From the NCBI GenBank assembly GCA_022508305.1, contig JAFLVM010000003.1, positions 39,111 to 103,110 on the forward strand: a stretch of DNA of 64,000 bases. Direction: 5' to 3'. A model generated the notes under the pieces. That model ran no database searches. It was not told the origin of the DNA and was given only the letters and a program-made list of their open reading frames with translations. How positions within the stretch are numbered: position 1 is the first letter of the stretch; every line of letters begins with the position of its first letter. Positions 1 to 64,000 of the stretch are shown here, one piece after another. Both the position numbers and the translations under genes were made by a program. Origin of the DNA: Clostridiales bacterium (GTDB lineage Bacteria; Bacillota; Clostridia; Christensenellales; CAG-314).

Positions 1-2
1 AA

Positions 3-1085
3 TCCGAAAAGGTTGAAAGAGTACTTACAGGTATCAATCTTGACGTGGGAGTAGTACAACGCGAATTCACGGTTGGCGAGGAATTTAATTGCGACGGACT
101 GCTTGTACGCGCAAACTACAACCTTGAACCCCTCACCGAAACAATTATTGCCTACTCCGTAGTAGACAATGAAGTATTTGACAGACTGTCCAACGTTAGC
201 GAAATTAAGGTATGCTACGTACTTCGCCCCGACGTCAGTGAGGCCGGAATCAAGTTCGTAACCGTCAAATACGCAGACCAAACGGCAATTTACACGATTT
301 CTATCAAGAATGCTCCCGTTGCGGAAGTTAAGGAAGAACAACCCGCTCCCGTAGAGGCTAAGGAACAACCCGCAGAGCCGGTAGTAGTTGAGAAAATCGT
401 TGAAAAGCCCGTAGTGGTTGAAAAGATAGTAGAAGTAGAAAAGATCGTCGAAAAGCCTGTCGTGGTCGAGACGGTTGTTGAGAAACCCGTAGTGGTTGAA
501 CGCGTCGTTGTTAAGGAACAACCCGCAGAAACCGTCATCATTGACGAGGAGTCCATTGAGGCTGGCAAGCTGCGTTACGACAAGAGCTTTACCGCGCGTT
601 TCATTCAGTCCGACGACGACGTGAAGCACTGGTACACTCAAGTCAAGAACGAACTTCTATCTTTCCAAAAAGCTAAAGCTCGCATAAGCTGGAAACGCGA
701 AACCTTCAAGGCGAACAAGCAAGTAGTAGCTATGTTGGCATACCGCGGAAAGACCTTGTGTCTGTTCCTGCCGTTGAACCCCAACGACTACGCCAATTCC
801 AAGTTCGACGTTGAAGACGCGTCAAAGGTTCCTGCTTACGCTGAAACTCCCGCTCTCATCCGCCTGAAGAATGACAAGCACGTCAAGTTTGCATTGGAAT
901 TGATTGGCGAGGCAATGAAGCAGAAGGGCGTCGATCGCAACGTTGCTTACGTTTCCGAAGACTTCTACCTTCCCTACGAGGGCATTGTAGAACTTATCAA
1001 TAAGGGACTTGTAAAGCGCGAAATCAAGACCGCGGCAGACGAAGCGGTTTTCGAGCGCGGCAAGCAAACCGAGGACGACGAATAG
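3..1085 (+). CDS. 5'-truncated protein: Ig-like (Big_3-like) segment, V/E/K/P-rich low-complexity linker, uncharacterised C-terminal domain
   Basis: Frame is open from base 3 (SEKVERVLTGINLDVG...), so the true start lies upstream of the window. FTVGEEFNCDGLLVRANY resembles Big_3; repeated VVEKIVEKP units follow. Confidence 0.7.
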   Translation, partial: SEKVERVLTGINLDVGVVQREFTVGEEFNCDGLLVRANYNLEPLTETIIAYSVVDNEVFDRLSNVSEIKVCYVLRPDVSEAGIKFVTVKYADQTAIYTISIKNAPVAEVKEEQPAPVEAKEQPAEPVVVEKIVEKPVVVEKIVEVEKIVEKPVVVETVVEKPVVVERVVVKEQPAETVIIDEESIEAGKLRYDKSFTARFIQSDDDVKHWYTQVKNELLSFQKAKARISWKRETFKANKQVVAMLAYRGKTLCLFLPLNPNDYANSKFDVEDASKVPAYAETPALIRLKNDKHVKFALELIGEAMKQKGVDRNVAYVSEDFYLPYEGIVELINKGLVKREIKTAADEAVFERGKQTEDDE

Positions 1086-1215
1086 TAGGATTCGGGGGTT
1101 CCACTAAAACAGGGTCGCTAAGCCTTGTTAGCAGCATTTATGACCAACCAAAACAAACCGCTTTACTGCGACTGTTTTGTAGCGGAACCCCATTCCCTTT
1201 TTTAACCACAAATTC

Positions 1216-1290
1216 AAATTGCTTATCTGAACTAAGATAAGCAATTTTTTTATTTTTCAAAAAGGCTCATTCCTTAGGAATTGAGCCTTG
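1216..1290. terminator. Two hairpins between convergent genes (bidirectional terminators)
   Basis: AAATTGCTTATCT/AGATAAGCAATTT followed by a T-run; AAGGCTCA...TGAGCCTT. Confidence 0.75.
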
Positions 1291-1326
1291 TTAATACATA
1301 TTATTTGATTGATTTGTGGTGCATTT

Positions 1327-3006
<1,680 letters not shown>

Positions 3007-3250
3007 ATTTTCACCTGTTTGTAGCCTTTTTTGCTATTGTTTTTGCCGTAGCGGCTGATTTTTGTTAGTGTGAGCCGCTGTTTCAACGTAAATTATACAG
3101 TATTTTATAGGGAATTTCAATATAATATAAAAAATATAATTTATTTGAAATTTTGCGCGCCAACAGTACACAATGTAGATATTTTATGCTAATATATACG
3201 ATAGATAAGTATATTTTGTTGCAATTTACGCTGCAAAAAGGTGGAAAACA

Positions 3251-5650
3251 ATGGACGTTGAGGCTTTCGTAAACAATTTATCCGTTGCTGAAAAGGCAAC
3301 ATTGACGCACGGTCAAGGAGCCTGGCACACAAATTCAGTAAACGGCTTGCCGACTATCATGATGACGGACGGGCCGCACGGTTTACGCAAGCAAGCAGAT
3401 TCTAACCACGGAATCAACGACAGCAATCGCGCAACCTGTTTTCCAACGGCGTCGGCGGTGGCAAGTTCTTGGAACAGAGCAAACGCTCAAGCCATTGCTG
3501 AAAGTATAGCGGACGAGGCAATAGCAGAGGACGTTTCCGTAGTACTTGGTCCCGGCGTGAACATCAAACGCAGTCCTTTGTGTGGGCGCAACTTCGAGTA
3601 CTTTTCGGAGGATCCGCTGCTTGCAGGTGAACTTGCAACGAATTTCGTTTTCGCTATGCAGGCGAAAGGCATTGGTTGTTCACTCAAGCACTTTGCCGTG
3701 AACTCACAGGAAACCCGCCGTATGACGATGAACGCGATAGTGGACGAAAGGGCGCTACGGGAAATCTACCTTGCCGCATTCGAAAGGGCGGTAAAGCAAG
3801 CGCAACCCTACACGATAATGGCGGCTTACAACAAAATAAACGGCGACAGCTGCGCTTTGAACAAGCGGTTTTTGACGGATATTTTACGCGACGAATGGGG
3901 ATTTAAGGGCTTGGTTGTGTCCGACTGGGGCGCAAGCTACGACATGGGCAAAGCCTACGCGGCAGGATTGGATCTCGAAATGCCTGACGGAGGTTACTTC
4001 CACGAGCAAAAGACCGTCAAGGCGGTAGAACGCGGCGAACTGGATGAAAAGGACTTGAACAGGGCTGCGTCCAAAGTCGTTGAGCTTGTTCAAAAGTGCA
4101 ACGTTGAGAAAAACAAGCAGCCTGTTGACTACGGCAAGCACCACGAGCTGTGCAGAAGAATAGCTGCAGATTCGGCAGTTTTGCTCAAAAACGACGGCAT
4201 TTTGCCACTTCACAAAAACAGTCGGTTGCTCGTTGTGGGTGAGCTTGCGGAAAAACCCCGTTTTCAAGGCGCGGGAAGCAGTCACGTCAACGCTCAGTGC
4301 AAGTCATTTTTGCAGGTTCTTGAAGAAAACGGCGTAGAATTCACTTACGCCAAGGGCTACAGCGTCTACGGCGACACCGTATACGAACAGTTGGAACAGG
4401 AAGCTGCAAAGCTTGCAGTGAAATGCGACACGGTGCTTTTCTTTGGCGGACTTACCGACGACTTTGAGGGCGAGGGCTATGACCGCAGTAAACTGGACAT
4501 ACCCAACTGTCAGCAAAGTCTGCTAAAAGAAATTTCCAAGCACAATCCCAACGTAGTGTTCGTTGCTTTTGGCGGCTCACCGTTCGTAACGCCGTGGCTC
4601 GACCAAGTAAAGGCGCTACTCAACGTGTATTTGGGTGGCGAGGCGGTAACGGAAGCCATTTACGATTTGGTATTCGGCAACGTTAGTCCAAGCGGACGGC
4701 TTGCTGAAACCTACCCGCTTAAGCTGTCCGACACGCCATGCTACAACTACTTTGCTAACGGCTACGACGTAGATGAACACCGCGAAAGCGTATTCGTTGG
4801 ATACCGTTACTACAATACTTTTGGCGTACCCGTTCAGTTCCCCTTTGGCTACGGACTGTCCTATACGCATTTCGACTACTCCAACCTAAAAGTTGCCAAG
4901 ACAGCCGACGGTTACGACGTGAACGTCACCGTCAAAAATATGGGCAAGTGCGACGCAAGCGAGGTAGTGCAAATTTACGTAGACAACTGCGACTGCGGTT
5001 ACATGCGCCCGAAACGCCAACTTGCAGGATTTACTAAAGTATTTGTTAAGGGCGGTGAGAGTGAAGATGTTACCGTTCACGTTGAAAGTCGTGCGTTTAG
5101 CATTTTCGTTGACGGTCAGTTTAGAGTAGTCAAGGGTAAGTACGCCGTTGCAGTGTGCAAGGACGTAGAGCAAGTTGTTCTTTCTCAACAAATTGACGTA
5201 GACGGCGAAGCTATCAAAGGAAATGACAGGGAACTGTATCCAACCTACTTTGAACGTAATTTGCGCGAGGAAGACGGTAATCAAGGCGGTTGGGAAATTG
5301 ACGAACAGCAGTTTTATGCCTTGGCAAATGCAAAAAAGATTGAGTACACCCCACCAAAACGCGGGCAATACACTCTTCAACACACTTTGGGAGACATGGC
5401 TGTCAACGTAGGATTAGCGCGTACTGTGCTCAAATTCGTAAAGAGAATGGCAATCAAGCAATCTCCCACCAAGAGATTCGACGACCCCGTAGCGCAAATG
5501 ATTTGCCGCGGCGCAATGGAAACTCCGCTCATTTCGTTAATGAGTACGGGCGGCGTTGCTGCCAAATACGTGATGTTTTTCCTGCATCACGCAAATAGAC
5601 GTCACGGCAAAGCGTTAGCCGCTTTGTTGGGTAAATACAGTGTAGAATAA
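3251..5650 (+). CDS. GH3 beta-glucosidase
   Basis: DGPHGLRK, GRNFEYFSEDP, KHFAVN, VSDWG nucleophile, FPFGYGLSY, Fn3-like C-terminal region. Confidence 0.93.
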   Translation: MDVEAFVNNLSVAEKATLTHGQGAWHTNSVNGLPTIMMTDGPHGLRKQADSNHGINDSNRATCFPTASAVASSWNRANAQAIAESIADEAIAEDVSVVLGPGVNIKRSPLCGRNFEYFSEDPLLAGELATNFVFAMQAKGIGCSLKHFAVNSQETRRMTMNAIVDERALREIYLAAFERAVKQAQPYTIMAAYNKINGDSCALNKRFLTDILRDEWGFKGLVVSDWGASYDMGKAYAAGLDLEMPDGGYFHEQKTVKAVERGELDEKDLNRAASKVVELVQKCNVEKNKQPVDYGKHHELCRRIAADSAVLLKNDGILPLHKNSRLLVVGELAEKPRFQGAGSSHVNAQCKSFLQVLEENGVEFTYAKGYSVYGDTVYEQLEQEAAKLAVKCDTVLFFGGLTDDFEGEGYDRSKLDIPNCQQSLLKEISKHNPNVVFVAFGGSPFVTPWLDQVKALLNVYLGGEAVTEAIYDLVFGNVSPSGRLAETYPLKLSDTPCYNYFANGYDVDEHRESVFVGYRYYNTFGVPVQFPFGYGLSYTHFDYSNLKVAKTADGYDVNVTVKNMGKCDASEVVQIYVDNCDCGYMRPKRQLAGFTKVFVKGGESEDVTVHVESRAFSIFVDGQFRVVKGKYAVAVCKDVEQVVLSQQIDVDGEAIKGNDRELYPTYFERNLREEDGNQGGWEIDEQQFYALANAKKIEYTPPKRGQYTLQHTLGDMAVNVGLARTVLKFVKRMAIKQSPTKRFDDPVAQMICRGAMETPLISLMSTGGVAAKYVMFFLHHANRRHGKALAALLGKYSVE

Positions 5651-5671
5651 ACTTCGAAAAGAGGAGAAAAT

Positions 5672-7069
5672 ATGAGTATCAAGGTCAACTACAACAACGT
5701 AATGAAACACGCAATCGGAGAGCAAGGTATCCCCGAAATCGAGTACAAATCGCATCAGCTTTTGGCTGAAGCGGCGCACGCGAAGGTAGAGGCGGGCAGA
5801 GGCAAGGACATGCAGGGTTGGATGGACAGCCCCTACAACCAAAAGGAAGTAGTCAAGCAAATCAACGCGACTGCCAAGCGCATACGTAAAACCTGCGAAA
5901 GTTTTGTAGTCTTGGGTATAGGCGGCTCGGCGCTCGGACCGATAGCAGTGTTTACTGCGCTCAAACACCTGTACTACAACGAACTGCCCAAGAAGGTCAG
6001 AAAAGGCCCCAAATTCTACGTAATTGACAACGTGGACCCCGAACGTATGAACGCGCTATTCGACGTCATTGATCTTGACAAGACGGTTTTCAACGTCATT
6101 ACCAAATCAGGCGCAACAAGCGAAACGATGAGCCAATACCTCATCATTATGGACATGCTGGTTAAACGGTTCGGCGACAAGGCGGGTGAGCACGTAATAG
6201 CTACAACAAGCGAGTTCAAGGGCAACCTTATCAAGATTGCGAGGGAACACAACATCGAAACCTTCTACATTCCCGAAGGCGTAGGCGGCCGTTTTTCCGA
6301 GCTGTCGCCTGTAGGACTGTTGCCCGCGGCGGTAGTGGGCATTGACATCGCCGAAATGCTCCGCGGAGCGCGCGAAATGGACAAAAAGTGCAAGACAAAC
6401 AACATGTGGCGTAACCCCGCGCTTGCGCTTGCTACAATTCAGTATATTTCCATCAAAAGCGGCAAAAATATCGGCGTAATTATGCCGTACGCCGACAGTC
6501 TCAAGTACATTGCCGACTGGTATGCTCAGCTGTGGGCGGAGAGTTTAGGCAAAGAGGTGGATAGCGAAGGCAACAAGGTCAACGTCGGACAAACTCCTGT
6601 AAAGGCTTTGGGCGTCACCGACCAACACAGTCAGGTACAGCTGTTCAACGAAGGCCCGTACGACAAGGTTATCACCTTCATCGAAGTGGGCAATTTCCGC
6701 AACGATTGTACAATTCCCAACGGTTGTGAGAGCTACCCCGACGTCAATTTCTTGTGCGGACACACGCTCGGCGAACTGATGAACAGCGAACTGTTTGCCA
6801 CACGCTACAACCTCGTTCAGCGACACAGGGCTAACTACACGATATACCTTGACACCGTAGACGAATACCACGTTGGCGCGCTGCTGTACCTCATGCAGCT
6901 TCAAACAGCCTACGCAGGCGCAATGTTTGACGTTGACGCCTACAATCAACCGGGCGTAGAAGGTGGCAAGAATGCCGCTTACGCATTGTTTGGACGCAAG
7001 GGCTACGAGGCTAAGGCGGCAGAAATCAACAGCGCGAAGGCTGACGACGACAAATACATTATTGAGTAA
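5672..7069 (+). CDS. pgi: Glucose-6-phosphate isomerase
   Basis: GIGGSALG, TKSGATSET, VGGRFS, QLWAESLGK, DQHSQVQL, QPGVE motifs; RBS GAGGAG. Confidence 0.96.
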   Translation: MSIKVNYNNVMKHAIGEQGIPEIEYKSHQLLAEAAHAKVEAGRGKDMQGWMDSPYNQKEVVKQINATAKRIRKTCESFVVLGIGGSALGPIAVFTALKHLYYNELPKKVRKGPKFYVIDNVDPERMNALFDVIDLDKTVFNVITKSGATSETMSQYLIIMDMLVKRFGDKAGEHVIATTSEFKGNLIKIAREHNIETFYIPEGVGGRFSELSPVGLLPAAVVGIDIAEMLRGAREMDKKCKTNNMWRNPALALATIQYISIKSGKNIGVIMPYADSLKYIADWYAQLWAESLGKEVDSEGNKVNVGQTPVKALGVTDQHSQVQLFNEGPYDKVITFIEVGNFRNDCTIPNGCESYPDVNFLCGHTLGELMNSELFATRYNLVQRHRANYTIYLDTVDEYHVGALLYLMQLQTAYAGAMFDVDAYNQPGVEGGKNAAYALFGRKGYEAKAAEINSAKADDDKYIIE

Positions 7070-7085
7070 TTGATTAGGAGTAAAA

Positions 7086-8327
7086 ATGTTACCTAAAACA
7101 CCGGCCAAGGGCATGAGAGATTTCCTGCCCAAGGAATTTGCTCTCAGACAGCAAATTTTGGCAACCATACAAAAGACTTACGAAAGCTACGGCTTTACGC
7201 GTATCGAAACGCCCGCCGTGGAAAACATAGAACTGCTGACCTCTAAGCAGGGCGGCGACAACGAAAAGCTCATTTTTAAAATTTTGAAGCGCGGTGAAAA
7301 GTTGGAAAACGCCGCGGACAACGAGCTGTGCGACTTGGGTCTACGATACGACCTAACGGTGCCTCTTGCGCGTTTTTACGCTAACAACGTGGGTCAACTG
7401 CCCGCAGTGTTCAAGTCCATTCAAATGGACAGCGTTTGGCGCGCAGACCGTCCTCAACGCGGCCGTTTCCGTCAGTTTGTACAGTGCGACATTGACGTGA
7501 TAGGCGAGGAAAGCAACCTTGCGGAAGTGGAGCTCATTTCCGCAACCATGTGTACGCTGTCTAACCTCGGTTTCAACGACGTAACCGTGCGTATTTCCGA
7601 CAGACGTTTGCTCAACGCCCTTGTGGAGCGTTCGGGATTTACCGACGAGCAAAAGCAATCTGTGTTTATCGCCCTTGACAAATTGGACAAAATTGGAGTA
7701 ACGGGCGTTATGCAGGAAATAGAAAGTATCGCGCCGGGCAAAGCGGTGGACTTTATCAATCTCATCAATCGCATAACCTCTGCAGACAATCCATTTTCTA
7801 AGTGCGTAGAGGAATTGGGCAGTTACCTACCCCAAGAGGTCAAGCAAAATCTAAGCGAGATACTGTTCGTCACCAACAACGTTGTACAAAACGGACGTGT
7901 CGTGTTTGACGTGACGCTTGTGCGCGGCATGGGCTACTACACCGGTACAATCTACGAGGTTACGGTGGACGGCTTGAACAGCGCTGTAGCGGGCGGCGGC
8001 AGATACGACAAAATGATTGGCAAAATCACAGGCAGCGACGTTCCCGCTTGCGGATTTAGCATAGGCTTTGAACGTATTGCCCTGCTGATGAGCGAACGTG
8101 GTGTACAGAATAACGCGGCTAAAGGTACGGCGGTGCTCGTAGACAAGAGCTTGGACGCACAAACGCTGACGGTTGTGTTGAACACGTGCAGAAGTATGCG
8201 CAAGACTCAAAACGTCACCGTGCTCAAAAAGATTAAGAACTTCGGCTACCAGCTCAAACAACTAAAAGAGCAGGGGTACGAGGTTATTTACGAATACAGA
8301 AACGGAACTTTTAACAAAATAGACTGA
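7086..8327 (+). CDS. hisS: Histidine--tRNA ligase
   Basis: KGMRDF, LRYDLTVP, WRADRPQRGRFRQF, LVRGMGYYTG, GGGRYD, GFSIGFER. Confidence 0.96.
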   Translation: MLPKTPAKGMRDFLPKEFALRQQILATIQKTYESYGFTRIETPAVENIELLTSKQGGDNEKLIFKILKRGEKLENAADNELCDLGLRYDLTVPLARFYANNVGQLPAVFKSIQMDSVWRADRPQRGRFRQFVQCDIDVIGEESNLAEVELISATMCTLSNLGFNDVTVRISDRRLLNALVERSGFTDEQKQSVFIALDKLDKIGVTGVMQEIESIAPGKAVDFINLINRITSADNPFSKCVEELGSYLPQEVKQNLSEILFVTNNVVQNGRVVFDVTLVRGMGYYTGTIYEVTVDGLNSAVAGGGRYDKMIGKITGSDVPACGFSIGFERIALLMSERGVQNNAAKGTAVLVDKSLDAQTLTVVLNTCRSMRKTQNVTVLKKIKNFGYQLKQLKEQGYEVIYEYRNGTFNKID

Positions 8328-8331
8328 CGAT

Positions 8332-10863
8332 ATGAACGAAAAAGACAACAAACAACTAAAAAAACGGCTCAAACGCGCCAAAAATCTCGACGGTGTAGAA
8401 CGTTTTGCTCCGCCATCGGACGTTGGTTTGACCGCTGAACAGGTTGAAACACGCAGAGAGCAAGGTTTAGTCAACGTTGACAAGACCAAGCACGGCAAGA
8501 GTGTGCTTGGTATAATCTTTTCCAACGTTTTTACCTTTTTCAACCTTATTTACATTATCATTGCGGTGATACTTTGCCTGAACGGTTTGGCGGATCAGTG
8601 CACGTTTTTGCCTGTGGTAATTACTAACACGCTCATTGCAATTGTGCAGGAAATCAAGTCCAAAGTGACGTTAGACAGGCTCAATCTCATTACGGAACCG
8701 AAGATAAAGGTGTTGCGCGACGGCGATTGGACGGAAGTTGCAGTTACCGAACTTGTTTTGGACGACGTGGTGACGCTGATGAGCGGCGAGCAAATCACTG
8801 CCGATTGCACCGTTTTGGGCGGACAGGTTGAGGTAAACGAGTCTATTTTGACGGGCGAAAGCGACGCGGTTGTCAAACGTCAAGGTGACACCCTCTATGC
8901 AGGTAGCTACGTTGTGTCGGGTATTTGTTCGGCGCAGGTAACGGCAGTGGGTAAGTTTAACTACGTTTCCGGTCTAACAAGTCGCGCCCGCAAGTTCCAA
9001 AAGCCCCGTTCCCAAATGCTAAAAGCATTGAACGGTATTTTGATTTTCGTAGCTATCGTGGTTGTTCCAATGACGATAGGTCTGTTTATGGTCAACTACG
9101 AATACCCGTTTGTCAAACAGGGACTTGTTGCAAATTGGGCGGATTTTTCGGTTTTCCATCTCGACGAGAATTTCGGTATACCTGCGCTCAAACTCACGGC
9201 AGGCTCTATCATTTCTATGATACCGGCAGGACCATTCCTGCTTACGAGCATCGCGCTTGCGGCGTCCTTTTTGAGGCTTGCTAAGGGTAAAACAATGGTG
9301 CAGGAGCTGTACTGTATCGAAATGCTTGCCCGCGTTGACACGCTGTGCCTTGACAAAACGGGAACTATCACCGACGGCACTATGCGCGTAATCGAGGGCA
9401 TAGACCTGCGTCAAAGCAGCACTTACACGCTGCGAGAGATAATCGGCAGCATGAATGCGGCATTAAAAGCGGACAACATGACGAGTAAGGCTCTCAAGCA
9501 GTACTTTGGTTCACCGCAAAAGCCCGCGTTGGAGGCTTTGGCGGTCATTCCCTTTTCTTCAGACAGAAAACTGTCCGCCGTTTCCTTCAAAAACAACGGC
9601 ACCTACATTCTCGGCGCGCCCGAGTTTGTTTTGAAAACTCCTAATGAACGCGTCAACGATTTAATAGAAAAGTATGCCAAGGAAGGCTTACGCGTGCTGT
9701 TGCTTGCGCACTCGTCAACGACTATTTACAACAGTGAAACTTTGCCCGAAGCGCGCAGACCGGTTGCGGTCATCGTAATTGAAGACCACATTCGTAGCGA
9801 CGCCAAGGACACCATTGAGTGGTTCAAGAAAAACGACGTAAAGATAAAGGTTATTTCCGGTGACAATCCTATTTCCGTGTCCAGCATCGCTATGCGCGTG
9901 GGTGTGGAAAACGCAGAGGAATACATCAGTCTTGAAGGTTTGACCGACGAGCAAGTGCGCGAGGCGGCGACGAAGTACACGGTATTCGGCAGAGTGTCTC
10001 CCGATCAAAAGGCAATTCTCGTAAAGGCTATGAGAGCGGCAGGTAGCACTGTTGCAATGACGGGCGACGGCGTCAACGACATACTTGCAATGAAGGAAGC
10101 GGACTGTTCCATTTCTCTTGCAGGCGGTAGCGATGCAGCGCGCAAGGTGTCTCACTTGGTACTTTTGGATGACAGCTTTTCTAACCTTCCCAAGGTGGTT
10201 GCCGAGGGTAGGCGAGTTGTCAACAACATTCAAAGCGCAACGTCCATGTACTTTATGAAGACGGTGTACGTAATACTAATCAATTTGTTGTTGATTGTTT
10301 TGCATTTCGGCTTCAATCAAACGATGCAATCGCCACTTACCAACAAGAGTGTTATGCTCATGGACTGGGTAATAGTGGGCTTGCCGACGACGCTACTTGC
10401 GCTTCAACCCAACGAGCGGCTTATCAAAGGCAAATTCTTCAGTAACGTGCTTAAACGTTGCTTGCCGGCGTCGTTTACATTCATTTTGACCACCGTGACG
10501 TTTTACGCATTGCAAATGTACGACGAAACGTTAGTTCCGTCAGCAGAACAGCTTGGCACACTCGTAACTCTTACCTACACGTTTGGCGGACTGTTTGCGC
10601 TGTTCTACGCATGTCAGACCTTCAACAGGTGGAAGATAGCAATGTACGTCGGCATTTGGGCGATAGTGTTAGCAGCCGTATTCATACCGTTTACTTACGC
10701 GTTCTTAGATTACGTAGCGCTTGGCAGAGAACAATTGTTGTTGCTACTCGTGGCAATATTGGCGTCACCGTTTATTCTGTTCGTATTTATGCGAGTGTTT
10801 CAGCAGACAAAAATGCCGCTTAAAGGCAAATTGCCCAAATTAGCGAAAAGGAAAATCAAATAA
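8332..10863 (+). CDS. Cation-transporting P-type ATPase (CtpE-like)
   Basis: TGES, DKTGT phosphorylation site, GAPE, ISGD, GDGVND; multiple TM helices. Confidence 0.9.
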   Translation: MNEKDNKQLKKRLKRAKNLDGVERFAPPSDVGLTAEQVETRREQGLVNVDKTKHGKSVLGIIFSNVFTFFNLIYIIIAVILCLNGLADQCTFLPVVITNTLIAIVQEIKSKVTLDRLNLITEPKIKVLRDGDWTEVAVTELVLDDVVTLMSGEQITADCTVLGGQVEVNESILTGESDAVVKRQGDTLYAGSYVVSGICSAQVTAVGKFNYVSGLTSRARKFQKPRSQMLKALNGILIFVAIVVVPMTIGLFMVNYEYPFVKQGLVANWADFSVFHLDENFGIPALKLTAGSIISMIPAGPFLLTSIALAASFLRLAKGKTMVQELYCIEMLARVDTLCLDKTGTITDGTMRVIEGIDLRQSSTYTLREIIGSMNAALKADNMTSKALKQYFGSPQKPALEALAVIPFSSDRKLSAVSFKNNGTYILGAPEFVLKTPNERVNDLIEKYAKEGLRVLLLAHSSTTIYNSETLPEARRPVAVIVIEDHIRSDAKDTIEWFKKNDVKIKVISGDNPISVSSIAMRVGVENAEEYISLEGLTDEQVREAATKYTVFGRVSPDQKAILVKAMRAAGSTVAMTGDGVNDILAMKEADCSISLAGGSDAARKVSHLVLLDDSFSNLPKVVAEGRRVVNNIQSATSMYFMKTVYVILINLLLIVLHFGFNQTMQSPLTNKSVMLMDWVIVGLPTTLLALQPNERLIKGKFFSNVLKRCLPASFTFILTTVTFYALQMYDETLVPSAEQLGTLVTLTYTFGGLFALFYACQTFNRWKIAMYVGIWAIVLAAVFIPFTYAFLDYVALGREQLLLLLVAILASPFILFVFMRVFQQTKMPLKGKLPKLAKRKIK

Positions 10864-10924
10864 AACAATTAAATTCTAAAATTTTGACGGTTTTTACCGT
10901 CAAAATTAATATTTAGGGAAAATT

Positions 10925-12799
10925 ATGTTATTGCAAATAAGGTCGGCGGAATTCAGATACTCCGACGTTACAATTTTCAAAAACGTCAATTTGGACGTCA
11001 ACGAGGGGAACAGCATCGGTCTTGTAGGCGCTAACGGAGCGGGCAAAAGCACGCTTCTTGGTTGCATTGTGGACGAATTGCAGCTGTTTGAGGGCAATAT
11101 TACGCGCAAAAACGGCTTGACGGTGGGCTACCTCAAGCAAAATTGCGATTTCGTCTCGAGCAACACACTGTTTGACGAGATGATGTCCGTATTCGCCTAT
11201 CAAACACAGCTCGTAGAGCAAATTAGGGAAATCGCCGAGCAAATGGCAAGTTGTGACTTCGATAGCATCGAATACAAGGTTCTTGCCGACAAATATCACC
11301 GTCTGACAGTGGAAGCAGACGTTACGGAAGCTTATCAATGCGAGGTCAAGGTCAAGACGGTACTGAACGGTATGGGCATGACTGAGTTCAGCAATAGAGT
11401 AGTGTCCACGCTCTCCGGCGGCGAAAAGACCAAAGCCGCGCTGTGCAAATTACTGTTGCAACGCCCCGAATTGATGATTTTGGACGAACCGACCAACCAC
11501 CTTGACTACAAGACGTTGGACTGGTTGGAAACCTTCCTTTCCGACAAAAAGTCCACGTTGCTCGTCGTTTCACACGACAGATATTTTTTGGACAAGCTTT
11601 GCGACACAATTTGGGACGTGCAGCATCAAAGCGTCACGGCGTACAACGGTAACTACACCAAGTACAAGCTGCTCAAGGCTGAAAGGCAAGAAAACGAACG
11701 CAGAGCATACGAACGTCAACAGCGTGAAATAGCCAAACTGACGGATTACATTCAGCGCAACAAGGTACGCGCGTCCACAGCTGACATGGCGAAGTCACGC
11801 GAAAACGCCTTGAACAAGATGGAAAGGTTTGACGCACCCAAATCAGACGAACGTCCGCCGCGCTTTAAGTTCGGTTATTCGTCGGAGCCGTCGGAATTCC
11901 CTTTGACAATTCAACGTTTAACTCTCGGCTACGACGGCAAGCAACTGTTAAATGACGGCGAACTGCAAATTAGACGCGGACAAAAGGTTGCCTTGCTCGG
12001 ACTCAACGGCGTAGGTAAATCCACCCTAATACGCAGAATTGCCTCTCAAAACCCGCAGGACTACGGCAAAATCGTCTTCGGCAAAAACGTCCGTATGGGC
12101 TACTACGACCAAGAAAATATCAACCTGCAAGCAAATCTTCGTGTAATTGATCAACTGTGGTTTGACAACACGCGTATGTCGCAAACTGAAGTCAGAAATT
12201 TACTTGCGCAGGTGACGTTGGGCGCGGACGACGTGTACAAGCAGGTTGGCGACCTCAGCGGTGGTGAACGCGCCAAGTTGGGCATAGCAATGATAATGGC
12301 AAAGGACTGCAATTTGCTACTGCTTGACGAACCCACGAACCACCTTGACCTGCCCAGTCGCGAGGCTTTGGAAGAGGCTTTGAAAAGCTACACGGGAACG
12401 CTGTTGTACGTTTCTCACGACAGGTATTTTGTCAACAGCGTATCAAACGTCATTGCCGAACTCAACGACTGTAAGTTGACGGTATACGAGGGCAACTACG
12501 ACGATTTTTTGAACCGCAAAAACACGCCTTCCGAACCCGTGAAGCCCGTTGCAAAACCTGCTCAGTCAACCTACCGCAACGCCAAGCAACGCGCCGACGA
12601 AACCAATCGCGCTAAGAAAATAAAGGAATTGGAAAAGCGTATCACCGAACTGGAAATGGAAGTAGAGCAGCTGAACGGGCAAATGGCGCTTCCCGAAATT
12701 GCTGCCGACTACTCTAAACTGTCGCAGGTTATGGAACGCTTGAAGCAAGCAAACGCCGAACTGGAACAAACACTTTCCGAATGGGAAAATCTAGCGTAA
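10925..12799 (+). CDS. ABC-F family ATP-binding protein
   Basis: Two ABC cassettes (GANGAGKS / GLNGVGKS, LSGGE, DEPTNHLD), no TM segments, C-terminal coiled coil. Confidence 0.92.
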   Translation: MLLQIRSAEFRYSDVTIFKNVNLDVNEGNSIGLVGANGAGKSTLLGCIVDELQLFEGNITRKNGLTVGYLKQNCDFVSSNTLFDEMMSVFAYQTQLVEQIREIAEQMASCDFDSIEYKVLADKYHRLTVEADVTEAYQCEVKVKTVLNGMGMTEFSNRVVSTLSGGEKTKAALCKLLLQRPELMILDEPTNHLDYKTLDWLETFLSDKKSTLLVVSHDRYFLDKLCDTIWDVQHQSVTAYNGNYTKYKLLKAERQENERRAYERQQREIAKLTDYIQRNKVRASTADMAKSRENALNKMERFDAPKSDERPPRFKFGYSSEPSEFPLTIQRLTLGYDGKQLLNDGELQIRRGQKVALLGLNGVGKSTLIRRIASQNPQDYGKIVFGKNVRMGYYDQENINLQANLRVIDQLWFDNTRMSQTEVRNLLAQVTLGADDVYKQVGDLSGGERAKLGIAMIMAKDCNLLLLDEPTNHLDLPSREALEEALKSYTGTLLYVSHDRYFVNSVSNVIAELNDCKLTVYEGNYDDFLNRKNTPSEPVKPVAKPAQSTYRNAKQRADETNRAKKIKELEKRITELEMEVEQLNGQMALPEIAADYSKLSQVMERLKQANAELEQTLSEWENLA

Positions 12800-12800
12800 A

Positions 12801-12828
12801 AAGCCACAGTGGTAAAACACCGTGGCTT
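12801..12828. terminator. Hairpin terminator between convergent genes
   Basis: AAGCCACAGTG...CACCGTGGCTT. Confidence 0.65.
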
Positions 12829-12858
12829 ATCTAATATTTCATCTACTATTTACCAATA

Positions 12859-13191
12859 TTAATTATTTGTCCGTTTTGACAAGATATATTCCGCGTAGTT
12901 ATATACTTCCTTTTTTTCGCGACTGTCAAGCTTTGAAAACAAGGCAAGCGTCTTTTTCTCTTCCTGTGTTAAAGTAGTGGTTATGTTGATATTTCCTAAA
13001 TCGTTTTCTCGACCCAAAATATAGTCAGTAGTACATTCAAAGCAATCGGCAAGCGCAGTTAAGAAATACACGGAAGGCTCACTGACACCGCGTTCCCAGA
13101 AGTCTATCGCTTTTTGACTACAATTTATTTTTTCGGCAAGATCACGCTTACTCAAATTGTGTTCTAATCTCAAAGACTGTATTCTCAGCAT
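12859..13191 (-). CDS. XRE-family HTH transcriptional regulator
   Basis: Start reassigned to ATG 13191 behind RBS GAAGGAGG; LSKRDLAEKINCSQKAIDFWERG...ALADCFECTTDYILG. Confidence 0.88.
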   Translation of the reverse strand: MLRIQSLRLEHNLSKRDLAEKINCSQKAIDFWERGVSEPSVYFLTALADCFECTTDYILGRENDLGNINITTTLTQEEKKTLALFSKLDSREKKEVYNYAEYILSKRTNN

Positions 13192-13307
13192 ATTGCTACC
13201 TCCTTCTATATAATAGAAAAATTTTTCCATTAAAATATTGACAAGGAAGAAACATTCTATTACAATTATGAAAAAAATAGAAAAATATTTCCAAAGGAGA
13301 AAATTGT

Positions 13308-13940
13308 ATGAGTGAATCACAAAACGAAACTTCTGTAAGAAGTGAAAATAGTAGAAAAGGATTACCAAAATTTGCAATAGCGATTTGCTATATTCTGTTA
13401 GTTGTTTTGCTATTAGTAGGAATTTTTTTTGGAGTCAGAACTTACGGTGATATGCAAATGAGAACGTCAGTAGGCTATGCGCTTGGAGCAAGAAAAAGTT
13501 TTAGTATATTTATGGCTCTCAATGAACGTGAAATGGACAACGTAACTATCACTGTCATCAATCAGAGCGAAGACAGTTTGACGTTGTTGCCAGAGAATAT
13601 GTTGCGTCGCATATCTATTGAGCTCCGTTATATGCAATTTATAAAACTGCCCAGTGGTGGGTCTGAAACGAGATATGACACTCTAAAGGAAACGATTATA
13701 GAATTTGCTAACGAGGAAAGCGCAAATGAGTATTTTAATGAAATAGAAAAGAACGAAACACGCGATCAATTTGTACTTCACCGTTATTACTTTGATTTGG
13801 TACCAGAGGAAGAACTTGTATATAATAGTGGCGATCTTGATACAGAAGAGTTCAATGCTCATCTCAGAAGTTATGCGGTGATGGATATCAGAAGAGTTGC
13901 AACAGGCTTTGGACCATTCATTTATAAAATTTTTGGATAA
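13308..13940 (+). CDS. Hypothetical protein with a single N-terminal TM anchor
   Basis: RBS AAGGAG; hydrophobic stretch near aa 22-43; AT-rich. Confidence 0.7.
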   Translation: MSESQNETSVRSENSRKGLPKFAIAICYILLVVLLLVGIFFGVRTYGDMQMRTSVGYALGARKSFSIFMALNEREMDNVTITVINQSEDSLTLLPENMLRRISIELRYMQFIKLPSGGSETRYDTLKETIIEFANEESANEYFNEIEKNETRDQFVLHRYYFDLVPEEELVYNSGDLDTEEFNAHLRSYAVMDIRRVATGFGPFIYKIFG

Positions 13941-13959
13941 GAGGTACTAAGGCGGGAAG

Positions 13960-14490
13960 GTGAAAAAAATGAGTAAGACTGAAAAAAAATCACAAAAAAA
14001 ATTATTAGTTTTTGCAATTATAGTTGCTGCAGTAATTGTGGTTGCTTTTGTTCCAACGATATATCAAAGTTTAATGAACAAACGTGACGTCTCCGTATTA
14101 TTTGATAAATACGGTTTTTCCTATACAGTGACTAATAATTCGCATGTTCTTGTATCATGTAACCAATGCGAAAACGTTAGTGTGCTCGAGAGAGAACGTA
14201 GAGATCGGATTATTTGTCCTGAATGCGCAAGTTCAAGCGTCGATAAATACTATATAAACTACGTATATACTTTTTACAAGATCACTGTTACGGGAGAAGA
14301 GGGCGAGGAAGAACTACTTTTGGAAGGAGGGACGGTGTATGTCTTTGATTCTACTGATTATAAAAAAGCGTATTCTATTCTCAAAGAAAGCAATGACGAT
14401 AAGGTAATTCTTGCGAAAAGATACCATGTATTCGTTTTAAATAATCAACCGAGTGAATACCTGTCAAAAGTTATTGATAAACTCGTGTAA
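13960..14490 (+). CDS. Hypothetical membrane-anchored protein with a CxxC...CxxC zinc-ribbon-like motif
   Basis: N-terminal TM; CNQC and CPEC. Confidence 0.7.
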   Translation: MKKMSKTEKKSQKKLLVFAIIVAAVIVVAFVPTIYQSLMNKRDVSVLFDKYGFSYTVTNNSHVLVSCNQCENVSVLERERRDRIICPECASSSVDKYYINYVYTFYKITVTGEEGEEELLLEGGTVYVFDSTDYKKAYSILKESNDDKVILAKRYHVFVLNNQPSEYLSKVIDKLV

Positions 14491-14682
14491 ATTATAGATA
14501 CAATGATAAAAGCAAATAAATCAAACAAACTAAATTATGAACAAAGACACGGTTTGCTCCGTGTCTTTTCAGTTTAAATTTTTTTTGCAAACAAAAGAGA
14601 CATTTTTAACCTATTGCAAATTGCAGTTCATTGTGATAAAATTTAGTTTAGTATCTTATTTAATAAAATCAAGCAGGACGAA

Positions 14683-15387
14683 ATGAAAATAGCGTTAGTG
14701 ACGGGTGGCTCGCGTGGAATAGGCGCGGCAACCGTTGAAAAATTTGCAAGAGAAAATTTTACCGTAATTCTCAATTACAACAAGAGTGCTGAACTTGCGG
14801 AAAATCTCAAAAAAAAGCTTGTTGCGGCGGGCTGTGACGTTCACCTGTACCAAGCGAACGTGTCCAACTGTAAGCAGGTTGAGGCAATGTTTGCTTGGGT
14901 TGGCAAGTATTTCAAAAAGTTGGACGTACTTGTCAACAACGCAGGAATTTCGCTTGTCAAGCAGTTGCAGGACGTGACCGAAGCGGAATTTGACAGCGTT
15001 GTAAGTACCAACGCAAAAAGCGCGTTTTTCTGCTGTCAGCAGGCGTTGCCACTGCTTACGCGTAGCGACAGGGGTTCAATCGTAAACGTGTCGTCAATAT
15101 TTGGACTTACGGGCGCAAGCTGCGAGAGCGCGTACAGTATGAGCAAGTTTGCGGTAGTGGGTTTGACCAAGAGCCTTGCAGAGGAATTGCAGCCTCTCAA
15201 TATCACCGTTAACTGTGTTTGCCCGCCAATAGTGCTAACAAATATGTCAGCTCATCTTTCGGATCAGGACGTTTCGGATTTTTGCAAAAGGCATAACACA
15301 AAGGCGTTTACGCCTAATCAGGTAGCAGAGGATATTTTCACCTTGGCAGTAGGTGGTAAAACAGGAATAATTTTAGAGGAGAAATAG
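14683..15387 (+). CDS. Short-chain dehydrogenase/reductase (FabG/YmfI-like)
   Basis: TGGSRGIG, NNAG, YxxxK (YSMSK). Confidence 0.9.
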   Translation: MKIALVTGGSRGIGAATVEKFARENFTVILNYNKSAELAENLKKKLVAAGCDVHLYQANVSNCKQVEAMFAWVGKYFKKLDVLVNNAGISLVKQLQDVTEAEFDSVVSTNAKSAFFCCQQALPLLTRSDRGSIVNVSSIFGLTGASCESAYSMSKFAVVGLTKSLAEELQPLNITVNCVCPPIVLTNMSAHLSDQDVSDFCKRHNTKAFTPNQVAEDIFTLAVGGKTGIILEEK

Positions 15388-15390
15388 ATT

Positions 15391-16353
15391 ATGGAATGGT
15401 ACTTCATCGTATTGATCGTTTTGGGCGGCGTAGTTGCGCTATTCGGCTTATATATGATTTTTGCGGCTGTAATTGCAAAGGCAACGTTGAAAGCGGCGTC
15501 TACACCCAAGGCTCACTCGTTAGAGGACGCTCGTTCTCATCAGGCGGAAGTGGAAGGTTACGATTTCGGCGACTACGACAGCAAATGGCGCAAGCAGGAC
15601 TTTGAACTTGACGGAACACGCGGCAAATTGCGCGGAGAGGTTATATTCAACGACAGCGTTGACAAGGGCTCGCGCGTAAAGGTGGCAGTGTTATGCCACG
15701 GACACACCTGGAACAGACTTACGGCGTTGAAATACGCAAACATTTTCTACGCCAAGGGTTACAATTTGGTAATTTACGATCACGCATATTTCGGCGTGTC
15801 GGACGGCGATCACACGACGATAGGCGGCAAGGAGAGCCACGACCTCAACACGGTACTCGATCACGTACGCGGAATTTTCGGTAAAGATGCCCTGTTGGCT
15901 CTTCATGGCGAAAGCATGGGCGCGGCAACGGTCTTGCTTGAACTGGGCTTGCGTGACGATATCGATTTTGTTGTAGCCGATTGCCCGTTCTCCAACACAA
16001 TGAGCTACTACCGCGAACTTTGCAAGAAGGTGACGCATCTTCCAAGCTTCCCAATAGTGGATTTTGCAAACGTTATGGCTAAACGCAAGTACGGCTACGA
16101 TTTTACAAAGGTCAACCCCATTGACGCAGTGGCATCAAGTAAAGCTCCAATATGCTTTATTCACGGTAATGCTGACGACTTCATCAACATGCATCACAGT
16201 CAGGACATGCACAAGGTCAGCGCAAATCCCCTGTCGGAAATACACATCGTTGAGGGCGCCGCGCACGCAGAAAGCTACAAGACGGACAAAGACCAATACG
16301 CTCAAATCGTTAACGCGTTTATCGACAAGGTAGAGGCGAGTTTCAAACAATAA
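15391..16353 (+). CDS. Membrane-anchored alpha/beta hydrolase
   Basis: N-terminal TM, HG, GESMG nucleophile elbow, HGNADD, AAHA. Confidence 0.88.
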   Translation: MEWYFIVLIVLGGVVALFGLYMIFAAVIAKATLKAASTPKAHSLEDARSHQAEVEGYDFGDYDSKWRKQDFELDGTRGKLRGEVIFNDSVDKGSRVKVAVLCHGHTWNRLTALKYANIFYAKGYNLVIYDHAYFGVSDGDHTTIGGKESHDLNTVLDHVRGIFGKDALLALHGESMGAATVLLELGLRDDIDFVVADCPFSNTMSYYRELCKKVTHLPSFPIVDFANVMAKRKYGYDFTKVNPIDAVASSKAPICFIHGNADDFINMHHSQDMHKVSANPLSEIHIVEGAAHAESYKTDKDQYAQIVNAFIDKVEASFKQ

Positions 16354-16365
16354 AGGAGTAAATTT

Positions 16366-18042
16366 ATGGTAAAAATTTCCGAAATAAAGTACACCCGTCC
16401 CAACAAAGACGAGGTGATGTCTAAACTTGCGGAATTCAAGCGCCGTTTTGAAAATGCCAAGACGGTAGAGGAATTTTACGCAATTCACGATGAATACAAA
16501 GCTTACGACGAGCAGATGGGCACCAACATTCGTATTGCTTTTATTCGCTTCACACAGGACACTCGCGACGAGTTTTACGCCGCCGAGCAGGACTATCTTG
16601 ACGAGATAGGACCTGAAATATCCGTAGCTAACGCGGACATTGCGAAATGCTATCTAACTTCCCCCTTCCGCAAGGAGTTGGAAAAGCGTTTTCCCAAGGT
16701 TCTGTTTACCAATTTGCAAATGGCAGTGGATGCAAACGACCCTCGAATTGTCGCCGAGCGAGTAGAGGAAAACAAGCTCACGACGGCTTACACCAAACTC
16801 ATGAGCGGTATTGTCATTGACTTCAACGGGGAAAAGCTCCCCATGAGCGGAATGGGCAAATATTTTACTGTGGAAGACCGCAAAATACGCAAGGCCGCCT
16901 ATATAGCATGGGGACAGGCAATTGAGGACAACAAGGATCAGCTTGACGATATTTACGACAAGCTTGTAAAGGTTCGTACGGAGATGGGCAGAAAACTCGG
17001 TTACGAAAACTTTTCGCCATTGGGCTACCTTCAAATGCAACGCAACTGCTACACCAAGGAAGATATTGCCAAGTTCCGTGAAAACGTGTTGAAGTATCTC
17101 GTGCCTCTTGCGTCAAAAATCCGCGCCAAGGTGGGTAAGGACTTAGGTGTCAAGAAGCAGTACATTTACGACAACGGCGTGTTTACCAAGGCGGAACCCA
17201 AACCCATAGGAACGCCGGACGAGCTTTTCGCCAACGCTTCCAAGATGTACAATCAAATGTCACCTGAAACGGGCAAGCTGTTCGACACAATGGTGGCAAG
17301 CGAGTGCTTTGACGTAATGTCCCGCGAAGGCAAGTGGGGTGGCGGCTACTGCGAAGGTCTACCCGCCTACAAGTTGCCCTTTATTCTGTCCAACTGGAAC
17401 GGTTCTGCAGGCGACATAGACGTGTTGACGCACGAGTTCGGTCATGCGCTCGAGTTCTACAAGTCGTTCTTTATTGAGAGCGAATTTTTGAGCAGCATTT
17501 CAATGGAAACGGCAGAAGTGCACTCTATGTCAATGGAATTTTTAGCGTACCCGTGGATTGACCTTTTCTTTGGCGACAAAACGCCCGAGTACAAGTTTAC
17601 GCATATCGGTGGCGCGGTAACGTTCATTCCCTACGGCACGATAGTGGACTACTTCCAACAAACCTGCTACGACAATCCCGACATGACGCCTGCCGAGCGT
17701 AACGCTTTCTTCAACAAAATAGAAAAGCAATTCTTGCCGCATATGACTACGGAAGGCATACCCGCCTTCCAAGACGGACGCCGTTGGCAACGTCAGGCGC
17801 ACATTTTCGAAAGTCCTTTCTATTACATTGACTACTGTTTGGCGCAGTTCACAGCGTTGCAATTCTTGGCGCTGTCACAACAAGACTACGAGGCAACCTT
17901 TGCCAAGTACAACAAGTTCCTAAACTACGGCGGAACAAAAACCTTTGTGGAATTGCTTGACGCTTGCGGATTGCTGTCACCCTTCGAGGAAGAAAGCTTC
18001 AAGCTAGTGGTTGCTTCTTGCGAGAAAATACTCGGTTTGTAA
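16366..18042 (+). CDS. M3 family oligoendopeptidase
   Basis: HEFGH zinc motif, ETAEVHSM, HIFESPFYYIDY. Confidence 0.92.
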   Translation: MVKISEIKYTRPNKDEVMSKLAEFKRRFENAKTVEEFYAIHDEYKAYDEQMGTNIRIAFIRFTQDTRDEFYAAEQDYLDEIGPEISVANADIAKCYLTSPFRKELEKRFPKVLFTNLQMAVDANDPRIVAERVEENKLTTAYTKLMSGIVIDFNGEKLPMSGMGKYFTVEDRKIRKAAYIAWGQAIEDNKDQLDDIYDKLVKVRTEMGRKLGYENFSPLGYLQMQRNCYTKEDIAKFRENVLKYLVPLASKIRAKVGKDLGVKKQYIYDNGVFTKAEPKPIGTPDELFANASKMYNQMSPETGKLFDTMVASECFDVMSREGKWGGGYCEGLPAYKLPFILSNWNGSAGDIDVLTHEFGHALEFYKSFFIESEFLSSISMETAEVHSMSMEFLAYPWIDLFFGDKTPEYKFTHIGGAVTFIPYGTIVDYFQQTCYDNPDMTPAERNAFFNKIEKQFLPHMTTEGIPAFQDGRRWQRQAHIFESPFYYIDYCLAQFTALQFLALSQQDYEATFAKYNKFLNYGGTKTFVELLDACGLLSPFEEESFKLVVASCEKILGL

Positions 18043-18238
18043 AACAAACGGCTAAAATCACGGATACGTATACTCAATTAGTAACACATCAACAAAAAAT
18101 TCTTACCGATAAATCGGTAAGGTAATCTAATAAGTGAAAATAAAACGGCATAAACGTTACAGTTTAAGCCGTTTTTTTTTGCATTATTAAGTGTTTTAAG
18201 AATTTTATTCTACTTATTCAAGTCAATTTTTACTTCAT

Positions 18239-18661
18239 TTATGCGTTTGTTTGCTTGGGTATCATAGGTCTCACGTGAGGCTTGCGTTGTACAACTTCCT
18301 CAATGAGTTTTTGTATCGCCTCGTCACGCTTGTCACTGTCAAGCTTGTTCAATTCTTCGATTTGCTTCATCACCTTGGGGTTGCGCGTAACGAAAACGTG
18401 GTCAACCTCACATTCTTCCTTGATTTTTTCGCGCATACTGTTTACGTATTCGTCATATTGGCTTTTTGACGTAAATTTTTCCGTTTTGATTGCTACAACG
18501 CACGCGCGTTCGTAAACAACGCATTTTGCGTCCGTTACTTTGTCGTCGGCTTTTGCAAGTTGGCATATTTTTTGTTCCGTTGCCGTCTCTGCAAAAACGA
18601 CTTGACCCAAACATAGCGCTATGGTTGCAACAAGCAATATTGCAAGTAGTAATTTTTTCAT
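18239..18661 (-). CDS. YhcN/YlaJ-like sporulation protein (exported)
   Basis: Signal-like N-terminus, VTDAKCVVY...VAI and VFVTRNP pattern, RBS AAGGAGG. Confidence 0.6.
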   Translation of the reverse strand: MKKLLLAILLVATIALCLGQVVFAETATEQKICQLAKADDKVTDAKCVVYERACVVAIKTEKFTSKSQYDEYVNSMREKIKEECEVDHVFVTRNPKVMKQIEELNKLDSDKRDEAIQKLIEEVVQRKPHVRPMIPKQTNA

Positions 18662-18858
18662 AATTACCTCCTTTCTTTTCAGGTAGTATTTGTAACGGTC
18701 AGAAATTTATACATAAAATATTATAATAATCGTCACACACACTCGTTTTTGTCTGTAACTTTGACAATACTGTGTTTTCCTACTAAGATTTCAATTATTT
18801 ATAATTTTATCTCTATTTCGCCAACAGCAATGACCTACAATGGCTACAAGAGGTGCGT

Positions 18859-19032
18859 ATGGAAAAGGTTTTGCCGGTAATCATCATTTGCGGAGTAGGT
18901 ATTGCGCTGTGTTTAGCGTACATTTTGTCACTGACTGTCAAGGCGCTACGCAACCGTCCTCGTCGTAAGCGTGAATTTGAAATTGAAGAAAACGTGCTGA
19001 CTATCAAATTGGGCAGGCGCAAAAAAAAGTAA
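18859..19032 (+). CDS. 57-aa small membrane protein (absent from ORF track)
   Basis: RBS GAGGTG; MEKVLPVIIICGVGIALCLAYILSLTVKALRNRPRRKREFEIEENVLTIKLGRRKKK: one TM plus basic tail. Confidence 0.6.
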   Translation: MEKVLPVIIICGVGIALCLAYILSLTVKALRNRPRRKREFEIEENVLTIKLGRRKKK

Positions 19033-19207
19033 GCTCGGGCATCCCCTCAAAAAAGGGTTCACTTCGCGCGAACTATCCCTTGCAGGGCGAGGTTGTTTTT
19101 ATCATTGATTTATTTTTTTCATATATATTGAAATGCCTTATAATTTATGTTATAATTGTACTGTTATTTGTCTTGAATAACGTATCAACGATTCGGAGGA
19201 AAAAATA

Positions 19208-19858
19208 ATGACAAAAAAAGAAATTGCTGCTTTGATTGACCATACTCTTTTGAAACCTGCAACAAACGCTCAAATCGTAACCTTGTGCGCTGAGGCAAAA
19301 GAACACGGCTTTGCGTCCGTGTGCGTCAATCCCTGTCACGTTAAGACTGCCGCTAAAGAACTTGCAGGAAGCAAAGTAAAAGTTTGCACCGTTGTAGGTT
19401 TCCCCTTGGGTGAGAACACCGTAAAGGCAAAAGTTTTTGAAACGAAAGAAGCAATAAAGAACGGCGCTACGGAAATTGACATGGTTATCAATCAATCCTT
19501 GGCAAAATCCAACGCTTGGAAAAAGGTACAAAAAGAGGTCGCCGCTGTAAAGAAAGCTTGCGGTGAAATCCTTTTGAAGGTTATTCTTGAAACTTGCAAT
19601 TTGTCCAGAAAGCAAATCGTTGCCGCTTGTAATGCATGTGTTGCTGCCGGCGCGCAATTCGTAAAGACCAGCACAGGCTTTGGCAGCGGCGGAGCAACGG
19701 TAGAGGCGGTAAGTATTATGGCTGACACGGTACACCCCCACGGACTGAAGGTTAAGGCAAGCGGTGGCGTTCACAACTACGAAGAAGCGCTCGAAATGGT
19801 CAAAAACGGCGCCGACCGCATTGGCGCAAGCTGCGGCGTGGCAATCTGCAAAGAATAG
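19208..19858 (+). CDS. deoC: Deoxyribose-phosphate aldolase
   Basis: IDHTLLKP, VGFPLG, EIDMVI, LKVILET, FVKTSTG, KASGG, RIGAS. Confidence 0.96.
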   Translation: MTKKEIAALIDHTLLKPATNAQIVTLCAEAKEHGFASVCVNPCHVKTAAKELAGSKVKVCTVVGFPLGENTVKAKVFETKEAIKNGATEIDMVINQSLAKSNAWKKVQKEVAAVKKACGEILLKVILETCNLSRKQIVAACNACVAAGAQFVKTSTGFGSGGATVEAVSIMADTVHPHGLKVKASGGVHNYEEALEMVKNGADRIGASCGVAICKE

Positions 19859-19931
19859 TTAGATACGCCTCGCCTACCTCACTTATAAATGTTTAAACGA
19901 TATATGATATAAATTATAATCAACAAAATTA

Positions 19932-19962
19932 AAAAGGCTTGTGAATTTTCACAAGCTTTTTT
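19932..19962. terminator. Bidirectional terminator (deoC / tRNA-Arg)
   Basis: AAAAGGCTTGTGAA-TT-TTCACAAGCTTTTTT. Confidence 0.8.
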
Positions 19963-19966
19963 GTGT

Positions 19967-19984
19967 TGGTGGTGGGACTTGAAC
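19967..19984 (-). repeat. Inverted 18-bp copy of the tRNA-Leu 3' end
   Basis: Reverse complement GTTCAAGTCCCACCACCA is identical to 20343-20360. Confidence 0.85.
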
Positions 19985-20048
19985 TCTTTGTCGTTTCTGC
20001 TTTGTCGAAACGCGTTGTCTTAGATTAAGTAGTACTGATTTTGCGTAA

Positions 20049-20124
20049 TGGTCTACCTGCCGGGATTCGAACCCGGAACGATGCCGTCGGAGGGCATTAT
20101 TTTATCCAATTAGACTACAGGTAG
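20049..20124 (-). tRNA. tRNA-Arg(CCG)
   Basis: Acceptor CTACCTG/CAGGTAG, anticodon arm ATGCC-CT CCG AC-GGCAT, T-loop TTCGAAT, encoded CCA. Confidence 0.9.
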
Positions 20125-20280
20125 TTATGTGCGATTATAATATTACTTTATAATTATAACATACAATTGTTAGGTAGGCAATTAAATAATTTGTTGTAAT
20201 CAGAACAAAAAAATTGCTAAAAGTGGTGCAAAACTGTTGATAAATCTATCTTTTTATGTTATATTAAGTAAGCAATTCGT

Positions 20281-20366
20281 GCTGGTGTGGTGGAATGGCA
20301 GACGCGTCGGACTCAAAATCCGATGTTGGTGACAACGTGTGGGTTCAAGTCCCACCACCAGCACCA
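20281..20366 (+). tRNA. tRNA-Leu(CAA)
   Basis: Acceptor GCTGGTG/CACCAGC, anticodon arm TCGGA-CT CAA AA-TCCGA, long variable arm, TTCAAGT, CCA. Confidence 0.96.
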
Positions 20367-20433
20367 AAAAAGGGCTATGATTTTGATATAAATCATCGTC
20401 CTTTTTCACTTTTACAAATAAAATGAGGAAATT

Positions 20434-21339
20434 ATGGCTTTTTTACGTGCCTTCGATAATGTGAATATCAGTAAAATGAATTCGGGCGATTCTGCTTATA
20501 TAAAGAATGATATTGAACTTCAATTTTCTGACAACAATCACTATCTCAAACTGAATCCTTGCTATAATGTTGCGCTTTTTACTTTGTTAAAAGATGATGT
20601 TACCAAGGGCAACGTTTTTCCTGCTCTACGCAATAATGAGCTTCACTTTTATTATAAAGGCGGATGTCTTTTTAAGTTTGTAAACGGCGCATTCTATAGG
20701 GATTCAAAATACAAAGGATATAGCGCAGGTGTTGAGGGATTGACTTCCTACGAAAAATCTAAAAAACAGAACGAAAACAAATTCACTAACAAAAAAGGTG
20801 AAATAACTGAACGACAGTTTTTAGATAAGCTGTATTGTCATACATATAATCCAAATTTAAAATCAAAGACAGTAGTACTTGATATCGAAGTAAACCTTAA
20901 AGGCAATATCGGTTGGGGCAAGAAATGCGATCTTGTTCTTCTGAACACCGAAACCGACGAGATAATGTTTGTGGAGGGAAAAGTTTACTCCGATGACCGT
21001 GTAAGAAGTGCTGTCGGTTACATTCCAAGAGTTATAGAGCAGGTTAATATATATACTCAAGCGATTGCAGAGCAGAGGCAAACTATTATTGAACAGTACG
21101 CCGAATATATACGCATAGTAAACGAGTTGTTCAATACTCATTATAAATCTCCTCGAAAGCTGATCGAGCCTGCGAAATTACTTGTCTACAAGACAGGTGG
21201 CGGTATAGCGGAAAACGTTCGTTATACAATAGAAACAATCAATAAAAAACTTGGTGATAGTAGCGTTATGTGGGTAAAAGACGAGGAACCGACCTTGGAC
21301 GAAATATGGAATGCGCTCAGCGGTGAAATATGCAGATAA
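20434..21339 (+). CDS. Putative PD-(D/E)xK (restriction-endonuclease-like) nuclease
   Basis: LDIEV...KCDLVLL...FVEGK...EQVNIY matches the E..D..ExK..QxxxY pattern; AT-rich; directly after tRNA-Leu. Confidence 0.6.
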   Translation: MAFLRAFDNVNISKMNSGDSAYIKNDIELQFSDNNHYLKLNPCYNVALFTLLKDDVTKGNVFPALRNNELHFYYKGGCLFKFVNGAFYRDSKYKGYSAGVEGLTSYEKSKKQNENKFTNKKGEITERQFLDKLYCHTYNPNLKSKTVVLDIEVNLKGNIGWGKKCDLVLLNTETDEIMFVEGKVYSDDRVRSAVGYIPRVIEQVNIYTQAIAEQRQTIIEQYAEYIRIVNELFNTHYKSPRKLIEPAKLLVYKTGGGIAENVRYTIETINKKLGDSSVMWVKDEEPTLDEIWNALSGEICR

Positions 21340-22544
21340 AAATTTATAGAGGAACCCATCAGATAGGCGGATGTATTACCGAAATACAAACAACACGGAC
21401 GCGAATAATTATAGATATTGGCGCGGAGCTTCCAAGAGCGGACAAATTTGAAAATTCGCCGCCTGAAATTGACGGCATAACGCGAGGTGAAGCTAATTGC
21501 GACGGTATATTTATAACTCACTACCACGGTGACCATGTAGGAATGTTTGAAGAAGTCTTGCCGTCAATACCTATTTATATGGGCAAAGCGGCTAAGCAAA
21601 TATATTCAGTTGTTCAGCAAATTCTAAAACGCAAGCTTGACAAAGGCAATCCCAAGCTTGTTGCGGATTTCAAAACGTTTGATGCGGGCAAACCTATTCA
21701 AATAAAAGACATAAAAGTAACGCCATATTCGATAGACCATTCAGCGTTTGACGCATACATGTTTTTAATTGAAGCGGAGGGTAAGCGCGTACTGCATACG
21801 GGTGATTTTCGTATGCACGGCGCAAAAGGTCGCAAAATGCCCGCCGTATTTGAAAAGTATGCTCGTGATATTGATGTGTTGATAACCGAGGGAACTATGA
21901 TGAGTCGCGTTGATGAAAAAATCATAACCGAACATGAGCTTGGCAGAAGGGCAAAGGAAATCCTGAGAGATAATAAAAACGTATTCGTACTATGCAGTTC
22001 TACAAATATAGATACGATAGCCGAGTTTTACAGTGCTGCAATAGCAAACAAAAAACCGTTTATTGTGTGCGAGGACGATTTTCAGCTTGAAATTTTGCGT
22101 ACTGTTACCGAAAACTCAAAATCGTCTTTTTACAATTTTGACAGACAGAAAATTTACGTTTACGGATATAACCTTCATGACTATATGCTTGAACGCGGTT
22201 TCTGCTTTCTTGGAAGAACTAACCACGTAACGCAAAAAGCGCTTGAGAATTTTCCCGCAAACGTTTTGGTTTATTCGATGTGGAAAGGCTATCTTGATAA
22301 GACGCATCCCGCATACGACGAATACAAATATGCATTTGTTAAAAAAGCTATTGCGGGCGGAAGTCGTCTTGAATATCTGCATACAAGCGGTCATGCGACT
22401 GCAGAGCAAATAAAGAAAGTCTGTGAAATAACAAACGCAAAGATAATTATTCCTATTCATTCCGAGAAACCGGAAGCATTTTTGCATTTAGGAATAAACT
22501 GCGATGTACGTCTTTTACATGATGGCGAGAGTGTTTTAATTTAG
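21330..22544 (+). CDS. Metallo-beta-lactamase-fold beta-CASP (RNase J-like) nuclease
   Basis: QIGG, THYHGDH, HS, TGDFR, EGT, HTSGHA, IPIH; overlaps the upstream gene by 10 nt. Confidence 0.85.
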   Translation: MQIKIYRGTHQIGGCITEIQTTRTRIIIDIGAELPRADKFENSPPEIDGITRGEANCDGIFITHYHGDHVGMFEEVLPSIPIYMGKAAKQIYSVVQQILKRKLDKGNPKLVADFKTFDAGKPIQIKDIKVTPYSIDHSAFDAYMFLIEAEGKRVLHTGDFRMHGAKGRKMPAVFEKYARDIDVLITEGTMMSRVDEKIITEHELGRRAKEILRDNKNVFVLCSSTNIDTIAEFYSAAIANKKPFIVCEDDFQLEILRTVTENSKSSFYNFDRQKIYVYGYNLHDYMLERGFCFLGRTNHVTQKALENFPANVLVYSMWKGYLDKTHPAYDEYKYAFVKKAIAGGSRLEYLHTSGHATAEQIKKVCEITNAKIIIPIHSEKPEAFLHLGINCDVRLLHDGESVLI

Positions 22545-22696
22545 ATGAATCATGGCCGTGAACGCTCCGGCTATTGATTTGAACTGTTAGTAATTTTTGT
22601 GTCAAAATCTGCAACAATGCAGATAGGATGGCTCACAAAGTACAGTAACAAAGAGGACACAATTTGTGTCCTCTTTTCAATTGCCGTTGAATGTGT

Positions 22697-23866
22697 TTAT
22701 TCGGCGGTAGTGTTGTTGTGTTTTGTCACAACGTCGATTAGCATTTGTTCCATACGCTTCATGCATTCGTCTTGATTGAAAACTATGGATTTTTCAAGGT
22801 ATTTCTTTTCGTATTCTTTTTTCAATTCCGGATTTTCAATCCAAAAATCAATAACTCTTGCAAGGTCTTTCGGGTTGCGACATTTGAAAATACATTTTTC
22901 ATCTACGGCAAACTCCTTTGTCGCCGCAAGCTTGGAATCGGACACGATAGTCAGTTTTCCGCACGCTATCGCCTCCAAGCAAGCAATGCCCTCAAGTTCG
23001 ATTTCGGCAGAATGTACGTAAATGTCGCAGTAGTTTATGACGTCGATTATGTCAGTTCTGCTGTAAAAGTTGAATACGGGCGCTACGGGCAAATCTTGAG
23101 CTAATTTCTTGTAGTATTTTTCCTTAGGGCCGATTCCGCCGAAAATGAGTTGTATTTCATCCTTGTGGCGAGAATATTTAATTGCTTTGAGTAGTGTATC
23201 TTGAGATTTTTCTCTCGCAAGTCTACCAACGGACAGTATAACGATTTTGTCCTTGTACTCTTCGGGTTTAGGTTGTTCGCGCTTTTGCACGTAGCTGTGT
23301 ACGCCGTTGGAAATTACGTAGGCGGGCGTTGACTTCCTAACACTGTGTTCAAAGACGTTTTTGATAAACTCCGTAGGGTAGTGTATTGCGCTTACGTGTT
23401 TGTATAGATGGTCGTATATGAACAAGTAAACAAGGTCGTTAGCAGGCTTGATTTTGTTAAGCTTTAAATAACTTGTCAAATTTTCCGCCTGCATGTGAAA
23501 TCCTGCCGTAACGGGAATGTTCATTTCTCGAGCAATTTTCGCCGCTTTTATGCCAAGGCTCAGCGGAACCATAATGTGAACTACGTCAGCCCCAGTCAAG
23601 GCTTGTCTGATAATATGCGCTTCGGGTTTTGCTATGGTTACGCCGACTTTCTCAACGTAGGCGTTTAGAAGCGCGCCAAAGTCATAGTCCGGTACTACAA
23701 AAACGTCTTCATCGCCAATTCTGTCTTGGTCGCCGCACAAAATTCTAACCGTGTGTCCTTGCGCCTTCAAAAATCTTATCAAATTCATTGCCGCAACTGT
23801 GGTGCCGTTGTTTTCTTTTCCAAGCACGTCACAAACAACTGTGATTGTCATTGATTTTTCCTCCAT
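22697..23866 (-). CDS. GT4 glycosyltransferase (possibly a glycolipid synthase)
   Basis: NGTT N-terminal motif, VGRLAREK, ELEGIACLEA (EX7E). Confidence 0.88.
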   Translation of the reverse strand: MEEKSMTITVVCDVLGKENNGTTVAAMNLIRFLKAQGHTVRILCGDQDRIGDEDVFVVPDYDFGALLNAYVEKVGVTIAKPEAHIIRQALTGADVVHIMVPLSLGIKAAKIAREMNIPVTAGFHMQAENLTSYLKLNKIKPANDLVYLFIYDHLYKHVSAIHYPTEFIKNVFEHSVRKSTPAYVISNGVHSYVQKREQPKPEEYKDKIVILSVGRLAREKSQDTLLKAIKYSRHKDEIQLIFGGIGPKEKYYKKLAQDLPVAPVFNFYSRTDIIDVINYCDIYVHSAEIELEGIACLEAIACGKLTIVSDSKLAATKEFAVDEKCIFKCRNPKDLARVIDFWIENPELKKEYEKKYLEKSIVFNQDECMKRMEQMLIDVVTKHNNTTAE

Positions 23867-24059
23867 AATTGTTAGGTCGGTAAATTACAAACTTCAAAAG
23901 TCTGCATATTCAATACAAAATAAACACAACAATTATATTACTTACTGCTAATACTGTCAAAACGGAAAACTGAATGGAGAAAAAATCTTTTTCATTTATT
24001 ATTAGATAAATAGCGCGTGGGCTGGTAAAAACTTTCAATTTAGTGTATAATGGTTTACA

Positions 24060-24554
24060 ATGAAAAAGCTTTCAAATTTATTACTGACGATATTGATTAT
24101 ATGTTTGCTTTTGACATTTGCCGCTTGTCCTAATAATCCCAACACGGGCAATCCCGCGGACGGTGAACAAAACGGCGGCGACAGTCAAAGTGGCGGTAGT
24201 GACGAGGTGACCTCTATGAAAATTACGATAGGAAACAGCGAGTTTTCGGCAACGCTATACGAAACCGAAGCGGCGAAGGCCTTTGCTAAGCTGTTGCCTC
24301 TTACTCTCAACATGAGTGAACTGAACGGTAACGAGAAATATCACAATCTTTCAACGACATTACCCACTAAAACCGAGAGCGTTGGCCGTATCAACGCAGG
24401 GGACGTTATGTTGTGGCAGAGCAACTGTATCGTCCTGTTTTACGAGAGTTTCGCAACATCATACTCTTATACCAAAATCGGCAAAATCGACGACGTAACA
24501 GGACTTGTACAGGCAGTTGGTAGAGGTAGTGTTACGGTGACTTTTTCATTGTAA
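24060..24554 (+). CDS. Lipoprotein with cyclophilin-like fold domain
   Basis: Lipobox FAAC; LPLTL...LNGNEKY...GDVMLW...IVLFY...YTKIG. Confidence 0.8.
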   Translation: MKKLSNLLLTILIICLLLTFAACPNNPNTGNPADGEQNGGDSQSGGSDEVTSMKITIGNSEFSATLYETEAAKAFAKLLPLTLNMSELNGNEKYHNLSTTLPTKTESVGRINAGDVMLWQSNCIVLFYESFATSYSYTKIGKIDDVTGLVQAVGRGSVTVTFSL

Positions 24555-24629
24555 AGGTCGTCAACGCATTTGAAATCAAAGTAAAATAAAATTCAATAAG
24601 ATTTTCTATTAAAATAACAGGAGAACATT

Positions 24630-24899
24630 ATGAAAAAATTACTTTCAAGCAAACTATTCGTAATACTTACGCCCATTATTGTATTAGTTGTAGGTATAGC
24701 CGCAGCAGTATTATTGAGTTTACAACCAAATGTATACGGTAATATATCAGGCGGTTTTGGACTTGTCAAAACGCAGTATGTATTCAGTTTGATGCACGCA
24801 TGCGCATATTCGCTTCTTGCTGTTGTATTGTCTTGCATTACGCTGTTGCTTTGTGCTGTATTACGTAAATTAGCTAAAGTTCAAGATCGCGCTGAGTAA
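24630..24899 (+). CDS. Small two-TM hypothetical protein
   Basis: RBS AGGAG; two hydrophobic segments; followed by terminator 24925-24959. Confidence 0.55.
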   Translation: MKKLLSSKLFVILTPIIVLVVGIAAAVLLSLQPNVYGNISGGFGLVKTQYVFSLMHACAYSLLAVVLSCITLLLCAVLRKLAKVQDRAE

Positions 24900-24984
24900 C
24901 AAACAATTTTATATAGCAATACGAAAAAAGATTAGAGCGATAAACTCTAATCTTTTTTTGCTATATTATTTTATTTTTTTCAAG

Positions 24985-26136
24985 TTACATAAATAATCCT
25001 GCAAGTAGTTGCACACCTACCAACACAAACAAGAACGAGAAATTGATTGCAAAGAAAACTGCCAAATACCGTTTTGTCGCGGTAGGATTGTGCTTTTTGA
25101 ATTCGTTTAGCGTAATCAAGCTTGCAAGAGATGCGATAGGCGTACCCAGCCCGCCGATGTTCACCGCAACCAACAAATTGCTGTAATCTTGCGTAAATTT
25201 TGACAGTAATACTGCTGTTGGGACGTTACTTATGAACTGACAGCTTGCAACACCTACAAGCAGCGGCGAGCTTTCAACAACTTGAGCAAGCAAACCGTGT
25301 ATGGCTTCAATTCGCGCAATGTTTCCCGAAAAAACGAAAAATGCAACGAAAGTTATCAGTAGACCGTAATCCACCTTGCCCAAGGATTTGTAATCAAGCG
25401 CGAGCATTGCGACTACGACAACTGCAAATACTATGTACCAAGGTAACACGTCAAACACAATCAGTACGGATAGCACAAACAGCACGGCGTACACTATGGA
25501 GCGCCAAACGGAGGGAGTCGTTTCCTGTTCTGCGTAAAGCTGAATTCTATCTTTTTTGATAAAAAGACAAACTCCTACAATCAACAGCAGTGCAACGGCG
25601 CAAGGCAACGCCATTATTTTGAAAAATTGCGCTGCAGACAATTCATAAAAGCCGTAAAGATATATGTTTTGAGGATTGCCGAAGGGCGTCAACATTCCGC
25701 CGAGATTTGCAGCCACGTTTTGCATCACGAAAACGATAGGCATTTTGTCCCGCCTGTTGCAGCTTTCGAGTGCAACGTAGCCAAGGGGCAGGAACGTGAT
25801 GAGCGCCATATCGTTTGCCATAATCATAGAGCCGAAATAGGTCACGAATACGAGAGCGAACACGGTGTTGCGCAAATTTCCGAATTTCAGGACAATTTTC
25901 TTCGCTAGCCATGTGAAAAAGTGAATGTGTTTGAATGCTGAAACTACGGCAAGAGTGCAAAACAACGTCGCAAGGGTGGACAAATCGAAATAGCCGAGAT
26001 ATTCTTTGTCAAAGGGCACGAAAATACAGGTAATCAACGCCAACACGACCGCGATAATCGGCATTAGGTGTTGACGTAGGAATTTGCAAAAACCTGCAAA
26101 GTTATTACGACTTTTTTCCTTTGTTTGAGTACTCAT
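24985..26136 (-). CDS. Ion transporter superfamily permease (ArsB/NhaD/citrate-type)
   Basis: Multi-TM; ANLGGMLTPFGNPQN and SNVP motifs; start approximate. Confidence 0.85.
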   Translation of the reverse strand: MSTQTKEKSRNNFAGFCKFLRQHLMPIIAVVLALITCIFVPFDKEYLGYFDLSTLATLFCTLAVVSAFKHIHFFTWLAKKIVLKFGNLRNTVFALVFVTYFGSMIMANDMALITFLPLGYVALESCNRRDKMPIVFVMQNVAANLGGMLTPFGNPQNIYLYGFYELSAAQFFKIMALPCAVALLLIVGVCLFIKKDRIQLYAEQETTPSVWRSIVYAVLFVLSVLIVFDVLPWYIVFAVVVVAMLALDYKSLGKVDYGLLITFVAFFVFSGNIARIEAIHGLLAQVVESSPLLVGVASCQFISNVPTAVLLSKFTQDYSNLLVAVNIGGLGTPIASLASLITLNEFKKHNPTATKRYLAVFFAINFSFLFVLVGVQLLAGLFM

Positions 26137-26245
26137 ATCTTTTACCGCGAAAGATTGTAAATCTTTGTCCAATACAAGTCAAGCAATCACAATATTTTTT
26201 TGACTATTTTGCTTGCATTCTTTATAAAATGGGAATATAATATAC

Positions 26246-26264
26246 ATACACTGGGTGGGGGTGT
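26246..26264. promoter_or_regulatory. Probable CsoR operator
   Basis: ATACAC...GGGGGTGT G-tract pseudo-palindrome immediately upstream of copA-csoR. Confidence 0.5.
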
Positions 26265-26269
26265 CTACC

Positions 26270-28840
26270 ATGAAACAAATTTTTAACGTAACGGGAATGA
26301 CATGCGCCGCTTGTTCTGCGCACGTGGAAAACGCCGTAAAAAAACTTGACGGTGTAACAACTGTCAGCGTCAGCCTGCTCACAAATAGCATGGCGGTGGA
26401 GTTTGACGAGAACAAGACGAGCGTAAAAGCAATAATTTCCGCAGTAAGTAAGTCGGGCTACGGCGCAGAGGCGAAAGGACAAGACAAAGGGCAAGCCGCA
26501 ACAACCGCAACGGACGACGGCATATTGAAGGACAATGAAACTCCCAAACTGTTAGTTCGTTTCCTTGTGTCGCTTGTGTTTTTGCTGTTGCTTATGTATA
26601 TATCTATGGGCAACATGATGTGGGGATGGCCGCTGCCATCATTTTTGGCGGAAAACCACATTGCCATTGGACTTGTACAGTTGTTGCTGTCCGCAATAAT
26701 AATGGTCATCAATCAACGCTTTTTCGTTAACGGCTTCAAGAGCCTGTGGCGGCGCGCTCCCAACATGGACGCGTTGGTAGCGTTAGGCGCAACAGCTGCG
26801 TTCATATACAGCACGGTAGCGTTGTTTTTGATGATTGATTTGTATGCAAAAGGCGATCATATGGGCGCAATGACGTACATGGACGAATTCTACTTCGAGT
26901 CGGCAGGCACGATACTTACACTTATTACACTTGGTAAAATGTTGGAGTCGCGCTCAAAAGGTAAAACTACAAACGCGCTCAAAAGCTTGATGAAATTAGC
27001 GCCCAAAACGGCGGTAATAGTGCGTGACGGCGAAGAAATAACCGTACCTATCGAACAGGTGAAAAAGGGTGACGTTTACGTTGTTCGCCCGGGGGAAAGC
27101 ATACCCGTAGACGGTGTAGTGTTGGACGGCAACAGCGCGGTGGACGAGTCGTCGTTGACAGGCGAAAGCATACCCGTAGACAAGGCGATAGGCGACACTG
27201 TTTCGGCTGGAACACTCAACCAGTCGGGTTTCATACGCTGCGAAGCAACCCGCGTTGGCGAAGATACCACGCTTTCGCAGATAATTCAAATGGTAAGTGA
27301 CGCTGCGGCTACAAAAGCTCCTATCGCCAAGATTGCCGACAAGGTGTCAGGCGTGTTCGTGCCCGTTGTAATGGGCATAGCTCTCGTAACTTTCGTCATT
27401 TGGCTGTGCGTAGGACGGACTTTCGGTTACGCCCTTGCCCGCGCAATTTCGGTACTTGTAATCAGTTGCCCCTGCGCGTTGGGGCTTGCTACACCTGTCG
27501 CAGTAATGGTAGGTAACGGCAAAGGCGCTAAAAACGGCATTTTGTTCAAAACGGCAGCCTCGCTTGAAGAAACGGGCAAGGCTAAGTACGTGGTCTTGGA
27601 CAAAACGGGAACGATAACCGAAGGTCAGCCGCAAGTAACGGACATAGTTGCCGTAGGCGGAATGTCGGAAAAGGAACTGCTGGAAATCGCTTACGCGTTG
27701 GAGCAAAAGAGCGAGCACCCGCTTGCGCGCGCAATCAACAGGAAAGCCGAGGAAGAAGGCATTACCGCAAACGAGGTTACCGACTTTAAGGCGGTTGCTG
27801 GCAACGGACTGACTGCTACGCTTGGGGGCGCTGTGCTCTACGGCGGCAATTTTAATTTTATTAGTCAAGAAGTATCAATTGACGACGAAGCAAAAGCCAA
27901 AGCCGAGCAATTCGCAAGCGAAGGCAAAACACCCTTGTTTTTCTCACGTGACGGGCAGTTCCTTGGTATCATTGCCGTAGCAGACGTAATAAAAGCGGAC
28001 AGTCACGAGGCAATAGCACAGTTGCAAGATATGGGTATACGCGTAATTATGCTTACGGGCGACAACGAAAAGACGGCGCAGGCAATAGCAAAGCTTGCGG
28101 GCGTGGACGAGGTGATAGCGGGCGTGTTACCCGACGGCAAGGAAAGCGTTGTGCGTGAACTCAAGACAAAGGGCAAGGTTGTAATGGTGGGCGACGGAAT
28201 CAACGACGCTCCCGCTCTGACTTCCGCCGACATAGGCATAGCAATCGGCGCAGGCACCGACGTCGCCATTGACGCGGCGGACGTAGTTCTTATGAAAAAC
28301 AGTCTTTTGGACGTGCCCGCAGCAATACGCTTGAGCCGCAGAACGTTACTCAACATTCGCGAAAACTTGTTTTGGGCATTTATTTACAATTCACTCGGAA
28401 TACCCCTTGCGGCAGGCGCGTTCATCTCGTTGTTCGGTTGGCAATTGAGTCCCATGTTCGGCGCTGCGGCAATGAGTTTGTCCAGTTTCTGCGTGGTTAT
28501 GAATGCGTTGAGACTGAATCTGTTCAACGTACACAAGAGTAGAAAAAGTCACAAGTTAAACGCTTTAAATAACGAAGAAAACAATTTAAAACAGCAAACT
28601 AATACACAAATCAAGGAGGCAACTATGAAATATCAACTGAGTATCGAAGGCATGATGTGCGGTCACTGCACGGCGCGCGTAGAAAAGGCTTTGAGTTCAA
28701 CCCGCGGCGTACTGTCCGTAAACGTAAGTCTTGAGGACAAAAACGCGACCGTTGAGGTAAAAGACAGAGTTAAGGCTGACGCTTTGAAAAAAGCAGTGGA
28801 AGCGGCGGGCTATACCGTTAGCGGAGTAGTAGAATTATGA
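26270..28840 (+). CDS. copA: Copper-translocating P1B-type ATPase with N- and C-terminal HMA domains
   Basis: GMTCAAC, CPC, DKTGT, SEHP, YN/MxxSS Cu(I) residues, C-terminal GMMCGHC. Confidence 0.93.
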
Positions 28841-29094
28841 TGGGAGACAGAGCTAAGGCTACACGCCTACTCAAAACGGCGCGCGGACAAATGGACGGTA
28901 TTCTCAAGATGATTGAGGAAAACCGTTACTGCATTGAAATTTCCAATCAAATCATGGCTTGTCAGGCAATACTTTCCAAGGTCAACAAAGAGGTGCTCAA
29001 CGCGCATCTTTGTACTTGTGTGTTAAACTCATCAGGCGAGGACAGCAAGGAAAAGCTACAGGAAATCTCGCAAGTGTTAGACAAACTGCTTTGA
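28837..29094 (+). CDS. csoR: CsoR-family metal-sensing repressor
   Basis: [16 protein letters not shown]...HLCTC (C-H-C ligands); overlaps copA stop. Confidence 0.88.
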
Positions 29095-29141
29095 CAAAAT
29101 AAAACTTGAAAGAATTGCATTTTCACTCATATATTAGTGAT

Positions 29142-29417
29142 ATGAACAATTCTTTCAGTCAATGTGTAGCAGACATCTGCGGTTTGGAACTGGCAACTCT
29201 CGTCAAGGACTACAAGTACTCGGTATTCGGCGGACACACGGTGGTCGTGGAAGGACACAAAGGTATCGTTGTCTATTCCACCACACAAGTGTCCTTTGCC
29301 GTAGGGAAGTCCACCTTGCAAATTTGCGGTGACAACCTCAATATCAAATGTTTAGAAAAGCACTTTGCCGTAGTAGTTGGCAAGGTGCTATCCGTCGAGG
29401 TGAAAGATGCGAAATAG
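29142..29417 (+). CDS. yqfC: YabP/YqfC family sporulation protein
   Basis: VEGHKGIVVY...ICGDNLNI...VVGKV; position upstream of yqfD-phoH. Confidence 0.75.
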   Translation: MNNSFSQCVADICGLELATLVKDYKYSVFGGHTVVVEGHKGIVVYSTTQVSFAVGKSTLQICGDNLNIKCLEKHFAVVVGKVLSVEVKDAK

Positions 29418-30489
29418 TTGTCAAATCACCTTCGAGGGGCTTAACGTCAACAGAACGCTTGCGCAGCTTTCAAAACTGGGAATTGCGTTATACGGCGTTA
29501 CAAGACAGGGTAAAATTACTACGATTGTAGTTCCGCAGCGACGCGCAAAGCAGACTGTTGCATTGTTGCAGGAAAGGTGCTATAATATAATAGATATAAA
29601 ATACTTTGGTCTTGCGGCAGCGGCGAAATTCGTGAAATTTCGGTTTGTCTTGCCGATAATTTGCATTTTAGCGGCATTTGTACTTGCAATTTCCTCACAG
29701 TTTTGTTTCAAAATTGTGGTTACGGGCGACTTTGATAGCGACGCCGTTTACGAAGCATTGAGTGACGCAGGCGTAAGTGTTGGCAGCAATATGTCCAAGC
29801 TTAACGTGGACGTGTTGGAAAACACCCTTGCCAACGAGATGGGCGCCATGTACGCCGTCGTTACGCGCTCGGGCAGCGTTTTGTACGTCAACGTGGTGGC
29901 AAAAAAGCAAATTGACCCGCCAATTGACATGACGGCTCGTCGCGATATTGTGGCAACCCGCGCGGGTGTGGTGACTCAACTACTTTGCGAACAGGGAACC
30001 GCGCTTGTCAAAGTTGGCGACAGTGTGAATGCAGGCGACGTCCTCATTGAAGGCAGACGAATCTACAACGACGGAACGGGCGTTGACGTGTACGCATTGG
30101 GCAGAGTAACGCTACAAATTTCCGCAACGGGCTTTGCCGAGTACACAGGTTACAAGAGCGTAACGGTGGAAACGGGCAACGTTTTTAAAAACACAGGCGT
30201 GGTGCTGTTCGGTAAGGAATATGCAAAAGCCTGCCCCTTTGAGAGTTACAAAGTTACTACGACTGTCATGCGTCTTGCCCCGCTCAATTTGGAAATTCGC
30301 AACAACGTCTACTACGAAACGCAGACTGTCGAGGTTGCGGCGACATTCAACGAGTGCTTGGAAGAATTGAAAGCAAAAGCTGTACAAATTGCGCAGCAAA
30401 ACTGCGACTTTGCGGTTACGGACACGCAGTATATACAGAGTGAAAACGGAGTGACTGCTACGCTATACGGTGAGTTACACATAGAGTAA
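29407..30489 (+). CDS. yqfD: Sporulation protein YqfD
   Basis: DIVATRAGVV...GTALVKVGDSVNAGDVLIEG; conserved synteny. Confidence 0.8.
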   Translation: MRNSCQITFEGLNVNRTLAQLSKLGIALYGVTRQGKITTIVVPQRRAKQTVALLQERCYNIIDIKYFGLAAAAKFVKFRFVLPIICILAAFVLAISSQFCFKIVVTGDFDSDAVYEALSDAGVSVGSNMSKLNVDVLENTLANEMGAMYAVVTRSGSVLYVNVVAKKQIDPPIDMTARRDIVATRAGVVTQLLCEQGTALVKVGDSVNAGDVLIEGRRIYNDGTGVDVYALGRVTLQISATGFAEYTGYKSVTVETGNVFKNTGVVLFGKEYAKACPFESYKVTTTVMRLAPLNLEIRNNVYYETQTVEVAATFNECLEELKAKAVQIAQQNCDFAVTDTQYIQSENGVTATLYGELHIE

Positions 30490-30504
30490 ACTGGAGGCTA
30501 AAAT

Positions 30505-31455
30505 TTGGTTTTTCAAAAAATAGAAGCTGAGTCAATGGACGAACTTGTAAAGCTGTTCGGTCCGTTTGACGAAAACATAAAGGCAATCTGCGCCGCCTTT
30601 GACGTTAAGGTGGCAATGCAGGAAGGTCAAAGCAGCCTGTACGGCGACGAAGCAAACGTTGCAATGGCTATTCGCGTTGTCAACAAACTGAGAAACTTTA
30701 TCTACAATGGCGACAGCGTGGACATTGGCAGAGTAAACTATTTGTGCGACCTCATGAAGTCGGACAAGCTTGACGAAGTGGACGAGCTTATGGGCGACGT
30801 GGTGGCGATCACAAGTCGTGGCAAGCCCATCAAGTGCAAAACCGTCGGACAAAAGAAGTACGTGGACTTGATGAAGAAGAACACAATTACCTTCGGCGTC
30901 GGTCCTGCCGGAACAGGCAAAACCTACCTTGCCGTTGCAATTGCCGTAAACGCCTACAAATCCAAGCAGGTGGAAAAGATAATTCTCACCCGTCCTGCAG
31001 TAGAGGCAGGTGAAAAGTTGGGATTTTTGCCCGGTGACTTGCAGGAAAAGGTCAATCCGTACCTACGTCCGTTATACGACGCTTTGCAGGAAATGTTGGG
31101 AATGGACACCTATTCCAAAATGATGGAAAGGGGAACAATCGAGATTGCTCCGCTTGCGTACATGCGCGGGCGCACCCTCAATAACGCCTACGTCATTTTG
31201 GACGAGGCGCAAAATACCACTCGCGAACAAATAAAAATGTTTTTGACAAGATTGGGAGAAAACAGTAAAATGGTAATAACGGGCGATTTGACGCAAATTG
31301 ATTTACCCAAAGGTCTTACGTCCGGATTGAAACACGCAATAAGAATACTTAAAGACATAGACGACATTGGAATAATTCGTCTAAACGAAAAAGACGTCGT
31401 GCGCCATCCGTTGGTGCAAAAGATTGTCAAAGCATACGAAACAGAGGACAAATAA
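30505..31455 (+). CDS. phoH: PhoH-family ATPase
   Basis: GPAGTGKT, RPAVEAGEKLGFLPG, YMRGRT, DEAQN, VVRHPLV. Confidence 0.95.
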   Translation: MVFQKIEAESMDELVKLFGPFDENIKAICAAFDVKVAMQEGQSSLYGDEANVAMAIRVVNKLRNFIYNGDSVDIGRVNYLCDLMKSDKLDEVDELMGDVVAITSRGKPIKCKTVGQKKYVDLMKKNTITFGVGPAGTGKTYLAVAIAVNAYKSKQVEKIILTRPAVEAGEKLGFLPGDLQEKVNPYLRPLYDALQEMLGMDTYSKMMERGTIEIAPLAYMRGRTLNNAYVILDEAQNTTREQIKMFLTRLGENSKMVITGDLTQIDLPKGLTSGLKHAIRILKDIDDIGIIRLNEKDVVRHPLVQKIVKAYETEDK

Positions 31456-32891
31456 TGGCTCATAACAAAAAAATCACTAACATTAAGTGGCGACAAATAA
31501 TAGTAAGTTACATTGCTGTTTACATTTTGTTCGCCGCGCTGACAATTTTGCCCAATTTGGACAAGTTTAGTTGGGTAAACTTTGCGGTACAGCTTGCTTC
31601 GCTTGCAATACTGCTGTTTGCGTTGGCGCTATACATCTACTTTGCAGACGTTGCGGTAATGGAAAGCCCTCGCAAAACCTGGGCAATGTTTACCACTATG
31701 ATAGTGGCGTACGCATTGATACAGTTATCTTCGTACATCCCGTCATGGGGTTACGTTATCAACCTCGTGCCTTTCGCGCTGTGCGCTTTGATACTGTCGT
31801 TGATAGTTTCAAGCAAATGCGGCTTTTTCGCCAACTTCATCATCATAATGCTGTGCTTCATGCAGGATTTCAACTGGCAGACGAATTCGACGTCGGAAAC
31901 CTTCTTCTACCTGCTGTTCAGCGGCGTTATCGAGGCGGTTTTCGTTTCTTACGTATTGGGTAAGCATTACCGTCGTTTCCGCTATTTGCTGGTGGGCGTT
32001 GCGCTGGGTATCGTTTCGGTAATGTGCGCAACGATAAGCTATCTTATGTTCCAAGACATAGAAAATTGGAATTGGGTTGACTACGGACTCAAGGCGGTTT
32101 GCTCATTCGGTAGCGGAATTATCGGTGTAATGCTCATGTTTGTGTTTGTACCGCTGTTTGAAAGGATTTTCAACGTCTCATCCGTTTTCAGATTTTCGGA
32201 AATTGCAACATCAGACAGCAATTTGATGCGCAAGCTTTTCGAAAAGGCTCCAGGCACCTACAACCACTGTCTTACCGTTGCGACCTACGCTGAGGCATGC
32301 GCGGCAGCAATCGGTCAAAGCGCGGTTATGGCTCGCGCCGCAGCTTACTATCACGATATTGGCAAGATTAAGAACCCTTCATACTTTGTTGAAAATCAAT
32401 TTAACGGTGTGAACCCCCACGACAGTATGACGCCCGAGGCAAGCGTAAATATGATTAAATATCACACGCTGAACGGACTTCAGATTGCCAAGGAATACGG
32501 CCTTCCCAAAGAAGTGCAGATGGCAATAGTAGAGCATCACGGAACTATGCCTTTGAAGTACTTTTATTTGAAAGCGCAAAAGTACACCGACGGCGAGCTG
32601 TCCTACGACGGCTATTGCTACGACGGACCTAAACCGTCCAATAAGATTTCGGCAATACTCATGATTTGCGATGCGGCAGAAGCTGCTTTGCGGGCTAACG
32701 GTGACAAGAGCAACGCGGAAAAAATCGTCAACGAAATAGTCGCCGAGCGTTTGGCGTTCGAACAGTTCTCCGATTGCGACATTTCCTTGAAGGAATTGGA
32801 CATCATCAAGGGCACGATTGTCAACACTTTTTCAGGAATCAGACACAACCGTATTTCTTACCCCGACGTGCGTTTGCAGGGTGACAAATGA
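31455..32891 (+). CDS. Multi-TM HD-domain phosphohydrolase (PgpH/YqfF-like)
   Basis: APGTYNH, YYHDIGK, ENQ, EHHGT, DAAEAA; synteny with phoH/ybeY. Confidence 0.88.
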   Translation: MAHNKKITNIKWRQIIVSYIAVYILFAALTILPNLDKFSWVNFAVQLASLAILLFALALYIYFADVAVMESPRKTWAMFTTMIVAYALIQLSSYIPSWGYVINLVPFALCALILSLIVSSKCGFFANFIIIMLCFMQDFNWQTNSTSETFFYLLFSGVIEAVFVSYVLGKHYRRFRYLLVGVALGIVSVMCATISYLMFQDIENWNWVDYGLKAVCSFGSGIIGVMLMFVFVPLFERIFNVSSVFRFSEIATSDSNLMRKLFEKAPGTYNHCLTVATYAEACAAAIGQSAVMARAAAYYHDIGKIKNPSYFVENQFNGVNPHDSMTPEASVNMIKYHTLNGLQIAKEYGLPKEVQMAIVEHHGTMPLKYFYLKAQKYTDGELSYDGYCYDGPKPSNKISAILMICDAAEAALRANGDKSNAEKIVNEIVAERLAFEQFSDCDISLKELDIIKGTIVNTFSGIRHNRISYPDVRLQGDK

Positions 32892-33376
32892 CAATTTATT
32901 TTACCAACGTAGGAATACACAAATTTACAATAAAGCGCCTTTTAGAGGGTGCTTTGAAATATTTAAAGCAGCCAAACCGTGACGTTGAAATGTCGCTGTC
33001 AATCGTCAGCCCCGAGGATATTCAACGCTTAAACAAGCAGTTTCGAGGGGTGGACGCAGTGACGGACGTGCTGTCCTTTCCGACTGTTGACAACCCAACT
33101 CGCGGTGTGTTGGATGTTAAATCTTGTCCTGCCGACGCGGTGAACGAAAGAACGGGCAAGCTGAATATCGGCGACGTTATTATTTGTTTGGAACGCGCCA
33201 AGGAACAGGCGAATGATTTTGGACACAGCCTCAAGCGCGAGCTGTGCTTCCTGTCGTTGCACGGTATGCTACACCTGCTTGGTTACGATCATGTCGAACA
33301 AGAGGACGAACAGCAAATGATGGCGCTGCAAGAAGAAATACTAAACAAGATGCGCATTACAAGGGACGCAAGATGA
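32888..33376 (+). CDS. ybeY: rRNA maturation RNase YbeY
   Basis: TDVLSFP and HGMLHLLGYDH. Confidence 0.95.
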   Translation: MTIYFTNVGIHKFTIKRLLEGALKYLKQPNRDVEMSLSIVSPEDIQRLNKQFRGVDAVTDVLSFPTVDNPTRGVLDVKSCPADAVNERTGKLNIGDVIICLERAKEQANDFGHSLKRELCFLSLHGMLHLLGYDHVEQEDEQQMMALQEEILNKMRITRDAR

Positions 33377-34263
33377 GAAAAACAGGTTTTATTGCAATAG
33401 TAGGGCAGCCCAATGCGGGCAAGTCTACGCTGCTCAATGCGCTAATCAAGCAAAAGGTGTCCATCGTATCCCCCAAGCCTCAAACTACGCGCGACAGCAT
33501 CATGGGCGTTTGGACGGACGACGACAGTCAAATGGTGTTTGTAGATACACCGGGATTTTTGCAAAGTAAAAACGCATTGAACGACTACATGCTGAAAAGT
33601 ATTGACAATGCCGTTCAGGACGTTGATTGCATTCTGATAGTTATCGACGGTCACGACGGCATTAGTGAGCGTGAACTTGCGCAAATTACAAAATACCGCA
33701 AGCATAACGTCGCAATAGTTGTTGCCGTAACTAAAATTGACATTACACAGCCGGAAAAGCTCATGCCCGAACTTGCAAAACTCAACGGCGTTGAAGGTAT
33801 ATCTGAAGTTTACTGCGTGTCCGCCAAGCGTAACAGAGGTGTGGAAGATCTCAAAAAGGCGCTCAAAAAGTACCTTACGGGAAGCGAACTGTATTTTGAA
33901 GAGGACGACGTTACCGACAAGAGCGAGCGTTTCATCGTATGCGAGCTGATTCGCGAAAAGGTGCTAATTGCCTGCGAAGACGAGATTCCCCACGGAATAG
34001 GCGTTGCAATCAACAAAATGCAATTTGAAAACGGCGCTTGGGATATTGACGCAACGGTAATAGTGGAAAAGGCGTCACACAAGCCAATAGTTCTCGGTAA
34101 ACACGGCGCAATGATAAAGGGCATCGGAACTCACGCGCGCGAAAGTATCGAAAAACTACTGGATGCAAAGGTGTTTCTCACGTTGTGGGTCAAGGTAAAA
34201 GAGGACTGGCGCAACAATCCCTCAATGCTCAACGAATTGGGCTATTCCAATCGTCGCAAATAA
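33373..34263 (+). CDS. era: GTPase Era
   Basis: Start reassigned to ATG 33373; GQPNAGKS, PQTTR, DTPG, KH domain, LWVKV. Confidence 0.95.
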   Translation: MRKTGFIAIVGQPNAGKSTLLNALIKQKVSIVSPKPQTTRDSIMGVWTDDDSQMVFVDTPGFLQSKNALNDYMLKSIDNAVQDVDCILIVIDGHDGISERELAQITKYRKHNVAIVVAVTKIDITQPEKLMPELAKLNGVEGISEVYCVSAKRNRGVEDLKKALKKYLTGSELYFEEDDVTDKSERFIVCELIREKVLIACEDEIPHGIGVAINKMQFENGAWDIDATVIVEKASHKPIVLGKHGAMIKGIGTHARESIEKLLDAKVFLTLWVKVKEDWRNNPSMLNELGYSNRRK

Positions 34264-34347
34264 GACGCGGCAAATAATTTTTCAGTATATAAAGGGTCTT
34301 TTTTACGCAAACTTGACGTAGGAAACTTGTCATTGGAGGGTTTGCAG

Positions 34348-34482
34348 ATGAAAGACACCGTTTGGAAATTATTTAGGGAGACCGGTAATCCCGTTTACTA
34401 TTTGTTGTACAAGGAACTCACCGAAGATGGACGTAACGACAAACGCAATCGCTCTGAAGGCGACGGACTACAAGGAAAGTGA
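34348..34482 (+). CDS. yqzL: YqzL-family small protein (absent from ORF track)
   Basis: RBS GGAGG; MKDTVWKLFRETGNPVYYLLYKEL...; lies between era and recO and overlaps the recO start. Confidence 0.8.
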   Translation: MKDTVWKLFRETGNPVYYLLYKELTEDGRNDKRNRSEGDGLQGK

Positions 34483-35152
34483 CAAACTCATTTTGCTGTA
34501 CTCACTTGAGTACGGCAAAATTTCCGTTCACGCCAAGGGCATAAAAAAGGGTAGCGCCAAGTTGAAATTTGCCGCCGACCAATTTTGTTTCGGACAGTAC
34601 GAGCTTGTAAAAACCGACGACCGTTTCACGCTCAAAACCTGCGACCAGTTGGAAAGCTTTTACAGTCTGCGCGAGGACGTATTGACCTACTACGCAGCGT
34701 GTACCGTTGCCGAGTGTCTCATGAATTACACGGAAGAAGGGCAGTCGGAACCGCAAGTGTTCGTGGAAACGTTGAAGGCGTTGCAGGCGCTGACAAACGG
34801 CGTAGAACCTTTGCTCGTTGCTCTCAGATATATTCTTGCGTTTTTGGAAATGCAAGGTTTCAAACTGGAATTCGACCGTTGTAGCGTATGCGGTGAGAAA
34901 AAAAGAAAATTGTTTTTGGACTTGCAGCGTGGCAGTCTTGTGTGCGACACCTGCCACAGCCCCGACAGTTCGCTCGTTAGTCCTCGAGTAGTAGCTGCGT
35001 GCAGTATGTTGGACGGACTGTCCTACGACAAGCTGAGTAACCTCAACTTCTCGTTGGACATTTTGAAGGACGCATTGCAGGTGTGCGGTAAGTACGTTTC
35101 TTACAGCTTTTTCCCGCTAAAAAGCCTCAACGAACTGCTTAATCTTGCTTAA
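34427..35152 (+). CDS. recO: DNA repair protein RecO
   Basis: YKESDKL...GKIS...AKG OB-fold; CxxC...CxxC zinc finger; synteny. Confidence 0.9.
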   Translation: MDVTTNAIALKATDYKESDKLILLYSLEYGKISVHAKGIKKGSAKLKFAADQFCFGQYELVKTDDRFTLKTCDQLESFYSLREDVLTYYAACTVAECLMNYTEEGQSEPQVFVETLKALQALTNGVEPLLVALRYILAFLEMQGFKLEFDRCSVCGEKKRKLFLDLQRGSLVCDTCHSPDSSLVSPRVVAACSMLDGLSYDKLSNLNFSLDILKDALQVCGKYVSYSFFPLKSLNELLNLA

Positions 35153-35267
35153 TTGAAAATTTTGAGGTGAAATCAATCACCTCTTTTTTGTTGCTTTATT
35201 TTTCGTTTGACTGTAATCGCTTTCAATGATATACTTTAATATTAATTAAGTGTAAAATGAGGCACAA

Positions 35268-37040
35268 ATGATTTTCGGCAAATACATAAACAAATATTAT
35301 TTGAGATACGCGCTGCTGATAATTCTCGGTCTTGCCGCGCTCGTTGCCGTAGATTACGCCCAACTCATGATTCCGGAAATGTACCGCATAGTTATTGACG
35401 GAGTGGACAAAGGCTCCGTCGTTATCAACGGTGTGTCGCAGGTGTTCGACTTGGATTTGCTGTGGAAAGAGGTTTGTATACCTATGTTCATCATCATCGT
35501 AGCGATGGTGTTCGGCAGATTCCTGTGGCGTATATGTCTGTTCGGCTCGGGTATTCGCGTAGAGCGTGATTTACGTAAAAAAATGTTTGCGCATTGCGAG
35601 GAGTTGTCTTGCGACTTTTACTCGCGGGAAAAAATCGGCAACCTCATGTCGCTGTTTACCAACGACCTTGAAACGGTACAGGACTGTTTCGGTAGCGGTA
35701 TTTTGATGACCTTCGACGCGCTGTTTCAGGGCGGACTGGCTCTGTACAAAATGTTCTCTATGAACTGGATGATGACGCTGTTTTCCCTCATTCCAATGGC
35801 GTTTATGGTTGCAATAAGCCTGCTTGTCGGCAAGTACATGACAATGAAATGGAACGTACGTCAACAAGCGTTTTCCGACTTGTCTGACTTTTCACAGGAA
35901 AGCTTTTCGGGTATTGCCGTAATAAAAGCCTTTGTCAAGGAATTTAAGGAACTGCTTGCATTCCGTTGGCTCAACAAAAAGAACGAGGACGCAAACGTTG
36001 CCTACACGCGTATCAGCACGTTACTTAACATTTTCGTAACGCTGTTCGTCGAGTCGGTTATTTGTATAGTGCTTGGGTACGGCTCCTATCTTGTGTACAA
36101 CGGCGTATTCACCGCAGGACAGTTGATGGAATTTATCGGCTACTTCAACTCGGTCATTTGGCCTGTAATGGCAATTACCGAGCTTATTGAAATGTCGTCA
36201 AGAGGTAAGGCGTCGTTAAAGCGTGTTTCCGACTTGTTGGACACCAAGGTGACCGTGACAGACCGTGACTACGCTGTCGCCGTTGACCACGTGGACGGCG
36301 CTATCGAGTTCAAAAATCTCACTTTCCGCTACCCCGGCGCAGACTACAACTCGCTTGAGAATGTGTCGTTTGTTATCAACCGCGGCGAAAACGTGGGAAT
36401 AGTGGGCAAAACTGGCTCGGGCAAGACGACCGTAGCCGACTTGATACTTCGTTGCTACAACGTTGACGAGGAAACCGTATTTATCGACGGCGCGGACGTA
36501 AACGGCATTACAATCAAGAGCTTGCGCGACAACTGCGCGTACGTTCCACAGGATAATTTCCTGTTTTCCGATACCATTGCAAATAACATTGCTTTTGCAA
36601 GTGACACGGGCAGCATTGATGAAGTGATTAATGCGGCAAAGCTATCAGATATTGACGACAATATCAGTAAGTTTAGCCACGGCTACGAAACGGTACTGGG
36701 CGAGCGTGGCGTAACGGTATCGGGCGGACAAAAGCAGCGTATTTCGATAGCCCGCGCTTTGATGAAAAACGCGTCTATTTTGATACTGGACGATTCCGTT
36801 TCCGCCGTTGACACCGACACCGAGAAGACCATATTGCGTAACCTTCGCGACACTCGCGAGGGCAAGACGACGATACTCATCGCGCACCGTATTTCCACCG
36901 TGCAAAGCCTTGACAAAATCATTTTGCTTGACAACGGCAAAGTGGTGGACGTCGGCTCACACGACGAGTTGATGGCGCGCTGCGCTGACTACCAAAATAT
37001 GGTAGCTCTTCAGGCGCTGGAAGACGAGGAGGGCAAGTAG
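35268..37040 (+). CDS. Multidrug-type ABC exporter, fused TMD-NBD subunit 1
   Basis: TM domain plus GKTGSGKT, SGGQKQR, degenerate Walker B LDDS. Confidence 0.9.
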   Translation: MIFGKYINKYYLRYALLIILGLAALVAVDYAQLMIPEMYRIVIDGVDKGSVVINGVSQVFDLDLLWKEVCIPMFIIIVAMVFGRFLWRICLFGSGIRVERDLRKKMFAHCEELSCDFYSREKIGNLMSLFTNDLETVQDCFGSGILMTFDALFQGGLALYKMFSMNWMMTLFSLIPMAFMVAISLLVGKYMTMKWNVRQQAFSDLSDFSQESFSGIAVIKAFVKEFKELLAFRWLNKKNEDANVAYTRISTLLNIFVTLFVESVICIVLGYGSYLVYNGVFTAGQLMEFIGYFNSVIWPVMAITELIEMSSRGKASLKRVSDLLDTKVTVTDRDYAVAVDHVDGAIEFKNLTFRYPGADYNSLENVSFVINRGENVGIVGKTGSGKTTVADLILRCYNVDEETVFIDGADVNGITIKSLRDNCAYVPQDNFLFSDTIANNIAFASDTGSIDEVINAAKLSDIDDNISKFSHGYETVLGERGVTVSGGQKQRISIARALMKNASILILDDSVSAVDTDTEKTILRNLRDTREGKTTILIAHRISTVQSLDKIILLDNGKVVDVGSHDELMARCADYQNMVALQALEDEEGK

Positions 37041-37041
37041 T

Positions 37042-38943
37042 ATGAAAGAATATTTACCGCTCCTTATCGTTGGCGCAATAATAGGCGCATTTAGCGGCGC
37101 GTTGATACTTGCCTACGCTCTTGTCAAGGACAAGAAAGAGGCGATGGGATTTGACCGCAACATGAAGGACGGCGAATTGATGCGTCGTCTGCTCAGATAC
37201 GCGCGTCCCTACTGGTTTAACTTCGTAATCGTTGGCTTGGTAATGCTGTTGTCTATATCTTACAGCATTGTTTCACCTATCATCATTTCCAACATTACAA
37301 GCATAATTCAAACGGAAGGCGGATTTGAATTCAACGACGTTATCTGGCGTGTTATTTTGTACGCAGGAATACTCGTTCTTTCGCTTGTAGGAACGTACGT
37401 GCAATCAATCGTGTTGCAAAAGACGGGTCAAAAGATAATTTCCAAACTGCGCGAGGACGCATTTACCCACATTGAAAGCCTGTCGCACGCGCAACTGTCA
37501 CAAATTCCCGTAGGCAAACTGGTTACCCGCGTAACAAACGACACTAACGCAATTTCCATGATGTTTACGGGTATGCTCGTCAACCTCATCAAAAATATGT
37601 TCGTAATATTGGGCGTACTCGTAGCAATGCTGTGTATGAACTTCATTCTGACGCTCATGGTGCTGTGTTTCGTGCCATTTATCGTGCTGTTTACGGTAAT
37701 TTTCCGCAAATTCTCGCGTAAGGCGTACCGTCAGGTCAAAAACGGCACTACGGACATCAACACTTATTTGTCCGAACACCTTTCCGGTATGAAAATTATT
37801 CAGATTTTCAACCGCGAGGGTCGCAAAATGGAGGAGTTCGACGCCAAAAACGAAAAACTCTACAAGGCGGAGCGCGGACAAATTTTCGTGTTCGGTATTT
37901 TCCGTCCGATAGTGTACATGCTGTACATTTCATCGGTATTGTGCTTGTTCTTCCTTGGAGCAAAGGGCGCGCTTGACTACGCTCTTGACGGCACCAAGTA
38001 TTTGGGGCAAATAATCGACGGCGCAACTATCGTTGCATTCTATATGTTTATATCGAGGTTTTTTAACCCCATTCAAAGCTTGGCGGAGCAGTTCCACCGT
38101 CTGCAATCGGCGTTTGCTTCGGCGGAAAAGATATTTACTATCATGGACATCAAGCCTGCCGTGGTGGATGAAGAGGATGCAATTGAACTGGAAACTGTAC
38201 GCGGCGAAATAGAGTTCAAAAACGTGTGGTTTGCCTACAACGAGGGCGAGTGGATTTTGAAGGACGTCAGCTTCCACGTAAACGCTAACGACACCGTGGC
38301 ATTCGTGGGCGCAACGGGTAGCGGCAAAACCACGATACTGTCGCTTTTGTGTCGCAACTACGACATTCAGCAGGGCGAGATACTGCTTGACGGCGTGAAC
38401 ATTCGCCACATCAAGATAGCATCACTTAGAAAACACTTTGGACAAATGCTACAAGACGTGTTCCTGTTTGCTGGCACAATCCGTAGTAATATCGTGCTGC
38501 GTGACGAGTTCGACGACGAGCAGGTACTCGAGGCGTGCAAATACGTCAACGCTGACAAGTTCATTGACAGACTTCCGAACGGTCTTGACGAAGAGGTACG
38601 CGAACGCGGCAACAACTTCTCGGCAGGACAACGGCAACTGCTGTCATTTGCCCGTACGATTATTCACAAGCCCGAAGTCATGATACTGGACGAAGCAACG
38701 GCGAATATTGACACGGAAACGGAAGTACTTATTCAAGACAGTCTCACTAAGATGATGAACATTGGCACAATGCTGATAGTCGCTCACCGTCTGTCCACAG
38801 TGCAGCACGCAGATAACATAATAGTTGTGTCCGACGGCAGAATAGTAGAGCAAGGCAATCACCACGAGCTACTAAAGCAGCGCGGACGCTACTACGAATT
38901 GTACACGTTGCAGTACAACAAAGAGCAGCTCCAAAATAAATGA
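37042..38943 (+). CDS. Multidrug-type ABC exporter, fused TMD-NBD subunit 2
   Basis: GATGSGKT, SAGQRQL, LDEAT; heterodimer pair arrangement. Confidence 0.9.
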   Translation: MKEYLPLLIVGAIIGAFSGALILAYALVKDKKEAMGFDRNMKDGELMRRLLRYARPYWFNFVIVGLVMLLSISYSIVSPIIISNITSIIQTEGGFEFNDVIWRVILYAGILVLSLVGTYVQSIVLQKTGQKIISKLREDAFTHIESLSHAQLSQIPVGKLVTRVTNDTNAISMMFTGMLVNLIKNMFVILGVLVAMLCMNFILTLMVLCFVPFIVLFTVIFRKFSRKAYRQVKNGTTDINTYLSEHLSGMKIIQIFNREGRKMEEFDAKNEKLYKAERGQIFVFGIFRPIVYMLYISSVLCLFFLGAKGALDYALDGTKYLGQIIDGATIVAFYMFISRFFNPIQSLAEQFHRLQSAFASAEKIFTIMDIKPAVVDEEDAIELETVRGEIEFKNVWFAYNEGEWILKDVSFHVNANDTVAFVGATGSGKTTILSLLCRNYDIQQGEILLDGVNIRHIKIASLRKHFGQMLQDVFLFAGTIRSNIVLRDEFDDEQVLEACKYVNADKFIDRLPNGLDEEVRERGNNFSAGQRQLLSFARTIIHKPEVMILDEATANIDTETEVLIQDSLTKMMNIGTMLIVAHRLSTVQHADNIIVVSDGRIVEQGNHHELLKQRGRYYELYTLQYNKEQLQNK

Positions 38944-38970
38944 TTATACGAAATAACTTAGAGGTTTAGA

Positions 38971-39702
38971 ATGATAGCAAGAATAAAAACTGACAATGGC
39001 TTTTATAATTCAATCGTTTTTGCAATTTTTGAAAATGGTTGGAAATCTGAAGCGATAATTTTCAATAAAGATAATACTGCCTTACAAACAGTTCGTATGT
39101 ATACTACGACAAAAAGAAGTATTGAAAGAAATGTTTTTATCTACAACGCGGAAAAAAATAAAGATTGGGTTGAGAAAGATAAAGTCGAAGGCTACGACTG
39201 GGTGCTTGAAAACGTAACGAAATCATTATTAAAAACCCAAATTGACGAGTGTATCTTGAGTAAATGCAAAGAGATGCAGTCGAACATTAAAGATTGTGAT
39301 TGGTTTGACATAAAAAATGAATCTGATATTGATGGTTTAATGTATGCTGCATTTGATTTTCATGATTCGTATGTAAAAGATATTTATTCAGAAATTGGCA
39401 AACAATATATTCTTTTTGACACAACTTGGGGTTGCGAGATATTGTTTGAGCTGGAAGGCAAATGTGAAACCAATTTATATCAAGGTCATGGAAATACTGT
39501 CATAGGTGATTATTTGCCATTAATAAATGATGCTGCAATGTTTTTCCATGGGAATTTGATATATTGGATTGAAAATTGGTGTGAAGATGATAGCGAAGAT
39601 ACAGCAGAAGATAACACTGATGAAAGTATTTTGGATCTTGACAAGGCAGAATTTCATTACTTTTGCGCAAATAAAGTAAAGTGGAAACTTATAATTAGAT
39701 AA
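38971..39702 (+). CDS. Hypothetical acidic protein (AT-rich single-gene islet)
   Basis: 243-aa ORF with RBS GAGG; FHDS motif; followed by terminator 39749-39780. Confidence 0.7.
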   Translation: MIARIKTDNGFYNSIVFAIFENGWKSEAIIFNKDNTALQTVRMYTTTKRSIERNVFIYNAEKNKDWVEKDKVEGYDWVLENVTKSLLKTQIDECILSKCKEMQSNIKDCDWFDIKNESDIDGLMYAAFDFHDSYVKDIYSEIGKQYILFDTTWGCEILFELEGKCETNLYQGHGNTVIGDYLPLINDAAMFFHGNLIYWIENWCEDDSEDTAEDNTDESILDLDKAEFHYFCANKVKWKLIIR

Positions 39703-39803
39703 TATAAGTAGAATAAATTCTAATCCGCATATCAATGACAAAATGATTAAGCCCAACTGCTAAGGCAGTCGGGCTTTTTTGTATTCGATTGTGTGTGTGA
39801 ATG

Positions 39804-41678
39804 TTATTTTTTTCCACGAGCGACTATCATTGCTCGCATTGAATTGAGTATTGCGACGACACACACGCCTACGTCGGCAAGGATTGCTATTATCAGTCCG
39901 AAGGAAATCATATCGAGTACGCCTATTGCTGAAATTACGAGTACTGCAAGTTTGATTGCAAGCGACAGTACGATATTTTCACGGACGATATTGAGCGTTT
40001 TCTTTGCTACGCGTTTGGCGGTGGAAATGGCGGTGGGGTTGTCTTGCATGAGGACTATATCTGCCGTTTCTATCGCTACGTCGCTGCCTGCTGCGCCCAT
40101 TGCAATACCAACGTCAGCCGTTGCAAGTACAGGCGCGTCGTTTATGCCGTCACCGACAAATGCTACGGTTGCGCCTTTGTTTTGTTTCAGTTCATTGAGC
40201 TTTTCCACCTTGTCTTGCGGTAGCAAATCGGAGTAGTAAGTGTCAATCCCGAGATTGCCTGCAACTTTTTCGGCAGTTGCTTGATTGTCACCTGTGAGCA
40301 TTACCGTTTTGCAACCGCTTTGACGGAGTTGTTGAACCGCAAGCGCGCTGTCTTCCTTTATTTCGTCGGCAATTACGACGTAACCTACGAATTTACTGTT
40401 TTCCGCAACGTAAACGACCGTTCCGCTGTCCACGGTGGGGCAATCAATGCCGTTGTCATGCATCAATTGCGCGTTTCCGCACAAAATTGTTGATTTTTCC
40501 GTCTCGGCAAGCAGTCCTTTGCCTGCAATTTCCGTAACTTTTGCCTCAACTGTAGCTTTTGCCACTTTAGATATTGAGGTTGCAATGGGGTGGTTGCTGT
40601 ACTGCTCGGCTATTGCTGCAAGCTGTAACACTTGTTCGCGCTTTTCTTGGGGATAGACGTCCGTTACGGCAAAATTACCTTTTGTGAGCGTTCCCGTCTT
40701 GTCAAAAGCTATTGTATTGACCTTAGCAAGCAATTCAAGATAGTTACTACCTTTTACAAGAATACCGCGTTTGCTTGCTGCGGCAATTCCGCCGAAAAAT
40801 CCAAGCGGTACGGAAATTACCAAGGCGCAGGGGCAGGACACGAACAGGAACATCATTGCGCGTTTGAGCCACGTGCTCCAAACTTCCCAATTTGCGTACT
40901 GTCCTGTAACAAGCGGTGGCAACACTCCGAGAAGCACTGCCAAGCCTACAACTACGGGCGTGTAGTATTTGCTGAACTTGGTAATAAAATTTTCCGCCGG
41001 GGCCTTTTGTGAAGTGGCGTTTTCCACAAGGTCGAGAATTTTCGCCACCGTACTGTCGTCGTAGGTGCCGATTGTGGTTACGTACAGCACGCCGTCAAGG
41101 TTGATACAGCCTGATATTACCGTTTCGCCTGCGATTACGTGACGGGGCAGGCTTTCGCCTGTGATAGCAGAAGTGTCAACGTTACATTCGCCTTTCAATA
41201 TCACGCCGTCAAGAGGAATTTTGTCACCCGCCTTGATTACGATAGTTTCGCCCACTTCGATTTCCGACGGGTGGACTGTGATTTCCTCACCGTTACGCAG
41301 TACCGTTGCCTCCTCGGGGCGAATGTCCATTAGCGCGGCAATGTTTTTGCGACTTTTGCCCACAGCGTAGCGTTGGAACAGTTCGCCGATTTGGTACAGT
41401 ATCATGACGGCGGCAGCGTCAGCGTATTCGCCTATTGCAAACGCGCCAACGGTTGCGATAGTCATCAAAAAGTTCTCGTCAAATATCTTTCCGTGAAAAA
41501 TATTGGTAACGGCTTTCCACAGTACGTCGTAGCCTGCTATAAGATACGCTGCGGCAAACAGTCCAAGTTCAATCCATTGCCAATACGGTATATCGGTGGT
41601 GTATTTTAGTATCAGTGTGACGACGGTGACAACAATCGCAACACTTATTCTTATTAGAGATTTTTTATTCTTTGACAT
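39804..41678 (-). CDS. cadA: Cd/Zn-translocating P1B-type ATPase
   Basis: FDENFLM, TGES, SCPCAL, DKTGT, SNHP, GDGIND, LADVG. Confidence 0.92.
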   Translation of the reverse strand: MSKNKKSLIRISVAIVVTVVTLILKYTTDIPYWQWIELGLFAAAYLIAGYDVLWKAVTNIFHGKIFDENFLMTIATVGAFAIGEYADAAAVMILYQIGELFQRYAVGKSRKNIAALMDIRPEEATVLRNGEEITVHPSEIEVGETIVIKAGDKIPLDGVILKGECNVDTSAITGESLPRHVIAGETVISGCINLDGVLYVTTIGTYDDSTVAKILDLVENATSQKAPAENFITKFSKYYTPVVVGLAVLLGVLPPLVTGQYANWEVWSTWLKRAMMFLFVSCPCALVISVPLGFFGGIAAASKRGILVKGSNYLELLAKVNTIAFDKTGTLTKGNFAVTDVYPQEKREQVLQLAAIAEQYSNHPIATSISKVAKATVEAKVTEIAGKGLLAETEKSTILCGNAQLMHDNGIDCPTVDSGTVVYVAENSKFVGYVVIADEIKEDSALAVQQLRQSGCKTVMLTGDNQATAEKVAGNLGIDTYYSDLLPQDKVEKLNELKQNKGATVAFVGDGINDAPVLATADVGIAMGAAGSDVAIETADIVLMQDNPTAISTAKRVAKKTLNIVRENIVLSLAIKLAVLVISAIGVLDMISFGLIIAILADVGVCVVAILNSMRAMIVARGKK

Positions 41679-41715
41679 AGTTAATTGTTAAGCAGAATTG
41701 TTTTCGCAAATTTCA

Positions 41716-41934
41716 CTAAATTTTCAGTCTGCAATCGGGTTCAATCTTTTTAATCGTAGCCTTTATTTGCTTGATTATTTCTTCGCTATTGTTTTCGTCA
41801 AATTCAAGCGTCATTCGTTGCAGCATAAAGTTAATGGTGCAGCTTTGTACGCCGTCAATTTTTCTTATTGCCTGTTCCATTTTTGCCGCGCAGTTTGCGC
41901 AGTCGAGGTCTTGCATTGCTATTACTTTTTTCAT
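41716..41934 (-). CDS. Stand-alone HMA metal-binding protein
   Basis: LDCANCAAKME; KKIEPD. Confidence 0.88.
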   Translation of the reverse strand: MKKVIAMQDLDCANCAAKMEQAIRKIDGVQSCTINFMLQRMTLEFDENNSEEIIKQIKATIKKIEPDCRLKI

Positions 41935-41939
41935 CTGAA

Positions 41940-42296
41940 TTACTCCTGTATGTGTTCTAATGCTAAGTTAATTATGCTGAGTACGTGTCCGTCGTCAAGG
42001 CTGTAGAAAATTTCCTTGCCGCTGCGTCTGCTCTTGACAAGCTTTGCCTGTCGCAATATGCGTAATTGGTGCGATACCGCCGATTTGGTCATGTTGAGTA
42101 CCGAGCCAATATCACAAACGCACATTTCCGCCTGCGCAAGCGCCGACAGTATGCGTATGCGCGTGGAGTCGCCAAAAATTTTGAACAACTCGGCAACATC
42201 GTACAACGTGTCCTCGTTTGGCATGTCTACAGTCACCTGCTCGCACACCTCGTCGTGAACGTGGTTATTTTCACAAATTAAATCTTTGTCTTGCAT
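41940..42296 (-). CDS. ArsR/SmtB family metalloregulator (CadC/SmtB-like)
   Basis: FKIFGDSTRIRIL, EMCVCDI, SAVSHQLR, DDGHV...EH. Confidence 0.92.
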   Translation of the reverse strand: MQDKDLICENNHVHDEVCEQVTVDMPNEDTLYDVAELFKIFGDSTRIRILSALAQAEMCVCDIGSVLNMTKSAVSHQLRILRQAKLVKSRRSGKEIFYSLDDGHVLSIINLALEHIQE

Positions 42297-42334
42297 AAGG
42301 TTTTTGCTCCTTTAGTAACGTCGTGTTTCTTGCA

Positions 42335-42360
42335 AACAGTTGAATAATTGTTCAACTGTT
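42335..42360. promoter_or_regulatory. ArsR/SmtB-type operator
   Basis: AACAGTTGAA-TAATTG-TTCAACTGTT inverted repeat upstream of the regulator. Confidence 0.75.
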
Positions 42361-42925
42361 ATTATTTTATGCTCGATTAGGGGAAAAGTCAATCGTTTTT
42401 ACAAAAAAATAAGAAAAAAATTACAAATATCGACAAATTCCACTGAAAGTAACTTTGAGTTGGAAATAGAGCGGGTCAAAGCTTCAATATATTGTAGAAA
42501 TAGTGGTGTTTATTATATAAATAACAATAGGAAAAGCAATCCTTTTGTTTATCTATTTGCAAAGAAAAAAACAAGCAATTACAGGCGTATAGTGAATAAT
42601 TTTAGTAAGTTTTCATTTTTGCTTTTGCATCTTGATTGGTATAAAAAAAAGGTGTAAAATGTCGAATAGAAATGTGTGCGCAGAGCAAATCGACTGTGCA
42701 AAACTCTCAAATAAAATAGAGTAAAAAACCGTGGAACTGCCCATGGGCAGTTTTCGTTTTTCGTAAAAAACGAAAACACAGTGCTATTACAAGCGCGCAA
42801 AGAAACAAGCAAAAAAATGCTGTGGATAACTTTGTTGCAACCAACGACGCGAAATTGCGTATATTGATGTGGGTAATTAGGGGTTAAGCCCCCAAAATAT
42901 AATTAAAAATAAGGAGAAGTAAACT

Positions 42926-44647
42926 ATGACAAAGACAAAAAAGATTGTCGCCATGTTAGTAGTTGTAGCTTTGATGTTTTCATTAGTTGCTACAATTGCT
43001 GCATGCGCCACTCACACTTGTGAACACGTATGTGAAGTATGCCACAAGTGCCAAGACGCAGACTGTCAAGATTCAGTTTGCGCAGAGAAGTGCGAAGGTC
43101 ATCAACAAGGTGGCGGACACGTTTGCGGACACAAATGTGAAGTATGTGGCAAGTGCACAAGCGAATGTACAGACGCAGTTTGCGCAGAGAAGTGCGAAGG
43201 TCACCAACAAGGTGGCGAACACGTTTGCGGTCACAAATGTGAAGTGTGTGGCAAGTGCACAAGCGAATGTACAGACGCAGCTTGCGCAGAGAAGTGCGAA
43301 GGTCACCAACAAGGTGGCGATCACACTTGCGAACACGAATGTGAAGAATGTGGCAAGTGCACAAGCGAATGCGAAGACGCAGCTTGCGCAGAAAAGTGCC
43401 CCGGTCACGGTGGCGAAGAACCCGCAGAGTTCACAATCACCTTCGAAGTTGGTGACGACGGTTCATTTACTGATGCAGAATTCGCAGGCACAATGACAAC
43501 CGTTAACGGTAAGCTTGCAAGTCTGCCCGAAGTTACAACCAGCAGAGAACTCACAACTTTCTTGGGTTGGTTCACGGAAGCTACTGAAGGCGACCAAATC
43601 ACTCTTGAAACAGTGTTCACAACTGAAGATGATTCTACTGAAATCACAGTTTACGCTCAATATCACAAGGAATTCAGAATTACCCTTAACATCGACTCTT
43701 CTAAGGGCGCTCTTAAACCCGAAGATGCAGAAAAGACGGAATTCATCACAGTTAACGGTATGATTGACGGTTATCTACCCGAACCCACTTGTTCGGTTGC
43801 TCACTGGCACTTTGACAATTGGTACGATGGCGAAACAGGTATTGACGAAGAAGTAACCGTATTCACGAAGGATACCGAACTCGTTGCAGTTTTCGTACGC
43901 GACAACGGCGTATGGTCGGGCGAAGACGCAGACCTCTTTAGAATCGCTTTGGTTAAAAATTCAGGTGCTACCGGTGTTATTGCTGAATACTGGTTCGGTG
44001 GCGCAAGCACGAAGATCAGCGTAACGGAAGGCGAAAGACTTTCTCTTTATCTCAACGGCGTGCGAATTGCTCACTATGCAGGTGGCGCAGTGGGCGTTGA
44101 AGGAAACAAGAGCAGCAGTCAAAAGTCGGATTATGTAACCGTAACAGTAACAGGCGAACTTCAACTCTACCTAAAACTTTACTCTCATGCTACCGACCCC
44201 AACAACTATGTTTGCGAATGGTTGGGTGCTACCAAAGTAGAGACCGGCTCGGAAGTTCCCGAAGGTTGCGATCCAGTCACAATTACCTTCACTTATACTC
44301 CAGCCGGAGGAGAACCCGTAGTATCAGTAGTAACGATCTATCTCGTTGACAACACCGGCAAGGCAGTTGGCGAAGCTGATTTCTCGAAATTCTGCATTTA
44401 TACCTATAATGGCGAGGCTTTCGGTGCCTGGGGAACAAGTACTACTAAAGGTAAACTTCAATCACAAATGAGTGCTTCTGTAGATCTGCCTTCCGGATGG
44501 ATTTTCAGATGGGGTTCGAGTTATAGTCAACAGACGGCTAACATTGTAGACGTATTCAAGGCAGGAAAAACTTACCTTGTCAAACTTCCCTCTGCAACTC
44601 AAGGCACTGCCGAAGTTACAGAACTCACGTTGCCCGCTGAGGAATAA
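42926..44647 (+). CDS. Surface lipoprotein: Cys/His-rich tandem repeats, two InlB B-repeat-like domains, putative carbohydrate-binding C-terminal region
   Basis: Lipobox IAAC; four Cys/His repeats; FLGWFT and FDNWYD B-repeat cores; IYTY...FGAW...IFRW...QTANI resembles starch-binding modules (inference). Confidence 0.75.
   Translation: MTKTKKIVAMLVVVALMFSLVATIAACATHTCEHVCEVCHKCQDADCQDSVCAEKCEGHQQGGGHVCGHKCEVCGKCTSECTDAVCAEKCEGHQQGGEHVCGHKCEVCGKCTSECTDAACAEKCEGHQQGGDHTCEHECEECGKCTSECEDAACAEKCPGHGGEEPAEFTITFEVGDDGSFTDAEFAGTMTTVNGKLASLPEVTTSRELTTFLGWFTEATEGDQITLETVFTTEDDSTEITVYAQYHKEFRITLNIDSSKGALKPEDAEKTEFITVNGMIDGYLPEPTCSVAHWHFDNWYDGETGIDEEVTVFTKDTELVAVFVRDNGVWSGEDADLFRIALVKNSGATGVIAEYWFGGASTKISVTEGERLSLYLNGVRIAHYAGGAVGVEGNKSSSQKSDYVTVTVTGELQLYLKLYSHATDPNNYVCEWLGATKVETGSEVPEGCDPVTITFTYTPAGGEPVVSVVTIYLVDNTGKAVGEADFSKFCIYTYNGEAFGAWGTSTTKGKLQSQMSASVDLPSGWIFRWGSSYSQQTANIVDVFKAGKTYLVKLPSATQGTAEVTELTLPAEE
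43013..43408 (+). repeat. Four coding tandem repeats of about 102 bp (34-35 aa)
   Basis: Unit HxCxHxCExCxKCxxxCxDxxCAEKCxGH(QQGG); repeats 2 and 3 are nearly identical at the DNA level. Confidence 0.92.
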
Positions 44648-44781
44648 TTTCATAATCAAAGATTATTAATTGATTTGATATAATCTAAACCCAAAACCAA
44701 GGCCCTATCGCAAGGTAGGGCTTTTGTGGGTAAATAGGTTACGTCTAATAAACGACACGATTAATCTAACTTGGAGGTCTT

Positions 44782-47385
44782 ATGATAAAAAGAAGATTAC
44801 TTTCCCTCCTGCTGGCAGTGGCAATGATTTTCAGCTGCTGCGCGTTGTTGGTCGGCTGTATCAAGCCGGATGACGACGGCGACAAGGAATACACAGTTTC
44901 CTTTGACGTCGGTAGCGAGGCTAGATCGGCTGGCGTACGCAATCCCGAATCACAAAAGGTGAAAAATGGCGAAACTGCGGTACAACCGACTGTAGACGCA
45001 TGGGAAGGACACACTCTTGACGATTGGTACAACGGTACGGCGAAGTGGAACTTCAGCAATGACACCGTAACGAAGGACGTCACCCTTACCGCTCAATGGA
45101 GAGTAGCAGTCAGTTCCGACGTTGACAAGTACGAAGAAGAGTTGACATGGGGTGAACCCGGACACCTGTACGTTCACTATCTCAGAGGCGATCATTCCGC
45201 TGATGAATTGGGTATTACAAACAGCGCGGCTGCTCCCGGCTACTCAACGCAGATAAATTCAACGGTTTACGGCGATTGGGGAATTTGGGCGTGGGAATAC
45301 GTCCCCGTTAACGGCGAGGGTAGAGCGTTTTATCCCATGAAGATAGACGTTTCCGGCGCTGTGTACGACATTGACCTTACGGCTACGTACAACGACGCGG
45401 GTTGGGATTCCGCAACACGTAACAACAAAGGACTCAAAATAACTTACGCTACGACAACGCGTATCGGTCTTCAAATCTTTTCGCAAGACAGCCGCGTCAA
45501 CGGCGAAGGCTTCTGGGTAAATGACGGCGGCGACGTTTACGTCAGACTTAGCGAAGCAAAGCGTGAAAAGGGCGACTACCATTGGTTTGTCAGCCAAGGC
45601 TCGGTTGGTAGCGGTAGCCCTGTATTTACTTCTACCGAAGTCAACAACCCGTACGATGGAATTGAGCCCGGTTCGGCAGTGAGCGGCTACGACGTAGTGT
45701 CCAACAAGGGCAACAACGATTTGTACACACAACAGCCTGTTGCCGAAGGTTGGGAAGAAAACAGCGTAGGATATCAGATATTCATCGCATCATTTGCCGA
45801 CAGTGACGGCGACGGAATGGGCGATTTGCGCGGTATCATCGAAAACCTCGATTACCTCAAGAATCTCGGTGTTGACACGCTGTGGCTGACACCTTTCCAA
45901 AGCTCTAACTCCTACCACGGTTACGACATCATGGACTACTTCTCGGTAGACCCGAGATTCGGCACCTTGGAGGACTACAGAGAGTTGATTTACACGGCGC
46001 ACAAGAAGGGAATGAAGGTGTTGCTCGACTTCGTTCTCAACCACACGTCGCAATCCAACCCCTGGTTCGTCAAGTCGCAAAACCTCGTAAAGGAAACGAT
46101 AACGCTTCCCGACGGCACCAAGAAAGAAATTGATTACCGCAATTTCTACAACTGGCAAAACGAAGAATACGTAAGTAGTATCAAGGACCCCGTAGCAAAA
46201 GCGCAATGGTACAAGGATCCCAACGGATATTACTTCTACAGTAGCTTCAGCTCCTCAATGCCCGAACTCAACTTCGACTATCAGGCAACGAGAGACGCTA
46301 TTTTGGAAGTTGCGCTGTACTGGATGAGCTTTGGCTTGGACGGCTTCCGTCTGGATGCAGTAAAGCACATCTACATGGTTAACGAAAACGAAAACCATTC
46401 CGGCAAGCTCGTGTGGGACGGCGGTTACTCCTACGACGTGGACAAGAACGTTCACTTCTTCAGAGAGTTCAACGCTAAGCTCAAGGCAAGCTACCCCAGC
46501 GCGATACTGGTAGGCGAAAACTTCAACGGTAACCCCGCTAACCTTGCGCCTCTGTACGAAGGACTGGATTCGCAATTCAACTTCAACTGGTACTACGACA
46601 CGACTTGGAACCTCACCGAGCTTGCTAACGGTAGAGGTGGCGCAGCAAAGATATTGAATCAATACGAAGCGGCGCAATTCAGCTTCTCGATGTACCGCAA
46701 GGACTACATTGACGGCACGTTCGTATCCAACCACGACGTACAACGCGCCCGCGACAAGCTGTACAAAACCGACGTAGGTGTTCCACGCACGGCAGTAATA
46801 GGTGACGCTGACTGGACGCTTTCGGAAAATCTTGCAAAACTCTACGCAGGACTTAGCTTGACGGTTCCCGGTATCACTTGGATTTACAACGGTGACGAGC
46901 TTGGTATGTTCGGTACCAAGACGGCTAACGGTCCCGGCGAAGGCGCAGGTCACGAAGACAGATGGTACCGTCAACCGATGAAGTGGACGACGGAAAGAGA
47001 AGGTAGCCCGTACAACTGTTACTATCTGATGGGCTTCAACAACTACTACATGGGTTGGGATGCTCTCAATACGCAACTTTACGGCGTAGAAGAACAGCTC
47101 AAAGACCCCAACTCAATCTTGAATCTGTACAAAGACATTATTGCAATCCGCAGACAGTACTCGGCTCTTGCAAGAGGAACGGTAGTGTCTTACACGGAAA
47201 CAAGCGACGTCATTTGCTATTCCGTCAAGGACAGCGCGCACGAGATTCTCATCTACGTCAACGCTACTGCTAAGTCTCAAAAGGCAGATTACGCGCTTCC
47301 GACAGGAGCAACGTTGCTTTACGGCAGTGCAGTAAGCGGAAGCACGGTAGGCGCTATGTCCATTAGCATTTACTTGGTGAAATAG
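44782..47385 (+). CDS. Lipoprotein GH13 alpha-amylase with B-repeat and putative CBM
   Basis: Lipobox LVGC; DSDGDGMGD, YHGYD, DFVLNH, GFRLDAVKH, GE, NHD; VHYLR...WGIWAW CBM41-like segment. Confidence 0.9.
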   Translation: MIKRRLLSLLLAVAMIFSCCALLVGCIKPDDDGDKEYTVSFDVGSEARSAGVRNPESQKVKNGETAVQPTVDAWEGHTLDDWYNGTAKWNFSNDTVTKDVTLTAQWRVAVSSDVDKYEEELTWGEPGHLYVHYLRGDHSADELGITNSAAAPGYSTQINSTVYGDWGIWAWEYVPVNGEGRAFYPMKIDVSGAVYDIDLTATYNDAGWDSATRNNKGLKITYATTTRIGLQIFSQDSRVNGEGFWVNDGGDVYVRLSEAKREKGDYHWFVSQGSVGSGSPVFTSTEVNNPYDGIEPGSAVSGYDVVSNKGNNDLYTQQPVAEGWEENSVGYQIFIASFADSDGDGMGDLRGIIENLDYLKNLGVDTLWLTPFQSSNSYHGYDIMDYFSVDPRFGTLEDYRELIYTAHKKGMKVLLDFVLNHTSQSNPWFVKSQNLVKETITLPDGTKKEIDYRNFYNWQNEEYVSSIKDPVAKAQWYKDPNGYYFYSSFSSSMPELNFDYQATRDAILEVALYWMSFGLDGFRLDAVKHIYMVNENENHSGKLVWDGGYSYDVDKNVHFFREFNAKLKASYPSAILVGENFNGNPANLAPLYEGLDSQFNFNWYYDTTWNLTELANGRGGAAKILNQYEAAQFSFSMYRKDYIDGTFVSNHDVQRARDKLYKTDVGVPRTAVIGDADWTLSENLAKLYAGLSLTVPGITWIYNGDELGMFGTKTANGPGEGAGHEDRWYRQPMKWTTEREGSPYNCYYLMGFNNYYMGWDALNTQLYGVEEQLKDPNSILNLYKDIIAIRRQYSALARGTVVSYTETSDVICYSVKDSAHEILIYVNATAKSQKADYALPTGATLLYGSAVSGSTVGAMSISIYLVK

Positions 47386-47397
47386 GAGGAACGAACG

Positions 47398-48297
47398 ATG
47401 AAAAAGTTTTTATCTTTAGTATTGGCATGCCTTCTTATTTTAGGCAGTTCTTCCATAGCAATAGCTGCAACGTCAAACGGCGTTCAGCAAGCTGCTGAAA
47501 CGGAGCAAGCGCATTTGTATCTCGTTCCGGGCACCTACGTATCAGGCGGTGTAAAGGTTGAAAACACAATTTCAGGTTCGGGCGTAAAAAAGCTCAACGA
47601 AGAAGAGTGTGACGCAATCTTTACCGAAAACGCATACGAATGCACGCTTGCGGCAGGCGCAACGCTGCCCACTCCTACAAGCGCGCGTGTGGACAAGGAA
47701 GGAAATGCCTACGCGTTTAACGGCTGGTGGTCGATAGTTGACGCTACGGTTACATATTTCGACAAGGTTCCTGCGCTTAGCGGAGATATGTTCCTGTATG
47801 CCGATTGGCGCGCAGATTTGTCACAACGCAAAGATCCCGTAATTCCCGATCCCGACGTGGTGGTAGAACCTCATCACTACATGACAATCAAACACTTGTC
47901 GGGTGATACTGAAACTGTCGAGCTTGGCGTTACGGGTACGGACATGAAAAACGCCGAGGACCTTGGCTACGGCAAAGCAGTTCAACTGTACTATATCGGT
48001 CTGACGTTGCAACCCGGTGACGTGATTACCGTTTACACAACGGGATTGACGACAGGCAAAGAGGAAGCGGAGGCTGTTCCACTTCTCATTGACAGCTACC
48101 GTGAAATTCAGCTCGAGGCAAACGGAGCAGGCACTAACAACACGGCAAACTTCTTCGATGCATATTGCCCGTTGAGCAAACGCAATGGTAATCCCTACTT
48201 GACTTACACACCAAGCGCAAGCGGAACGTACAACCTCTACATCAAGTTCTACAGCGGCGGCAGCACGATGGCTGTTTATATGGAGCCGATGGCTTAG
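47398..48297 (+). CDS. Secreted hypothetical protein with a B-repeat-like domain
   Basis: Signal peptide; LPTP...FNGWW...LYADW. Confidence 0.7.
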   Translation: MKKFLSLVLACLLILGSSSIAIAATSNGVQQAAETEQAHLYLVPGTYVSGGVKVENTISGSGVKKLNEEECDAIFTENAYECTLAAGATLPTPTSARVDKEGNAYAFNGWWSIVDATVTYFDKVPALSGDMFLYADWRADLSQRKDPVIPDPDVVVEPHHYMTIKHLSGDTETVELGVTGTDMKNAEDLGYGKAVQLYYIGLTLQPGDVITVYTTGLTTGKEEAEAVPLLIDSYREIQLEANGAGTNNTANFFDAYCPLSKRNGNPYLTYTPSASGTYNLYIKFYSGGSTMAVYMEPMA

Positions 48298-48436
48298 TCA
48301 TAATTATTTCAACTTGAAAAGTTCGCTTCAACCTTCACCGATGCGGTGAAGGTTGTGGCGGGCTAATGCTTTTTTTTCACACAGTTGAAAAATCAAATTA
48401 AATTACGGAAATTTACACTTTTTAGGAGGTTTTTTA

Positions 48437-49714
48437 ATGAAAAAACTTATTATAACGATACTTGTCTGCGTAATGCTCGCAGCAGGTGTGTTGGGCGTAT
48501 TGGCTGCTTGCGGCGACGACACCATCAAACTTACCGTATGGGGCTCTGCCGCGCAACAAGCTACGTTTGAAGAAATGGTAGAAGCCTTCAAACAAGCAAA
48601 TCCCGACAAAAAATACGAAATCAAGGTAGCTATTGGCGAAGAAGACATGGCTTACAGCAACGTAAGTCAAGATTCTACCGCTGCCGCAGACGTGTACTGC
48701 TACGCCAGCGACCAACTTGTTCCTCTTTTGCGCTTGGGCGCGTTAGCAAGATTGGGCGGCGCTAATCTCACAGCGGTAAAAGAAAACAACAGCGCAGAAT
48801 CAGTTGAAGCAGGCTCTGTAGGCTTCGGAACGGCGGACGAAAAGGTTTACGGTTATCCGTACGCTGCCGACAACGGCTATTTCCTGTACTACGACAAATC
48901 GGTGTTGGACGAATCGGACGTGGCAACCCTTGAAGGTCTGATTTCCGCTTGCGAAACCGCAGGCAAAAAGATCGGTTGGGCAATTGACGTGCCCTACTAC
49001 ACGGCAGGTTTCTTCTTTACGTTCGGTTGCACTTACAGCGTAACCTACGACGACAAATTCGTTGAAACGGGCGTAAATATTGACTTCGACAACGCAAACG
49101 GCGTAAAGGCGTCCAAGGCTATTGCAAAACTCACGTCAAGTAGCGCTTTTGCGGGAAAAGGAACTAACAACAGTACTATCTTAACCGGATTTAGTGGTGC
49201 AAATAGACAACTGGCAGTTGCCGTTTCCGGCGCTTGGAATGCTAAAGCAATCAAGGAAGCGCTTGGTAGCGACTACGGCGTAGCAAAGCTTCCTACCGTT
49301 ACGGTAGACGGTGAAACCAAGCAAATGTACTCCTTCAAGGGTTACAAGCTTATGGGTGTAAATCCTCACTGTAAGTACCCTGCAGAAGCGCACGCCTTGG
49401 CAGCCTTCTTGACCAACGAAGAAAATCAAGCAACTCGCTACGAAAAGCACGCTGTAGGTCCTACAAATACAGCAGTTGCTAATTCGGACAGCGTTAAAAA
49501 TGACGTAACGCTTGCGGTTCTCAACGCGCAAAATGCTTTTGCAGTACCGCAAACCTCCGTTCCTTCCAACTTTTGGGAGCCGCTGAAGAACTACGGCTTG
49601 AATATTATGGACGGTATAGCGGTGGAGAACCCCGACCCCAATGATGACGAACAATTTTCTTATCAAGACCGTTTGGCGCTGATGGTGTCATTGATTAAGG
49701 GCACTATCAAATAA
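48437..49714 (+). CDS. Maltose/maltodextrin ABC transporter substrate-binding lipoprotein
   Basis: Lipobox LAAC, LTVW, YGYP, LYYDKS, GAWN, YGVAKLPT; locus context. Confidence 0.88.
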   Translation: MKKLIITILVCVMLAAGVLGVLAACGDDTIKLTVWGSAAQQATFEEMVEAFKQANPDKKYEIKVAIGEEDMAYSNVSQDSTAAADVYCYASDQLVPLLRLGALARLGGANLTAVKENNSAESVEAGSVGFGTADEKVYGYPYAADNGYFLYYDKSVLDESDVATLEGLISACETAGKKIGWAIDVPYYTAGFFFTFGCTYSVTYDDKFVETGVNIDFDNANGVKASKAIAKLTSSSAFAGKGTNNSTILTGFSGANRQLAVAVSGAWNAKAIKEALGSDYGVAKLPTVTVDGETKQMYSFKGYKLMGVNPHCKYPAEAHALAAFLTNEENQATRYEKHAVGPTNTAVANSDSVKNDVTLAVLNAQNAFAVPQTSVPSNFWEPLKNYGLNIMDGIAVENPDPNDDEQFSYQDRLALMVSLIKGTIK

Positions 49715-49731
49715 CAAATTGCGGAGATAAT

Positions 49732-51240
49732 ATGATAGATTTAGAATATCTCAAAATGTCGCCGATGCAAAAGCTTTGGTACAACGTCAAAGCATTTTTC
49801 ACGCGATTACCCGCCGCTTTCGGAAAATTCTTCAAGGCGATTCCCAAAAAACTTAAAAAGTTGTGGCTCGCCTTTACGGGAATTTTCATCACTATCGGCG
49901 CTGCGGCAAGGCACGGCGATTGGAAAACGCGTACGTCGTTTGGCGTGATGGGATTTGGACTAATTGCGCGCAAGCAATATCTGCGCGGAATTTTGTACCT
50001 CCTGTTTGAGGTGCTGTTCATTTTGTATATGATTTTCTTCGGTTGGAAATTCCTTGCAAAAATGGGCAGTTTGGGAGTTGGCGAATACACAGAGGTGTGG
50101 TCTGACGAACTTGGCGCGTACGTTTACGAATACCCCGACAACAGTCTGTTGATACTGCTGTTTTCACTGTTGACGATATTCATCATGATGGGTTTCGTCT
50201 ACGCTTGGTATCAAAACGTCAAGGGTAGCTATCTTTCGCAGCAGTTTGTAGAAGCGCGTATTGCATTACCTACTACTAAGGACGATATTCGCTCTTACGC
50301 AAACGAAAATTACCACAAGACGCTGTTGTCTATTCCCATGCTTGGGTTGGTGGTGTTTACCATTTTGCCCATCGTATTCATGGTGTTTATCGCATTTACC
50401 AACTACGACAAAGCGCACATGCCGCCAAAGGAATTGTTTACCTGGAATGGTGTAGATAACTTTGTAACGCTGCTGGGCGGCGGAATTTCCGCTAACAGCA
50501 AGGTGTTTGCTTACACATTTGGCGAAGTTTTAGTGTGGACGCTGGTTTGGGCTATTCTTGCAACCTTTACCAACTACGTACTGGGTATGGTCGTCGCTAT
50601 TTTGATAAACAAAAAGGGCGTAAAATGCAAAAAGCTGTGGCGTACGATTCTCGTCATGACCATTGCAATTCCGCAGTTCGTCTCGTTGATGTTTATGTCG
50701 CAGCTACTTGCCGACCAAGGACTTATTAACAATCTGTTGCTCAAATGGGGCTGGATTGACAGTCCCATACCCTTCCTTACGGACGGCACTATTGCAAAGG
50801 TGACAATAGTAGTAGTAAACATGTGGATTGGTATTCCGTATTCTATGCTTATATGCACAGGTATACTGATGAATATTCCCGAGGACTTGTACGAGTCGGC
50901 GCGCATTGACGGCGCAGGACCGGTTAAAGCGTACATGAAGATTACTTTGCCCTACATGCTGCACGTCACGACCCCCTATCTGATTACGCAGTTCATAGGC
51001 AATCTCAACAATTTCAACGTGATATTCTTGCTAACAGGCGGTAATCCCGGTTCATTGGATATGCAGTACGCAGGCAAAACCGATTTGTTGATAACTTGGC
51101 TGTACAAACTTACCGTCAGTGAAAGTCAATACGGCATTGCTTCGGTTATCGGTATATTTACGTTCATCATAGTTGCGGTACTTTCGTTAGTACTTTACAA
51201 CCGCTCCAAATCTGTCAAAAACGAGGAGGACTTCATGTGA
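49732..51240 (+). CDS. Sugar ABC permease (MalF/GanP-like)
   Basis: AFTNYD; LYESARIDGA EAA loop. Confidence 0.9.
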   Translation: MIDLEYLKMSPMQKLWYNVKAFFTRLPAAFGKFFKAIPKKLKKLWLAFTGIFITIGAAARHGDWKTRTSFGVMGFGLIARKQYLRGILYLLFEVLFILYMIFFGWKFLAKMGSLGVGEYTEVWSDELGAYVYEYPDNSLLILLFSLLTIFIMMGFVYAWYQNVKGSYLSQQFVEARIALPTTKDDIRSYANENYHKTLLSIPMLGLVVFTILPIVFMVFIAFTNYDKAHMPPKELFTWNGVDNFVTLLGGGISANSKVFAYTFGEVLVWTLVWAILATFTNYVLGMVVAILINKKGVKCKKLWRTILVMTIAIPQFVSLMFMSQLLADQGLINNLLLKWGWIDSPIPFLTDGTIAKVTIVVVNMWIGIPYSMLICTGILMNIPEDLYESARIDGAGPVKAYMKITLPYMLHVTTPYLITQFIGNLNNFNVIFLLTGGNPGSLDMQYAGKTDLLITWLYKLTVSESQYGIASVIGIFTFIIVAVLSLVLYNRSKSVKNEEDFM

Positions 51241-52103
51241 TGACTACGAAAAAGTACAAGAGCAAAAAGGCGGGGGAACGCATTTCGCTTGCCATTACGT
51301 ACGTAATTTTGATACTGATTTCATTGATATGGCTGATACCGTTTTTCATGCTCATCATTTTGTCCTTCCGTGGCGAACAGGTGGGTATGTCGGCGGACTA
51401 TCTCTTCCCAAAGCAATGGTCCTTTGACAACTATATCAAGCTGTTTACCGAAACCAAATTTTTGCGCTGGTACGGCAACACTATGCTCGTGTCGGTGGTC
51501 GTTACACTCATTCAGACGGTAATAGTGCTCGTGACAAGCTACGCATTGTCGAGATTGCGTTTCAAGCTGAGAAAGCCGCTTATGAACCTGATGCTCATCT
51601 TGGGTATGTTCCCAGGCTTCCTTTCCATGACGGCGGTGTATTTCGTGTTGAAGCAAATCAACCTTACGCAGAATCTGCTCGGATTGATACTCGTGTTTAC
51701 GGCAAGTTCTGCAATGCAGTACTACATCTGCAAGGGATTTTTTGACACTATACCAAAATCGTTGGACGAGGCGGCGCGGATTGACGGCGCAAGCAGGCAT
51801 ACGGTATTCGTAAAGATAATTCTCCCCCTTGCAAAACCGATAATAATCTACACGATTTTGACGGCGTTTATTGCTCCTTGGGGTGAATACATGTTCACGT
51901 CGTTCATTATGCTGGGCGATCCCGACAAGTTCACCGTTGCGGTGGGAATGAAGTCTTGGTTAGACAATCCCACGATGGCAAGCGAGTACTTTACGGTGTT
52001 CTGCGCGGCAGCAGTAGTCGTTTCTATTCCCATTACGGCGCTGTTCATCTGGTTACAGAGATACTACGTGGAAGGCATTACCGGCGGTTCGGTAAAGGGC
52101 TAA
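51237..52103 (+). CDS. Sugar ABC permease (MalG/GanQ-like)
   Basis: LDEAARIDGA; QRYYVEGITGGSVKG. Confidence 0.92.
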   Translation: MMTTKKYKSKKAGERISLAITYVILILISLIWLIPFFMLIILSFRGEQVGMSADYLFPKQWSFDNYIKLFTETKFLRWYGNTMLVSVVVTLIQTVIVLVTSYALSRLRFKLRKPLMNLMLILGMFPGFLSMTAVYFVLKQINLTQNLLGLILVFTASSAMQYYICKGFFDTIPKSLDEAARIDGASRHTVFVKIILPLAKPIIIYTILTAFIAPWGEYMFTSFIMLGDPDKFTVAVGMKSWLDNPTMASEYFTVFCAAAVVVSIPITALFIWLQRYYVEGITGGSVKG

Positions 52104-52117
52104 TAAAGAGGTACAAA

Positions 52118-54019
52118 ATGGCAGAAGTAAGTTTAAAACATATTTATAAGGTTTATCCCAACGGTACGAAAGCGGTAAACGATTTCAATATGCACATTGA
52201 TGACAAAGAGTTTATCGTGTTTGTTGGACCTTCGGGCTGCGGCAAATCGACTACGCTACGAATGATTGCGGGCTTGGAGGACATTTCCGCAGGCGAACTC
52301 AAAATCGGCGATTTGATAGTCAACGATATGGAACCCAAGGATAGAGATATTGCAATGGTATTCCAAAACTACGCGCTCTATCCGCATATGACGGTCTACG
52401 AGAACATAGCATTCGGTTTGCGCCTTAGAAAGCTCCCGAAGGAGGAAATACATAACAAGGTAATCGAAGCGGCGGAAATTCTCGGAATAACGGAATATCT
52501 CAACAAAAAACCCAAAGAAATGTCAGGCGGACAAAGGCAACGCGTTGCGCTCGGAAGAGCGATAGTGCGCGAACCAAAGGTTATGCTTTTGGATGAGCCG
52601 CTAAGCAACCTTGATGCAAAACTCCGCACAGCAATGAGAGCGGAAATCGCCAAGCTGCACGCAAAGCTTCAAACGACGTTTATTTACGTTACGCACGATC
52701 AGGTTGAGGCAATGACGATGGGCACGCGTATCGTCGTCATGAAGGACGGTTACGTTCAGCAGATAGACACTCCCAAGAATCTCTACAACTATCCCGCCAA
52801 CAAATTCGTAGCGGGCTTCATAGGAACGCCTCAAATGAATTTCTTTGAGGGTACGCTGCTCAAAAAGGGTGACGACGTAATAGTCAGGTTTGACAATTGC
52901 AACGTAGAAATAACCGTTCCATATTCTATGCTGTACAAGACGGAACCCAAATATCTTGAGGGCAAGGACAAGGTGTGTATCGGTTTGCGCGCTGAAGACG
53001 TATCGCTTGTCACAGGCGGCGCTAAGAGCGGCAAAACGACCATTAAGGTGGTAGTTTCGCACAAAGAGGAACTGGGCAGTGAAACGCTTGTCTACGGCGA
53101 CGTAAACCTAAACGGCGACGGCTATTCCGAAAGTTCGACGCGTATCATTTTCAAGGATACGAGCGAAGTAGAGCTAAAAGCAGGCGACGTAGTGGAAGTG
53201 GCGCTCAATCTGGACAGGATACACCTGTTTGACAAAGAAACGGAGCGTTCGGTGCTTCCTCGCGTTCCCGAATACAACTATCTCGACTGCTCAATCAAGG
53301 ATGGTAAGCTTTCTTTCTTCGGTACGGAGATTGAACTGCCAGAGGCGCTAAGACGCGACGACTGTCAAGGCGAGCTTTTGATACCGACGAACGCCGTTAC
53401 GCTTGACGGTAAGCTTAGCGCTAAGGTTTTGTCCTGCGAAAAGGTAAATGACCGCTACCTACTTACGCTCACGTTGAACGGTACACGGCTGTACGCAGTT
53501 TCGACAGAACCTGTCGATGCTAAGACGGTAAACGTAGGCATTGACCTAAAGAAGCTAACCGTAACCGTTCAAGGAGAGCAAATAATTTCACCTCTTGCCG
53601 AGGTAAACAAGATAGATTGCAAATTCGTCAAACGCATTGCAGTTAAACAGGTGGAAGTCAAGGGTAAGACGAAAAAGGAGAAATCCGTATGCTTTGGCTT
53701 TGAGGTTGCAGACGCGTATTTCGAGGCGGAGGAGGCTCTCACGCAGAAGATACTGTCCGCGCTGGGCGTTAAAAAGGCGTTTGCTACTGCGCTTAAAATG
53801 GAGTGCGGAGTGGACGACTTGATGATTTCCGACAACGGAATAGCTGCCCGCGTTGAAGAAACGCTGGACTACGGCGCAGAAAAATTCTTAAAATGTGTAG
53901 TCGGCAATGACACGGTATTCGTCAAAACGGACAGAGAGTACACGGGAGACGTGTTCCTGACTCCGAATTTTGAAAGAATCGGCGTAACGGAAACGGACAG
54001 AGACATTAAGATAGTTTGA
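52118..54019 (+). CDS. msmX: Sugar ABC ATPase (MsmX/MalK-like) with long C-terminal extension
   Basis: Start reassigned to ATG 52118; GPSGCGKS, VFQNYALYPH, SGGQRQR, DEPLSNLD, FVAGFIG. Confidence 0.88.
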   Translation: MAEVSLKHIYKVYPNGTKAVNDFNMHIDDKEFIVFVGPSGCGKSTTLRMIAGLEDISAGELKIGDLIVNDMEPKDRDIAMVFQNYALYPHMTVYENIAFGLRLRKLPKEEIHNKVIEAAEILGITEYLNKKPKEMSGGQRQRVALGRAIVREPKVMLLDEPLSNLDAKLRTAMRAEIAKLHAKLQTTFIYVTHDQVEAMTMGTRIVVMKDGYVQQIDTPKNLYNYPANKFVAGFIGTPQMNFFEGTLLKKGDDVIVRFDNCNVEITVPYSMLYKTEPKYLEGKDKVCIGLRAEDVSLVTGGAKSGKTTIKVVVSHKEELGSETLVYGDVNLNGDGYSESSTRIIFKDTSEVELKAGDVVEVALNLDRIHLFDKETERSVLPRVPEYNYLDCSIKDGKLSFFGTEIELPEALRRDDCQGELLIPTNAVTLDGKLSAKVLSCEKVNDRYLLTLTLNGTRLYAVSTEPVDAKTVNVGIDLKKLTVTVQGEQIISPLAEVNKIDCKFVKRIAVKQVEVKGKTKKEKSVCFGFEVADAYFEAEEALTQKILSALGVKKAFATALKMECGVDDLMISDNGIAARVEETLDYGAEKFLKCVVGNDTVFVKTDREYTGDVFLTPNFERIGVTETDRDIKIV

Positions 54020-54041
54020 GGTAGAATAAAAGCAAAAACTA

Positions 54042-54076
54042 AAAAGCCACTTCTAAGAACAAGGAAGTGGTTTTTT
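54042..54076 (+). terminator. Intrinsic terminator of the maltodextrin operon
   Basis: AAAAGCCACTTCT...GGAAGTGGTTTTTT. Confidence 0.75.
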
Positions 54077-54177
54077 AATTTGTGGTAAAAATTCGAAAAA
54101 CAAGACGGTAACACGATTCGTTCAATTTTAATAGTATGTTTGTAGGGGTAACCCAAAAATGTACAAGGAGAAAGAAA

Positions 54178-54537
54178 ATGAATTGTTGTAGAAATTCAAA
54201 TAACTGCTGTCACAACGAGAGCAATCAAAACAGGCTGATTATCATCGAACGCGGTCCGAGAGGTCCGAGAGGCTTCACGGGTCCTCAAGGTATCATGGGG
54301 CCTCCGGGAAATGACGGAGCAACAGGCGCAACAGGCGCGACAGGTCCCCAAGGTTTGCAAGGTATTCGAGGCGTAACCGGTCCTACAGGCGCAACTGGTG
54401 CGACAGGCGCAATCGGTCCCACGGGCCCTCAAGGCCCTTCCGGTATTGACGGCGTTGACGGCGGCGTAGGTCCCACAGGTCCGACGGGAGCCACCGGAGC
54501 AACAGGAGCTACTGAACAAGTAACTTATGGGAAATAA
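54178..54537 (+). CDS. Short collagen-like protein (BclA-like GXY repeats), possibly truncated
   Basis: RBS AAGGAG; Cys-rich N-terminus; 29 contiguous Gly-X-Y triplets rich in GAT/GPT; ends 7 aa after the last triplet. Confidence 0.75.
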
Positions 54538-54723
54538 CAAAAGATATAGTCAAAGCATCAAAATATGGTAAAAATAGTGGTATTTATTACATAAAAACAG
54601 CAGGAAATCTAATCCTGCTTTTTTATATACAAATTTCACAAAATCTCTTAACAAATTGAAAATAACTTAGGTATATATTTATAATTATTTTAAGTTTATT
54701 GTTTATAGGAAAAATGTACTAAC

Positions 54724-56490
54724 GTGAAAAGAAAAAGACTTTTTATTATTGGCAATGGATTTGATTTAGCAAATGGGATCAATACCTCATATAGAAGCTT
54801 TTATAGTTATCTTAAACAAAATGACTACGAGACGTTTAATTTAACTTGTGCACTGTTTTGGGATCAATATGATGAAACGGATTCGCTGTGGAGTGATTTT
54901 GAGGCAAATTTGTCTGCATTCAACAGCACTTCTTTTGATATTGATGTAGATATCCAAACCCTTGATATTGAGCATGTAGCTGTAGCAGACGCAAAAATTG
55001 CAAGAGTGATAGATGCTTGGAAAAAAAATCTGTACGTAATGTTTAAATCTTGGATTCGTGATATTTTTCAGGGTATTGTTACAGTGGAGCCTTTAGCCAA
55101 TAACACAGACATTTTTTTGAATTTTAATTATACCGCTACGTTGGAACTACTATATGGTATTCCTTCACAAAATATTTTACACATACATAATAGCATTGAA
55201 AACGATACTCTAATATTGGGACATGGAGTGGAATTCAATCGGCAAAAAATTTTAGAATTTTATGGTTTAATTGAAAATGGAAAGATTAAATCGAGTATAG
55301 AAGATTATCTATATGCCTATACGCACTATTATATAGGTTCATTACTAAGAAAAGATGTGCAATCAATAATTAAAAATAAAATGGGTTTCTTTGACGATTA
55401 CTCTGAGGTGGAAGAAATTGTTATTTTGGGTCATTCATTAGGAGCGGTGGATTTGCCGTATTTTAAGTGGATAGCGGATAGATACACAGATTGTCAATGG
55501 AAGGTGGGCTATTATAAGGAAAACGAAATTGAAAACTTTAAGAATAGTCTGAAAATGATTGGTGTAAATAACTGCAAATTTGAAGAAACAAAAAAATTGA
55601 TTGTTAATTACTTTAATAAATTATGGACAAAAGATGAACTTTATTTGGATGATTGTACTGACCATATTGAAAGAAACTTGAAGAAAGAAAATGAAAACAG
55701 TGATTCTGAAATACAGGAAATATTACGGAATCTTTCTCTGGAACATGAAACAAATAACAATGAAATAATCAAATTGAGTGAGAAGCCAGTACATGATGAA
55801 GAATACTATTTGAAAACAATAAGCAGTTACCGAAGGCAGTTAATTATCGGGGAAATTATTAGAAAATATTTGGCGGCTGCCTTGGGCGGACTCGGCGTAT
55901 ACTATCAATCTGCCGGAAACGATGAGAAAGCATTAGAGCAATATACAGCTGCTCTACAGGAGTATATTATCTATGGATTGGAGTCATTAGAAGATTCGCT
56001 CAATGAGTTTACTGTAGTATTACATAATATAGCGATCATTTATAATAAACACGATGAAATAACTGTAAAGGAGTTACAAATATTTGATACAATTTCGAGC
56101 GCAGATTTATTGCCGTTAATACCGCAATCTATAAATGATTACGGAGGTGGGTGTTTTCTGCTAGGATTGGCTTTTTTCAAAAGAATGGATTATAAACGAG
56201 CAATTATCTTTTTAACGATTGCTAAGAATGCTTACGAACAAATTGGAAACAAGCCAATTCGCATCGCATTATGTAATTTAAATAAAGCTAAGTGTCTAAT
56301 TAATTTAAAAGAATACACAAAAGCTGAAGAAATCTTGTTGAAAACGATCTCTATTTTACAGAATCTAACAGGTACACGCACGGAAGGATTGCTAAAAGAA
56401 TCTTATTTGTGCCTTTATACAGTGTATAGAGAGCAAAATAATATGGAACAGGCAAAGTTGTATTTTACAAAGTGTCAAAATATTATTTAA
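54724..56490 (+). CDS. AbiH-family (SIR2-like) abortive infection protein fused to C-terminal TPR-like repeats
   Basis: LFIIGNGFDLA, WSDFE, LNFNYT, LHIH, LILGHG, ILGHSLGAVDLPYF; C-terminal LGVYY...A...Y, LGLAF...DY..A TPR-like helices. Confidence 0.8.
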   Translation: MKRKRLFIIGNGFDLANGINTSYRSFYSYLKQNDYETFNLTCALFWDQYDETDSLWSDFEANLSAFNSTSFDIDVDIQTLDIEHVAVADAKIARVIDAWKKNLYVMFKSWIRDIFQGIVTVEPLANNTDIFLNFNYTATLELLYGIPSQNILHIHNSIENDTLILGHGVEFNRQKILEFYGLIENGKIKSSIEDYLYAYTHYYIGSLLRKDVQSIIKNKMGFFDDYSEVEEIVILGHSLGAVDLPYFKWIADRYTDCQWKVGYYKENEIENFKNSLKMIGVNNCKFEETKKLIVNYFNKLWTKDELYLDDCTDHIERNLKKENENSDSEIQEILRNLSLEHETNNNEIIKLSEKPVHDEEYYLKTISSYRRQLIIGEIIRKYLAAALGGLGVYYQSAGNDEKALEQYTAALQEYIIYGLESLEDSLNEFTVVLHNIAIIYNKHDEITVKELQIFDTISSADLLPLIPQSINDYGGGCFLLGLAFFKRMDYKRAIIFLTIAKNAYEQIGNKPIRIALCNLNKAKCLINLKEYTKAEEILLKTISILQNLTGTRTEGLLKESYLCLYTVYREQNNMEQAKLYFTKCQNII

Positions 56491-56595
56491 CTGCAAAATA
56501 ATTCTGAGACGATAAAGAATATGTGCATAGTTGTAGGCATACTTAATCCAATATGTTATAATAATTCGAAGACAATACAAATGGAGATATAACAA

Positions 56596-58437
56596 ATGAT
56601 AAATTTGATTTTTAAGACCAAAGAAAGCTACAATGTAAGTCCCAATAGTTTGTTGCCTATAAATAACGATTATAATTATAAAGGTAGCAATTGTTGTTTT
56701 GGAGCTTTGTCAAAAACGAATGTTTTTATTGGTGAGAATAATTCAGGTAAAAGTAGATTTTTAAGGAATTTATTCGAAACAGAGTTTTCGGCAATTTGTG
56801 ATGAGCAAATTGATAGATTTTTATCTGAAACAGGTAATTATGCGTTTAATTCTGGTGAGATAGAAAAACTGAAATCTAAAATTACACAATTCAATAGAAT
56901 ATATGAATCTAATGGGCGAGATGCTGCTCCTTATGGTTACGGAGGCAATGACTTTTTTTCCAAATTGAAAAAACATTCAATCTCATGCAGCAAAACCGAC
57001 AGATTTTATTTCCCTATAATTAGAGGAACCAAAGATTATCAAACTGTTATCAATAAAAAGTTGGAAACATTTATTTCCCAATCTCCCATTCAAAATAAGG
57101 ATTCTATTAACCATTATATTAGTTTGCTAAATCTAGAAGCCCAGGGTTTAGAGTCATTTGATGTGTATAATGAAATTATTAAGCATGAATATTTTAGGGA
57201 TGACAAAAGTTTAGGCGAGAACATTTTAACGGGCGGTAAGCTTTATAAAGAGATAAAGTCTATGTTATTAGGCGAGGAGTCTCAGCGTAAAACAATTGAA
57301 GATTTCCAAATATTCTTGCGTGATACTTTTTTCAGCGACTACGATAAAGTTCAGCTTATTCCCAATGAACAAAAGAAAGTTTTATATGTCAAAATTGGTA
57401 AAGATGAGCGGGCAATATACAACTGGGGTGATGGTACACAACAGTTAATAATTATTCTGTTTTCATTGTTTAAGCATAAAGATGAACAAAATAAGTTGTT
57501 TTTTATTGAGGAGCCTGAATTATATTTACATCCAGGTGTGTTAAGGAAGTTCATTGAGGTAATCAACTCGGATATCTTTAAAAACCATCAATATTTCATT
57601 ACGACTCATTCCAATATCGTGCTAGATACCTCTGCCGATAATGTCAGTATGTCAATATTTAAATTTAAGAAAGTTAAAGATGCAACAAAAAACAATGGCA
57701 AACCTTTCTTGATTGAACAATGTAATAATGGAGATGTATCATTACTAAACGAATTAGGTGTTAGAAATTCGAGCGTATTCTTATCGAATTGCAGCATATG
57801 GGTTGAGGGAATTACAGATAGACTATATTTGAAACATTATTTGAAACTATATGTCGAACACTTAAATAAAGAAGATCCCTCTAAAAAGGAGTATAGGGAA
57901 AATATCGACTATACATTTATTGAATATGGAGGAAGTAATCTTGTTCATTTCAATTTTGGTGAAGATGACATTTCGGATAGTATCAATGCAAAATATATCA
58001 ACAGTAAAATTTTCCTGATTGCAGATAATGACAACACTGAAGAAGGAACAGATAAAGCCATAAGGAAAGCAAGACTAAGAGAACAACTAGGGGAAAATTT
58101 CTATGAACTTACTGTTAAAGAGATTGAAAATTTAATAACTCAAGAAACTTTAAGAAAAGTGCTAATAGTGCAAAATCCTAAGAAAGAAAAAGAAATCAAT
58201 AAAGCGTTTGATGTAAAATACGACTTTGAGCACGAGAGTTTAGGTGAGTTTGTTGATTTATTATTCACGAATGATGAAATAAAGAAATATGCTGCCGAAA
58301 GTGGAACAATAAAAAACAAATTAGCTTTCTGTAAGACTGTTATAGAAGTTACCAAGGATTACGACGACTTATCTGACGAAGCAAAAAAACTAACAGAAAA
58401 AGTATATACGTTTATAAAGAAAAATAACGAGATATAA
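56596..58437 (+). CDS. OLD-family-like ABC ATPase-TOPRIM nuclease
   Basis: Walker A GENNSGKS, signature-like WGDG, Walker B IEEPELYLHP, TTHS, TOPRIM WVEGITD and ADND, EIEN. Confidence 0.85.
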   Translation: MINLIFKTKESYNVSPNSLLPINNDYNYKGSNCCFGALSKTNVFIGENNSGKSRFLRNLFETEFSAICDEQIDRFLSETGNYAFNSGEIEKLKSKITQFNRIYESNGRDAAPYGYGGNDFFSKLKKHSISCSKTDRFYFPIIRGTKDYQTVINKKLETFISQSPIQNKDSINHYISLLNLEAQGLESFDVYNEIIKHEYFRDDKSLGENILTGGKLYKEIKSMLLGEESQRKTIEDFQIFLRDTFFSDYDKVQLIPNEQKKVLYVKIGKDERAIYNWGDGTQQLIIILFSLFKHKDEQNKLFFIEEPELYLHPGVLRKFIEVINSDIFKNHQYFITTHSNIVLDTSADNVSMSIFKFKKVKDATKNNGKPFLIEQCNNGDVSLLNELGVRNSSVFLSNCSIWVEGITDRLYLKHYLKLYVEHLNKEDPSKKEYRENIDYTFIEYGGSNLVHFNFGEDDISDSINAKYINSKIFLIADNDNTEEGTDKAIRKARLREQLGENFYELTVKEIENLITQETLRKVLIVQNPKKEKEINKAFDVKYDFEHESLGEFVDLLFTNDEIKKYAAESGTIKNKLAFCKTVIEVTKDYDDLSDEAKKLTEKVYTFIKKNNEI

Positions 58438-58512
58438 ATTTAGTTATTTGCTAGGGTATTCTGCCAAGTATGAGTCATCTTGTGACACAATTTATTATAT
58501 ACATAATTAACG

Positions 58513-58541
58513 TTGACAAATTGGTTTCGGTATTTTAAAAT
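58513..58541 (+). promoter_or_regulatory. Sigma-A promoter
   Basis: TTGACA-17bp-TAAAAT. Confidence 0.75.
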
Positions 58542-58601
58542 GTAATTGCTTAATTTAGGCGCCTAAAAATATAATTAAGCGTGTCAAGGAGGTGATGCTA
58601 C

Positions 58602-58736
58602 ATGGAGAGTTTTTTCGAAACTCTTATGCAGTCGATTAAGGGTCCGGTTCGCGCCACCGATCACTTCCTTATTCCAACTATTCACGACTATCCGACAGAT
58701 AGTCGTTTTTTATCTGTGATAGCTAATTTAGCTTAA
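58602..58736 (+). CDS. Putative 44-aa small peptide, or ORF within a small RNA
   Basis: RBS AAGGAGGTG; MESFFETLMQSIKGPVRATDHFLIPTIHDYPTDSRFLSVIANLA; contains an internal terminator-like hairpin. Confidence 0.4.
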   Translation: MESFFETLMQSIKGPVRATDHFLIPTIHDYPTDSRFLSVIANLA

Positions 58737-58909
58737 TGAGTCTTCACAGTCTAATTAAAATAGGGCAGCGTGTACAATTCGGTTGTTTGTATAAAATTAG
58801 GCGTTTTGCAGAATACTATATCTGACATAGTATGTAAAAATGTCAATAAAGTTTAATTTTTAAATGTAAATTTATTGCTTTTTGTATTTACTTATGATAA
58901 ACTATGATT

Positions 58910-59111
58910 GTAATTATGGTATGTAAACCATAATATAATAAATTTAATACCGATGCGTAACCACTCCAATGGGTTATTGAAATGCATTAAGCTACCTGTC
59001 GCGTATCGAAGTTAATTGGATGGATTTACTAATGAGTCAAACAATAAACGATAATGATTAATTCCGCGAGAGAGAAACGTATTATGCGTGTCTATTTCTT
59101 GCGTTTTTTTT
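58910..59111 (+). ncRNA. Structured pseudoknotted RNA candidate (drum/DUF3800-associated-like)
   Basis: Promoter TTGCTT-17-TAAACT (58875-58903); stems CGATGCG/CGTATCG and TAACC/GGTTA; loop TCCAAT pairs with ATTGGA; terminator 59065-59111. Confidence 0.6.
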
Positions 59112-59138
59112 GTCGTTGAGGAATTTACAGAAGACAAA

Positions 59139-59627
59139 ATGAAGATCATACAATCATCACACATAGCGGCCTTTAACTACTATGAAAAGAATTTAAAGGA
59201 ACTAGCCATCAATAAATTAAAGAATTTTAAGATTGCTACGAGCGATATCATGGAGAATCTGTACTTGATTCTGGTATCTCTTATTCCTTTATTTTTCTAC
59301 CCGGCATTTTATTACGTCGTTGACAAAGAGTATAACTTCATATATGGAATATTTAATAATCCTGACATAATGCTGTTGTCAATTCCATATATAATGCATT
59401 GTATACTATGGATATCAAGTCGAGAGGGATTACGATGGAAGAAACCCACAGTGGGGTGGTATGCTCTCATCATAATTGTGTCGGTACTAGTTTATTTATT
59501 GTTAAAGTTAAATAGTACTGAAACAAGCTTGATGCGAATTGCAATAATATGGTTATTTTTTGGAATGACTATTGTTTCGGGAATTATTGGAACTTTCGTG
59601 GTATGCTTGCATAAGGAGGAGGAATAA
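59139..59627 (+). CDS. Hypothetical four-TM membrane protein
   Basis: Four hydrophobic segments; ATG 59139 preferred because the longer ORF starts inside the terminator. Confidence 0.7.
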   Translation: MKIIQSSHIAAFNYYEKNLKELAINKLKNFKIATSDIMENLYLILVSLIPLFFYPAFYYVVDKEYNFIYGIFNNPDIMLLSIPYIMHCILWISSREGLRWKKPTVGWYALIIIVSVLVYLLLKLNSTETSLMRIAIIWLFFGMTIVSGIIGTFVVCLHKEEE

Positions 59628-59628
59628 A

Positions 59629-59976
59629 ATGGAAATTGCAATCTTGGTTTTAGTAATTATTATGTTCCTATTTTCTTTAGGTGCAATAATTTGTATTGTA
59701 AGTTTCGCCTATAAGGGAAAGAAACAGAAAACTAAAAAGAGTGAAATAAATATTCAAAAAAATAAAGAAATATTGTCAACATCGCGTTCTTCTAAAGAGT
59801 GTGCAAATGCTGGTTGGGAGATAGTAAGTAATAATGCTACGGTCTTTACTGTAAATACCAGAAAATCAAAATATAGTGATGAGCGTGAAAGCCATCATTT
59901 TAGCCAAAATCTTACAGATAAAAGATTAGCTTTATTGAATCAGATAGATGGAGAATGTGAATATGGACGATATTGA
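59629..59976 (+). CDS. Hypothetical single-TM protein
   Basis: RBS AAGGAGGAGG, ATG 59629; N-terminal TM then basic soluble tail. Confidence 0.7.
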   Translation: MEIAILVLVIIMFLFSLGAIICIVSFAYKGKKQKTKKSEINIQKNKEILSTSRSSKECANAGWEIVSNNATVFTVNTRKSKYSDERESHHFSQNLTDKRLALLNQIDGECEYGRY

Positions 59977-60535
59977 ATTTGTCTCTATGAAAACAGCTGA
60001 CATATTTAAAAAATATAATATTAAAGAAGAGCGATATAAAAGTAGATACGAAGCTCTTTTGAATGATATAAATAATTACATCAAAGCATCTAAACTTGAT
60101 AAGACTCAAGTTGTATTGAACAAATATAGTTTGAGTTGTATGTTGGTTGATTTTTTTATGGACATTGGGAGACTGAAAGAGTTTCATCATATTGATCGTA
60201 TCAACAGTATTAAAATAGTTTCCTATATTTCATATTGGTTTCTTAGAAGAAAACCGATACAAGTTTTATCTGATGAGGATAGTCTTTTATATATCAACGA
60301 AAAGTTTATAACGCTTTACATTTTGGATTTTTTGATGAACGATGAGCGTGGAAATATATTAGACAGAGAAGAAAAAGGGCTTGTAGCATTTAGGGAACAG
60401 TTATGCTATTATCTTAAATATCGGCATTTTGATGCACAATCTATTGAGATGATACTAATGTCTTTTTTTGCTGGACAAATTTACGAAAATTTAGAAGAAG
60501 ATTTAAGCGACAAATTACCAAAATCTGAGAATTAA
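59948..60535 (+). CDS. Conserved-looking helical hypothetical protein
   Basis: DFFMDIGRLKEFH...KIVSYISYWFLRRKPIQ...INEKF; overlaps the upstream gene; start may be 59963. Confidence 0.75.
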   Translation: MENVNMDDIEFVSMKTADIFKKYNIKEERYKSRYEALLNDINNYIKASKLDKTQVVLNKYSLSCMLVDFFMDIGRLKEFHHIDRINSIKIVSYISYWFLRRKPIQVLSDEDSLLYINEKFITLYILDFLMNDERGNILDREEKGLVAFREQLCYYLKYRHFDAQSIEMILMSFFAGQIYENLEEDLSDKLPKSEN

Positions 60536-60722
60536 AGATATTTTTAATGAAGTTTGCTTAACAAAACACCGACGTAACTAGTATATAAATATACACACAG
60601 GGAAAAGACAGATATTTTTGTCAAATATAAATTATCTAAAGTACATAATTAGGCACAGTTCAAAAGAGCTGTGCCTAATGCTTTGTATGTCGAAGAATCC
60701 GACTTGTTCTGTCGGCTTTCTA

Positions 60723-60752
60723 TTGACATTAATACTATTTTTTTGCTATAAT
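60723..60752 (+). promoter_or_regulatory. Sigma-A promoter with extended -10
   Basis: TTGACA-18bp-TATAAT with TG at the extended position. Confidence 0.8.
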
Positions 60753-60758
60753 CAAAAA

Positions 60759-60928
60759 AGCCAAATCATAACCGAATATATAGTTTTTCTTCGAGCATAG
60801 TTATAGGTAGGACTATACTTTGTCATCGCGCTTAATTTCTCGTTGAGAAATTCGGTTTTGGTTTGGCGACTAGCGATGGACGGTATATTCTACGATGTCG
60901 TTCTTTGCAAGAGGAGCGACATCTTTTT
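60759..60928 (+). ncRNA. Structured pseudoknotted RNA candidate (skipping-rope-like)
   Basis: 18-bp stem 60760-77/60850-67 with one mismatch; pseudoknot GTCATCGC/GCGATGGAC; terminator 60894-60928. Confidence 0.65.
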
Positions 60929-61441
60929 ATGTGTGAGAATATCAATAAGAAACAAACAGTATGCTTTACGGGGCACAGAAGTCAGAAACTTCCATGGCGG
61001 TTTAATGAGGAAGATGAACGTTGTAAGTCAATGAAGAAGACTTTGCGCACGGAAATCGAAAAAACAATACGAAGAGGTTTTAGAACATTTCTCTGTGGGA
61101 TGGCTCTTGGTTTTGATATGATATGTGCTGAAATGGTGCTTGACCTTAAAAAGCACTATAAAGGAATCGAGATTATTGGTGCGCTTCCATGCAGAACTCA
61201 AGACTTACAATGGTCTGATAATTGTAGAGCAAGATACAGAAGTATTTTATCGCAATTGGACGGTATTCGTTGCATCTATGACAAGTATATTGGTTCTGAG
61301 TGTATGCTTGAACGTAACAGATTTATGGTAGACAATTCATGCGTAATGATCGCTTTGTTTGATGGTTTATCAGGAGGGACAAAATCCACTATAGAATATG
61401 CTCGTAATCAGGGGTTGGAAATCATTATTATCAAGCCATAA
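60929..61441 (+). CDS. SLOG superfamily protein (YspA/DUF1273-like)
   Basis: CFTGHR, FLCGMALGFD, LPC, ERNRFMVD, SGGTKSTIEYA. Confidence 0.85.
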   Translation: MCENINKKQTVCFTGHRSQKLPWRFNEEDERCKSMKKTLRTEIEKTIRRGFRTFLCGMALGFDMICAEMVLDLKKHYKGIEIIGALPCRTQDLQWSDNCRARYRSILSQLDGIRCIYDKYIGSECMLERNRFMVDNSCVMIALFDGLSGGTKSTIEYARNQGLEIIIIKP

Positions 61442-61794
61442 ACTTCGATAAATATATCGATTAAATATTTTTTTAAATTTTTTTATTTTTAGACTTAACT
61501 ATTTGTTGGTTTTCAAAGTATATATTAAAAAAAGGTACATTATATAGGCTTTTAGTATAAAGTATTATAATCATAAGGTACTTTTTGCTTATTTAAGGAA
61601 ACAAAAGTAATTTGCAAATAAGAAGACTAAAATTTATGAGAAAAGAAAATAATTAAGCGACTTTACATTTTATTGTAAAGTCACTTTTCCTATATTGCAT
61701 AGTTCACGATGACTATAGTGCAACACCCCACTATAACTATTTATATTATAGTTATCTATTGACTATAATTATAGTTATGACAAGGGGGTGGGTT

Positions 61795-62112
61795 ATGGAT
61801 GTTAAAGTAAGAATAAAAGAACTTATGAAAGAGCGTGGATTATCAATCTATGCTTTGGCAGTAAAATCCGATTTATCTCAAGCTTGCATAGCTAATTGGT
61901 ATAGTGAACGTAAATATATGCCTAGCATTGAAGCCTTAGAAAAGATTTGCGTTGGACTCGGAATAAGTATGGCAGAGTTATTTTGCGATAAAGATTCTGA
62001 ATGGTTGCCAGTAAAAGAAGAGAAAAGAGAATTGTTTTTCAAATGGGACAAATTAGATGCAGATGAACGTGAACTTATAATGCGCACTATAGATAAATTA
62101 ATTGAGAAGTAG
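61795..62112 (+). CDS. XRE-family HTH regulator
   Basis: RIKELMKERGLSIYALA...PSIEALEKICVGLGISMAELF; ATG 61795 after GGGGG. Confidence 0.88.
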   Translation: MDVKVRIKELMKERGLSIYALAVKSDLSQACIANWYSERKYMPSIEALEKICVGLGISMAELFCDKDSEWLPVKEEKRELFFKWDKLDADERELIMRTIDKLIEK

Positions 62113-62217
62113 TGTACGATAAATTAAAATTTTTAAAAATCTACAAATGAAAAGGGGCAGATGCACAAAGAGTAATACTCGAGATAATACTACTATTTTA
62201 TAATCATACGCGTATTT

Positions 62218-62712
62218 ATGAAGGCTAAAGAGTTTAACAAATTATTAAAGGCTATTAACTTGGAACATAATTTCAACAAAATTTATGTTGAATACTACCC
62301 TTTAATAGTTAGGTACACGAACTATTTATATCGTGGAAGAAAGATAGGTAAAGATGTCGCACAAGAGATTTTTACCTACTTTTTAACACACGAAAATTTA
62401 CCGTACGTTAATCATCCTACAGCTTGGATAAAAACTCTTTGTAAAAATATCGGAAGCAAACACATTAATACTGACGTTCAACTAGACGAAAGCATTATTG
62501 CAACAACAGTCAATGAACAAGTGCCATTAAAAGAGATTATAGAGATACTACCTTCTGATGAAAAGGAAATAATAGAACTTAAATACATACACGGCTTTAC
62601 ACTCAAAGAAATTGCTGAAATAAAGAAACGATCATACACCGCAGTACTCAAGCATCATTATAGAATATTAAAAAAACTAGAAAAGTTTTTGTCCAAAAAA
62701 TCCTTAAACTAA
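62218..62712 (+). CDS. ECF-type sigma-70 factor
   Basis: Region 2 (YYPLIV...KDVAQEIF...AWI) and region 4 (LPSDEKEIIELKYIHGFTLKEIAE). Confidence 0.8.
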   Translation: MKAKEFNKLLKAINLEHNFNKIYVEYYPLIVRYTNYLYRGRKIGKDVAQEIFTYFLTHENLPYVNHPTAWIKTLCKNIGSKHINTDVQLDESIIATTVNEQVPLKEIIEILPSDEKEIIELKYIHGFTLKEIAEIKKRSYTAVLKHHYRILKKLEKFLSKKSLN

Positions 62713-62748
62713 ACACTTATTTATAAGTGATGTTTAGGAGGACAAAAC

Positions 62749-63591
62749 ATGAAAAAAATATCTGTTTGCTTAGTAATTATATTACTAGCAACAATTCTTA
62801 CGGGAGTTTCTACAGCTTATGATGAAAATATCAGCAATACAATAGACCAGAGTTATAGTGACAGTACTAAGTATTTTGTAAAAACATATGGAGCTACTAC
62901 TTTTACAGAAAAAACAGAAAAAATAGCCTACACAAATAGAACAGATCAAAGCAGAAGCGTTGCACTGTTTGCACCAACATATGTTATTTCTGGAGTAACA
63001 TGCGTACCGACGGCAGGAACTACAGTCCTAGGATTTTATGATCTATTTTATCCTGATTTAATACCAAATTTTACTGCAGGTACAATTGTTTATGGAATGT
63101 ATAACTATTATCCGGCAACTACACATGTGACAACAGCAGCATTGCAATTGGCGAAAGATATGGGATTGAATGACCCCGCAACAGATGGTGCGACTGTTAG
63201 CAATTTTAAAACCGGCATGCAAATCTACTGCCAAAGAAAGGGATTGAGTATAAGTGCCCAAAGTTGTATGAATTCAGGAAGTTTTAATTACACTTTGGTA
63301 AAGGAATATGTAAATAATTTAACGCCAGTAGTAATATTCACGACCAAGTTTAATATTGGTTTTATAGAAACGCAGAGTAATACAGATACTGTTCATAGCT
63401 ATATTGCGACAGAACCGCATGCTATGTTTGTATATGGGTATAGTGAATATACATATACATTATCTAATGGACAAACAAAAACCAATCGCTATCTGCAAGT
63501 GTCTTCAGGACTTGGAATTTTAGATAGCGCACTAGTAAATATCGATGCTGATATATTAATTAATGATGCTTATGCAGTTACCATTTATTAA
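62749..63591 (+). CDS. Secreted papain-like (C10/C39-like) cysteine peptidase
   Basis: Signal peptide; CVPTAG (Cys), HAMFVYGY (His), YLQVSSGLG. Confidence 0.65.
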   Translation: MKKISVCLVIILLATILTGVSTAYDENISNTIDQSYSDSTKYFVKTYGATTFTEKTEKIAYTNRTDQSRSVALFAPTYVISGVTCVPTAGTTVLGFYDLFYPDLIPNFTAGTIVYGMYNYYPATTHVTTAALQLAKDMGLNDPATDGATVSNFKTGMQIYCQRKGLSISAQSCMNSGSFNYTLVKEYVNNLTPVVIFTTKFNIGFIETQSNTDTVHSYIATEPHAMFVYGYSEYTYTLSNGQTKTNRYLQVSSGLGILDSALVNIDADILINDAYAVTIY

Positions 63592-63602
63592 AGGTGCCAA
63601 AG

Positions 63603-64000
63603 ATGAAAATAAAAAAAGTATTGAATGAAGAGAAAAAAAGAATAGACTCTGAACTACTAGAAGAAGGGCAAGACCTATATCAAGATTTGGTATCCAAATA
63701 TTGTGTATCGGAGAGCAAAACTAGTAGCAAAAGCAATTTCTCCAAAAGACGCCTATTTGTTTCAATAAGCGTTTCTCTTGTGGTCGTCTTAGTTATAGCT
63801 GCAGTCTGGATTTTTTATCCAACCTCGGAAATTCAATATTTTGCCGATGATGAAGCTCGAATTGATGTTACGATGGAAGACTTTCTTAACGATACGAATA
63901 ATACTGTTCACTTTGATGAAAGTGTATATTCGATAGAAAATCTTGTTAAAGTCTATGATCAACCAACAAATGATACGTTATATTATGATATAATGTTTCT
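63603..64000 (+). CDS. 3'-truncated single-TM protein, probable anti-sigma factor
   Basis: MKIKKVLNEE...KRRLFVSISVSLVVVLVIAAVWIFYP...; open to the window end; near the ECF sigma. Confidence 0.55.
   Translation, partial: MKIKKVLNEEKKRIDSELLEEGQDLYQDLVSKYCVSESKTSSKSNFSKRRLFVSISVSLVVVLVIAAVWIFYPTSEIQYFADDEARIDVTMEDFLNDTNNTVHFDESVYSIENLVKVYDQPTNDTLYYDIMF

Follow-up and report, generated by a model that had tools for sequence, protein, structure and literature searches.

PANGU is described in its preprint (10.64898/2026.04.06.716658) as a two-gene operon in which a single sensor, a YejK-like nucleoid-associated protein of ~333 residues, works with an effector that is either a toxSAS (type I) or spans the membrane (type II), a combination that was shown experimentally. 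Among toxSAS toxin-antitoxin (TA) systems, the antitoxin ATfaRel2/pZFD is described as having a β-sheet fold with a YXXY motif (PMC7229694, PMC11782079). In the Panacea (PanA)/NetFlax systems a single neutralising domain pairs with toxins of unrelated kinds, toxSAS and membrane-depolarising toxins among them (PMC8832971, PMC10440598). Finally, PMC5737381 describes a class of terminator-ended RNAs, which have a conserved structure, a 3′ intrinsic terminator and a recurrent protein family on either side or strand.

The DNA analysed here (the window) is a 64,000-nt stretch of contig JAFLVM010000003.1, and all coordinates are positions within it. The features of the locus, all on the + strand, are listed below, where L003 and L004 are sister loci and G014 and G056 are genomes that carry relatives of RNA-2.

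54724 to 58437, + strand: genes for AbiH-TPR (54724-56490) and an OLD-like ATPase (56596-58437), identified with Pfam and PADLOC; part of a 4.27-kb insertion relative to L003
58871 to 58899, + strand: promoter of RNA-1 and the operon, read from the sequence; -35 TTGCTT, 17-nt spacer, TG-extended -10 TAAACT
58906 to 59111, + strand: RNA-1, non-coding leader; 5′ hairpin, near-invariant core of ~87 nt, terminator stem (59065-59103) and U-run
59139 to 59627, + strand: 4TM, membrane protein of 162 residues with 3-4 predicted hydrophobic spans; proposed effector or toxin
59629 to 59976, + strand: M protein, 115 residues; N-terminal transmembrane (TM) anchor and C-terminal M domain of ~66 residues
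59963 to 60535, + strand: HEL, 190 residues from the ATG common to its homologues (the reading frame opens at 59948); all-helical, YWFLRRKPIQ motif
60648 to 60679, + strand: terminator-like hairpin after the operon; 14-bp stem with 6 GC pairs, outside the block common to L003 and L004
60723 to 60752, + strand: RNA-2 promoter; TTGACA, 18 nt, TATAAT, with TG; 12/12 consensus, conserved in G014 and G056
60757 to 60928, + strand: RNA-2; long multi-helix hairpin, conserved 3′ single-stranded stretch, terminator (60894-60923); 153.6 bits with model R1
60929 to 61441, + strand: YpsA-type SLOG protein, 170 residues; PF06908, 6.8e-28, 98.2 bits against a cut-off of 27.7

A first-pass annotation of this DNA had given the order as promoter, structured RNA-1, terminator, 4TM, single-span (M) and helical (HEL) genes, followed by a promoter, structured RNA-2, terminator and SLOG gene. 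Sequence reading and scans agree with it on genes, promoters and terminators, place a further terminator after the HEL gene, and also agree on the tight coupling of the three small genes: the 4TM and M genes are separated by 1 nt, and the M and HEL genes overlap by 14 or 29 nt depending on the HEL start used (59963 or 59948). The operon has the gene layout of type II TA, with overlapping small genes and a patchy distribution. Terminator-like sites are more frequent than expected (6 observed vs 1.1 in shuffles), while promoter-like sites show no excess over chance (17 observed vs 18.7 in shuffles), the site at 60723 being a perfect consensus. No RNA sequencing runs containing the locus were listed, and one DNA run contained 0.05 of the sampled words.

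By synteny the locus splits into three: the 4.3-kb AbiH/OLD insertion, RNA-1 with the three-gene operon (58831-60555), and RNA-2 with the SLOG gene. L003 aligns to positions 54128-54561 and then to 58831-60555, with ~70 nt between the two matches, and similarity to L003 and L004 stops at 60555 and 60528 respectively, 5′ of RNA-2. Judged by this comparison, an insertion hot spot has brought three separate units next to one another, and their adjacency in the window overstates their linkage. The upstream genes are those that had been named earlier, with Pfam matches for AbiH-TPR (PF14253, 5.6e-46) and, for the OLD-like ATPase, matches to AAA_21 (5.5e-17, Pfam) and to PADLOC Old (1.7e-17), together with a weak match to OLD TOPRIM (0.028, below cut-off); on the same synteny they are neighbours outside the three-gene module.

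HEL belongs to a family with 109 close relatives and 230 genomic loci (230 of the 286 candidate stretches in genome contigs). Clustered at 50% identity, it has 1283 representatives at E ≤ 1e-3, 629 at E ≤ 1e-10 and 218 at E ≤ 1e-30, mostly from gut anaerobes. The alignment of 32 sequences has 12 invariant columns, with the signature W..RKP.Q / NE.F. The AlphaFold2 model of HEL (pLDDT 87.6) found no fold match with Foldseek, and neither HEL nor M had a sequence match among PDB chains. In searches with 32 HEL members no relevant PADLOC family was found at E ≤ 5 and no NCBIfam match, and the plasmid and phage record collections held no HEL match at E ≤ 1e-5. By language-model features, the clusters nearest to HEL are those of QatB (0.85, with 174-178 features shared); the 32 members gave no QatB match in PADLOC or NCBIfam and HEL gave none in PDB sequence or Foldseek searches, with a Pfam version that lacks PF28083 and a fold library that may predate the QatB structures, and no QatA, QatC or QatD genes are adjacent to HEL.

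Taken together, the three operon proteins gave chance-level matches only in Pfam (E ≤ 0.1), no family in PADLOC-DB 2.0 and no match in PHROG; in particular, no Pfam match to the YejK-like sensor of PANGU was found in any of them. The protein-atlas search with 4TM returned only unnamed clusters, and the RelA_SpoT and M relatives described below matched nothing in PADLOC-DB 2.0. The earlier suggestion that the protein partners may be new is supported for HEL, which has no counterpart in Pfam, PADLOC, NCBIfam, PDB or the fold library, and the PADLOC check suggested with it returned no family for the operon. We found no description of HEL, M, RNA-1 or RNA-2 in the literature, where nameless families are poorly searchable; the supplementary datasets of PMC7229694, PMC10440598 and PMC5737381 may list them.

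We then counted gene architectures at 81 loci using iterated HMMs. M lies directly upstream of HEL in 78 of these, and the first gene is of the RelA_SpoT (toxSAS-like) type in 58 and of the 4TM type in 17. The most common arrangement is M+RelA_SpoT+HEL (58 loci), followed by M+4TM+HEL (16); one locus has 4TM and no detected M, four have only M (three of them cut by a contig end) and two have neither. Fusions among the 150 listed representatives comprise three of M with HEL (P0188, P0198 and P0173), one of RelA_SpoT with HEL (P0249; 1e-28 with the rsh HMM) and one of HEL with SIR2_2 (P0241; 4e-19); tandem HEL-HEL proteins also exist. On three viral contigs the M+HEL pair occurs with neither first gene. 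Only two of 41 related genomes carry HEL, while the 4TM-type group is spread over Bacillota, Spirochaetota, Synergistota and Melainabacteria.

A quick HEL tree places 15 of the 17 4TM rows on one weakly supported side, and its well-supported branches force only ~2-4 changes of architecture. On this tree the RelA_SpoT and 4TM types form, for the most part, distinct and old groups, and for this reason swapping of the first gene is judged to be rare and ancient. The comparison also indicates that the operon is one version of a widespread, unnamed M+HEL core, whose partner is a membrane protein in some loci and an alarmone-synthetase-like toxin in others. The module travels as a unit into unrelated surroundings, with neighbours that include an integrase (L005), a TIR-domain protein (L008) and housekeeping genes (L004 and L012). 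We note that several loci are found among housekeeping rather than defence genes.

The first-gene proteins of the more common type are ~300 residues long. All six that were scanned match PF04607 (E 3.4e-11 to 2.2e-13), and the ExQxR[TS] motif, which we take to be the catalytic motif of the synthetase, is kept in 53 of 59. They are distant from solved structures (best E 0.019). The window's own first gene has no RelA_SpoT domain and no Pfam match, and has 3-4 TM spans. Profile comparison shows the middle genes of the RelA_SpoT and 4TM loci to be homologous: hhalign aligns the TM-anchored M family (TM1) with the soluble 75-residue family with a probability of 96.5 and E 7.2e-10. M is soluble in all 58 RelA_SpoT loci and TM-anchored in all 16 4TM loci, although related loci are not independent. 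It is predicted to be all-helical, with three helices and no sheet (pLDDT 74, pTM 0.35, moderate confidence).

The complex of HEL with the M domain is predicted with ipSAE 0.48 (median of three runs) against 0.05 for the best control, and the runs have at least 65% of contacts in common, while partner pLDDT does not fall below 54. The tool rates this as 'weak support'; the mark, which is passed by 58 of 80 solved complexes and two of 110 mismatched pairs, is passed at values up to 0.60 by only seven of the solved complexes and by both of those mismatches.

On balance we favour, as somewhat probable, the reading that 58831-60555 encodes a system of the TA or abortive-infection kind, in which a new regulatory core is combined with an effector that can be exchanged. 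It would be a self-contained, horizontally mobile conflict module. The conserved core would consist of M, a ~70-residue helical domain that is fixed in the membrane here by an N-terminal helix, and HEL, of ~190 residues. The first gene would be exchangeable: here 4TM, a putative effector on the grounds of its position and membrane nature, may arrest growth, while in most relatives the effector would be the RelA_SpoT (toxSAS-like) nucleotidyltransferase, and in one fused protein HEL carries a SIR2 domain. M probably tethers HEL to the effector, because its location follows that of the effector. Together M and HEL would silence the effector until a trigger, for example phage infection, releases it. 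Transcription from one promoter would pass the terminator of the RNA-1 leader, and operon expression would therefore be low. The label of defence comes from context, since none of the models in PADLOC, Pfam, NCBIfam and PHROG fits any of the three proteins. Also counting against this reading are the old split between the two architectures, the bare M+HEL pairs on viral contigs, the housekeeping neighbours of several loci, the lack of HEL matches among plasmid and phage records and the weak pass of the predicted complex. The initial proposal that the operon is TA-like or defensive, acts through a membrane effector and has new partners thus gains support from the M+HEL core, the RelA_SpoT or 4TM first gene and the fusions to RelA_SpoT and SIR2, and loses the RNAs and SLOG as members.

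Compared with the systems introduced above, the module shares with PANGU a conserved non-enzymatic part combined with a toxSAS-type synthetase or a TM effector, in small operons found in defence islands. It differs from PANGU in having two conserved proteins (M of ~70 and HEL of ~190 residues) that lack a Pfam match. We count the logic of PANGU in support of an exchangeable effector. With the toxSAS TA systems (FaRel2/ATfaRel2 and the fused CapRel) the module shares the arrangement of most relatives, which start with a RelA_SpoT protein followed by small overlapping genes; the single RelA_SpoT-HEL fusion is a parallel to fused CapRel. In contrast to those systems, the window's first gene is 4TM, and M is predicted to be all-helical whereas ATfaRel2/pZFD is described as a β-sheet protein; M and HEL matched none of the known toxSAS antitoxin classes (pZFD/ATfaRel2-like, PAD1-Panacea and small alarmone hydrolase) in Pfam and PDB sequence searches, nor did HEL by fold. 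The parallel with Panacea is one neutralising or sensing domain with unrelated toxins, but there is no DUF4065/Panacea match here, two conserved proteins occur together, and the combinations are few and old.

If this reading holds, M and HEL, two unannotated families, would form the regulatory core of a new TA or abortive-infection family. The toxSAS-like enzyme, the membrane protein and the SIR2 partners would then provide handles for experiments, and the strict link between the anchoring of M and the location of the effector leads to a testable model of how the parts touch.

The bare M+HEL pairs on viral contigs imply that the core can occur by itself. M and HEL might then be the active pair, toxin and antitoxin, and the RelA_SpoT or 4TM gene an accessory or second toxin. 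The M-HEL fusions and tandem HEL-HEL proteins fit such a pair, and HEL has invariant polar residues (K, Q, N, E and R) that could form an active site. Nevertheless, a RelA_SpoT or 4TM gene comes first in 76 of the 81 loci, the anchoring of M follows that gene, HEL is fused directly to RelA_SpoT and SIR2, both of them known effector domains, and HEL is unlike any known toxin fold, so that we regard a self-contained M/HEL pair as unlikely.

Small alarmone synthetases also have housekeeping roles. The operon might accordingly be a small membrane-associated regulatory or stress module, with RelA_SpoT relatives that supply everyday physiology with a signalling nucleotide; this would agree with those roles, with the failure of any defence model to match and with the housekeeping genes that flank some loci. 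We consider it rather unlikely: the genes overlap, the distribution is patchy within related genomes (the two of 41 noted above) and crosses phyla, HEL occurs fused to SIR2, an integrase, a TIR-domain protein or AbiH/OLD adjoins the module at some loci, and a 4TM protein cannot replace a nucleotide synthetase in a signalling pathway.

A bolder joint reading, which we think quite improbable, would make M and HEL a widespread, hitherto overlooked sensor-adaptor pair of bacterial immunity that licenses at least three unrelated killing devices (4TM, the toxSAS-like synthetase and a SIR2 NADase). RNA-1 and RNA-2, each set with its terminator immediately ahead of a toxin-like gene and independent of each other, would then be functional partners (antitoxin, ligand or scaffold) of the proteins they precede rather than passive leaders.

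RNA-1 was analysed by comparison with L003 and L004. Its core shares 95% identity with L003 and 87% with L004, whereas the genes reach 65-84%. Between loci, 1- and 2-nt indels disrupt any reading frame, and double changes preserve pairing in the 5′ hairpin and in the terminator. Folding beats shuffles weakly (z -1.89, 9/200), and the candidate pseudoknot falls within invariant sequence. Both promoter hexamers are kept in register in L003 and L004, and the promoter scores under the threshold of the consensus scan. Model R2 of this RNA matches in the window, L003 and L004 only, that is in three of the 53 HEL sources searched, and the closely related operon of L005 has no RNA-1. By these comparisons the RNA-1 leader is rare and confined to one lineage, with three examples. 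A gapped-pattern scan of metagenomes found three stretches, all inside GC-rich coding sequence and otherwise with nothing in common with RNA-1, which were set aside as chance matches; pattern scans of viral contigs gave no match. In 29 of 72 loci the first gene is preceded, within 300 nt, by a terminator-like hairpin. Most of these hairpins resemble the upstream gene's own terminator, and a leader terminator was dropped as a general feature of the family.

In type III TA systems such as ToxIN, the toxin gene follows a promoter, a non-coding RNA and a terminator, and read-through sets the RNA:protein ratio. The layout of RNA-1 and its toxin-like gene is similar, and with a core more conserved than the genes RNA-1 could be the true antitoxin, neutralising a membrane toxin while M and HEL act elsewhere. 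This is very improbable: Tandem Repeats Finder (minimum score 30) found no tandem repeats in 58400-61500 except at 61445-61485, and thus none in RNA-1 or RNA-2, the operon encodes no endoribonuclease-like toxin, and most relatives do without RNA-1, which is found in only three of 53 sources and is missing from the close L005 operon.

Both RNAs had been compared in the first-pass annotation with the drum and skipping-rope families, and neither name survives. With cmscan against the 4227 families of Rfam 15, the window gave no match at the gathering score, 58300-61800 gave none at E ≤ 10, and the RNA positions in 13 related loci gave none at E ≤ 0.1. The drum model (RF02958, gathering score 43 bits), which is present in the library, had no match at E ≤ 1 across the whole genome, and the window, local and whole-genome searches together rule out that name. 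Skipping-rope is not supported either, given the lack of any relevant match in Rfam 15, which presumably includes that family.

RNA-2 belongs to a new family of structured RNAs, which has 24 members, covaries strongly and is absent from Rfam 15. Its folding beats shuffles clearly (z -3.99, 0/200). The aligned members have 93.3% of cells paired (72.4% in shuffles), and double changes occur in 34 of 42 pairs, which none of 500 shuffles reached. The pseudoknot proposed earlier is not supported here, as the candidate is no better than shuffles (74.4% vs 73.8% paired; 219/500). The terminator stem of RNA-2 contains the ribosome-binding site of the SLOG gene, whose earlier assignment is confirmed by the match to PF06908 (YpsA).

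A SLOG gene is found within 1.5 kb of RNA-2 relatives in nine of 30 loci, always on the strand of the RNA, against a background of 0 of 80 HEL loci. The distance varies, SLOG may be upstream or downstream, and an XRE regulator often lies between the two. The terminator-ended RNAs of PMC5737381 are similar in being structured and ending in an intrinsic terminator, and the recurrence of RNA-2 beside SLOG may be a further parallel; RNA-2 differs from them in having no Rfam covariance match and no DUF3800 gene, of which none was seen at the locus, and in being leader-like in at least ten inspected loci, including the window.

That RNA-1, the three genes, RNA-2 and SLOG act together as one RNA-containing system, as was first proposed from their adjacency on one strand and the promoter-structured RNA-terminator-gene layout of both RNAs, is so improbable that it can be set aside, given that SLOG is beside HEL in none of the 80 other loci, that sister-locus homology ends at 60528-60555, that RNA-1 is missing from 50 of 53 HEL sources, and that RNA-2 relatives occur in G014, where the HEL query had no match, and in G056, with no operon similarity in the stretches fetched around them from either genome. 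What recurs is the TM genes with HEL and, to some extent, RNA-2 with SLOG; RNA-1 recurs with the operon in L003 and L004 only, and SLOG in no other HEL locus. On these comparisons, the SLOG gene and RNA-2 are a unit separate from the operon. In the inspected loci noted above, the RNA-2 relatives lie 30-220 nt upstream of a gene on the same strand, and these genes are varied.

The order of elements put forward in the first-pass annotation, namely promoters, RNAs, terminators, genes for a 4TM, a 1TM and a helical protein and a SLOG gene, with AbiH-TPR and OLD genes upstream, is present in the sequence:

Upstream of the operon: AbiH-TPR gene (5.6e-46) and, beside it, an OLD-like ATPase gene
58871-58899: TG-extended promoter, start of RNA-1 and the operon
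After this promoter: RNA-1, about 200 nt, non-coding, with a 3' end formed by a hairpin (59065-59103) and a U-run
59139-59627: 4TM protein gene, first of three tightly packed genes
59629-59976: 1TM protein gene (M), middle of the three
59948/59963-60535: helical protein gene (HEL), last of the three
60648-60679: terminator-like hairpin, 3' of the operon
60723-60752: promoter of perfect consensus, before RNA-2
Up to 60894-60923, its terminator: RNA-2, about 170 nt, structured
60929-61441: YpsA-type SLOG gene (PF06908, 6.8e-28)

Terminator-like sites exceed expectation (6 against 1.1); promoter-like sites show no enrichment. The predicted fold of RNA-2 is far more stable than that of shuffled sequences (z -3.99) and that of RNA-1 slightly more stable (z -1.89). 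The ribosome-binding site of the SLOG gene falls within the RNA-2 terminator stem.

The same annotation read both RNAs, the three genes and the SLOG gene as a single RNA-containing defence or toxin-antitoxin-like system, a reading that is not borne out by comparison with two sister loci of the operon, L003 and L004. L003 aligns to 54128-54561 (a collagen-like gene) and then to 58831-60555, two matches that lie about 70 nt apart in it; relative to L003, AbiH and OLD together with a small unit at 58513-58712 therefore constitute a 4.27-kb insertion. Homology ends at 60555 in L003 and at 60528 in L004, just past the helical gene and before RNA-2; the mobile shared block therefore consists of RNA-1 and the three genes, without RNA-2 and SLOG. 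A SLOG gene was found near HEL in none of 80 other loci, either by BLAST or with a SLOG HMM. By these alignments, the AbiH/OLD insertion, RNA-1 with the operon, and RNA-2 with SLOG are three units, not one.

The insertion (54561-58831) lies between the collagen-repeat gene (54136-54537, PF01391) and RNA-1, and its site looks like a hot spot for defence gene insertion. Between OLD and RNA-1 it carries, at 58513-58712, a third unit of promoter (11/12), structured RNA and terminator (58684-58706), with a fold z of -3.36 and a 12-bp helix in which a Shine-Dalgarno-like sequence is paired. A 44-codon ORF inside this unit continues through the terminator and is therefore probably untranslated as such. 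A copy in the related genome G018 is 87% identical and lies about 40 nt upstream of genes that read by eye like Ku and an ATP-dependent DNA ligase.

By homology searches, the operon is one member of a large unannotated family. A word-indexed search gave 109 HEL relatives, and a HEL relative is encoded in 230 of 286 candidate stretches from one-genome-per-species contigs. HEL cluster representatives number 1283 at E<=1e-3, 629 at 1e-10 and 218 at 1e-30; HEL is carried by only 2 of 41 related genomes. Across 32 aligned members, 12 positions are invariant, including W97, K102, P103, Q105, N117, E118 and R159. Architectures were tallied in the best 80 of the 230 loci plus the window, by calling ORFs and classing neighbours with iterated HMMs. 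In 58 of these loci, HEL follows a protein of about 300 aa and one of about 75 aa, and in 16 it follows a 4TM protein and a TM-anchored protein of about 115 aa. The remaining loci comprise one 4TM gene without a detected middle gene, four with a middle gene only (three of them cut by the contig end) and two with neither.

The first-gene proteins of about 300 aa matched RelA_SpoT (PF04607) in all six cases scanned (3.4e-11 to 2.2e-13), and an ExQxR[TS] motif, taken to be catalytic, is retained in 53 of 59. The anchored (17 sequences) and soluble (33 sequences) middle proteins are homologous: profile-profile comparison aligned their C-terminal 66 residues (Prob 96.5, E 7.2e-10). We call their common domain M. 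M is soluble in 58/58 RelA_SpoT loci and has at least one predicted TM helix in 16/16 4TM loci, counts that overstate independence because the loci are related. The best 150 of the 1283 representatives include three M-HEL fusions (P0188, P0198 and P0173), a RelA_SpoT-HEL fusion (P0249), a HEL followed by a SIR2_2 domain (P0241, 4e-19) and two tandem HEL proteins. Another representative, P0146 (269 aa), starts with GlmS-like glutamine amidotransferase sequence (PF13522, 2.4e-08), which probably reflects a faulty gene call or an insertion within the 5' end of glmS.

A quick HEL tree places 15 of 17 4TM-type rows on one side, with weak support, and 58 of 58 RelA_SpoT-type rows on the other. The architecture labels need 9 changes against 21.5 in shuffles, so the architectures represent sister groups of old origin rather than frequent swapping. 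Genomes of Treponema, Synergistales and Gastranaerophilales belong to the 4TM group, which indicates horizontal transfer. M and HEL occur without either first gene on three viral contigs. The operon often has mobile or defence genes as neighbours, for example an integrase (locus L005), a TIR-domain protein (locus L008) and AbiH/OLD in the window. In L008 (3642-7352; Petralouisia muris), the TIR domain (PF13676, 1.6e-06) is at the N-terminus of a 1236-aa protein 3' of the 4TM-M-HEL operon, and ParA-like genes lie 5' of it.

Pfam and PADLOC recognised the AbiH and OLD genes of the suggested defence setting. The 4TM, M and HEL proteins of the window match nothing in Pfam, PADLOC or PHROGs, the 32 HEL members nothing in PADLOC or NCBIfam, and the RelA_SpoT and M relatives nothing in PADLOC. 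The HEL model is confident (pLDDT 87.6, pTM 0.82) and has about eight helices; against the PDB, Foldseek gave no match at E<=0.001 (best E 1.1, TM <0.3). M was modelled with moderate confidence (pLDDT 74) as three helices. In profile searches, neither HEL nor M matched a PDB sequence. In a language-model look-alike search, HEL was nearest to QatB clusters (0.85), and QatB is likewise all-helical (PMC13376578). HMM and fold searches gave no support for this relationship, and there are no Qat genes adjacent to the window operon.

What is established is a conserved M+HEL core, with a toxSAS-like enzyme or a 4TM protein as first gene, HEL fused to RelA_SpoT or SIR2, an M location that tracks the first gene, overlapping genes and a patchy, cross-phylum distribution. 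We infer that the first gene product may be a growth-arresting effector, that M would bridge HEL and this effector, and that M and HEL together would keep it inactive until a trigger comes. The predicted complex of HEL with the M domain scored 0.48 against 0.05 for the best control, which the tool grades as weak support. Of solved complexes, 58/80 reached the tool's mark, as did 2/110 mismatches, and passing scores of <=0.60 came from only 7/80 solved complexes and from both passing mismatches.

The system closest in logic is PANGU, in which one sensor protein is paired with a toxSAS or TM effector (preprint 10.64898/2026.04.06.716658). Also close are toxSAS toxin-antitoxin modules, including the fused CapRel (PMC7229694, PMC11782079), and Panacea, an antitoxin that partners many toxins (PMC8832971, PMC10440598). 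However, PANGU is defined by a YejK-like protein, which the window operon lacks, and toxSAS modules by a RelA_SpoT domain, which its first gene lacks; nor does it have a pZFD, Panacea or hydrolase antitoxin. The antitoxin ATfaRel2/pZFD is described as a β-sheet protein (PMC11782079), whereas the M model has three helices. By defining protein, the operon falls outside the PANGU, toxSAS and Panacea groups. All conclusions on the operon and the RNAs are comparative or predicted.

The core of RNA-1 (about 87 nt) is 95% identical in L003 and 87% in L004, against 65–84% for the adjacent genes at the DNA level. Indels of 1 and 2 nt are incompatible with any conserved reading frame, and the 5' hairpin and terminator vary in sequence with pairing retained. 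No tandem repeats were found. The RNA-1 covariance model matched only the window, L003 (genome G002) and L004, in searches of 151 genomes of the order (2 with matches) and of 53 sources (3 with matches; the sources were the window, 3 viral loci and 49 genome loci with HEL). In L005, whose operon is closely related, an ordinary promoter takes the place of RNA-1. RNA-1 is thus a leader specific to one lineage. In the 27 nt that precede the first gene there is room for no other promoter, so transcription must reach the operon by reading through the RNA-1 terminator. The loop at 58961-58970 is complementary to 59015-59023 over 9 bp, with both strands invariant, and could form a pseudoknot.

The proposed naming of the RNAs as drum- or skipping-rope-like failed against Rfam 15: cmscan matched neither RNA to either family, and the drum model RF02958 gave no match in the whole genome at E<=1. 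Across all 4227 families the window matched only two divergently oriented tRNA genes (20052-20363); no relevant family was matched in 58300-61800 at E<=10, nor any at the RNA sites of 13 related loci at E<=0.1. Drum and skipping-rope are described with a class of terminator-ended RNAs near protein partners (PMC5737381), which RNA-2 resembles, yet it matches no model of that class.

RNA-2 is a genuine structured RNA family, absent from Rfam 15. BLAST found copies about 80% identical in two genomes of the genus, and a covariance model seeded on these and the window found relatives in 8/151 genomes of the order and in 17/151 genomes of another family in that order. In 24 members (E<=1e-6), 93.3% of cells are paired against 72.4% in shuffles, and both sides have changed in 34 of 42 pairs. 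The covariation score is 0.553 against 0.205 shuffled (reached by 0/500) and at most 0.105 with partners slid, in an alignment fitted to the model, which favours such statistics. The terminator stems differ in sequence between members and keep their pairing. The pseudoknot also claimed for RNA-2 found no support when a candidate was tested.

At least 10 inspected loci, including the window, have RNA-2 30-220 nt upstream of a same-strand gene, and the genes downstream of such leader-like copies vary (membrane, secreted and regulatory proteins). The stretch that immediately precedes the terminator could base-pair with its 5' arm, which would make an antiterminator. RNA-2 could be a cis-acting leader or an RNA that acts on its own with a protein partner. 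In 9/30 loci a SLOG-like gene on the same strand is no more than 1.5 kb away, by an HMM seeded from the same RNA-2 loci; these loci come from three genera, and two of the 30 overlap. The background is 0/80 other HEL loci. One or two XRE-type regulator genes often lie between RNA-2 and the SLOG gene on the opposite strand. XRE/CI-type HTH proteins of one or two domains are convergent with RNA-2 relatives in L102 (2474-3422), L103 (5931-6968), L105, L106, L112, L130 and L117, and their genes share the terminator region with them. Genome G156 has five RNA-2 copies (L106, L112, L114, L115), two of them 640 nt apart, and G300 (L126/L132) has two copies 480 nt apart.

The SLOG gene of the window is followed (61759-63591) by genes for an XRE-type HTH protein, a sigma-70 region-4 protein and a 280-aa protein of no family with a hydrophobic N-terminus. 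In genomes G014 and G056, a SLOG-like gene likewise precedes unannotated proteins with hydrophobic N-termini.
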